The position numbers and the translations under genes were made by a program. DNA of 64,000 bases from a virus. Taxonomy: Duplodnaviria; Caudoviricetes. Below, piece by piece: positions 1-64,000 of this stretch. The stretch's first letter is position 1; every line of letters starts with the position of its first letter. Below the pieces are notes generated by a model. That model ran no database searches, was not told the DNA's origin, and saw nothing but the letters and a program-made list of their open reading frames with translations. The stretch is taken from the IMG/VR virus record IMGVR_UViG_3300013947_000022, positions 32,001 to 96,000 of that record. The stretch is one strand, 5' to 3'.

Positions 1-230
1 AGCTTACGGGAAAAGATTATACTCGGCTTAGTCCACACTCATGGAGACATTGCTATGTGAACAATATGCTTGATGGAAGTCATTATTTATGCAAAGAAAT
101 GAATCTTCGGGCAGTTCCTTTGGAGAAAATTAAAACATTAGTTCATCATTCAAGTTCGCAGACCACGTTATCCTATGCGTAGAATAACGAAGATAAAGAT
201 ATTGAGGATTTGTTTGGAATTACATTGTGA
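1..230 (+). CDS. Tyrosine recombinase/integrase, C-terminal part (5'-truncated by window)
   Basis: Frame starting at nt 3 reads ...SPHSWRHCY...KIKTLVHHSSSQTTLSYA(TAG)NNEDKDIEDLFGITL-TGA. It has the HxxR(H), second His and catalytic Tyr motifs of tyrosine recombinases. TAG at 180 is read through. Confidence 0.8.
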
Positions 231-285
231 TGTATAAAGTTTGAATAAATATACAAATAAAAGGTTTAAAAGGAGATAATAAATA

Positions 286-1080
286 ATGGAAGATAAGAAA
301 ACTTTGGGAAATGATATTCCTAAGATTGATGAAAGTTATCTTGAAGATATGAAACCTCTTCCTGAAACTATTGACGGTGTAGATATTAAATAGACACTAT
401 CTTATTATGTAAATGTCGTTACTAAGTTTATTAGGGGTAAATCTACGGTAGATGACCTTAATGAGTTAGGTAATCAAATGACGATTCGTGAATATATTCC
501 AATGAAAGAAAAGTATCGTCTTATTGCAATGACTATTTTTAAAATGAATAGCGAATCTGATGATATGGCTGAAACAACGGTAATAGCAAAAGAAAAGAAT
601 TTGTTCTTTGATGTTCTATTAACTGCTTATTGTGGCATTAACTGTGAGAATCAAGATTTGAAGACTTATGCTACTTATGACTTGCTTTATCCTATTTTGT
701 CTAAATATATTCTACAGTTCTGTGGAGATGATTATAAGAAGCTTGTTGAGATGCTTGATTCTTCTTTGAATATCTATCATATGAAAGAGCTTACTGAGCT
801 TATGGAAAGCGTTGATTACGAAGAAATCAAAAAGGCTACCAAAGCAAATGAAGAGTTGCTTAAGAAATTCTATGAAGAGAAAGAGGCTCTTGAAAAGCTT
901 AAGGAGATTCTTTTGGCTACAGATGATAATGCTCGTAAGGTTGTTGATTATGCTAAAAATGAGGCTATTGTTGAAGCTGGAAAGAAATTGACTGGCGAAA
1001 AAGAAGAAAAAGTTGTAAAACCAGTGGAGGAAGTTAAGCCAAAGAAGAAGGCTGGTAGACCTAAGAAGGTAAAAGAGTAA
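286..1080 (+). CDS. Hypothetical protein (possible tail assembly chaperone), 264 aa with TAG=Gln
   Basis: AAGGAG RBS, ATG 286, in frame with track ORF 478..1080 through one TAG at 391; ends TAA. Function guessed only from its position upstream of the tape measure gene. Confidence 0.7.
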
Positions 1081-1088
1081 ATATAATT

Positions 1089-1122
1089 TGTAAAAGCTAC
1101 TCTTAAAAGGGTAGCTTTTACA
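1089..1122 (+). terminator. Hairpin, probable intrinsic terminator
   Basis: TGTAAAAGCTACTC-ttaaaa-GGGTAGCTTTTACA inverted repeat just after a stop codon. Confidence 0.6.
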
Positions 1123-1153
1123 ACAATTTTATCATTGAAAAAAGGAGGAAAGT

Positions 1154-1876
1154 ATGAATAATAATATTAATTATGAACAGCAAATATCAAGTATAGTTTC
1201 AAACACACTTGATAAAGAAGTGGAAAAATTAAAAATCCAAATCATGAAACAAATGCCTTAGAAAATGATGATGATTAAAAATGAAATCTTTACTGATTAT
1301 TGCACAATAATTAAAAGTGTTTTTAAAAGTGTATTTGATAATGAATATGGAATTAATTATGATGAAGAGTCTATGATAGAATCTATAAATTTTTCTTATG
1401 GAATGGGACTACTTCCTCATTTTACTATAGATGAATCTAAATTTCATTTTGCTCCCAAATATATGCGATTAGCTAAATCATTTAATACGAATGAAGAAAG
1501 CGGATATACACCATATCGTTCAATGAGAAGACGTTCAGAAGAAGTTGATTTAACGGGAAAGATAAAAAATTTCTTTTCAAATGATGATGGTAATTCTGTG
1601 GATGATGAGTATGGTTGGTTTGATGGAGTAGATGATGTTGTTTCAAGTTTCGAACAGGATAATAGAACAGCAAGTGATATAGAGTATGATATGGAAAATG
1701 TATCTATTCAGGCTTATAATTTAAAAAAGAAAAACAATTAGAGCGTTTTTGAAGCAATCACTCCTGTTTCGGGGACTTATTAGACAGCCAAATTGAGGGC
1801 TGAACAAGAGTTTTTGAGAATATATAATGCATAGATTAAAGCTCGTATTTTTAAGAAATATGGGATAAAGATATAA
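1154..1876 (+). CDS. Hypothetical protein, 240 aa with TAG=Gln
   Basis: AGGAGG RBS, ATG 1154. Frame is open apart from 4 TAG codons up to TAA 1874-1876, which abuts the RBS of the next gene. Confidence 0.7.
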
Positions 1877-1886
1877 GGAGGCTAAC

Positions 1887-4800
1887 ATGGCTGATAATAA
1901 TATACTTAATAGTGTATCTTCTTGGGTTATACAAATTAAGAAAGAACTTGATGCACAAATTAAAAGTGAAATTGCTGGAATTGAAAGCAAATATGGTTTA
2001 ACATCAAGTCGTACAAAAGATAGGGCATTTAATAAACTTTAGAATTTAAATACTTATTACCAAGCTATGTTGGATAGAGGAGAGTATTTAGGTTCAGACC
2101 AAATTATGCGAGCAAAAGCTGATTTAAAATTGGCGTTGCCTTCAAATCGAAATGGGATGTCGGATTTGGGCGGAATTTATTAGAAAACCTATGATTTAAT
2201 TGAAGCTCTTGCTACAAAAACTGAAAAACAAGCGCAATATGCAACCCGATTGGAGGCGGCAGTAAAGTCTGAACAAGCTGACCAAATAGCAGAATTAAAA
2301 GATTACAGGACAAGAATTGAAAAGCGTTTGGATGTTTTGGATAATCAAATTAGTTCTGCTTTCTTTTCAGATAATAAGGTTGGAGGAGCATTGGATGATA
2401 GAGCTTATTTAAGAGAGCAAGCCGCGCTTTCTACTTTAATTGGAGAACGTTTTCCCGCAATTGTAGAAAAAGCTGTAAGAAGAGCATCTAATCCTACTCC
2501 TAAAACTTCTCAGACAAAAATGCAGACTTCTAAAGTTATTACTCCTAAAATGTACAAAGGCACAACTTCGAAGACTCGCACAAGTGTACGAGATAAGGTA
2601 AAAGTAAATGGGCAAAAAGGAGCTTATAGTAACTTTTTAACGGTAGCTGAGAATTGGCTTAAAAAACAAGGAACTAAAGCTTGGGACCTTGAAACTACAG
2701 GCTTAGATTTAGTAAGTGATAAAGGCGTAACTTTTGGTTTTGGTGATTATGGTAATCAAAAAAGTTATTTTTTAGATGCTGGTAAAAAAAGTGAAACAAT
2801 AAAAAATATTTTATCTGCAATAAATGACAAGGCTGATGAGTCTGCTAAACAGTTAAGAAAACAGTTAGGTTTTTCTACAGATACTAATAAAAAAATATCA
2901 AAAAGTGAAGTAGAATCTGTTTGGGGAGAAATTAAAAAGCAATTAATTACTCCTGTTGATGCGGCTAAAATGATGATGGAAGCCATTGATAATGGCGGTT
3001 TGGTAGGCTGGAATAGTGAAGGATATGACCTTCGTATTTTGGAGAATAATTTTTCTCAATATTTGGGAAATGTAAGTGAGGCAAAGCGAGCTGCGGCAGA
3101 AAAAGTTATTGCGGAATTTAGAATAAAATCTGCAAAACAAAGAGATGCAATGCTCAAAAGTTCTGAAACAATGGTATCTCGTTCTGATTTCGGAAATGTA
3201 AAAAAGGGTGATTCTCTTATATAGGGTGTTAGAGGAGGTAACACTCTTCAAAGAATGGCAAGGATTATTAGTGGTTCTGAAAGTTCTGGTGCTCACGAAG
3301 CTCGGTCTGACGTTAAAGATACCCTGCTGGCTTATGCAATGCAAAATGTTACAAATGTACAACAAGTAATTAGAAGCGTAATTGAAAAAGGTTTGAAAGA
3401 CCTTGAAACAAGCGGGAATGCTGTAAAAGATTCTAATGGAGAATATACGGCAGTAGCAAGAGAATTTATTACTGAGACTCTTGATAGCTTAAGTGGTATT
3501 TTTGTAGACAATCCTGATTTAGAAAAAGAATTACTTTCTAAAGGGGCTAATACTGTTTCTGCTGATGCGCAAATTGATGCCTTAAAAGCAGAAATGACAA
3601 AAGCTCAAAAAGAAGCTTTTGAAGGAAAAGAACTTCGTAGTCGTTTTGCTAAAGCAGGGAAAGATGTTTCTAATATTACTGGGGTAGGAAAAGGTCTTGG
3701 TACCCACGAAAGAAAATTAAGAGACCTTATTAGAACTGCCGCTGAAAAGGGGTATGTTACCAGTTTAAGAATAAATGGCGATAATTATGATATTCGTTTA
3801 ACTCCTATTTCTGATTATATAGATGAAAATTCTATTGACTGGGAAAATGCAGAAAATCAAATTCAATGGAATGTTTCTCTTGCAGAAAATGGACGTATCG
3901 TAAACAAGATTGATACAATTCATGCGGCTCAGGAATGGGTAGGAAAAGTTCCAACAACTATGCTTGAAACAGCATCCGCTAAACAGCTTGATGTTGCTTT
4001 GGGTATGCTCAAGTCTGATAAATTTGGCAACGGAGACAGAACAAATGATGATTATTCTCGTATTTTTGGTAGCGCTGGTAGACGTGCTATTAATGGTTCT
4101 TTACCTGTAATTGCAGGGGATGAAGACTTAAGAGAATATCTTACAACTTATCAAGGTGAAAAGACTCCTACTGAAATAATTAAGTCGATGAAAGTTTCCT
4201 TTAAGGAATACTTAATGCGGACTTTAAGAAATTCTAAGATTCAAAAGGTAATTTCAGATTATTACAAAAAGTCTAATCCATATTATCAATTTAATATTGA
4301 TGATATTGGAGCAGAAGTAATGAATACAATGTTGGACATCTTTATTAGAGGCGGTCGTTACGGAAAAGAAGCAATGTTAGCAGGAGCGAAAGAGGATTCT
4401 TTGCTAAAAATGCTTCTCGAAAGTGACGAAATGAAATATTATATTAAAGATGCATGGAATCTTATTCAATCAACTGGAATTACTAATAGCGCTTATAGTG
4501 AAGGCAGTTACAAAAATGCTCAATATGGTGCTTTGTCTCAAACAGATTTGACAGCTTGGAACTTTGTAAATGATATGACCCAACGTGATGTAGCACAGGC
4601 TTTAAATGCAAGGAGTCTTACATCAAGAGCTGCTGATGCGCGTCAAGGATTAAGTGGACCAGCATTTAGAACCAAACAAGGCACTGCTATGGGAATGGAT
4701 TATGAATCTCCTATGCAGAAGATGTTTTAGGTTATGCAAATCCCAGAGCAAGTATTTTATCAGGCGGCAAGAGCTTATTTTGAAGAGCTTGGAATGACAG

Positions 4801-7800
4801 GAGAGGATTTAGAAAATTCTATTCAGAGTTTGATGGATAGTATTATTCCTTCTCTTAAAGTTATTGAAGCTACTGAAAGCTATCAATACAGAGCGTCAAG
4901 AAATACTGATGTAAATGATATTGATGCTGGTTTCCTTGCGGCTTATGGAATTACTCCTGAGATGTTAGAAAAAGAGCAAACAATCGACCTTTCTAACTAT
5001 GAAGTAAAAGAGGGAGATTATCTTAATTTTTCTAAAAAGTTTTCTTTTAATGTGGGTGATAGACTTACAGGATTAGTAAAAACTTTAGATGGTTGGAAGC
5101 TTCAAACTGATTCTCTTTCTAAAACTCAACAGGGTACTAAGCTTACACTTGGATATGGTGGGCGTATGTCTATGGGTGGTGGAAATGACCCAGCTAAGAT
5201 GTTTGCTTATATCCAGAAATGGATTGCGAATAATTGGCAAAATTCTCCGTATTCAAAAGAAGCAATTATGTCTGCGGATGCTTTTGTTGAAGAAAGAACT
5301 TCACTAAAAGAGCGTAATGTTTTACTTGATTTTGCTGGTAGACTTTCTACTATTGTTAATGCTTTAAAAGCTGAGGGCGTCGCGCAAAACGATACAGATG
5401 TATTAAATCTTTTAAGTAAAGAAAATGGTATTTTCTCTCGTATTTTTGAAATAGATAAAAATGGTAATCTGTCTCAAAATGTAAGATATGATATGGCAAA
5501 TACTCGCTATGTTAATGGAACAACGGGAGATGTAATTTTTAATACGGCTGAAGAAGCCGAAAAACTCCTTTCTGGTTTGGATGAACTGGGAGAGGTTTTG
5601 TTAGGACAAAATTGGAGCAATTACAAAGGATTGCTTTCAACTACAATTGGACAGCAAGATGTCGCTCGTTACGCTACCAAAATAAGTGGTGGCGGAGCTT
5701 ATACTCCTTCTATTGCAGATGATTTTAAAGTTATTAATGCTGAACGTCATACCACTAAGCGTTTTGGTTCTGCGGCAATGGTTGGTATGACAGACGAAGA
5801 AAAAGAAAGAGCGCAAAAAGGCTTAAACGCTATTCTTGCGGCGAATGAAAAGCTTAATAAGGCTTTTACCCCTGCTGAATTAAAAGCTCAAAAAGATTTC
5901 CAACAATTAATTGACTCTCGTAAATCTTTAGATAAAGGTGGCTATACTTCCAACGGAAAAGATATTGAATTTGTTTCTAAGAAAGATTTTAGCGAATTAA
6001 AAGAGAATCAAATTTATATTGAAGATATTGTTACAAGTTTCCAAGATGCTGTTAAAAACGGTAAAGTTTCTCAAGATGACTATGAGAAATTTGCAATGGA
6101 AGTTGCTCGCAAGAAGAAAGACGAACTTGGAGATGCTTATAAAGATGCTAACATTGCTCTTACAAGAGCAAGAGGTAATGAACTTGGCAATGTAATGCTT
6201 GCTAATCTTCAGGGTGGACATGATAATGATTATAATTATTATGTTACTCCTCTTGAAAGACAGCAAGGAAGATTACTGCAAGCTTATGCTAAGTTTGCGA
6301 ACGCTACAGAAGAAAATGAAAAACAAAGGTTAGCGGCTTTTGAACTTGCTGAAAAAGAGTATGCAAATACTGTTCTTGAATATATAAGCAATAAAGATTC
6401 TGAAATTAAATATAAAGCCACTCATATCAGTCGTGCTCACTCTGGTTGGGCTATTGCTCAAGGTGGAGCATTTGATGAAAATGCCGCAACTTCTGAATAT
6501 AGTGCTGAAAAGGCAAGACTTGCTAATACAGTAGTTATGTCTGAGAGTCGTGTTCGTAATATGTTCAGGTCCGAATCTGGTTCATCAAAAGACCAAATTG
6601 CAGATAATTTGTTGGCTTTAATGAATCAGTTTAAATTAAGAACAGGCAAAGCATTTGATTATGGTTTTTATGACAATGATAATAATTATCATGCTTTATT
6701 TGCTAAAGATATTAAAGATGGTAATTTTACAAAAGAGCAATTAGCTGAAGCCGAAGCTCAGATAGTAGAAGATATAATCACCGCTATTAAAAAGGGTAAT
6801 AGTAACTTTAAGACTAAAATGGGTCGTTATCCTTATAACCAAGGTGGCGAGGGCATAAGCTCTCACATTGCTATTGGTGATGTTGGTGACGATGTTGTTC
6901 AAGTTAGACAAGGCTTGGCTAAATATTTGCATGGTGACTTCGATGGTGACTATTACAGAATGGTCAGTAACATCTTTGATGAACAGTATGGCAAAGATGC
7001 TTATAACATGGAACAAATTATGCAGGAGCTCTATGACAAACAAGTTTGGTTAATGAACAAATGGGCAAGCATGGAGAAATTAAGCGAAGCTCCTGATGCC
7101 GAAAGTCGTAGAGCAGATATTGCCAAAATAGCTAAAGGCTGGGTAACTAAAGACGATAATGAATTTGCTTCTTTAGTTGGTGGCTCTAACTTCCAAACCA
7201 TTGGTTCTTTCTCTCAAAGTGCAACTAAAATGCGTGAAGCAATGGAGGCTTTAAATTATACTACTGGTAATATGTCTACTGATGCTGACATGGAGAAAGA
7301 ATTTAATGCAGATGTTGTTAAATCTTTCTTACAACAGCTTGAGCAAGATGCTATTTCTTCTAAGAAAATTTATGCTCGTCTTCAAAAAGTAAGACAAGAT
7401 AGACATCAAGACGATAGTAAAGAAGCTGTAGCTTCAGATGTTGCTAAATTAATTGAAGCTCTTAGAGGCGGTGACGTTCACAGTTATATTAATTTGTCTA
7501 AAGAAATGGGTATTTGGGATGAAACAAAAGCAGACCAACCCATTCAAGCTTTAAGAGCTCGTTGGTTAAGTACAGATACTCAAAGAGATTTTCTTCGTAG
7601 GAAAATTGGTGTTGATTTTGCTGATGTTAATAACGCAAAAGCAAATCTAACTGACCAGCAAATTGAAGCTTCTTTTGGACACGTTGGACAATGGTTTAAT
7701 ACTCATGGCGGCGTTACTTTAGCTGATGCTACTACATGGAACAAAAAGATGGCTGAAGTAGCTGGTCGTGACTTTAATGGTAGAGAATATCTTAGATGGA

Positions 7801-10800
7801 AGAAATTCAATATTAGTGGGACAGAAATGGATGAAAATGGTAATCCTGTTCCTCCGTCTGGTAGTGGACTAAATGGGTCTATCAATTCCAATGGCGATAT
7901 TGTAATAAATACTTCTGGTAATGTTCTTATTAATGCTCAAGGTAATGTAGCGGTTAATACTAATGAGATTGTTGCTCAGATGGCTGATGCTGCTAAACAG
8001 GGGATTGAACAAGGTACGGCTTCAACGCTTAGAAATGATAATGGTAAAATTATCCATGAGATGCGTAATGAAAGTGGAAAATATGTTTCGCCTGAAGTAA
8101 CATGGACTGGTGTAACACCTCCTGACCCGAAGACTCATGCCATGACCGTAAAGATGAATGGTAAGCTTTATGGTAAAGATGATATTTTCTCTGTTACTGA
8201 GGCGTTGAATCATGATGCTCCGTTAAAACCGTGGGATTAGGAAAAATTGCACACGTCTTCTGTAATGGGAACTTATGCTCACAGAATTGCGTAGGAATTA
8301 GTTAATACGGGTGAGACTTCTGTTGATAGTTTTAGCGATTCTGTAAACAGCGAGCTTAGGGAAATTATAGGTAAATCTGTAAGTGAGGGTGGTCTTAACA
8401 TGACCTCTTCTGACCCTAAAGCGCAAAAACAAAGACAATTAGCTGAATTAGCTGTTGCGAAGGCTCGTGAAGCAGGTATAGTAAATGATAATACCATAAC
8501 TGAAAGAACTATGGCTGGTTTATTTGGACAGCAAATGTTTGCTGGAACAATGGACGCTTTAACTTATAATAAAGATACTGGCTTTGCAGTAAATGACTGG
8601 AAGTTTTCCAAATCTGGTGGTCCTGAAGATATTCAAAAACGTGGCGAGCGTATGTTGCAAATGCAAGTGTATTTTACAATGTATGAAAAAGCTTTGGAAA
8701 AACTTTCTAATCAAGTTTTTGAAGAGGGTAAAGAGATTACAGCCGAAGATGCAAAATGGTTTGGTTTAGAGGGAAATGATAGCTCTGAATGGGCGAACGA
8801 TTTAACTGAAAGATTAAATCATATTCGTAAGGGCAATGTTAAATTTGCTAATACGAGAGCTTTTGAACAAGATGGGCAATAGATTGTTGAAATTGTCACT
8901 TCTGGATTAAATGTGGCTATGAGCATGGAAGAAGTAGCTGAAATACTTAATAAAGGTATTAAGGGCGAAGCTATTCCTTGGGATGAGATTGCTAAAAAAT
9001 ACGGAGTAGATTCAATTAAGGCGTCTCTATTTTCTGTAAATGGTAGCAATCTTAGCAATGAAGTTCCTCCTGTTATTCAGAAAATGATGGATAAAAAAAA
9101 TGCGGAGAGAACTTCTGGTGGTTATAACACAAAATCCATAAATGATTATCTTAAACAGTATAAACAAATTCTAAAAATTCAAGAACAAATTGATGCTGAC
9201 GAAAAGCGTCTTGCGAGTTCTGGAATGAAAGGCGAACGTGCAGATAACATTCGAAGTGTTGTCAATATGCGTAAACGTTTGCTTGGTCAACTGCAAGCTG
9301 AAGTGCCTAATTTAGATTTAGAAAATGGCACTCTTAATGGGCAAAAACTTTCTGAAGAAGAGTTGATTAAATTAAAGAAAGAAATTGCTTTGCTTGATTC
9401 TAATCACGGTATTCAACTTGAAAAGAATAATTCTTTACAAAAACAAAGTGTTGGATTAGTCCAGCAAATTGCTCAGGGCTTTAAAGCTTCTTTCCGTAAC
9501 TTAACAGATTATTCAATGGCTTATATGGTCATTGGTAAGATTAGAATGGCTTTTAGTCAGTTGATTAATTATGCTGAACAACTTAATGCTTCTATGGTTG
9601 ATTTGCAAATTGCAAGTGGATTAAGCTACAGCAATATTAAAAATATGATGCTTGACTTTAATGACCTTGCTGTTAAAGTAGGTAAGAGTACGCTTGAAGT
9701 ATCTCAAGCCGCAAACGATTGGCTAAGAGCGGGTTATGAAGGACAAGATGCCGCAACTCTCGTTGAAAATTCAATGCAACTTAGTACGCTTGGTATGATA
9801 AACTCTGCCGAAGCAACGGAATATTTGATTAGTATGCTCAAGGGCTGGAAGCTTCAAGTTAATGAAGTTAGTTCAGTAGTAGACAAACTCGTAGCTGTTG
9901 ACATGAGTGCTGCGATTTCGGCTGGCGATTTAGCAACAGCGTTGGCAAGAGCTAACACAAGTGCGCAATTAGCAGGTAAAATTTGTGCCTGAGTATATGG
10001 TAACATATACTATAGTATCAACCTAAATCGGTTAAAACCTCTTTTTAGAGACAAGACCGAGATAACTTTTATTAAATAAAATCTAAGTTTTATTATATAT
10101 TTTAATATAAAATTGCAACAAAAGGAGGGAGTTTTGTTGCTTATAAATGAAAAAATGACAATAATTCCAACCAGTAGAAATAAAAAATGGTATTTAGAGA
10201 AGGGATACCCAGAAGTTCCTTATCTATCACCTTTAGAAATAAATTCAAAGGATATAAGCCTTCACAGTAAAGCTTTGATACATTGGAAATGCGACTATTG
10301 TGGAGAAGTTCAAGAAAGTAAGGCTTTTATTTATTTTACACAGGAAAGAGATATTGTAAATAAAGATTGTTGTGTAAAATGTGCTCCATTGAAAGCATAG
10401 GAAGTTTATGAGGCTAAAACTGGATATAAGAATAGTTTTAGTCAACCTCGGTATCATGATATGCTAAAAGAGAAAATGAAAGAAAAATATGGAACAGAAT
10501 ATTATCTTAATAGTGAAGATTGTAAACAAAAAACAGAAGAGTATTTACAAGCACATAACGCAACAAATGTAATGCACATTCCAGAAGTAAAAGAATCTTT
10601 ACGAAAAACTGTGCAAGAAAAATATGGGGTGAACTGCTGTTTTTAGAATGAAGATATTAAGGCTAAAATTAGAGAAACCAATTTAGAAAAATATGGCTTT
10701 CCAAACGCAAATCAAAATCCAGAGATTAAAGAAAAGAATTTAATTAACAGAAATAAAGCCATAGAAAAAACTCGGAATGTTTTAACGAGTAAAGAGCAAG

Positions 10801-13800
10801 TTCGACTTTGTAAATTGTTTAATTGCTCAGTTAATAAGCTAATGACATATTATTTTTTGGATGGGTATTTTGAAAAGGAACAAATTTATTTTGAATATAA
10901 TGGAAGTGGTCATGATTTATCGGTTCAAATAGGAGCTATTACTGAAAAGGCTTTTAAAGCAAAAGAAGCTCGTCGTTATCATTATCTAAAGACACTTGGA
11001 TTAAAAGAATTTTGTGTTATTAATACCAAGAGAAACAAAGTTCCAGTAAATGACGAGATAATGATGAAGATTAAGCAGTTTTCTTTTAATGAGTTAGAAA
11101 AGGATACTATTAACTGGGTAATAGTAGATTTTGATAAAAAAATATTAAAAACAAAATTCCAAGAGTGGACTTTGGAAGAATTAGATTTTATTTAATAAAA
11201 GTATTGTAACGACCAGAATCAGGTTGGCTCCTCTTATCACTCTAAGAGGATGAAGGTATGGTCTGAACTATATGGTGACATATAGAAAAGAGGTCAAGTG
11301 TAAAGACACTTTAAAGAAGAACCTCTTTCGCCACAATTTATTATTGTGGTCAGTAATTCCTTTTAATGGAATGAAAGTAACAGAGTGTCAAGTTTAGACA
11401 ATTATATTGCGTATACAACTGTTGTTGCTGAAACTACTCAAAAGAGCGCTGAATCGGTGGGCGAGTCCTTTAAAACGTTATATGCACGTTTTGGTAAAAT
11501 AGCGGCGGGTAAATTTGAAACTTCTCAAGAAGAACTTGAACAACAAGGATTATCTTCTGAAGATATGTCAAATTTAAATGAAATCGAATAGGTATTAAAA
11601 GCTGTAGGAATTGAATTGAGAGATACTCCTGAGCATTTTAGAGACATAGATTCGGTTTTGGCTGAAATTGCTGGAAAATGGAATACTTTCTCTGATGTTC
11701 AAAAATCTGGTATTTCTACGGCTGTTGCTGGTACTCGTTAGAGAGAAAATTTCTTAGTTTTGATGGAAAACTGGGACAATGTTGGTAAATATGCTGAGAT
11801 AGCGGCCAATGCTTATGGTACAGCGGTAGAAAAGATGGAAGCTTATTCACAAGGTGTAGAAGCAGCTCGCAAGCGTGTACAAGCGGCGTGGGAAGGCTTT
11901 GCATTAATTGTTAATGAAAGTGGATTACTTGAGACAGCATTTAATGGCCTTGCAACTGCTATTGAAAATATTCACTGGATTATTTTGGCTGCTATAACTT
12001 CATTGGTAGCAAACAACCCCGCTGGCGCTGCCGCAACTCTTTCGCAAGCATTTACAAAACTTAGTTTAACATTAGGCTCTGCTGGATTGGAGCAAAAGCT
12101 TGGCTTAGTAGGAGATTCTTAGGCTACTATTGAAGCGGCAAAGCAAGCTCGTATTGATATGGCTGATGCAGCGTTTATTAGACAGAAGTAGATGCTTTGG
12201 GGAGATTATTTAGGTAAATTTAAAGGTGGCATGAATGATGAGCGCTTTACTGGATTTACTGAATATCAAAGTGGATTAATTGGATTAGATAAAACAGACG
12301 AAAATGAAAAGTTTGTTGCTGGATTATCAGGTTTTGTTTCTGCATTGCAAGCTGGAGAAAAGGGCACAACATTGGCTACAGAATCTTTAGAATATTTAAG
12401 AAAAAATATTGACGAGGGTAAAGCTCAAATTTTGTTAAATACTGTTTCCAAAGAAACTGCGAATACCTTAGTTCTTTCTTAGAAAAAGACTATTGAGCAA
12501 GGAATGACAGAAGAACAACTTGCTGACCAAACTACAATTTTAGCTGAAGCTCGTAAGAGGGCGGCAATGCAGTTGCTTGATGATATGGGCGCTGAGAAGA
12601 GTCAATATTACAGCGAGAGTGACAAGAAAGTATTTACTACTGCAACAGGTAGTGCTCAAAAGTCAAGAAGCCAATCCCGTCAAAAATTAGCCGTAAGTGC
12701 TATGGGAAGTCTTTTTGGAAGTATTGCTGGTGGGTATGGCGGAAGTAAAGGTCTTGGCAGCATTTTTGCAAAAGTTGGGGGAGAAGAAGCTCGTAGTGCT
12801 GGTGAAAGTATTGGTTCAATTATTGGTATGGTAGCGGGACAGAAAGCTGTTACTACTTTAATTTCAACTTGGGGAACTAAATTAACAGGAAGCGCCGCTT
12901 TAACAGGTATTGTAGCACCTTGGGCGGCTGTTATTGCTTTAGTAGCTGGAGCTGGTTACGGTATTTATCAGCATTTTAAAAAGAAAGCTATACAAAAAGC
13001 CCAAGAAGAATTTAAAGAGCTTAAAGACACTTATGAATCTCAACTTTCGGCTTCCACAAAAACAACTCGTTATGATGAATTGTCAGAGGGAGTAGACCAG
13101 TTTGGACGTAATGTTTCCTTGACGGATGAAGAATATAGTGAATTCTTGTCTACTTCTAATGAACTTGCGGAGTTGTTCCCTGAATTAGTAGTTAGGACAG
13201 ACGAGGCTGGCAACTCTTTCTTGGGCACTGCTGGTAAAGTTGGCAAACTTACTGAAGCTGTTGACGAGATGGTTAAGGCTTCTCAAAAGGCGGCAGATGT
13301 TCAATTACTATCTGATAATGTTTTTGGCGAAGCTTTTAAAGATGCTAAAGCGTCCTATAAAAAGAACTCTTCTGGCATAGAACAACTTTAGGAGGAAGTG
13401 GCAAAGGGAGGATATTGGTCTAATACCTTTAAACTTGGATAGGCAGGTCCTTCTCAAACCTTTACTGCTTATAGTAAAAAAGAGCTTGAAGAGAAGAAGT
13501 CCGAAATAAAATCTATGGAAGAAGCGTCTCGAAATGCGCTGTCTTCTCTCACCGACTACAACAACGCAATTATGCGTGAAGATTTCGGTCTACAGGCAAC
13601 TTTGTCTTCTATGTCCGAGGATTCTGCAATTTTGGCAAAACAGACAATGCAAAAAGTATTCTCTTCTCTTGATTTAACTGAGTATGCTAATGAAGATGAG
13701 TATCGTGCTGATATTGAAAAAATATCAAACCAGATTGCAGATGCTTACAAGGAGAATCCTATTTTAGCTACTCTTGAGGTTGAAATGGGAAGCTCTGCAA

Positions 13801-16800
13801 CTTCAGGTGAGTATTATGAAGCGCGTCAATAGATTCTTGAAAATCTTATTCAGGCTTTTGGTGGATATGCTGACTTGGACGACGATGAAAAGAAGATTCT
13901 TATTAAGCTTGGTTTTGAGATGGATGATGATGGTAATTGGTTTGATGCAACAGATATTCGCAAAAAGATTGAAGACGAGGGGCTTGGTGCGAAATTAAAT
14001 AATGTTAATCTTGATGCGTTTTCAAAAGATGATTTGGAAAGAGTTTATAAGATTCTTAACGGCTCTACTTTTGGAACAACCTTTAATACAGAACAACTTC
14101 AACAAGCGGTATTTGCAGATAAATATTCCGATGCGGGGCTTTCCAAGCTCGTTTCTCTTTATAAGAATTATGCTGATGAGGAAGATTTAACTCCCATCGA
14201 GCAAAAGAATAAAGAGTTTATTGAGGGTAAACTTGATGGTTGGGCTAAAGAACTTGGTGTTGTTAAAAACGATTATAAAGATATTAGTGATTATTATGAT
14301 GCGATAATCCATAAAGCTAAAATTTATGGCGATATTGATAGTGCTGGAATGTCTCAGGAAACCCCAGAAGAAGTTAAAGACCGTATGGACAAGTACGCTA
14401 AATATTATAAATTTATTCGAGATGAGTATTCTAAAACAGGAAAGTGGGATTTAGATACTTACAATGAAATGATTAAAGATAAAGATTTGCAAGGATATTT
14501 AGCAAACAATGATGTGAACGGTTTAAGTAAATTCTTAGAGGAGACCTTAAAAGACGCTCCTAATATTTATAAAAATGCCTATCAAGCAATTCTTTGGGAA
14601 AATGAAGACATTAACAAAGAAATGCAAGAAAAACACAAAGAAACCTACGAAGAATTTGAAGAAGATTATGGGTTTGACTTAACTAATTTTACCACTTTGA
14701 CGGCTGCAAAAGACGCGATTAATTCTTATACAAATGGTTTAATGACCAGTAATTACGAACAGTGGAAAAATGCGTTGGCTTCAATCTATCAAGAAGATTT
14801 GGCTCAATTTACTTCTGCGGCTATGCAAAAAGCGGCAATGAATAATCTAATAATGGATTCGTTGGAAATGTCTGATTCTGATAAGCGTATCTTTTTGAAC
14901 CAAACTTCTGCTGAGTGGAAAGCCGCAGGCGGCGAAGAAGGAACTGGCTTAACTTTGTCGGATTATAGAAATCAAGCGCTATTTAAGAAAGACCAAGAAG
15001 TAAAGACTGCGGCTTTTAAAGATGGTTTACAAGGATATGCTAATGCAATAGGAGAAGCGTTGCAAACTGTTGCCAATCTTATTCCACGGGGAGATGTTAA
15101 TTATGACACTCTTGATGATGGTACGTCTCAATTAGGTAAAGAAATAGAGCGTATTGAAGCTCTAATTGGTATGTACCAGAAAGAATATTATCTCCGTAAA
15201 TCTTTAATTGAGCAAGGTAATCTTACTGCTGAAGGACAAGATTCCTTCATGGGTCCTGAGTATTATGACCGTATGCGTAGTGCTTATGAAATGCAAGCGA
15301 ATTATTATAAACAACGTATTCCTTGGGATAAAGATATAAGCCAATGGTCTGCTGAACAAATGGGTTATTATCAGAAGTATCAGCAAGCAATGATAAATCT
15401 GAACAACCTCGATGATGAACAGGTGGAAGATAAAATCAACATTTTATAGCTTCAGGATGTCTCCTATGACCAGCTTATCGCGGCTCAGGAAGAGTTAATT
15501 AAAACTTCTGATACCTTGGAAGAACAGATTACTCGTGAGAATGAGCTTAATAATCTTATTAAACAACGCTATGAGCTTTATAGAGATATTGCAAGTTGGC
15601 AGAGAGAAATGTTGGATATTGCTCTCGAATATGAGAGTGGAAGTCCTGATACTGCCTTGTATGCTGACCTTGTTGGTCAAAAGAAACAGAATCTTGAAAA
15701 TGAGATGGAAGCTGTTAAGCAAAGAATGGCTGAAATCCAAGATTCTGACCGCAAGGATAAGCAAGAAGAGCTTAGGAATCTTGCCAAACAGTATGCAGAA
15801 CTTTATAAAGAATATGCTACTGTTGATATTGATGTTCTTAATGATAAACTCGATGTTCTTGAAAGAAGACTGGATTTGCTTGAAAAGAGCAAACCTCAAG
15901 AGTGGGCAAAATATGATGATATTGCACCTTATTATCAGCAGAATATCGGTTATCTTGAGCAAAAAGCCTCTTTAATTAGAGAGCAGCTTGAAGATGTTTC
16001 AATGCTTACTGATGAGCAAGTTCAAGATTTGGTAGACCAACTTAATGATGTGACTGTAGCTTTGCATGAAGCTCAAATGCAATTACTGGAAGACCAAAAG
16101 AATTATAAGGAAAGTCAATATGACGCTTTGGTGTCTAAGGTTCAGGAATATATTACTGAGCTTGAAGATGCTATGGATGAGATTGAAAAAGCTTATGAAG
16201 ATGAACTTAAGCCTTTGGAGCAAATTAACGAGGAATTAGAAAGACAGGCAAAACTCGAAGATTTGCTTGCTGCGAAGAAACGTGCGGCGTAGGAGAAGGA
16301 GAGAGTATATCGCGAGGGAATCGGATGGGTGAAATGTTTGCCCAAAATGGACTATATCGGTTAAAAACCAGAGATGGTTAAGACCGAAGTAAGACTTTTA
16401 TTTGTTTGAAAATAAAAAAGAAAGGAGGAGAAAATGGATTATCATTTAATTACTGATGAAGAAATTGCAGAAAAAGCTAAAAAATTAAATGTGGAAATTA
16501 TTAGGCGTTTTAGTCGAAATGGACATAGTTATGTTGAAACACATTGTTTAACTCATCCTAATAAACCCAATATAGAAGTAGAATTATATAATTTTTTAAA
16601 TCGAAATACTACTTGTGGTTGTCTGTTACAAAGGTACACAATAGAAGATTTAAAAAATAATCCTAAAGTGAGACAAGATTTAGAAATTATTGGAGAATAC
16701 AAAAATAATTCTACGCCAATAGAATGTTAGTGTAAAGTATGTAACTATAAATGGTTTGTTAGTCCTAACAAATTGACATAGGGTAGAGGATGTCCATTAT

Positions 16801-18555
16801 GCCATTCTAAGAAAATGTCTTCAGGAGAAAGATATATTAGTAAGATATTATAGGAAAACAAAATAGATTTTATATCTCAAAAAATATTTCCTGATTTAAA
16901 AGGGGGAAACAAAACTCGTTTACGTTTTGATTTTTTCTTACCTGATTTTAATTTATGTATTGAATTTTAGGGAATTTAGCATTATTAGCCTACAGTTTTT
17001 AGAATAAATAGAAAAAATAAAACGAAAGAAGAACTTTAGGAAGAAGCAAAGAAAAAATTCGAAAGAAGTTAGATAAATGACAAGAAAAAAGAAATATATT
17101 GTCAAGAAAAGGGTATAAATTTATTGGTTGTTCCTTATTATCAAAAAGAAGACATTGAACAAATAATTTTAAATAAAATCAATCAAATAAAAGAAACTCT
17201 AACGACTGCGGGATGTTAATGGTAACATTAACATTGAAGTCCATTCTATTGAAAAATAGTAATATACAGTCTGAACTCACACTATAATCTAAAGATGAAA
17301 TGTGAGAAGCAGGATGAAAGTCCTGCTCGCCTTTATTAATATTTTAATAAAGGTCATAAAAGCAACAGAATGATACGAATCCCCTCGTTCTAAACAACGC
17401 GAGGCACAAAAAGACCTTGATACATTCAATCGCCAAGACCGCATTGACGACCTTACAGGCACGAAAGATGCAGAAAAAGAAGCTCTTCAAGAGAGAATAG
17501 ATAATCTTAATCTATACCTTAAAGCGCTTGAGTGGAGCTGGAATGAAGCTGAACGCATAGAGCGTGATAGACTTCTTGCCGAAATGATGAACATTGACGA
17601 ATCTCTCTCTAACGAAGAGATTCAAAAAGAGATGCGTCAACGTATCATGGATGATATGCAAAACTTTATTGAAGTCCAAAATAATGATTATCAGAATTAT
17701 CTTGGTATCTTCTCTAATTTCATTAATTCTTATACGCAATTAGTTCTTCAACTTGCAGAGCTTCAACGTCAAGCGCTTTCATTGATTGATTCCAGTCAAT
17801 ATTTAGGCTCGAATGCTGGTGGTTCATTCTCCATCACTGGTGCAACAGGTGGTGGCGGTTTTGGTAATGCACTTGACCGACTTGATAGTGGAGTGGATTA
17901 TTCTCGTGATTTCCAAGCTGAGATTAATGCCGCTCTTAAAGACCCACGGAATTATGGTCCTGATGGACAATTAAGTGCCAACGGCAGGGCTCATTTAGCG
18001 AAACTTGAAAAGTATCGCAACGAGAAAATCGACTTGGGGCTTGGTGGCAATTATGAAAAGACTTATAACTACACTTCAACACGAGACGGAAGCTCTTCTG
18101 GTGGCGGGGGCAATAAGACTTCTTCCAATAGTCCTTATAACTCCAAAACAGATTATAATAACGAGTCTAAATACCTTGATAATCTTATCAAAAATGGCTC
18201 TGCTGGTCAAAAAGCTTGGGCTCAAAATTAGAAGAAGGAACTCGACAAGGCTCAAAAAGGATATGCCGATGGTATTGAAAATGGTCCTGTCACCTACACA
18301 GGTTTATCAATGCTTCATGGTACACCTTCTGAGCCTGAATACGTTCTCAATTCTGACCAAGCATATAATCTCCTGCGCAATTTGGCAACGACCAGAATGC
18401 CTGAGTACACTTCTACTTTGACTCAAGACATGGGTGTTTCCTATGTTATTCAAGGTGATGTGGTGCTTGAGAATTGTGACGACCCAGCACAATTCTGGAA
18501 TCAAGTAATGGCAGCAACACATAATCGTTACAACGTGACGAAGAATAAGCGTTAA
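1887..18555 (+). CDS. Giant multidomain tape-measure protein (~4,738 aa; exons 1887-9977, 11388-16330, 17373-18555) with N-terminal DEDDh exonuclease, RNA-polymerase-like and RecB-like nuclease regions
   Basis: GGAGG RBS and ATG 1887. The track fragments (2250, 3255, 4734, 8400, 8913 | 11385, 11760, 12192, 12504, 13515, 13875, 15516 | 17584, 18310) share a frame within each exon and are separated only by TAG (~18 counted) or by two group I introns. Tape-measure motifs: AANDWLRAGY, VVDKLVAVD, SAESVGESFKTLYAR, AGTR(TAG)RENF, GIGWVYE, YADG...MLHG...EPEYVLN. Confidence 0.88.
2670..3330 (+). other. DEDDh 3'-5' exonuclease domain within the giant tape-measure protein
   Basis: ExoI WDLETTGLD (D 2685, E 2691), ExoII LVGWNSEGYD (D 3027), ExoIII GAHEAxSDV (H 3294, D 3309). 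The domain spans an in-frame TAG at 3222. Confidence 0.75.
5100..7000 (+). other. Two-barrel (DPBB) RNA polymerase-like catalytic region within the giant tape-measure protein
   Basis: GRYP (R at 6825) is followed 37 codons later by LHGDFDGDY (DFDGD 6936-6950), resembling the beta' RxP...NADFDGD arrangement. Upstream GTKLTLGYGGR (K 5139, R 5163) has the K/+8 basic spacing of the beta GDKxxxRHGNK motif. Confidence 0.65.
8180..8700 (+). other. PD-(D/E)xK RecB/Cas4-like nuclease domain within the giant tape-measure protein
   Basis: FSVTE, GTYAH (8268-8282), ITE, GTMD (D 8553), NDWK (8595-8603), QMQVY (8658-8672): RecB-family motif order. Confidence 0.7.
9978..11387 (+). mobile_element. Group I intron 1 of the tape-measure gene, with endonuclease ORF
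   Basis: 5' exon ends CAGGT, which pairs with intron GCCTG (P1 with U.G at the splice site). Core-like AACGACC/TGGTCTGAAC elements; ends ...AACAGAGTG. Splicing gives SAQLAG|SSLDNYIAY in frame. Confidence 0.85.
10137..11195 (+). CDS. Intron-encoded homing endonuclease (Zn ribbon, EKYG repeats, C-terminal Vsr/DUF559-like nuclease)
   Basis: AGGAGG RBS and TTG start. Track ORFs 10113, 10461 and 10815 join through TAG at 10398 and 10644. Motifs CDYC/CVKC, KEKYG/QEKYG/LEKYG, YFLDG...FEYNGSGHD. Confidence 0.7.
16331..17372 (+). mobile_element. Group I intron 2 of the tape-measure gene, with endonuclease ORF
   Basis: Exon TGGGT pairs with intron GCCCA (P1, U.G). AACGACTG/CAGTCTGAAC core; ends ...AACAGAATG like intron 1. 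Splicing restores REGIGW-V-YESP and the downstream frame. Confidence 0.88.
16434..17219 (+). CDS. Intron-encoded homing endonuclease (Zn fingers plus Vsr/DUF2726-like nuclease), 261 aa, 8 TAG codons
   Basis: AGGAGG RBS. With TAG=Gln it reads ...CKVCNYKW...QGRGCPLC...SSGE...LRFDFFLPDFNLCIEFQGIQHYQP...; ends TAA. Confidence 0.8.
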
Positions 18556-18629
18556 TAAGTATAAAATGAACAGGTAAATAAAAAAATACTTTTATTTACC
18601 AAAATTGGACAGCAAAACCTAAAAAATAC

Positions 18630-18663
18630 AGGAAGAGGTTGAGGATTCAACTCGCCTCTTCCT
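18630..18663 (+). terminator. Hairpin after tape-measure gene
   Basis: AGGAAGAGG...CCTCTTCCT inverted repeat followed by a T-rich tract. Confidence 0.5.
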
Positions 18664-18697
18664 CTTCCTATTAATTTTTGTAAAGGAGTTGATTAAT

Positions 18698-21600
18698 ATT
18701 TTATATAAGTCGAGCAATTTGCAACCGAACCTGAGTGAGATAGATGTCACAGAAAATAATATTCTATCAGCTTAGGTTAATACTACAGGTACAACCGTAA
18801 AAGCTTGTCGTGTAAAAATAATTACAGGCGACGGAAATGATGTGCTTTATGATTCAGATAATGGTTATTCAGCATCAAATCTTCCTCCGAACTTAAAAAG
18901 ACCTGTGGTAAATAAAGGCACAGTTGAATATGAATTAACAAGTGAGATTTGTGCAGCAAATAATATTGTTAATGGTAAAGATTATCAATGGAATATTAGA
19001 ACATATGAGGCAAAACGTGGTTCTACTGCATAGCCTCAAACAATGGTTTGCCAAGGATTTTTAGTGGGTTCTACCAAATCTGTAATTTGGACTTCATACA
19101 CGGAAAATTCTGAATTAAATAATGCTTTAATTTATGATAAATATATCGAAATTAAAGGGTATGATTCATCTGGCAATAGTAATTTTATGCCGCTTCCAGA
19201 CCCGAATACAGAGAATCTTGTAATTCCAACTGATAAATCTTTTAAAGAAAGAAAGAAAATTTATTGGGTTGAGAATGAACTTGGATGGAATAAAAATTAT
19301 ACCAAGATTGAATTTGATGACCTGTTCACATATAGCTATAAAGATGGTACGTCTTTTGATATTTACCAATGTGACGACCAACATACTTTAACCTCTTTTT
19401 ATGTTAATCCAAATGACGACCTTGAAAGAGCGAGATGGGTTGAAATTTATAAATCTGATGGTAAATCAATCAATGGTGATACCGCAGTAAAATATAAAAT
19501 TATTGGCTACGGCGAGGAGACGGGTGAAATTAGACTTCAAGAAGCTCTTCCAGAAGTTCCTCAAAATGGATGGACTTATAAACTTTTCGAGAAAGATTCG
19601 GTGAATGATACTTATGAAGAAATTACTGTGGATTCTCCTAACAATATTTTGGGTGGTAGCCCTCTTGCAAGTGGCAAATTAATTTCCAACCGCAATGCTT
19701 CTGAAGGCGTGACGGCTCAATATTTTATTCAACCTAATATTAATATTGGGTCGGATAAATATAATCCCGCTGAAATTGTTTTTGATAAAACAGGAGCAAG
19801 AATTGACCTTTATGAAAAGACTTCTGATACTGTTGTGCCACGGAAAACAACTGATATTACTTTTGATAAGCTTGATAATACTTAGTGGTTAATTGAGGTA
19901 AAAGACGGTATTGTGGAACAAGGTACAATTCCTATTGCTCCTAAAACACCATATACGGCATATACAGATTTTATGGATTCTATGCCAAACGCGATTTTTT
20001 ATGCAAGAACTAAGCCTGAATTAACTATTTACTATAATAACTTAAACGCCACAACTGAAAATGTTTTATATATTACTCCAAATGAGTTAATAGACACTTT
20101 GTTAAAACGGCATAAATATGTTTATATTGAACTATTTGATGCAGATGGTAATGGTGTTACTCCTAAAAACAAAATAGTTTCTTATGATAATGCTATCGGC
20201 TACGTTAGGTGCTCAGATGTTTTTGATTTGTTTTATGAAGATGAGGTTGAATTTTACACTTATAAAATTTATACCTATGATTCTGAAAATAATACTTATA
20301 TAGAGCAAACTGCAATAGAAAATCCAAAGGCGTCGAATTATGCTTCTACTACGGCTGGGACACAACCTTGGAGAGATGTTCATTTTAAAACGGATTGGAA
20401 TTCTGCGGAAAATGTATAGATAAAATATTATAAATACACTTTATATGATTCTTTAGGAAACGCTGTAGCGTAGAGTGAGGATATTTATGATAGTTTATTA
20501 GAATGGTCTTTCAGAGGTCTTCAAACATCAGATGATATAGAATTGCCTAATAAATATACTATTCAAATTGATGTAACTGACCAATATGGAGACGAATTTA
20601 CTTAGACCGCAGATTTTAATATTTGGTATCAAATTGACCAAAATGTAACTCCTCTTGCGACCTCTTTTGATTGTAAGGAAGGAGCTATTTCGTTATATGC
20701 CAACGCTCCTGTTTATACTGCTCCTGTAGAAAGAGATGAGAAGAAAGCTGTTGACGAAAGTAACATTTATATTTTTGGTGATGACCTGCCTTCTAAAGCA
20801 ATTTTAAAAATAGGTGATGGAGAATGTCTGTGTTATGATAGATTAGTAAGTAACGGAAATCCATTAATATTCCCTCCAAGTTTTGTTTTCCTGACGAGAT
20901 TGCAGTTGACTCCAAGATTTAACGAACTAACTCCAACTCCACGGAATCAACTGGTATTTAAAATTGCTCATACTGCTCAATATGGTCAAGAGGCTATAGG
21001 AGACGTTCCTGCGACAGAAGAAATTATTGACACTTACTATTTAAAGTGTGGTAGTACAGAATCTTTTTATATGAATGAATCTGGTACTTTGGTGAATAAC
21101 CCTGACCAATATTTGATTAAAGTTTATAAAAATGATGAAACTGAGCCTTTAATGTGTTTTAAAAATGGCACAGCAAATTCATTTAACATTCAAACCGAAG
21201 ATAAACGCTTTGATGGCAATACAGGTTATTTCTTTAGCCCAACTGCAATTAAAAATGCTTTGCAAGCTCAAACCAGCGTAAAAATTGTTTCCGCTTTACC
21301 TACGACTATTACTCCTGAAACCACAAGCGTTAAGTATTTATTAACAGCTTCATCTGGTAAATATTTAAGTGGCGGTATTTATAAATATAACAGTTTAACT
21401 GAGTCTTGGGATTTGCAAGCAGAAGATTATTATTTCCTTGAAAATGTCTCTCAGGTTGAGGGGGCGACTTATGAGAGCTTGGGTGTTCCAACAGTAGCTC
21501 AAGGAACCAATGGAGAAATTCTTTGGTATGATGAAAATCAAGCGCAAGAAGATGGTTTGGTTTATATTGATTCTCGCTTGGTAAGTGAACTGAATACAAA

Positions 21601-21721
21601 AGCTTTTAACGACCGTTGGTTTTTAATTGTTTTAAAAGTTGTTCGTAAAAATAATGTGAGCAATGTAAGTTGTGATATTAAGATTGAGACCAGAAAGGAG
21701 GTTGTCTCTCATGGCGAATGA
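18698..21721 (+). CDS. Large tail/baseplate structural protein (~1,007 aa; probable ATT start)
   Basis: AAGGAG RBS then ATT TTA TAT AAG. Track ORFs 18842, 19043, 19913 and 20900 share one frame joined by TAG; ends TGA overlapping the next gene. Function inferred from synteny after the tape measure gene. Confidence 0.7.
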
Positions 21722-22820
21722 GACTGAATATAAAAATTATTTGTTTTTTAATAGCAACATAAACGTGGACGTTCTTCGTCTTGACCGAGATACTTCTATT
21801 AGTCTTGATGGGGTAAACAAGGATGGTAAGGATATTTATGCTCTAACACAAGAAAAAAGTATTACAGCAGATACGATTCTATTTAATACTTTTGTATCCA
21901 ATGGTGAATATCAAATTGACGCTCAATATTTTGACCCCGAATCTGAGGAATCTGGTGCTACTTTCTATATTTACAGAAAGACTCCTTATCAAAAATATTA
22001 TGATTATATTTGTTCTCTTGAAAATGGAGCAACAACTTTAAGAGACTATAATGTAGCGAATAATGAATATTATCATTATTTAGCGGCTACAGAGGTTAAA
22101 ACAAGTTCTGGTATCAAATATAAGATTTATCAAAATGAAGAAGAGACCCCCGACAATCCAAAATATGTTCAAGATAGTGAAGGGCTGTATTATCTTCCTG
22201 TTAAATGGGATAATTGGCAAATTTGCGACATTGAAGAAACGGACGAAGAGAATACTTTTATTAAAACTGGTAACACTTGGAATTTGGGACTAAATATGGA
22301 GGATTCGTCTGTAACTCAAAATATAAGTGTTTCGATGTGGGAAACTCTTGGAAGGTTTGATAAATATTCTGTCGGGCAACGCAACTACGACAGTTCCGCA
22401 ATAACTTGTTTACTTGGAGATATGCAAGAAATTCTTCATGTAGAAGGCAGCGGAAATACTATTATTAGTAAGTATGAATATACTGAAGATGCTTATGCGG
22501 TGTCTAAATGTGATTATGAAAGCGAACTTTCGAAAGCTTCTTTGCAAAGTCAAAGTAGATTAAAAGCCGTAACACGCAAAAATCTTATTGACAATAAATA
22601 TCAAAGGTAGTATACTAAGACTGAGGCTTGGAAAGAATTTTGTAGCAATGGAAAATTAAAATTGTTAAAAGACATAAAAGGTAATAAATGGATTTGTCAG
22701 ATTCAAGCCGCTCCTACGAGAACTGTTAATGGAGCCAGTAATTATTTATTAACCACTATTACCTTTGAATGGAGAGAGGCATTAGATGCTTCTACATCAG
22801 TAGTAGTACAAATAGAATAA
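21711..22820 (+). CDS. Tail protein (distal-tail-like), 369 aa
   Basis: AGGAGG RBS, ATG 21711, read-through of TAG 22608 to TAA 22818-22820. C-terminus has LLKDIKGNKW...ITFEWRE; function from synteny. Confidence 0.65.
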
Positions 22821-22844
22821 CAAAGAAAGGGGAGTGCCTAATAA

Positions 22845-24059
22845 ATGAAATTGTTTGGAGATGTTTTATTCTCAAATAGCGAAGATGAAGACATTCCCTT
22901 TTCTAAATTAAAACGACTTTTAGAGATGCCTTATCTAAAACCAAGATACAGGCTGAGTGTATTAACTCAGGATGAGCAAGTAGCATATATTATTCCAGAG
23001 GAAGATATTATTGCTGGTAGTATTAACTATACAGAATCATATCAAAGCGGACAAAGAAGAAACATCTCCTTAGAGTTAGTAAACGCTTCAGGAAAATATA
23101 CTCCGAACGTAAACGGTTTATGGGTAAATAGTCGTTTTAGTTTTGAAATTGGAATTGAATATGCTGGAAGAATAATCTGGTTCCCTAAAGGAATTTATAT
23201 TATGGGGAATTTAGATTTAACCAGAAGTAATTCTGAAAAAACAGTTTCTTTACAGCTTCTTGATAAATATGCCATTTTTGAGGGAAAGACTGGTACCCTT
23301 GAAGTCGCTTACGAAGTGGAGCTTGGAAGTGATATTCGAGATGCTATAAGAGGAATTTTAAATTTTTCTCTTGAAAATGGATATATTTTAGATTATAAAG
23401 ATGTTATTTTTGACCCCTCTTTGGTGGGAATGGTAACACAACAAACAATTAGAGCCGAGCAGGGTGAAAACTATGGAAGTGTCATCGATGCTTTAGCAAC
23501 ACAACTGTCAGCAGAATATTATTACAATAGCGTAGGAAATCTTTGTTTTTATCCAATTAACGAGACGGTTGATGATAGTGTAAAACCAATTATTTGGACT
23601 TATCCTTCCTTGGGTAGAGACTTACATAATATGAGTTTGTCTTACCAAAATGAAGATATTGTTAATTGCGTTAAAGTTGTTGGAGATAATGTTGACGATG
23701 GTATTTATAGTGCTGTTGTTACAAATGAAAATCCCAGTTCTCCTATTTGTATACAACAGGTAGGAAGACGTACTGCACCTCCTTATAGCGAAGCTAACGT
23801 ATGGAGTGATGATTTGGCGCATGACTTAGCTATGTATTATTTAAGAAAATCAAGCTTTGTGGCAGTACAATTTTCGTGCAGTGTAAGTTTTAATCCTGTT
23901 TTAAGCGTTAATAATATTTGCGAAATTGAAGATGAATATTTAAATTTAAAAAGAAATAAACTGCTTATTACTTCGATTTCTTTTACTTCAGAAAGTGGAC
24001 AAATGAGCGTGTCTTTTTGTAATACGGAAGACCTTCCAAGTAACACCAAGAGAACTTAA
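22845..24059 (+). CDS. Baseplate hub/tail protein
   Basis: Intact 404-aa ORF with RBS. GSINYTESYQSGQRRNISL, PKGIY, YYNSVGNL and NCVKVVG are typical of phage hub-like proteins; synteny. Confidence 0.65.
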   Translation: MKLFGDVLFSNSEDEDIPFSKLKRLLEMPYLKPRYRLSVLTQDEQVAYIIPEEDIIAGSINYTESYQSGQRRNISLELVNASGKYTPNVNGLWVNSRFSFEIGIEYAGRIIWFPKGIYIMGNLDLTRSNSEKTVSLQLLDKYAIFEGKTGTLEVAYEVELGSDIRDAIRGILNFSLENGYILDYKDVIFDPSLVGMVTQQTIRAEQGENYGSVIDALATQLSAEYYYNSVGNLCFYPINETVDDSVKPIIWTYPSLGRDLHNMSLSYQNEDIVNCVKVVGDNVDDGIYSAVVTNENPSSPICIQQVGRRTAPPYSEANVWSDDLAHDLAMYYLRKSSFVAVQFSCSVSFNPVLSVNNICEIEDEYLNLKRNKLLITSISFTSESGQMSVSFCNTEDLPSNTKRT

Positions 24060-24073
24060 GAAAGGAGTGAGCT

Positions 24074-25531
24074 ATGAGTAATAGACGTAAAAATCAAAAT
24101 AATTAGTCTGATTATACGATGGATAATTTAGCTGACTCCTTGTTAAATCGCATAATGGCGTGTGTGGATTAGAAAGTTGGGACAACAGATGTTTCAAAAG
24201 GAGCTATCGTTACCAGAGTAAATGAAGATGGAACTGTAAATGTTAGACTTCCAGCAGATGAATCGGGGCAAGAGTTTACTCATATTTCTAATCAAAGCGT
24301 ATATGAACTTTATGAAGGTGATTCCGTTGAACTTTATTTAAAAGGTGGACGCTATTCTAATTGTTGGGTTATAGCTAAACATGGAATGGGCGGAAAAAGA
24401 GTGGCTTTAGAAAGTCAAAAAGGTAATACTGTAGTAGTAAGTGGAGGAAGCTCTACTGGCGGAGGGTCTGGCACTATACCGCAAAGTGTATTATAGCATT
24501 TAGTCAATTACAATAACCCTCATAAAGTTACAAAAGAATAGCTTGGATTAAGCAAGGTGGTAACTTCTATTAATGGTGAAAGTGGAGATGTTAATATTCC
24601 CACTGTCATTAATGACGCCAAATTAACTATTTAGAAAAATGGAACAGAGGTTGGTAACTTTACGGCAAATAGCGCTGAAGACAAAACGGTTAATATTATT
24701 GTTCCGACTAAAATTAGTGAACTTGAGGACGACTCCAGCTTTGCTAAGACAAGCGAACTACCCACAAAAACAAGTCAATTAACAAATGACAGCGGGTATA
24801 TTACTTCTGCGGATATTCCTAATATTCCTGTTACAACTGTTAATGGAAAAACTGGTGCGGTTCAATTAACAGCAACAGATGTTGGAGCTTTACCCGATAC
24901 TACTATAATACCAGATAAAACAAGTTAGCTTACAAACGATAGTAATTATATAACATCGGCAGAAGCCCCTGTTTAGTCTGTTAATGGAAAAACTAATACT
25001 GTGGTATTAGTTGCGTCAGATGTGGGCGCTATATCGGCAGACGATATATCTCAAACATTGGGTAATTCAAACACAAAAGTTCCAAGCGAAAAAGCCGTTG
25101 TGGATGCAATGTCGGCTGCTGGCTATGGCGATATGCTTAAAGCAAAATATGCTAATAATAATACTGATGATACAGTTGATAAAGCATTTTCTGATGCAAA
25201 TGGCAAGAATATTGCTGACACATATGTTCCTAAAGATGGGGGAACGTTAAATAATATAGACGCAAATACTTTAACTACTACAGGAAATTATTTAATTGGG
25301 GAGGGTTGTACCAATTTCCCTGATGGTAGTCAGGGTAGTGTGGTTTAGGTTGTTGGAGCGGGAGGTTCTGCTTATCAAACAACTGTAATATATGCAACAA
25401 ATACATATGCTCACAGGGCATATGACGGAACCACTTGGACTACATGGAAAGATGCAAATGGCGCAGTTGTATCTGCAACACAGCCTCAGTATCAAAATAT
25501 TGGTAGTCTATGGTTTAAAGAAATTACCTGA
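24074..25531 (+). CDS. Tail spike/fiber protein (485 aa, ~8 TAG codons)
   Basis: AGGAG RBS, ATG 24074, ends TGA. Fiber-type repeats NPHKVTKE(TAG)LGL, VTSINGESGDV, VTTVNGKTGAV, PTKTSQLTNDSGY / PDKTS(TAG)LTNDSNY. Mostly missed by the standard-code track. Confidence 0.8.
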
Positions 25532-25659
25532 TTTCATTCGTTGGGTAATAAACAATAAAAACAATTTAGCAATTCCTTATTTCGAAAATATTCATTTTAG
25601 AGGTAAAACCTTTAAATTTAACAAGACAAAAATAATTTTAAAAAACGTAAAAATTTTTC

Positions 25660-25688
25660 TTGACAAACTGCGAAAGGTGTGTTATACT
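25660..25688 (+). promoter_or_regulatory. Sigma70/sigmaA-type promoter at start of replication module
   Basis: TTGACA-17 nt-TATACT with upstream A/T tract. Confidence 0.75.
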
Positions 25689-25785
25689 TCAATCACAGTG
25701 AGAGATGAATCGAGATTTTAGTATAATACACCTTTTTTCACCGCTCACATTTTCCCAGCAAATATAGACGAAAGGGGTAGACAAT

Positions 25786-25947
25786 ATGGTAACTAATCTT
25801 ATTTGCGATGCTTGCAAGTTCCAGCCTAAGTGTGTTGGTTATAACAAGCTCAAGCCTTTTACAGATGAAGCTCGAACCGACCTTGGTATTGAGCTTGAGA
25901 TGCAGAAGTGCAATGATTATGTAGAGCTTGACGATGATGTCGAGTAA
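25786..25947 (+). CDS. Small Cys-containing protein, 53 aa
   Basis: AAGGGG RBS; MVTNLICDACKFQPKC...QKCNDYVELDDDVE-TAA; codon bias similar to the downstream SSB. Confidence 0.6.
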   Translation: MVTNLICDACKFQPKCVGYNKLKPFTDEARTDLGIELEMQKCNDYVELDDDVE

Positions 25948-26081
25948 AACAAACAATTGTAGTGAAATTAGCTTGGGCTAATGGATAGCATACCTAACGC
26001 AAATAAAAGTAGACAAATAAAAATTGACTTTTATTTAGACTAAAACAAAAAATTTTTTAACATTTAAGGAGTAATTTTTTA

Positions 26082-27047
26082 ATGAGTAACAATAATTCTG
26101 ACCAGATTCGTAGACTTTAGAACGTTGTAATCCTTGAGGGTGCTCTTGCCGAGCTTGAGACTCCTCGTACTGGCGTTGGTAGTGATGGTGTTAATTACAT
26201 CTCTCTTCGTGGTGCTATTCAGTGTGGAGACTCTGCTGTTTATACTCGTTCTTTCCGCTCTTTTATTAAAGAAAAGAAGCAGAATGGTGAGGATAGCAAG
26301 GTTTATAAGGATGTAACTGAGTGGCTTAAGACTGCTACTCCTATGACCAAGGACGCTGAGAATCCCACTATGGTACGTCTACAGGGTAGCCTTTCTGATA
26401 ACGTTTACGTTAATCGTGAGGGTGTTCTTGTTGAGGGTACTGAGGTTTCTATCCAGTTCTTTAATAAGTTTGAGTCTTATAATGCTTCCCTACAGCTTGA
26501 GGGTTATATCAAGGATATTAAGCCTGAAGTTCGCGGTAAGGATGATGATGCTCACGAGACTGGTCGTTATAAGATGCACTTTATCACTCGTGACTTCTAT
26601 GGTAATACTCTTGACTTAAAGAACATTATCATTCCTGCTGAGACTTATGAGGAAATTCAGTCTATCGGTTATGATGAGGGTGCTACTGTTTCTATTAACA
26701 TCGACTGGATGCCTTCTCAGGCTGAGGAAGCCCCTAAGAAGAAGTCTGGTGGTTTTGGTAAGCAGATTGACCTTGGTTCTACCAATGGTAATTCTTATCT
26801 TGAGATGATTCTTGTTGGTGGCTCTGACCCCTATGACGAGGATTCTAAGGATGCTCTTAGTGCCAAGATTGTCCGTTCTATGATGGCAGAGCGTAATGCT
26901 CATATCAAGGAAGTCGAAAGCAAGGGTTATATGGGCAATAGTAACAAGGGTACGTCTGGTTCTTCTACAAAGTCTGGTGGCTTTGGTAAGGCTAAGACTG
27001 GTTCTTTTACTGCTGTTGAAGACGACGATAACGAAATTCCGTTTTAA
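26082..27047 (+). CDS. Single-stranded DNA-binding protein-like (321 aa)
   Basis: AAGGAG RBS, ATG 26082, single TAG at codon 13. Gly/Ser-rich linker and acidic tail EDDDNEIPF; adjacent to the Sak4-like ATPase. Confidence 0.7.
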
Positions 27048-27071
27048 GTCGTAAGAAAGGAGTAAAAGAAT

Positions 27072-29175
27072 ATGAGTATTTTTGATGTAAAACCCAATGT
27101 GGTAACTCGTGATTTAAGCGGAAAGAGCTTTCTGTTTTACGGCGAAAGAAAAAGTGGTAGCGTAAAGTTTTGCCACTCGTAAGAGTAATCTTATGAAAAA
27201 ATAAAATGCGGAATTAAGCGAGAAAACTGTAAAATGTCAACTCGAACCGAAGTTTTCCTTAAAAAAGAAAACAGGGGCAGAGCGTAGTAATTGAACCTTG
27301 AAATAAAAAATTTCAAGAATATAATATTACCAAGAGTCCGCATCACCCTAATAAACTGAGGGTTGAAAAAGTACGCCAAACTGAGTCTGAATTAACAGGC
27401 TGATGAAAATGAGCGAAAGCTCCAGAGTGTGAGATAAAAAACTCACAGATAAGAACAATGAAAACAACTAACGCTTGTAAATTCCCAAAGCATATTTTGT
27501 TAGCTTTTGAGAAAGGTTATGGACTGATTCCACGGGCAAATGGTTATCCAATTAATAGTTGGCGCGAAGCTCTTGAAGCCAAGCGCGATTTGCTAAAGGA
27601 CGCCAAGGAAGTGGAACAGGGTAAGAAAGCTGAAACTTTCTTTAAAACGGTTTAACAGAAAAATATTCTAACTGTACTGAAAATATTGAAATAAAAGGAG
27701 GGAAAGATGTAGCGTCCCAAGAAAAACTATATAAATCTTTAATTTATAATATTCCAGAGGAAATAATTCCTTCTCAATTTCTGTCTCATTTTCTTAGAGG
27801 ATTGTTTGACGGAGACGGAACTTGTTGTATTACTAAAAAGGCTCAACCTGTTTTTCGGTTTTGTTCGCGGAATCAAACTTGTTGTGAACAATTTTCTCGA
27901 TTAATAGGTGTAAATAAGAAGCCAACTTTTTCAGGCAACGTGTGGCATTTTACTGTAGAGGGAATTAATAAGGCTGTTCCTTTATTTGACTATCTTTATT
28001 AGAATAGTGCTGAAAGTATGCGTTTGCAAAGAAAATACGAAAAGTGTAAAAGTTTTCAAAAAGTACACGATGAATATTTAAATAGACCCATAAACAAGTA
28101 ATTGTTTATTGCAAAGAGCTGTGAATTGCGGGAAAACCCTTAGAGCTTTATCTACCAATAGTATTCAGAAATGAATATTTGGCGTTTCTAATTAAAACGG
28201 TATGGTAAAAACGGTAAAGATTGGGCAATCCGCAGCCAAGACTCCTTTTAAAAAGGAGTAAGGTTCAACGACTATCCATTTTGCAGATGAAATTTCTGCT
28301 ATAGGAGTAGGGCTTATTTTAAAAAATAAGTGGGTGAGAATCCCTTAAATCGAAGTGCGCTCCATCCAGTAATGGATGATGATATAGTCTATTCCCTGAC
28401 AAATATGTCGAAAGACAGGGTGTAAAAGATTGTTGATACCGCTGATATTGCTTACGATATGTGTGAGCGTTTCATCCTCGATAAAGAGGGTGTCGAATAT
28501 CTCGATGAAACTGAAAAGATGCGTGGTTATCGCGCAGTTTCTCGTGAGTTTGATAAGTTTTTCCAAGATATTGTTCGTGCAGGATATACATTAGTGTGTA
28601 TTTCTCATGCAACCAGCAAGCAAATTAAGGAAAAGGGAGAAAAGTATGATAAGACAATTCCCACTCTTCCTGACCGTGGTTTTCTTGTAATTTCTCGTTT
28701 GGTAGACGTTTGTGGTTACGCTTCTTATGAGACTGATGAAAATGGTCGTACCACGTCTATGCTTACGCTTCGTGGTAGCAAGTATCTTGAGGCTGGTTCT
28801 CGTAATAAGTATATGTCTGATTGTATTCCTTTCACTTATGACGCTCTTTGTGCAGACATGGCTCAGGCTATTGATAAGCTTGAGAAGAATGATGGCGCTG
28901 TCGTTACAGATGAGAGTAGCAATCTTTTTGTTGACAAGGATGAACGTAAAGATGTTGATTTCCCCTCTTTGGTGGAAGAAATCAAGGCATATGCCATTGC
29001 TATGCACAAGGCAGAAAAGACTTCTGAATACAATAAGATTGTGACTGAATATCTTGGCAAGGGTCGTGCGGTTAAAGACTGCGATGAGTCTCAGACTGAT
29101 ATGCTACTTTTGATTCTTGATGAGCTTCGTGATTGGGGCAAAGAAAATGGAGTAGATATTGAACGTAAAGTTTAA
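27072..29175 (+). CDS. Sak4-like AAA ATPase/recombinase (341 aa; exons 27072-27158, 27461-27652, 28429-29175)
   Basis: Splicing restores Walker A YGERKSG|KTT and Walker B FKTV|IVDTAD; also LAFEKGY, ISHA and AGSR motifs. Confidence 0.85.
27159..27460 (+). mobile_element. Group I intron (302 nt, no ORF) in Walker A of the Sak4-like gene
   Basis: Exon AGTGGT pairs with intron GCCACT (P1, U.G); terminal G at 27460; removal joins GERKSG to KTT in frame. Confidence 0.85.
27653..28428 (+). mobile_element. Group I intron (776 nt) next to Walker B of the Sak4-like gene, with degenerate LAGLIDADG ORF
   Basis: P/Q/R/S-like elements AATTGCGGGAA, AATCCGCAGC, TTCAACGACTA, GATATAGTC; terminal G at 28428; removal restores frame and the FKTV|IVDTAD motif. 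The P1 U.G pair is not obvious. Confidence 0.82.
27707..28101 (+). pseudogene. Degenerate LAGLIDADG homing endonuclease remnant
   Basis: RBS plus ATG at 27707 hits TAA after 11 codons. A different frame carries only the second half (KSLIY...HFLRGLFDGDG...YLY(TAG)NS...LQRKY). Confidence 0.65.
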
Positions 29176-29295
29176 TCTTTGAGACCTTAAATTAATTAAC
29201 ACAAGGGAGATTGGAGAAAGTAAACAAACTATATCCTTTCTCCCTTGTTTTTCCTTTTACGTTTTATAAAATTTTATAGAAATGGGGTGTTTTAT

Positions 29296-30051
29296 ATCGG
29301 TAGAAAGCCAAATAGAGTTTTTACTTGTGCTCGGTGCGGACTTTAGTATCCATCTGAATTAAAAATTACAGTTGCGAACAAAAATTATTGTCCAAGTTGT
29401 GGCACTATTCGCCGTCAAAGAGCAGAAGATTATAAAAATCTATTCAATTATATCTTTTTTACAATGGGCTACGATGGTGTCTTAGACCCCAAAAAAATGT
29501 CTGTTCCCGTAAGTATTCTTAAAAAAGGGTATCATATGGATGCTTCTAAGGTTCTTTGGACTCTTAAATATATTAATGAGTATGAAAAGAATAAACCTCG
29601 AAGAATGCAGACAGAGATGGATTTAATTAAACTGGTAACTTCTTACTATCTTCAAGCTAAATTCTTTTGGGCAACCTGTGAAGAATTAGACCAAAGTTCA
29701 ACCCAAGAAAAAATTGATGAAAGTTTAGACCATCCAATTCATCAGATTGTAATTAATCGTTCTGACCTCGAAAAAGCTCGTCTTGCAGATGAAGAAAAAC
29801 GTGCTATTCGAGAACATCGTATAATTCCAGAAGATTATGACGGTGATATTGACGATTTAGATTTTGATTCATTGGTTTGGGATGCAGATTATGACCGAGA
29901 AGTGTTACAGCATCGTAAAGAACTTTGGGAAGCCGAGAAAGCGAAAGAAGAGGAGGAATTTTATTTTACTGATGAAATTCTACCAGAAGACCTCAATGAA
30001 GAGGATTTATTACTTTATAAAGGAGAGACAGATTCGTGGCAAATAAAATAA
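29296..30051 (+). CDS. Zn-finger replication protein (possible helicase loader/initiator), probable ATC start
   Basis: GGGGTG RBS then ATC GGT AGA. CxxC...CPSC N-terminus, TAG at codon 17, in frame with track ORF 29464; overlaps the dnaB start. Confidence 0.6.
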
Positions 30052-31937
30052 GTTATGACCAAGATGATTATAATTCTCGCATTGCTGCTCTTGAAGTAAT
30101 TGGCTGTATTATTTAGAAGCCTGATTTACTGGCAGGTCACAGACTTGAAAAAACAGATTTTACGAATCTTGTTGCTCAAGCTGTTTTAACTGCGGTAAAA
30201 TACTTGTGGGCAAAAAGAGTAGAGTTCATTGATATTAATATTATCAACGAATGTCTCTCCAAAAACTATCCTACTTTTTATCGTATTTATCAAAGAAGTC
30301 AGGGAGATAATTTCGTAGGTCAGGCAGTTACTAAATGCCATCCTATGAATTTTGAAGCTAACTATAATGAACTCAGAAAATTTTCTTTGCTTCGTTCTTT
30401 GATGAATCAGGGCATTGACGTAACAGACATTTATGACCCGAACGAGTTTGATGATGAAGAGGGAGATAACAAGAAGAAAGAGTTCGTTAAAATGACAACG
30501 GATGATATTCTTCTAAAAATCCGTCAGAAATTGATGAGTACTACACTTGATTATTCGGCTAAAGCTGGTCGAGATAGTGTTAAAGCTGGTGGTACAGAGT
30601 TGCAAGAGTTTGTTGAAAGTCGTAAAAATGGTGGTAGTTATGGCTTAAGTTATTCCAGCAATTTTTACACTACTATCACAGGCGGTATGAAGCCAAGACA
30701 TTTTAATATGATTTCGGCATCCACAGGTAGCGGGAAATCAAGGGTTAGTATTTCGAACATTTGTCATACTTTCGCAGTAGAATATTATGATAATAAGTTA
30801 AAGAAATTTGTTTCTAATCCTCATGGTACTCAAAACGCAGTTCTTTATATTGGCACTGAGATGGAACTTGTGGATGAAGTTGAGCCTATTATGTTGGCTT
30901 ATATTGCAGATGTTCCACAAGACCATATCATGGACTATGATTATGCTGATGGAGAATATGAACGAGTTCTTCATGCTATTGATGTTCTGAACAGAAGTCA
31001 AATTTATCTTGAGTATGTCCCTGATTACGATATTTCTACTCTTGAACAAACCATTGAAAAGTATGTTCTTCAGAAGAATGTAAGACACGTTTATTTCGAT
31101 TATATTCATATTACAACAGATTTGATTGCAGAATTTCAGGGAGAAGCTAAGGCTAAAATGCAACTTCGTGAAGACCAAGTTCTATCTAATGTAGGTACGA
31201 AATTAAAAGAACTTACTCGTAAATATGATATAAGTCTTGATACTTGGACTCAAGTTTCAGGAGACTGGAAAAATGAGAATAATCGTGACCAAACTATTAT
31301 TCGTGGAGCAAAATCTTTGTCTGATAAAGTAGACTGTGGTAGTATCATGATGCGTCCTACTACAGCAGAACTTAAAAAGATTGACCCAATTTTAAAGAAC
31401 CGTTTTGGAGGGAAAAAACCCAATCTTTATATTGCTACTTATAAAAACCGAGGCGGTAAATTCGTAAATGTCAAAGTTTGGTTGTATGTAGATTATTCTA
31501 CCATGCGTGTATCTGATTTGTTTTGCACCGATTATGATAACAAATTAATTGATAAAGGCTATTTGCCCGAAACATTTGTTTCAGTCAACGAAGATGGCAT
31601 AGTTAATTATAGTAGGCATAAAGAAGATGTTCCTGTTGGGGCAGGAATCTCTGCGGAACATACTACAAATGGTGATACTACAAAATTAATGAAGCCAACT
31701 AAATATGAAGCAATTTATTCCGATGAAACTGGTGGAGACGACCCAGCAGAAAAAGCAATTAAAGAAGCTATGGAAACGGGCGAAGTGACATCGGTTGTAA
31801 GTAAAAAGTTACAAAATAGGCTTGACCTTGAAAAAGAAAATGAAGAAAATATGTATTCTACTAAAGTAACCAGAGAAGATTTTGATGCTGATGGTTGGCC
31901 AGTAGATAAGTTTAATGAAATTGAGGAAGAAGAATAA
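30036..31937 (+). CDS. dnaB: Replicative DNA helicase, DnaB-like
   Basis: AAGGAG RBS, GTG 30036, one TAG at codon 27; ASTGSGKS Walker A, YFDYI Walker B, TQ and KNRGG motifs. Confidence 0.85.
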
Positions 31938-31961
31938 TATTCTCCTCTTTGGTTGATAACT

Positions 31962-33146
31962 ATGATTGATAAAGACGAACTATTACAACGAATAACACCT
32001 GAAATTGTGATTGAAATAATGGACGAAAATGGAGCTCCTTTAAATCATACAAGTCGAGATGGTTCAACAGGGCAAAAACTCCTTTGGTTTAAAACTATCT
32101 GTCATGGGGGCTCTAAACCAAAACTTTGTTATTTTACACAATCTAAAAATTTTTTCTGCTATACTTCTTGCGGAGTAATGAGCTTTTTTGAGTGTATTAA
32201 AAGAATTAGAAACGTAAGAGATTCTGATTTTTATAAGGGCGTAATCCTTTATGTCGCTGAAAAAATAGGAATGAAGCCAACTCAAGAAAAGGGTTTCGGA
32301 ACTTATCGAAAAGATGATAGAGATGATATGCGCACCCTTGAAGATGGTGTAAGTATTTCTGGGTGGAATGACTACTGCGAGAAATTAAAAAAACAAAACG
32401 AAGAAATTAACAATAAAATAATTTCAGACGAAACAATTTTAGACTATTTTGAAAATAAGGTATATGAGGGCTGGTTAAAAGAGGGTATTTCTGAGAAGTC
32501 CATGAAAAAATATGGGATTAAATGGTATGAATATCAGAAACATATTATTATCCCTCACCGTAATAAAGATGGACAGTTAATTGGTATTCGTCGCAGAAGT
32601 TTAAAGCCAGAAGACAGAAATAATAAATATATGCCTGAATTTATTGAGGGTAAAGATTATGGACATTCTTTGGGGCTAAATCTTTATGGTTTATATGAAA
32701 ACAGAGCTGCAATAGAAGACAGGGGTAAGGCTATTATTGTCGAGGGAGAAAAAAGTGTTTTGCTTTCAGACACTTATTTTGGTAAGAACAGCATTGCTGT
32801 AGCTACTTGTGGTTTTTCTGTTTCAAATAAACAGGCAAATCTTTTAGGAGACCTTGGCGTAAGACAAGTTTATCTTGGTTTTGATAAAGATTTCGATGAG
32901 TTTAATAAAGATGCTGTTATGAAATATAATAGTAATCCTTCTACCAAACGAGACTTTGAGATGTATAAAAACAAAATTAATTCTATTGCTTCTAAATTAG
33001 CAGGAATGGGATTTGCTGTTTATATTATCAAAGATAAAGAGGGAAAGTTAAAACTTAAAGATTCGCCTTTTGATGAAGGTAAAGAAACTTTTCAAAAGTT
33101 ATTTGCAAATGCAGAAAAGTTTGACCAGAAAAAATTGAAATGGTAA
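31962..33146 (+). CDS. dnaG: DNA primase, DnaG-like
   Basis: N-terminal CH...CYTSCG Zn-binding region; IIIPH...GIRRR, KYMP, LYGL; TOPRIM IIVEGEKS and LGFDKD. Confidence 0.85.
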   Translation: MIDKDELLQRITPEIVIEIMDENGAPLNHTSRDGSTGQKLLWFKTICHGGSKPKLCYFTQSKNFFCYTSCGVMSFFECIKRIRNVRDSDFYKGVILYVAEKIGMKPTQEKGFGTYRKDDRDDMRTLEDGVSISGWNDYCEKLKKQNEEINNKIISDETILDYFENKVYEGWLKEGISEKSMKKYGIKWYEYQKHIIIPHRNKDGQLIGIRRRSLKPEDRNNKYMPEFIEGKDYGHSLGLNLYGLYENRAAIEDRGKAIIVEGEKSVLLSDTYFGKNSIAVATCGFSVSNKQANLLGDLGVRQVYLGFDKDFDEFNKDAVMKYNSNPSTKRDFEMYKNKINSIASKLAGMGFAVYIIKDKEGKLKLKDSPFDEGKETFQKLFANAEKFDQKKLKW

Positions 33147-33177
33147 AGGTGATAATTATGTAGACGAGGAAAAATAA

Positions 33178-35229
33178 ATGAAAAAATTACAATGGAAAAC
33201 AAAATTTAATACTTAGTTTAAAGAGGAAGTAGACTTTTTAGATACTCTTCTTGAAAGCTATGGTATTACAGACGTAAAAAGTTTTGTCCATCCTGTTAGA
33301 AGTAAGTCTTTAAATGACCCATTTCTAATGAAGAATATGGATACAGCTATAGAGTTAGTTCATGACAAGCTAAAAGAAGATTGTAAAATTTTAATTTATG
33401 TGGATGGGGACTGTGACGGAGCAATGGCCTCTTCTGCTTTAACTCAGTTTCTTAAATTTGTTAAGCCAGATGTGGAACTGGATTACACTTATGCATTCCA
33501 AAAAGACCACGGACTTACTATGGCTAAATTGGCTAAGTTCACCAAAGACGAATTTGGGTTAATTATTATTCCAGATGCGTCAATGGAAGCTAAGGATGCT
33601 ATTGAAATTACTCGCAATTTTACTGCTCCCATTTTAGTTCTCGACCACCATTTAGTTTCATCAGAGACTCAAGATACTTGGACTGGTGAATGGATGGACA
33701 GAGAAAAAGCAATAAGTATTTATAAAGAAAATCCGACAGAATATAAAACTCGTTTTAAGACAGATTGCTATACTAATTATTGTTTGCCTGTAAATAGTAC
33801 AGATGGAGAATATCCTTGTACTGCAATTTGTGGTGCAGGTGTTGTGATGAAATTTGCGGAAGCTTATTGCGAAAAATATAATATTGACACAGAAATTCTG
33901 GATAATATTATGGAACTTGTTTCTTTGGCTGAGATTGCGGACGGCATGGATAGTGTTCAGTCAGAAGCGAGATGGTATATGCTTGAGGGGCTTAAAGAGT
34001 TCTATTGGCACAATGATTTCATCAAAGAACTTTGTGATAGACTTGCCGATGAAATGCCTTATGGTCGTACAATTAGTTCTATGGGCTGGACTATTGCGCC
34101 TAAAATAAATGGTGTCTTTAGATATGGCACAGAAGATGAAATTATAAATATGTGCCGTGCTATTCGTGGAGAACAAGAAACAATTATTTATAAACCTCGA
34201 CGTAAAAGCAAGAATGACCCTGTTCCAGAACCAGAAGAACACACTCTTCAGTGGGATATGGCGAGAACCTGTTGCAATGTGAAAAGTAGACAAGATACCG
34301 CTGTACGCTCTTTCATGGAGAAAGTAGAGGAGATTATCAAGAAGACAGAGGCAAATAAAAACACGATTTTATTTGTCGATTGTAGTAGCGTAATTGATAA
34401 GAAAACTGTTACGGGACTTGTGGCCAACAAGCTTGCTTCTAAGTATTATCGTCCTGTCGTACTGTTGAGGGCTTTTAGTCCCACAGAATTTGGCGGGTCT
34501 TGTCGTAATTATAGTCAATGTGAAATTAAAAATTTGCGCGATTTTTTACGGCAATGCGGTATTACTGTAAAGGGACATGATAATGCGGGTGGCGTGTTTG
34601 CCGATAAAGATAAAATTCCAGATGCAATCAAAAAAGCAAACGAACTGTTTCCTCCCGAAAAACTCGCTGTGGTGCATCCTGTCGATTGGGAGCTTCCTTT
34701 GTCCGACCTTAAGAAAGAATATATCTCGGAAGTGGCAGACAACTATGCAATTTGGGGCAATTCCGTCCCTTCTCCTACTTTTGCTATTACTGGTATCCGA
34801 GTAAATGCAAGTCAGATTACTCGGTCTGGTCCTAACGGAGCAAAAACTTTCATTCGTTTTAAGGCTAATAATATTTCTTTTGTTAAGAAGTATTGTGCTT
34901 CTGGTGAATTTGACACTATGACGATGAAAGACAGAGTTGGGTTTGGTGTCAGTAAAAAGAATCTTTTGATGAATGTTATTGGCGAATTTCAATATGAAAA
35001 ATATGAGGATAAAAATTATCCTGTTGTGAAGATTCTTTATTACGATGTAGAAGAAGACCTTGAAGCTAATGAAGCTGATAAGCAAAAAATGGCTGGCGGA
35101 GATTGGTCTGAGATTGAGGAATCTACATCTAAAAATAAAAAGGTTGTTGCAAAAAATGCAACGCCTGTTGCGCAAAAGGAAGAAAAGAAAATTGATGCTG
35201 ATGAGTATCGGGACGATTTCTATTTCTAA
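33178..35229 (+). CDS. recJ: RecJ-like DHH ssDNA exonuclease
   Basis: ATG 33178, TAG at codon 13; DPFLMKNM, DGDCDG, LDHH, CGAGV, GGSCR, GHDNAGG motifs. Confidence 0.85.
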
Positions 35230-35293
35230 AAAGATTTTAAAGTTTTGAACTTTTGAACTATATATAGGGAAACTTTCTCATAGGAAGTTTCCC

Positions 35294-35322
35294 TTGACAG
35301 ATATATTTGGACGTGATATAAT
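35294..35322 (+). promoter_or_regulatory. SigmaA-type promoter upstream of dnaE
   Basis: TTGACA-17-TATAAT with extended -10 TG; hairpin 35267-35293 immediately upstream. Confidence 0.75.
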
Positions 35323-35345
35323 ATAGACAAATTTATGAGAAAGGA

Positions 35346-38300
35346 GTGAAGCCATTGGAATTTTATGAGAAGTTTCTAAAAGAAAAGTCTGATAACTTGG
35401 CTCAGATGTTACCTTTCTTTTCTACTCATAATCATACTGAAATTAGCAATTTCCGTTTGAGAGATTGTATTATTAAGCTTGATGAACTTATTAATCGAGC
35501 TGTTGAATTAGGCTACAATGGGATTTGTTGTACAGACCATGAAGCTTTATCAGGTCATGTTCGTTTAATCAAGCGTTACAAAGATTTGAAAAAATGGCGT
35601 AGTATTCTTGATAAGTATGAGACATGGGAAGAATTAGAACAAAAAGAAGATAAAGACGATGTAAAGAAAATAAAAAAGAATATGAAATGGCTTGAAAAAT
35701 TTAGCTCAGATTTCAAGCTGGGATTGGGGAATGAGATTTATCTTATTGACAGACCAGAAGAAGCGGAGAAAATAGTTAAATTTTACCATTTTATTCTTAT
35801 TGCTAAAGATGCTAAAGGTTATGAACAGCTTCGTAGAATTTCTTCTTCTGCTTGGGAACATTGGTTTAAACAGGGAAGAATGGAAAGAGTTCCTACATAT
35901 AAGGATGAACTTGAAGCTATCATTGGTGATGAAAAGGGACATATTATAGCGCAGTCAGCTTGTTTTAGAAAAGGAGCTTTAGTTACTACTTTACATGGGC
36001 AAAAGCCTATAGAAACTATTACAAATGAAGATTATGTGTTAAATAAATATGGAAAATATGAAAAAGTAAATTTCCCTACACATCGTTTTTATAACGGGAA
36101 TGGATTCGAAATTAAAGTAAAGGGTGTAGGAGATACATTAATTTGTACAGAGAACCATAAATTTTTAACAATAACAAATAATAAGGCTCAATATTATTTT
36201 AAAAATCTTTCTGAGGATAATTTAACATGGATTGAAGCAAAAGACTTGTGTGCAATTTATGGTAGTTCAAAACATCAACTGTTATTACCTGTATCAAAGC
36301 AATATCTTTCTGATAAAAAAGTTATAATAAAAGAAGAATGGGATAATATAGCATTAAAAGAAACAAAAATGTCTCATCGTGTAACGCTTTTGCCTAAAAC
36401 TATAACTATTACACCAGAAATGATGCGATTTTTTGGGCTCTTTCTTGGAGATGGTTGGATTAATAAATTATCAGCAAAAACTCATCGAGTCGGAATAGCT
36501 TTTAGCGAAAAAGAATTTGATTATTATTATTCGTTTGTAAAAACTTTAGAAAGTAGTTTAAATATTAAATGGTCAATTAACTATAGAAAAGACCAGCATA
36601 AATATGAAATAAGTTCTCAGTCAAGTGATTTTTATAATTTTATGTATTATCTTTTTGGAGAGTGTGATGCATATAATAAAAAAATCCCCAATAGAATAAA
36701 AAATATTTCACCAGAATATGATAGAGAGTTATTGTTCGGATATTTATTAGCAGATGGGTATTTTAGAATACGAGAAGCTAAAAAAATTAATGTTAATCAT
36801 TCAAAAGAACAAAAAGATTTTCCTGAGACTGGTGAATGGGTAAGTGCTTCGGTATCAAAACAATTAACTCAAGATATGTTTGAATTAGCAACAAGCTTAC
36901 TAATCCCGTGCAATATCACAATTGCTCCTGAAAGAGTAGATGGTAAAGGAACACATCATTGTGAAGCTTATTATTTGCGAGGGACTGGAAAAGTAATGCG
37001 GGGAATTAAAAAAATGCGTTTTTATTCCCATGAAGATGTAAATACTTTATTGTTAGCTGCTATTGATAAAAAGAGATTTATTAATGTTAATAATATTTGG
37101 TACAAAAAAATGTACATTCATTCTATCAAACAAATAAATATGAATGAAATTGTATATTGTTTAAATAATAATTCTCATTCTTTTGTGTGTAATAATGTAA
37201 TAGTTCATAATTGTTTGGGGTCAGAATTAGACAATTTAATTTTACGCTATCTTGAGACAAATGATATTGCCTATAAAAAGCAAATTCATCATTTTATTCA
37301 ATGGTGTATAAAAGTTTTTGGCAAAGAAAATTTCTTTCTTGAAATTCAGCCTTGCGTAATTAAACAAGATGAAGACGGGAATAATTTGCCACATGAGCAA
37401 GCAATGGTTGACCAATTTATGTATGTCTTGGCTGATGCTTATGGGCTTGATGTAGTTTGTTCTACAGATAGTCATTATGGGGCTAAAGAAGATGCAAAAA
37501 TTCACGAAGCTTATTTGAAAGCTGATGATGATGAAAAGGCTTCTGACCGAGAAGTGGCTGCTTTTTATGAGACTGCTTATATGTTTGGTAAGTCTGAGTT
37601 AGTAGAAACTTTATCTGCTTTTCTTACTGAGGAACAAATTTCCAGAGCTTTGAATGGAACAAAAAAGGTGTATGATATGATTGAAACATATGACCTTTAT
37701 CATCCGACAATTGTTCCTACAGATAAAAAGCTTCCTCCATTTAAGTTGCGCCACATATTTAAAGATTGGTATGATAAATATGAATACATAAGCAAATTTG
37801 CGCATTCTGATGATATTCAAGACCAATATTTACTTTATTTGGTAGAACAGGGATTTGACCATCATAATCAATGGGGAGATTCAACTTATCATTTTGCCAC
37901 TTATGATGAAAACGGAAATATTATTGAAGAGCATGATAAGACAGTAACTCAAGAAGAAAAGATAGCTCGTATCAATGAAGAATTTAGTAGTTTTTGGCAA
38001 ATTTCTGAAAGATTAAATCAAAAGCTTTCAGCATATTATGTACTTGTTAGAGGATTAGTGCATGAAGTTATGTGGAAAGTTTCTTTTGTTGGTGTTGCGC
38101 GTGGTTCAGCAGGAGGTAGTTATGTATGCTATCTTTCTGAAATTACACAAATTAATCCTCTAAAATATGACTTGCCTTTTTGGAGACATAGTTCTCCATT
38201 AAGACCTGAGTTGCCAGATTAAATTCATTAGTCGAGAACAGCAGTAATGTTGTTTGTTAAGTCCTGTAAACCTAAATTGCAATAGGGTGTGCAGAAATGT

Positions 38301-41109
38301 GCTAACGGTGAAAGCCTAAAGTTACGACCAAGGTAATACCGTGCCAAGCTTATGCGAAAGCATTTGAAGGTGTAACGACTATGCCAGAGGGCAGTAGGGT
38401 GGATAAATGCTACCACTCGAAAGACGGATACCCTAATAGTTCGGCTAAGGGTAAAAAGATAGTCTACTCCGACTCTTAAATGAGTGTTAAAGTATTAGGA
38501 AACTAACGGTATGAAGGATTGATGTTGACAGCGAGGCTTTAAAGCGTCCTCTCATTTTCCAGAATATGCATGATTATTATGGAGATGAGAATGTTTTAAA
38601 TACTCTAACTTTAAAAACAGAGGGAACAAAATCTGTTATTCAGGTTTGTTGTAAAGGTCTTGGCATAAATAATGATGATGCTCAGTATCTTGCCGACCTT
38701 GTTCCTTTTGAACGTGGTAAAAACTGGTCGCTTTCTGATTGCTTTAATGGCAATGAAGATGAAAATAGACCTCCTCAAGTCGAGTTTATAAATGAAGTTG
38801 CTAAGTATGATGGATTAAAAGAAACTCTACTTAAAATTGAGGGATTGATTTCTGGTAGGTCAATTCATGCCTCTGCATCTTATATTTTTGATGCTGGATA
38901 TATTGCTCAAAACAGTAAAATGAGAGCGCCAAATGGCACAACTATTACCGCTTATAATATGGAAGATTCTGATTATATGGGCGGCCTCAAGGTCGATACT
39001 TTGACCATAGAGATGCTTGATAAGTTGCACAAAGCAATAGATTTGCTTATAGATGCAAAAGTGATAGAAGATAAGGGAAGTTATAAAGCAAATTATGATG
39101 CTTATTTACACCCTGATGTTTTGGATTATAATGACTACAAAATGTGGAATCTTCTTGACCAAAATCAGATTCTTGACGCTTTTCAGTTTGATAGCGCAAT
39201 GGGCCAACAGGTTATTATCAAAACCCAACCTCGTTCTATGCTTGAGCTTTCTACGGCAAACAGTCTTATGAGACTTATGGCACAAGACGATGCTACAGAA
39301 GCTCCTATGGACACTTATCGACGTTATAAAGATAACATTCAACTTTGGTATGATGAGATGGAACAATGGGGGTTGAACAGGTATGAGCAAGAAATAATGA
39401 AAAAACATTTAGGCTCGCTTTATGGAGTGGCTGATACTCAAGAAAGTATTATGGAAATGAGTATGGACCCTGAAATAAGTGGTTTTGATGTAGTTCTTGC
39501 GAACAAATTGCGCAAAAGCGTGGCAAAAAAGAAAAAAGATTTGATTGTTGCTGTCCATGATAAGTTTTACAAAAAGGGTAAAGACTTAGGAACTTCTGAT
39601 GCTTTACTCAATTATGTATGGGGGCAACAAATCAAAAGACAGCTTGGATATTCGTTCTCAAAAAACCACTGTATGCCGTACACGGTCATTTGTCTACAGT
39701 GTATGAACATTGTTAAACGATATGGCTCAATTTATTGGAATTGTGCTTGTTTAATTGTTAATAGTGGAAGTACAGATGAAGAAGACGTTGAGAACAATGG
39801 CGGCGTAAACTACGGACGCATAGCAAAAGCTATGGGTAATATGATGCAACATGGTATTAAAATTGCTTTGCCTGACTTGAACAGGGCTCATTTTGGATTT
39901 TATCCTGATGTTGCAGATGGAGAAATTGTATATGGATTGAAGCCAATTCAAGGGCTGGGAAGTAAAGTTGCAAAAGCAATTATTGATTATGCTCCGTATA
40001 CTTCTTCTAAACAGTTTTATGAAAAGATGCAGCAGTTTAAAGAAGATGCTGATGAAAACAAGTTTGGCGATACAGCAATGATTTCTTTAATTAAAGCGGG
40101 TTGTTTTGATACTATTGACAACAAACCCAGAGAAGAAATTATGAAAGACTTTATTAGGTCTATTTCCAGTCCAATTACATCTTTAAAAATTTCCAATATT
40201 GAAGATATGAAGCGATTGGGTTTATTAAGCGAAGACCAAGTAAAGTATGAATATCGTCTTTATCGTTTTAGAAATTATGTTTTTCAGAAGCAATTTTATT
40301 CTCATCAAACTGGTAAAAGTCCTACCACAGCCTATTATTTTCTTGATAGAACTTATGCCGAACCTTATTTTAAAGAAAACTTCATCGAGTTGATGCAAGA
40401 AAATAAGGATTATGAATATGCAGAAAATGGATTAATTGCCGTTAAGCGTGGTAGTTTTGATAGAGTGTTTGATAAGCTAATGAAAGATTTCAGAGAAAAT
40501 TATCTTTCTTCTCAAGAAATACTTAACAAAATTAATGAGAACCGTTTTAATGATAAGTGGAAAGAAAAGGCACAAGGCAATCTTTCTAAATGGGAATTTG
40601 ACTCTATGTGTTTTTATTATCATCCCCATGTGTTATTAGCGGCAGATATTCAGAAAAACGAGCTTGCTAATTTTGAAGAATTGCCTCTTCAGCCAGAGGG
40701 TGTGGCTACTTATTATTTTAGAGGGCAAGAAAAGATTCGTTTTGGTTTAAGTAAGATTTGCGGAACTGTGCTTGATAAAAATAAAAATAAACATACTGTT
40801 GATATTTTAACTTCAACAGGAGTTGTAACCTTAAAATTTTATAAGGGGCAATTTAGTTTTTATGATAGACAGATTTCTAAAACAAATCCAGATGGAAGTA
40901 AAACTGTAATGGAAAAATCTTGGTTTTCTCGTGGAACTAATCTATTAGTGACAGGATTCCGTAGAGACCAACAGTTTGTTCCTCGTGTGTATAAAGACAG
41001 TGTTTATAATCATTCTTTACAGCTTATTAAAGGTATTGATAAGAATGGTATGTTAGAATTAGTTTCAGACAGAATCGAGGTGGACTCAACCAATGATGTA
41101 GCAGTCTAA
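35346..41109 (+). CDS. dnaE: DNA polymerase III alpha subunit (family C), exons 35346-38219 and 38518-41109, containing an intein
   Basis: PHP motifs HNHT, TDHE, TDSHY; RGSAGGS; catalytic PD|IDVD restored by splicing; IHAS, LKVD, GYSFSKNH. Confidence 0.92.
35961..37211 (+). mobile_element. Intein with LAGLIDADG endonuclease in DnaE PHP domain (417 aa)
   Basis: QSA|CFRKG ... TENHKF ... GLFLGDG ... GYLLADG ... VIVHN|CLG. Confidence 0.92.
38220..38517 (+). mobile_element. Group I intron (298 nt, no ORF) splitting the DnaE catalytic PD/IDVD motif
   Basis: Exon ends GAT, intron ends G at 38517; core-like AACGGTGAAAGCC, AATACCGTG, GTAACGACTA, AGATAGTC; removal gives RPELPD|IDVDS in frame. Confidence 0.88.
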
Positions 41110-43573
41110 GATAACAGAATCAGATAAAATTATTAAGATTCACGCTACGTTAAATAATGTAATTTTTCCTAAAGGTGGGTTTTAGAATATAGTTGAGCCC
41201 ACCTTCGGGATAGTTTCTTGGACTATTATTACTGTAGATGAACGGAATCCAGAAGAAGACCGTTTTGGCACAATAACAGTTAAGGGAACATATCCAACCA
41301 ATATTCGTCCGAAATCAAATTATATTATTATTGCAAAAGAAGTTGAGCATCCTCAATATGGTACGCAATATGATTTAATTTATTTCAACGAAGAATTTGA
41401 TTTAACCAAAGCAAGTAATCAAAGAGCTTTTCTAAAAACCTTTTTAACTGATAACCAGATAGAAGAGTTCTTTAAAATTTTTCCTAATCCAATTCAAACT
41501 TTGGAAAAGGGAGACCCGAAAGAATTAACTAAAATTTATGGCGTAGGAGATTACATTGCGAATTGTATTCTTGAGCGTTATGAACAAAAGAAAGATGTTG
41601 GGCAGGTATATCTTGAATTAGACGGCATGGGGCTTTCTTCTAATTTTATCACAAAACTTGTTCAAAAATATAAAAATCCTTCCCTAATTGTATCAAAAGT
41701 TAAAGAAAATCCTTATTCATTAATTAAAGATATTGATGGAGTTGGTTTCTTAACAGCGGATGCAGTTGCTCAAAAAGCAGGGTTTAGTAAAACAGATGTT
41801 CGAAGGATTAAATCTTTTATCATTTGGTTTTTGAATAAAGAGGGAGATGAAGGTAATTCTTACATCTCTGCTCAAGAGCTTAGTGCGAATATTTTTGAAA
41901 CATTAGGTTCTCCACAAGAGATAGTAGAGAATTATGATGTTCCCGAAGATGCAGATGGTTCTATTCCTCGTAATAACATTGCTAAAGCAATACAAGAATT
42001 ACAAGATGAGCGGACGATTATTCTTGAAGACGGAGAGCGCAAAGCGAATCGTAGAGTTTATTTAAAGAAATTTTATGAACTCGAAAGAGATATAGCCTAT
42101 CACTTGAAGCGACTTCTTAATGCTCACAGTGATTTTAAGATTGAAAATTTTGACGAAAAAATCAAAAAAGCAGAAGAAGAGCAGGGATTTGAATTTACTC
42201 AAGAGCAGATTGATGGTATAAAATTAGGCTGTGAAAAGCAAGTTTGTATGATAACAGGTCTTGCGGGTTCAGGTAAATCAAGCCTTGTAAATGGTATTCT
42301 TACTGTTTTGAACAATTATACTTTCGCTCAATGCGCTCTTTCAGGGAAAGCTGCTGCGAGACTGCAAGAAGTTACAGGAGTTTCGGGAAAAACGATTCAT
42401 CGTTTGCTTGAATATAACGCTGATGGATTTGTAAGAAACGAAGAAAACCCTCTTACAGAGAATATCATTATTCTTGATGAAATTTCTTTGGTTGGTGGAG
42501 AGATTTTTTTAGATTTGCTTAAAGCTATTCCTAACGGTTCTAAATTAATTGTATTACGGGACCAACGGCAATTACCAAGTGTCGGCCTTCTAAATCTTGC
42601 CTATGATATGATGAACAGTAATCTTATTCCTGTAGTAAAATTGCAACAGGTTCATCGTCAAGCAAAATCTTCTGGTATTTTAACAGTAGCGTATCAAGTG
42701 CGTAATGGTTATCAACTTTATGATGATTATGCTCAAGAAAGTGTAGAAACTGTTGGGGATAAGCAAGATATGATAATTGATGTTTGTCCTGAGAGCGACG
42801 ATGATAGGGATAAAGTTTTAGCTTATTTTGAAGAATATTATAATTCTCCTTTAGTTGGCAGAGACATTGAAAAAATTCAAGTTATTTCTCCTGTTAAAGA
42901 AAGGGGAGATACTTGTGTATTTAACTTAAATCAAGATATACAAGAACTTGTTAACCCCATTGAGCCTTTTAAAAATAATTTTGTCATAAAGAAAAAGCGT
43001 AAGAAAACGGATAAAGATTTAAGTTATGTTATCCAAGAAAATGACAAAGTTATGTGTATTAAAAACAATTACCATGTTTTTAATACATTGGGCGGCGAAA
43101 CAGCAATGTTTAATGGTTGGACGGGAATAGTTAAGGAAATCAATTATGAAAATATGATTATTGATTTTACTTTAGGGGAAGCTCCTATAATTATTCCGTT
43201 GAAAGATGTGGGGAATTATATTATTCTCGGCTATGCGAGTACAGTACATCGACTTCAGGGTAGTTCAGCAGATGTTGTAATTGGAGTTTTGAATTGGGGT
43301 TGTCCTCCTAATATGGCCTCAAAAGAACTCGTTTACACTTTAATTACTCGTGCTAAAAAGAAGTGTATTTTAATTGCAAATACAGGAACTTTAAGAGCTG
43401 CGATAGGAACTGATTCTGTAGCTTACAAGAGAACTTTCTTACCAGAAATGCTTCAAAAAGATTTTTATTGGCTTAGAGCAGAATATAATAAATCAAAAAA
43501 GAAAGCAAGTGATGAGCAGAAAGCTCGTATGAAAGAAATAGCGGAAACTGCGATTCCGATGCCTAAAGATTAA
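41093..43573 (+). CDS. recD2: RecD2-like SF1B helicase (826 aa)
   Basis: GAGGTGG RBS, ATG 41093, TAG at codons 3 and 31; ENPY...GVGFLTAD, GLAGSGKS, TIHRLL, LDE, QLPSVG, VHRQ, STVHRLQGS, YTLITRAK. Confidence 0.9.
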
Positions 43574-43597
43574 TTAAATAAAACACAAAAAAAGCCC

Positions 43598-43626
43598 TTG
43601 ACAAACGAGGGCTTTTGTGTTACAAT
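43598..43626 (+). promoter_or_regulatory. SigmaA-type promoter overlapping a hairpin
   Basis: TTGACA-17-TACAAT lying inside the AAAGCCCTT...GAGGGCTTT inverted repeat. Confidence 0.65.
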
Positions 43627-43658
43627 ACAGACACTAAGATAAAAAATGGTGATATTCT

Positions 43659-43946
43659 ATGGACAAATATTTTTATTCTAATTGTTTCTTTGAAATGATT
43701 AAAGCTAAAATTAAAAATCCTAAAGTGAAGATAATGTATCTTCCAGCTTTTCTTAATGAAGCTCCATGTCCTCATTGGATGTGGCTTGATGAAGAGGGTG
43801 AGCATGATTTTCATTACAGGGGAAGACTTCCTTGGTATAAATGGTTTTGGCATAAAGGACATATTAGGACTGTTCATAGAGGTTGCTATAAAGGTTGCAT
43901 TATGCAAATGATTGAAAAGAAATATTATGAGGGAAAGCATGAATAA
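43659..43946 (+). CDS. Hypothetical protein
   Basis: 95-aa ORF with GGTG RBS directly after the promoter; overlaps next gene. Confidence 0.6.
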   Translation: MDKYFYSNCFFEMIKAKIKNPKVKIMYLPAFLNEAPCPHWMWLDEEGEHDFHYRGRLPWYKWFWHKGHIRTVHRGCYKGCIMQMIEKKYYEGKHE

Positions 43947-44346
43947 GTCAAATATCCCAGCTACTTTTAAAGAAGTTGGTTTCAATGAAAGTTTTCATAT
44001 GGGAAAATCTGAGAAATTTTCTTATTATATAGATAAAGACTTTGATTTTTGGTGCGAGCTTGAGGGAGGAGAAATTATTAAATGTCCTTCGGCTTATCGT
44101 ATTGATGCATTTACTTTTACTTGGTCTGGTTGTCGTTATTGGTATGATGAAGAGACTAAGCGCCATTATTATGTGAATCCGTTTTATGACGGAGAAACAT
44201 TTTATCTCTATGCATATAGTTTTGGAGAACTACTTGAGCTTATTAGGAAATTTGTAGAGCCAAGTGATGAAATAGAAGATGTACTTGATTCTTCTATTGA
44301 AATGAAAACATATAGGAATACAATAACAGAAATTTTTAAAAATTAA
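43939..44346 (+). CDS. Hypothetical protein
   Basis: GAGGG RBS, ATG 43939, tightly packed operon. Confidence 0.6.
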   Translation: MNKSNIPATFKEVGFNESFHMGKSEKFSYYIDKDFDFWCELEGGEIIKCPSAYRIDAFTFTWSGCRYWYDEETKRHYYVNPFYDGETFYLYAYSFGELLELIRKFVEPSDEIEDVLDSSIEMKTYRNTITEIFKN

Positions 44347-44358
44347 GGATGAATTATT

Positions 44359-44814
44359 ATGAATCGTGAACAGCGTAGACAAACAGTAAAGAATCTTCAA
44401 AAGAAAGGTCTCAAGAGAGAATCCGCAGAGACTATTGTTGAACGTATGGACTTTACTGAACATCATTTTAGTAGAGATGTTTGGGAAGGTGAAAAGGTTA
44501 AGTTGAATTATGACCGAATCACTCATTATAAGGATTGGAAAATTCTTCGTCAGGAATATCGAGATTTTGTTGAAGCTAACAAAGATACTGTTTTTACAGT
44601 AGAATTTGATGATATTCGCAAGAAGGAAGCTGAGAAGAATGAAGGGTTGAGTGGTCTTTGCCAGTTTGTTGAAGATACCACTCCTGTAAAGTGGCTGTTT
44701 TATGCTATTGACCTTATCCCTGAACCTAATCAGAAGCGTCCTAAAACTGAAACCGAACTTCAGAATGAAGCTTTCTTGGCTCATGTGGATGAAGTTTTAA
44801 AGGGTATTGAATAA
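44359..44814 (+). CDS. Hypothetical phage protein (MNREQRR N-terminus)
   Basis: AAGGA RBS; TAATG overlap with next gene. Confidence 0.7.
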   Translation: MNREQRRQTVKNLQKKGLKRESAETIVERMDFTEHHFSRDVWEGEKVKLNYDRITHYKDWKILRQEYRDFVEANKDTVFTVEFDDIRKKEAEKNEGLSGLCQFVEDTTPVKWLFYAIDLIPEPNQKRPKTETELQNEAFLAHVDEVLKGIE

Positions 44815-45158
44815 TGGAAAAAACTGTTGTTGGGGATAAATATGTTTTTGTTACCCCAGAAGAACAAAAATTAGCAGATGATTGTTTACAACTTTTAAGT
44901 GAAGAAGTAAAAAGATTGAATCCCAATTGCGAAAAAATTGGATTTTTGTCTTTTGATGATAAAACTTATGTCGTGCCTGTAAATGGCTATAAACCTTTAA
45001 AAGTAATGTTTGATACGGATGAAGTATGGAAAGTTTCAATAGACCCAGAAAATGAAAAAGAATTAATTGCTGAACGTTTTGCCACAAAAGAAGAACGAGA
45101 AGAAATTCTTAAAGCTTTAACTGTGAGCGGAATTAATTCCTTTAGGTTGGAGGATTGA
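44814..45158 (+). CDS. Hypothetical protein
   Basis: 114-aa ORF coupled to neighbours. Confidence 0.6.
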   Translation: MEKTVVGDKYVFVTPEEQKLADDCLQLLSEEVKRLNPNCEKIGFLSFDDKTYVVPVNGYKPLKVMFDTDEVWKVSIDPENEKELIAERFATKEEREEILKALTVSGINSFRLED

Positions 45159-46117
45159 CAATGACTAATCTTGTAATCATGGTTGGACCTGTAGCAAGTG
45201 GTAAATCTACGCTTGCAAGTAATATTAAAAATGTATATGAACGTAATGGACGGAAAACTATTATTGTTTCCTCTGACCAGATTCGTGTTGATTTATATGG
45301 CGATATTAATGACCAGACTCATAATGACGGGGTTTTTAAGGAAGTCCGTCGTAGAATTAATAACTGCATCGGGAAAATGAATGTCATTGTAGACGCTACC
45401 AGCATTAATGTAAAGTCTCGTGTTTCTTTACTTGACCTCGTTCGCAAGAATCTTGACGTGCGTAAAATTGCTATGGTTATGACCACTCCCGAACCTGTAT
45501 GCAAGATGCTTAATCGTAAACGCGAAAGAAAAGTTCCAGAGTATGTCATTGATAAGCAGATTGGAAATTTTGAAATTCCTTTTTATGAAGAGGGTTTTGA
45601 TGAAATCAATCTAATTGATTGGAATAGTAATTATTTTTCTTATGCGAAAGATGAGCTTGCTAATATGGAGATTGACAACGATTATATCCCCAATCTTATG
45701 GTTGGCTTTGACCAGCGCAATTCTCATCATAAGTACACTCTTGATATTCATTGTAAAACTTGTGCAGAAGAAATTGCAAAACGAACTGATAATGAAGTTC
45801 TCATTCGAGCAGCAGAAATCCATGATTATGGAAAGATGCTAACTCAGGAAGAGAAAGATGATGGCAGCGGTGAATGTCGCTATTATAGCCATCATAACAA
45901 AGGGTGTTATGAATTAATGCATCCTCTTGCATGGATTGGTTTTAAAGATTACAACAAGTGCCTTGAGTGTTTGTTTTATGTGAATTTTCATATGCTGCCC
46001 TTCTTTATTGAGACTGAAAAAGCTCAAAAGAAATGGGAGAAAATTATAGGAAAGGAAAAGCTTGATAATCTTTTCTTGTTTAATAAATGTGATAAGATTG
46101 CAAGTGGTACACAGTAA
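45155..46117 (+). CDS. Polynucleotide kinase (AAA_33-like P-loop) fused to HD domain
   Basis: MVGPVASGKST, SSDQIR, VDATS, RNRKRERKVP; HD part HHKYTLDIH, IHDYGK, YYSHH, FHM, CD. Confidence 0.8.
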   Translation: MTMTNLVIMVGPVASGKSTLASNIKNVYERNGRKTIIVSSDQIRVDLYGDINDQTHNDGVFKEVRRRINNCIGKMNVIVDATSINVKSRVSLLDLVRKNLDVRKIAMVMTTPEPVCKMLNRKRERKVPEYVIDKQIGNFEIPFYEEGFDEINLIDWNSNYFSYAKDELANMEIDNDYIPNLMVGFDQRNSHHKYTLDIHCKTCAEEIAKRTDNEVLIRAAEIHDYGKMLTQEEKDDGSGECRYYSHHNKGCYELMHPLAWIGFKDYNKCLECLFYVNFHMLPFFIETEKAQKKWEKIIGKEKLDNLFLFNKCDKIASGTQ

Positions 46118-47502
46118 TGTGGAAACATCCTCTGCTTGGTTATATTAAGCAAGTAAAAGCTATTTATGAGTATAATAATAAGCCTATTCGAGATTGGAAT
46201 TTTAAGCATTGGCTTGAAGACCTTTCTGAGCAAGCAGAAAAAACTCACGATGCAAGCCTTTTGGATTTACTTAAGGTGTTTGAGCCTCTTGATATGACCA
46301 TTGATAATGAATATGTACTTTTCCATTATAAGGGTTTTATTGACCTGAGTGATATGGGGTATTCCGAGGCAGATTTTTTCTATCTTTATGATGGGCTTTA
46401 TCAAGAGTGCCGTTCTTGTGTTTTTGATGTAAAGAAAGAAGAACTTGTTTTAGCAAGTCTTCCCAAATGGAAAAATTACAACGAAGATGCTTTTGATTGG
46501 TCTGAAAAGAATATTCGAGAAAAGTATACTTCTGCTCAAAAGATTTGGATTACCAATAAGATGGACGGCAGCTATCAGCAATTTCGTTATATTACCAATG
46601 ATACTGGCTTTGAAATGTTTTTTGGTTCTGGGTCACAAGCTATTGATTTAAATGCATCTTGGAGGTTAAGAGAGGGTTTTTATCTTCTTACTGATTCTCA
46701 GCGAAAGATGATTCAGGATTATCCTGATTACACTTTTATTTTTGAGTTTATTTCTACTAAAAATGCCATTGTGGTTCATTATACTAAAGAACAAGAGGGA
46801 ATGTATCTAATTTCTGCTCGTTCTTGTGTTAATGGAACTGAAATGGATTTTGATACTCTGCGTAGTATTGCTGCTCTTTATGATAGTAAGATGGTAGAGT
46901 ATTACGATTCTGAAAATCTTGATTCTCTTCTTGCTCAGGTTGATAATTTTTCTTCTAATGAAAAAGAGGGTTGGGTTATCCGTATGCGAGATGAGAACGA
47001 CAATGATTTTCGAGTGAAAATTAAATGTACCGATTATATTTTGCTCCATCGTGTAATTAGTAAGCAAGTATCTCCTAATGCAGTAATTGAAGCATTGGCG
47101 TATGACAAGTATGATGATTTTTATTCTAAAGTCCCCGATGCTTTTAAAGATATTGTAAAAGGTTTTTATCTTGAAACTATAAATTATGTTAGTACCCGTA
47201 CTATTGCGGCTGAGATTTGGCATTATCAAATGATAGAAGAGCTTAAAGAACAGCTTGAAAACTATCCTGAAAATTATATTAATAAGCTTAAGATGGTATG
47301 GATTACTGAAAATGTGCCTAAGTGTATTGCAAGTGATGTAAGGAATATGGTGAATGAAAAAAAGACTCAATATCTTATTCGTCGTGGCTCTCCTTACCGT
47401 CATGCAGAGATTCTTAAATTAAAGAATCAGCACGAAAAGGCAATTAGACAAGCAAAAGAAAGACATGAAAATTTTAAGAAAGAAGTGGTAAACAATGGTT
47501 AA
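46117..47502 (+). CDS. RNA ligase (T4 Rnl1-like)
   Basis: ECR, KWKNYNE, NKMDGS (motif I), FIFEF, EGWVI, RVKIK; directly coupled to PNK-HD. Confidence 0.8.
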   Translation: MWKHPLLGYIKQVKAIYEYNNKPIRDWNFKHWLEDLSEQAEKTHDASLLDLLKVFEPLDMTIDNEYVLFHYKGFIDLSDMGYSEADFFYLYDGLYQECRSCVFDVKKEELVLASLPKWKNYNEDAFDWSEKNIREKYTSAQKIWITNKMDGSYQQFRYITNDTGFEMFFGSGSQAIDLNASWRLREGFYLLTDSQRKMIQDYPDYTFIFEFISTKNAIVVHYTKEQEGMYLISARSCVNGTEMDFDTLRSIAALYDSKMVEYYDSENLDSLLAQVDNFSSNEKEGWVIRMRDENDNDFRVKIKCTDYILLHRVISKQVSPNAVIEALAYDKYDDFYSKVPDAFKDIVKGFYLETINYVSTRTIAAEIWHYQMIEELKEQLENYPENYINKLKMVWITENVPKCIASDVRNMVNEKKTQYLIRRGSPYRHAEILKLKNQHEKAIRQAKERHENFKKEVVNNG

Positions 47503-47974
47503 TGTAAAGATTAAGAAATTGACTGAAACAGCAAAGATTCCGACAAAGGCTCATGTAGAGGATGCTGCTTTTGACCTTTATGCAGACATTCCCAATGATA
47601 CTTTTATTCCTTGGGGAAGTACAGAAGAACGTAAGGGTTTAAAGATTCTCCCGCACACAACTGTTAAGATTGGTACGGGTGTGGCGATGGCTATTCCCAA
47701 TGGCTATTGGGGTGCTATTTATGCTCGTAGTGGCATTGCCACTAAGCAGGGTCTACGTCCTGCTAACGCCGTGGGCGTGGCAGATTCAAACTATCGTGGC
47801 GAAATTATTGTAGCTCTTCATAACGATTCTTCGGAGACTCAGATTGTTGAGCATGGACAGCGTATTGCGCAGTTTATGCTTGCCCCTGTAATCCCAACAG
47901 AATTTGAGGAGACTAATAATCTTGATGAGACCTCTCGTGGAGCAGAGGGCTTTGGTGATTCTGGCAAGTTCTAA
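47495..47974 (+). CDS. dut: Trimeric dUTPase
   Basis: AAFDL, ARSG, GVADSNYRGEI, RIAQ, RGAEGFGDSG. Confidence 0.95.
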   Translation: MVNVKIKKLTETAKIPTKAHVEDAAFDLYADIPNDTFIPWGSTEERKGLKILPHTTVKIGTGVAMAIPNGYWGAIYARSGIATKQGLRPANAVGVADSNYRGEIIVALHNDSSETQIVEHGQRIAQFMLAPVIPTEFEETNNLDETSRGAEGFGDSGKF

Positions 47975-48021
47975 TCGTATAGATGATAATAAAATTCAGT
48001 TTTTATTTTGAGGTAAAATAA

Positions 48022-48228
48022 ATGACTTTTAATTTTAAGTGTAACAAGTGTGGCACTCGTGTAGGTATTGACCTCGCTGAGAATTTGCCTGATTTTGAAA
48101 CTCCTCGATATGAGGAAGATGGGAAGATTTTCTTTAAAGATGCTCATATGGTTTGTCCTGTTTGCAAGGAAGAAATCGGATTTATTTTTGAAGAAAGTGA
48201 AGATTAGAATAATGGGGAGGACCAGTAA
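48022..48228 (+). CDS. Small Zn-ribbon protein
   Basis: CNKC...CPVC; reading through TAG 48205 ends it at a TAATG overlap with the next start. Confidence 0.65.
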
Positions 48229-48773
48229 TGGCTTCTCCTAATTATAATAAATTACTTTTTTATGATACGGAAACAGTAGGGATTAAACCCCCTTATATTA
48301 TAAGTTTAGGTTATATCTTATGTGAAAACAATAAAATTGTTAAAAGAGATATAATCAAATGCAATCCAAAATATCACATTTCAGAGGGTGCATCTAAGGT
48401 AAATGGATTTACAGATGAGATGGTAAAAGATTGGCCTACTTTTGAAGAAGAATGGCCTAAGATTGCACCATATTTTGAAAATGCTATACTGGTTCGGCAT
48501 AACCTTCCATATGACATTGGCTCTATTAAAGCAGAATTTAAACGTTATAACTTACCTGACCTTCATGGTTATTATGTAGATACTTTACCTATAGCAAGAA
48601 AGTATATTCCAAAGCCAGAAGTGCCTAATCATAAATTGGGAACGTTATGTGAGTATTTTGGTATTGACCTTGTAAACGCGCATACTGCTGATGCAGATAT
48701 TTATGCAACTATGAAGTTGTTTAACAAATTAGTTAGAATTACTAATGGACAAATGGATGTAAAAGAATTTTAA
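48228..48773 (+). CDS. DEDDh 3'-5' exonuclease (Pol III epsilon-like)
   Basis: YDTET, LV(CGG)HNLPYD, VDTL, HKLGTL, AHTADAD. Confidence 0.9.
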   Translation: MASPNYNKLLFYDTETVGIKPPYIISLGYILCENNKIVKRDIIKCNPKYHISEGASKVNGFTDEMVKDWPTFEEEWPKIAPYFENAILVRHNLPYDIGSIKAEFKRYNLPDLHGYYVDTLPIARKYIPKPEVPNHKLGTLCEYFGIDLVNAHTADADIYATMKLFNKLVRITNGQMDVKEF

Positions 48774-48787
48774 AAGGGGAGAATGCT

Positions 48788-64000: not shown

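Follow-up and report, generated by a model that had tools for sequence, protein, structure and literature searches.

A gut-phage tape-measure protein with a beta-prime-type catalytic barrel and a RecB/Cas4-like nuclease, a candidate injected virion RNA polymerase

The tape-measure protein (TMP) gene considered here lies in a 64,000-nucleotide window, the whole stretch of DNA that was analysed, from a 215-kb gut phage genome. Positions 1887..9977 on the plus strand are its first exon, and the TMP product, after removal of two introns, is 4,738 aa long. The tail of this large phage is probably of the non-contractile type; no sheath gene was detected in the genome. With TAG read as glutamine, positions 1887..9992 form a single ORF of 2,701 codons with seven in-frame TAGs (Q52, Q99, Q446, Q948, Q2118, Q2136 and Q2332), of which exon 1 takes 2,697, and the N-terminal start is kept in homologues as MAD, MED or MAI. 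Translation table 11 splits the same span into ORFs of 324, 491, 1168, 160 and 359 aa. An earlier note on this DNA had called the architecture invisible under standard-code gene calling; this holds only in part, as public collections contain calls of 2,689–2,703 aa for close relatives. The phage decodes TAG as glutamine, an assignment supported in three ways. TAG948 and TAG2332 stand opposite CAA-encoded glutamines in a 51%-identical relative, and glutamine is the commonest residue opposite the 17 TAGs of that relative. In-frame TAGs are concentrated in structural genes, with none across about 95–200 kb of the genome.

Enzyme motifs and a tape-measure domain share this frame, as the earlier note had read it. 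The core domain PF10145 matches at aa 2593–2697 (9663..9977, plus strand; E 1.7e-10, above the cut-off; also phrog_14441) over profile positions 2–111, which is only its first half, because the remainder (positions 114–201) lies beyond intron 1 in exon 2. Exon 2 (11388..16330, plus strand; 10 TAGs; phrog_4211, E 1.5e-30) continues after this half-domain with a hydrophobic, glycine-rich segment and a long helical ruler, and exon 3 (17373..18555, plus strand) encodes the C-terminal 394 residues, stop codon included. These downstream exons match tape-measure PHROGs, and the sequence supports the tape-measure domain belonging to the same gene as the enzyme region.

The first intervening sequence (9978..11387, plus strand) is group-I-like, with a P1 pairing CAGGU/GCCUG, a U.G at the 5' splice site and a terminal G at 11387, and an Rfam search with it gave no match. 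It carries a homing-endonuclease ORF (10113–11195; phrog_12131, E 3e-30; DUF7487), and one metagenome contig is missing 10081–11155, the ORF part of the intron. The second (16331..17372, plus strand; P1 UGGGU/GCCCA) is kin to the first, sharing the elements ATCGGTTAAAA, GTCTGAACT and AACAGA(A/G)TG, and encodes an HNH-type endonuclease (16434–17219). The splice junctions are supported by comparison: those of intron 1, after codon 2697 ('...NSAQMAG-TTLDRYIGY'), and intron 2 ('...GIGW-T-YETPR') each match an uninterrupted relative residue for residue. An intron interrupts the TMP core domain in all homologues examined, at no fewer than five different sites, each where the domain is most conserved. 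That the rest of the TMP is reached only after removal of two introns goes unmentioned in the earlier note.

The enzyme region begins with a variable, charged and probably helical segment (aa 1–258; 1887..2660, plus strand), which aligns poorly among homologues and matched no family. It is followed by a DEDDh-like 3'-5' exonuclease motif set (2685..3311, plus strand), comprising D267-x-E269 (WDLETTG), D381 (GWNSEGYD) and H470-x4-D475 (GAHEARSD). This set is confined to the present sequence and two close relatives; in one distant homologue it has an N-terminal, shuffled position. PF13482 (RNase_H_2) matches three members below threshold (E 0.002–0.01), the N-terminus of P0003 shows homology to the ExoIII segment (E 4e-4), and hhalign against E. 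coli DnaQ aligned ExoII alone (E 0.012). A DEDDh exonuclease is not established by these motifs and sub-threshold matches; the putative domain is an accessory specific to this lineage.

The core conserved throughout the family starts with aa ~571–1029 (3597..4973, plus strand), with invariant columns G591...G936 and F1016-G1021. Pfam and NCBIfam gave no match to this segment, a candidate N-terminal domain of the polymerase. A candidate beta-like double-psi beta-barrel, DPBB-B, follows (aa ~1030–1100; 4974..5186, plus strand), with the pattern VGDxLxGLxKT...G-x-K1085-x7-R1093. The K1085...R1093 pair (5139–5165) has the same spacing as K1065/K1073 of E. coli beta, and G1057, D1058, T1066, G1069, K1085 and R1093 are invariant in the homologue alignment. 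Six strands are predicted here in two models, but Foldseek, VIA-align, the ESM Atlas and hhalign comparisons with P23-45 gp96, E. coli beta and YonO did not confirm the fold. Of the two barrels proposed in the earlier note, the beta-like one keeps its motif, which together with the predicted strands suggests a second barrel.

The beta-prime-like module (aa ~1433–1882; 6183..7532, plus strand) is on firmer ground, with its catalytic barrel, DPBB-A, some 550 residues beyond the first. Its motif R1647-Y-P...G-D1684-F-D1686-G-D1688 lies at 6825–6950, and an invariant helix, EQDAISSKK...R, lies downstream (7341–7379). The family profile searched against the PDB found vaccinia rpo147, the largest RNA polymerase subunit, as its best match (E 0.0034), exactly over the catalytic loop, and hhalign placed DFDGD on gp96 779–783 and on E. 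coli beta' 460–464. In Foldseek searches of the PDB with an AF2 model, the best 50 matches were all beta' or phage beta'-like chains (top E 7.5e-3, probability 0.99), with all fold-search scores in the weak range and the models of low confidence (pLDDT 58.7 and 61.2; pTM 0.45 and 0.37). Subunits of phage RNA polymerases and 'minor tail' giants are among the BFVD matches. The region matched none of the Pfam RNA polymerase families, RNA_pol_Rpb1_2 included, and neither zinc-binding nor further landmarks of beta' were recognised in it. Profile and predicted fold support a conserved beta-prime-type catalytic barrel with DFDGD, much as the earlier note had supposed.

Next in the chain is a PD-(D/E)xK nuclease of RecB/Cas4-like type (aa ~2117–2323; 8235..8855, plus strand), likewise supported and conserved. 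Its motifs, GTYAH2132, E2206, D2223, D2237-W-K2239 and Q2258-x3-Y2262, run from 8268 to 8672 with catalytic residues invariant among homologues, and PF12705, with a cut-off of 22 bits, scores 32.1 here (E 1.4e-7) and also exceeds the cut-off in P0002. The best PDB match of the nuclease profile (E 0.22) covers motifs II, III and QxxxY of 4ic1_A, titled by the tool just 'uncharacterized protein' and presumably the Sulfolobus Cas4 SSO0001. The motif order H, D, (D/E)xK, QxxxY is that of RecB/AddB/Cas4-type nucleases; unlike these, the domain sits within a tape-measure protein, and no Cas4-type cysteine cluster is evident in it. All four motif sets, including this one, lie exactly where the earlier note had placed them, but its three-enzyme architecture narrows family-wide to polymerase core plus RecB-like nuclease, because the exonuclease is lineage-specific.

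Conservation was assessed in an alignment of eight homologues at 20–30% identity, in which ~95 of about 2,700 columns are invariant. Among these are K1085, R1093, R1647, P1649, D1684, D1686, G1687, D1688, H2132, D2223, D2237, K2239, Q2258 and Y2262, so that the polymerase and nuclease motifs, the DEDDh set excepted, are more than chance. Relatives down to 20% identity retain the enzyme module fused to the ruler, synteny and architecture are kept in 17 IMG/VR contigs (26–217 kb) and in gut metagenome contigs, and a ClpP-type protease gene is present upstream in all relatives.

A precedent named by the earlier note is real: gp96 of P23-45, in a group with P74-26, G20c and TSP4, is a virion RNA polymerase fused to a tape measure; it contains DFDGD, is active and occurs in virions (Chaban et al. 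2024, PMC10770324). Both are giant TMPs (gp96 5,002 aa, 4,738 here) with a single-chain, two-barrel core ahead of the ruler, if the second barrel here is accepted, and both place R-x-P before the metal loop at near-equal spacing (38 versus 37 residues). The hhalign relation is limited to ~55 columns (E 0.026), and tblastn against phage genomes gave no match. Unlike gp96, in which the catalytic Asp triad is at residue 779 rather than 1684, the present protein has a far longer connector between barrels and a fused RecB-like nuclease, with an exonuclease set in this lineage, whereas the P23-45 paper mentions no nuclease (PMC10770324). The phage differs in its mesophilic, gut-associated host, its reading of TAG as glutamine and a TMP gene split by two introns. 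As the P23-45 fusion is already published, the present system is a variant that forms its own sequence family in gut phages and carries added nucleases; the arrangement has so far been shown experimentally for just one Thermus phage group, without nucleases.

A beta-like barrel followed by a beta-prime-like one on a single chain, along with a DxDGD loop, is also found in crAss-like phi14:2 gp66, Bacillus SPbeta YonO and Neurospora QDE-1, none fused to a tape measure; no description of fused nucleases for these was found in the literature searched, and hhalign against YonO was not significant. Phi14:2 gp66 is also part of a large ejected virion protein (PMC10770324). With the beta' subunits of multisubunit enzymes, such as vaccinia rpo147 and the AR9/phiKZ non-virion polymerases, the catalytic barrel shares the signature R-x-P...(N/G)-(A/G)-D-(F/Y)-D-G-D and its best profile and fold matches, but the polymerase here is a single chain.

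Tape-measure proteins sit in the tail tube and exit at infection, which makes delivery of the enzyme module with the DNA the most likely mechanism. The best reading, which we infer with a probability of roughly 0.6, is an injected virion RNA polymerase: a TMP with a single-chain two-barrel core and a RecB/Cas4-like nuclease that would be carried in the virion, ejected at infection and make RNA on the entering genome. Most likely the module would reach the cell envelope or cytoplasm together with the leading DNA end, as for P23-45 gp96. The beta-like part would precede a catalytic barrel binding Mg2+ through D1684, D1686 and D1688; the nuclease would follow, with the DnaQ-like exonuclease near the N-terminus in this sub-lineage only. 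The polymerase might produce a few pre-early transcripts, pull DNA, or both, while the nuclease may target host DNA or the ends of DNA.

An unlikely alternative is that the two-barrel core is real without being a promoter-dependent transcriptase and forms, with both nucleases, an injected DNA-processing machine. Such a machine might be a motor that draws DNA in, a complex that repairs the incoming genome or processes its ends, or a primase or polymerase of replicative type. About 31 strong, near-consensus sigma-A-type extended -10 promoters lie on the coding strand (0.75 expected), the majority of them in the TAG-free region. Host polymerase could therefore launch the programme with no enzyme being injected; it is probably also used, leaving the TMP polymerase not the sole way to start transcription. 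Two DNA-type nucleases, one of a proofreading family, flank the polymerase, no other RNA polymerase gene was detected in the genome to succeed a virion enzyme, unlike in P23-45, and archaeal PolD, a DNA polymerase, is itself a two-barrel enzyme (PMC10770324). In both sequence and fold, the nearest matches are nevertheless beta' chains, not PolD; the exonuclease is missing in most family members and so is not integral to the polymerase's task; and the sole characterised tape-measure fusion makes RNA (PMC10770324).

It is improbable that the enzyme module is chiefly a free, non-virion protein, released by precursor cleavage or made from unspliced message, with the ruler fusion incidental or two forms per gene. 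The exon 1 frame ends five codons into intron 1, so an unspliced message would yield a 2,701-aa product, and the core-domain intron of every homologue examined would always end it just past the enzyme module; the upstream ClpP-type protease and the lack of a separate non-virion polymerase also fit. The scattered intron sites, however, fall where insertion by homing endonucleases is to be expected, which makes a regulatory role superfluous, the fusion persists at 20% identity, and the 2,701-aa product would bear a useless half-domain. That the motifs are relics or chance in a non-catalytic tail spacer, as low-confidence models, weak E-values throughout and the want of a Pfam polymerase match might suggest, is very improbable, since independent methods agree on beta' and all beta'-type loop and nuclease catalytic residues are invariant while their surroundings have diverged to 20% identity.

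Under the standard code (table 11), the span 1887–9977 falls into separate ORFs of 324, 491, 1168, 160 and 359 aa; with TAG read as Gln it becomes a single ORF (1887..9992) of 2,701 aa, containing seven in-frame TAGs. This recoding is supported by the distribution of TAG in the genome and by alignment with a 51%-identical relative. Across the source record, a 215,374-bp IMG/VR virus estimated to be 99% complete, of which the window covers bases 32001–96000, in-frame TAGs are dense in the structural-gene regions (about 1.5–60 kb and 200–211 kb), and none is found at about 95–200 kb. Two of the seven TAGs lie opposite CAA-encoded Gln in the relative, and Q is the commonest residue opposite the relative's own 17 TAGs. 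A candidate tRNA with anticodon CUA, carrying a 219-nt insert after position 37, lies outside the window at genome 111750–112043, in a tRNA cluster beside tRNA-Ile. It was called only under relaxed ARAGORN settings, which also yielded many doubtful calls, and is possibly a TAG suppressor that itself needs splicing. An earlier note, made from sequence alone, had described an exonuclease, an RNA-polymerase-like core and a RecB-like nuclease in this tape-measure protein (TMP); all four of its motif sets were found exactly where it had placed them, and as an observation its account is confirmed.

The 2,701-aa frame is ruled out as a complete gene, as it cuts a Pfam domain at its midpoint that is completed downstream. 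PF10145 (PhageMin_Tail) matches aa 2593–2697 over profile positions 2–111 of 201 only, and the exon 1 frame ends five codons beyond this match. There follows a homing-endonuclease ORF (10113–11195; phrog_12131, E 3e-30; DUF7487) and then a 1,659-aa frame that opens with PF10145 positions 114–201 and matches TMP PHROGs (phrog_4211, E 1.5e-30). The borders of the intervening sequence, intron 1 (9978..11387), fit a group I intron: the exon end CAGGU could pair with GCCUG ten bases inside the intron so as to place a U.G pair at the splice site, and the last base is G at 11387. A second intervening sequence, intron 2 (16331–17372), encodes an HNH-type endonuclease (phrog_559, E 1e-43), and has the same P1 geometry as intron 1, with sequence blocks and core elements in common. 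Rfam returned no family for 9940–11420, RF00028 included, even at E 1, and recognised neither intron.

Both junctions are settled by relatives. Junction 1 is crossed uninterrupted in a homologue whose intron lies 22 codons upstream (...NSAQMAG-TTLDRYIGY..., where this phage has ...NTSAQLAG before and SSLDNYIAY... after the junction). Junction 2 is crossed by a single 2,055-aa ORF of the 51%-identical relative (...GIGW-T-YETPR... against ...GIGW-V-YESPR... here), which rules out exon 3 as a separate gene. The mature product therefore comprises 2,697 + 1,647 + 1 + 393 = 4,738 residues, and we consider the assignment as a split TMP gene very secure. Provided that the introns are spliced, the polymerase core and the tape-measure domain would form one polypeptide. 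As in TP901-type TMPs, it combines the PF10145 core domain, a long helical ruler and a hydrophobic glycine-rich segment, and is encoded within a tail gene block, with a tail protein gene (phrog_1887) downstream.

Alignment of eight homologues, with identity down to 20%, delimits a conserved core at about aa 571–2340. Within it, a beta-prime-type catalytic barrel (DPBB-A), bearing a DxDxD metal-binding loop with R-x-P ahead, is very probably present. A family profile (aa 980–1900) searched against all PDB sequences found its best match in vaccinia rpo147, a largest RNA polymerase subunit (E 0.0034), the aligned part being the catalytic loop (GRQPSLH...NADFDGD against GRYPstsG...ngDfDGD). With hhalign, the catalytic-loop segment fell on residues 442–469 of E. 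coli beta-prime (E 0.029) and on residues 730–786 of gp96, the TMP of Thermus phage P23-45, spanning 779-DFDGD-783 (E 0.026, confined to 55 columns). The first Asp follows the Arg of R-x-P by 37 residues here, by 35 in E. coli beta-prime and by 38 in gp96. The earlier note had made its polymerase reading depend on conservation of DFDGD, and D1684, D1686, G1687 and D1688 are indeed invariant in the eight homologues, together with R1647, P1649 and G1653.

Overall confidence in the AlphaFold2 model of aa 980–1900 is low (pLDDT 58.7, pTM 0.45), with pLDDT at 80–88 in the DPBB-A region. When this model was searched against the PDB with Foldseek, the best 50 matches were all beta-prime or phage beta-prime-like chains, with the non-virion polymerases of AR9 (E 7.5e-3, probability 0.99) and phiKZ at the top. 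Each of these scores is weak when taken singly; what counts is that they agree with the sequence evidence. With regard to a bridge helix and trigger loop after DPBB-A, VIA alignments to beta-prime run on past the barrel to beta-prime residues ~930–1250, and 130 residues past DFDGD there is a helix, EQDAISSKK..R, that is invariant in the family; the invariant columns include E1819, Q1820, S1824, K1826, K1827 and R1831. Searches of the whole protein against the PDB by phmmer gave chance matches only, Pfam and NCBIfam gave none for the polymerase region, and hhalign found no significant alignment between the whole core and YonO.

The candidate beta-like barrel (DPBB-B) is marked by a segment, VGDxLxGLxKT...G-x-K1085-x7-R1093, that is invariant in the family, K1085 and R1093 included. 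Their spacing equals that of K1065 and K1073 in E. coli beta, and both AlphaFold2 models predict six strands in this region. The pLDDT at the K...R segment is ~30. A model of aa 995–1335 gave helical-hairpin or unrelated matches only (Foldseek with VIA-align in the PDB; ESM Atlas), and with hhalign the region gave no significant alignment to gp96, E. coli beta or YonO. Of the two double-psi barrels that the earlier note proposed to look for by structure prediction, the beta-prime-type one is supported and the second was not recognised, so that a two-barrel arrangement is likely rather than shown. On balance, we favour a complete two-barrel polymerase.

A short Asn/Gly-rich repeat (NGSINSNGDIVINTSGNVLINAQGNVAVNTNEI; window 7860–7980, aa ~1990–2030), situated after the polymerase core and ahead of the nuclease, may form a small beta-solenoid linker; P0002, a family member 30% identical to this protein, has a similar stretch.

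For the nuclease itself, assignment to the RecB/Cas4-like PD-(D/E)xK type is held with high confidence. PF12705 (PDDEXK_1) matches aa 2117–2323 with 32.1 bits against a curated threshold of 22 (E 1.4e-7), and the homologous part of P0002 also scores above threshold (29.9 bits). The catalytic residues D2223, D2237 and K2239, and Q2258 and Y2262 of the QxxxY motif, are invariant in the eight homologues, as are H2132 and E2206. The best PDB match of the nuclease family profile was 4ic1_A, which we take to be a Cas4 nuclease, aligned over motifs II, III and QxxxY (E 0.22).

The exonuclease region has its DEDDh motifs in the right order (ExoI D267/E269, ExoII D381, ExoIII H470/D475), although N and D of ExoII stand one residue further apart than in E. 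coli DnaQ. Matches to known families were below threshold: PF13482 (RNase_H_2) reached E 0.002–0.01 in three members, covering ExoI only, PF01612 gave E 0.12, and hhalign against E. coli DnaQ gave E 0.012 with a correct alignment for ExoII alone. PDB searches with the domain returned nothing relevant, and when stand-alone proteins related to the exonuclease or the nuclease domain were sought, only fragments of this same gene came up. The candidate exonuclease is missing from most homologues, and in one it sits at the extreme N-terminus. It is a mobile accessory, so that the family as a whole has polymerase core, RecB-like nuclease and ruler, and not the three enzymes of the earlier note.

An exhaustive HMMER search with aa 950–2117 of 1.84 billion cluster representatives recovered 12 proteins only, four of them 2,473–2,946 aa long; a collection clustered at 90% identity added further close relatives (97% and 91%) and two at 51%. 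In IMG/VR, the family is represented by 17 loci, whose contigs measure 26–217 kb. By tblastn, neither aa 1000–2000 nor aa 1625–1840 matched any of 50,697 phage genomes, even at E 10. All examined loci are on TAG-recoded gut-metagenome contigs with identical gene order: beta-CASP, ClpP, RecU-like, tyrosine recombinase, two small ORFs, the giant gene, the endonuclease ORF and the remaining TMP gene. The two small ORFs (window 286–1876; 264 and 240 aa, with one and four TAGs) come immediately before the giant gene and are conserved, relatives having pairs of 261/214 aa and 264/239 aa. They gave no family match; they occupy the usual place of tail assembly chaperones.

The precedent that the earlier note cited for a TMP-fused virion RNA polymerase is real. 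In P23-45, the N-terminal ~1,050–1,200 residues of the 5,002-aa gp96 are an active, clamp-less two-barrel RNA polymerase, which is present in virions and transcribes pre-early genes (Chaban et al. 2024, PMC10770324). That paper knows the fusion only from the close relatives P74-26, G20c and TSP4, and mentions no nuclease for it (PMC10770324). A literature search found no further paper on TMP–polymerase fusions, and experimental proof of a ruler-fused polymerase so far comes from this one small group of Thermus phages. The present protein resembles gp96 in the fusion principle and the catalytic loop; outside that loop no sequence similarity is detectable, and gp96 is not among the fold matches listed. 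It differs further in its long inter-barrel connector, in the added nuclease, in belonging to gut phages that are recoded and have structural genes split by introns, and in that no second polymerase gene was found. It represents a second, independent sequence family of TMP-fused polymerase, and a variant of the published P23-45 principle. That an unrelated sequence family of 120–217-kb gut phages has the same solution suggests that such fusions are common or arose on more than one occasion. These phages also offer a mesophilic system for studying a ruler-fused polymerase, and the conserved fusion to a RecB/Cas4-like nuclease, which lies outside the published picture, raises the question of what a DNA nuclease does at the leading end of the incoming genome.

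How the genome is otherwise transcribed bears on the role of such a polymerase. No paralogue of the polymerase core, nor any other long ORF with a similar DxDGD loop, was found in the genome, and Pfam RNA_pol_Rpb1_2 had no match; a T7-like RNA_pol family was also blank, which is uninformative as the control was silent everywhere. Nor was there a match to the sheath family Phage_sheath_1. On the plus strand, TTGAC(A/T)-N13-16-TGnTAnA(A/C/T)T occurs 31 times, as against 0.75 expected from shuffles and three occurrences on the minus strand. The 31 lie mostly at 84–183 kb, most of them in the TAG-free part of the genome, and nine share the extended form CACTTGACA...TGnTATAAT. They are near-consensus sigma-A-type promoters with extended -10 (TTGACA-N17-TGnTATAAT) on the coding strand, often with an A-rich tract ahead; examples are at genome 91411 (window 59411), 106701, 119789, 121911, 133655, 152689, 173802 and 175297. 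The extended -10 form, together with low G+C, points to a Bacillota-like host. Much of the genome is therefore left to the sigma-A-type polymerase of the host, and the scope for an injected one is limited accordingly.

Within that scope, an injected RNA polymerase remains the preferred function, at a probability of roughly 0.55–0.6, and the interpretation in the earlier note is partly supported. The enzyme might transcribe a small number of pre-early genes at the end that enters first, pull in DNA, or prime synthesis, and the enzyme module as a whole might have a DNA-directed role. Two further schemes seem improbable. The ruler might deliver a self-contained "first-contact" complex, in which the cell-type polymerase and RecB/Cas4-like nuclease, joined in this lineage by the proofreading-type exonuclease, act jointly on nucleic acid at the entry point, perhaps copying the phage genome or drawing it in and at the same time degrading host DNA or nucleic acids used in defence. 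In the second scheme, incomplete splicing of the one gene might yield free and virion-bound polymerase. Either, if true, would be a mode of starting infection described for no phage.

The combination of TAG recoding and introns in structural genes, which can conceal a 4,738-residue protein, is also a problem for annotation. Among the sequencing runs listed as containing the stretch, none was of RNA, and no intron-less allele of intron 1 was seen among the metagenome contigs compared. In one contig (run X5), intron 1 lacks the endonuclease ORF, with 39 other letters replacing 10081–11155; this single contig, with a 30-letter side, suggests that the ORF is an optional insert. The tape-measure core domain (~140 residues; window 9663–9977 and its counterparts in P0002 and the further homologues P0003, P0005, P0009, P0015 and P0017) is a hot spot for introns: the reading frames of homologues break off inside it at no fewer than five different positions (after LDA, AAN, VDKLT, DMAAA and AQLAG), and a 91%-identical relative has an intron site unlike that of this phage. 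Elsewhere in the window, at 28067–28412, Rfam does recognise a group I intron (RF00028, 60.6 bits, E 6.7e-13).
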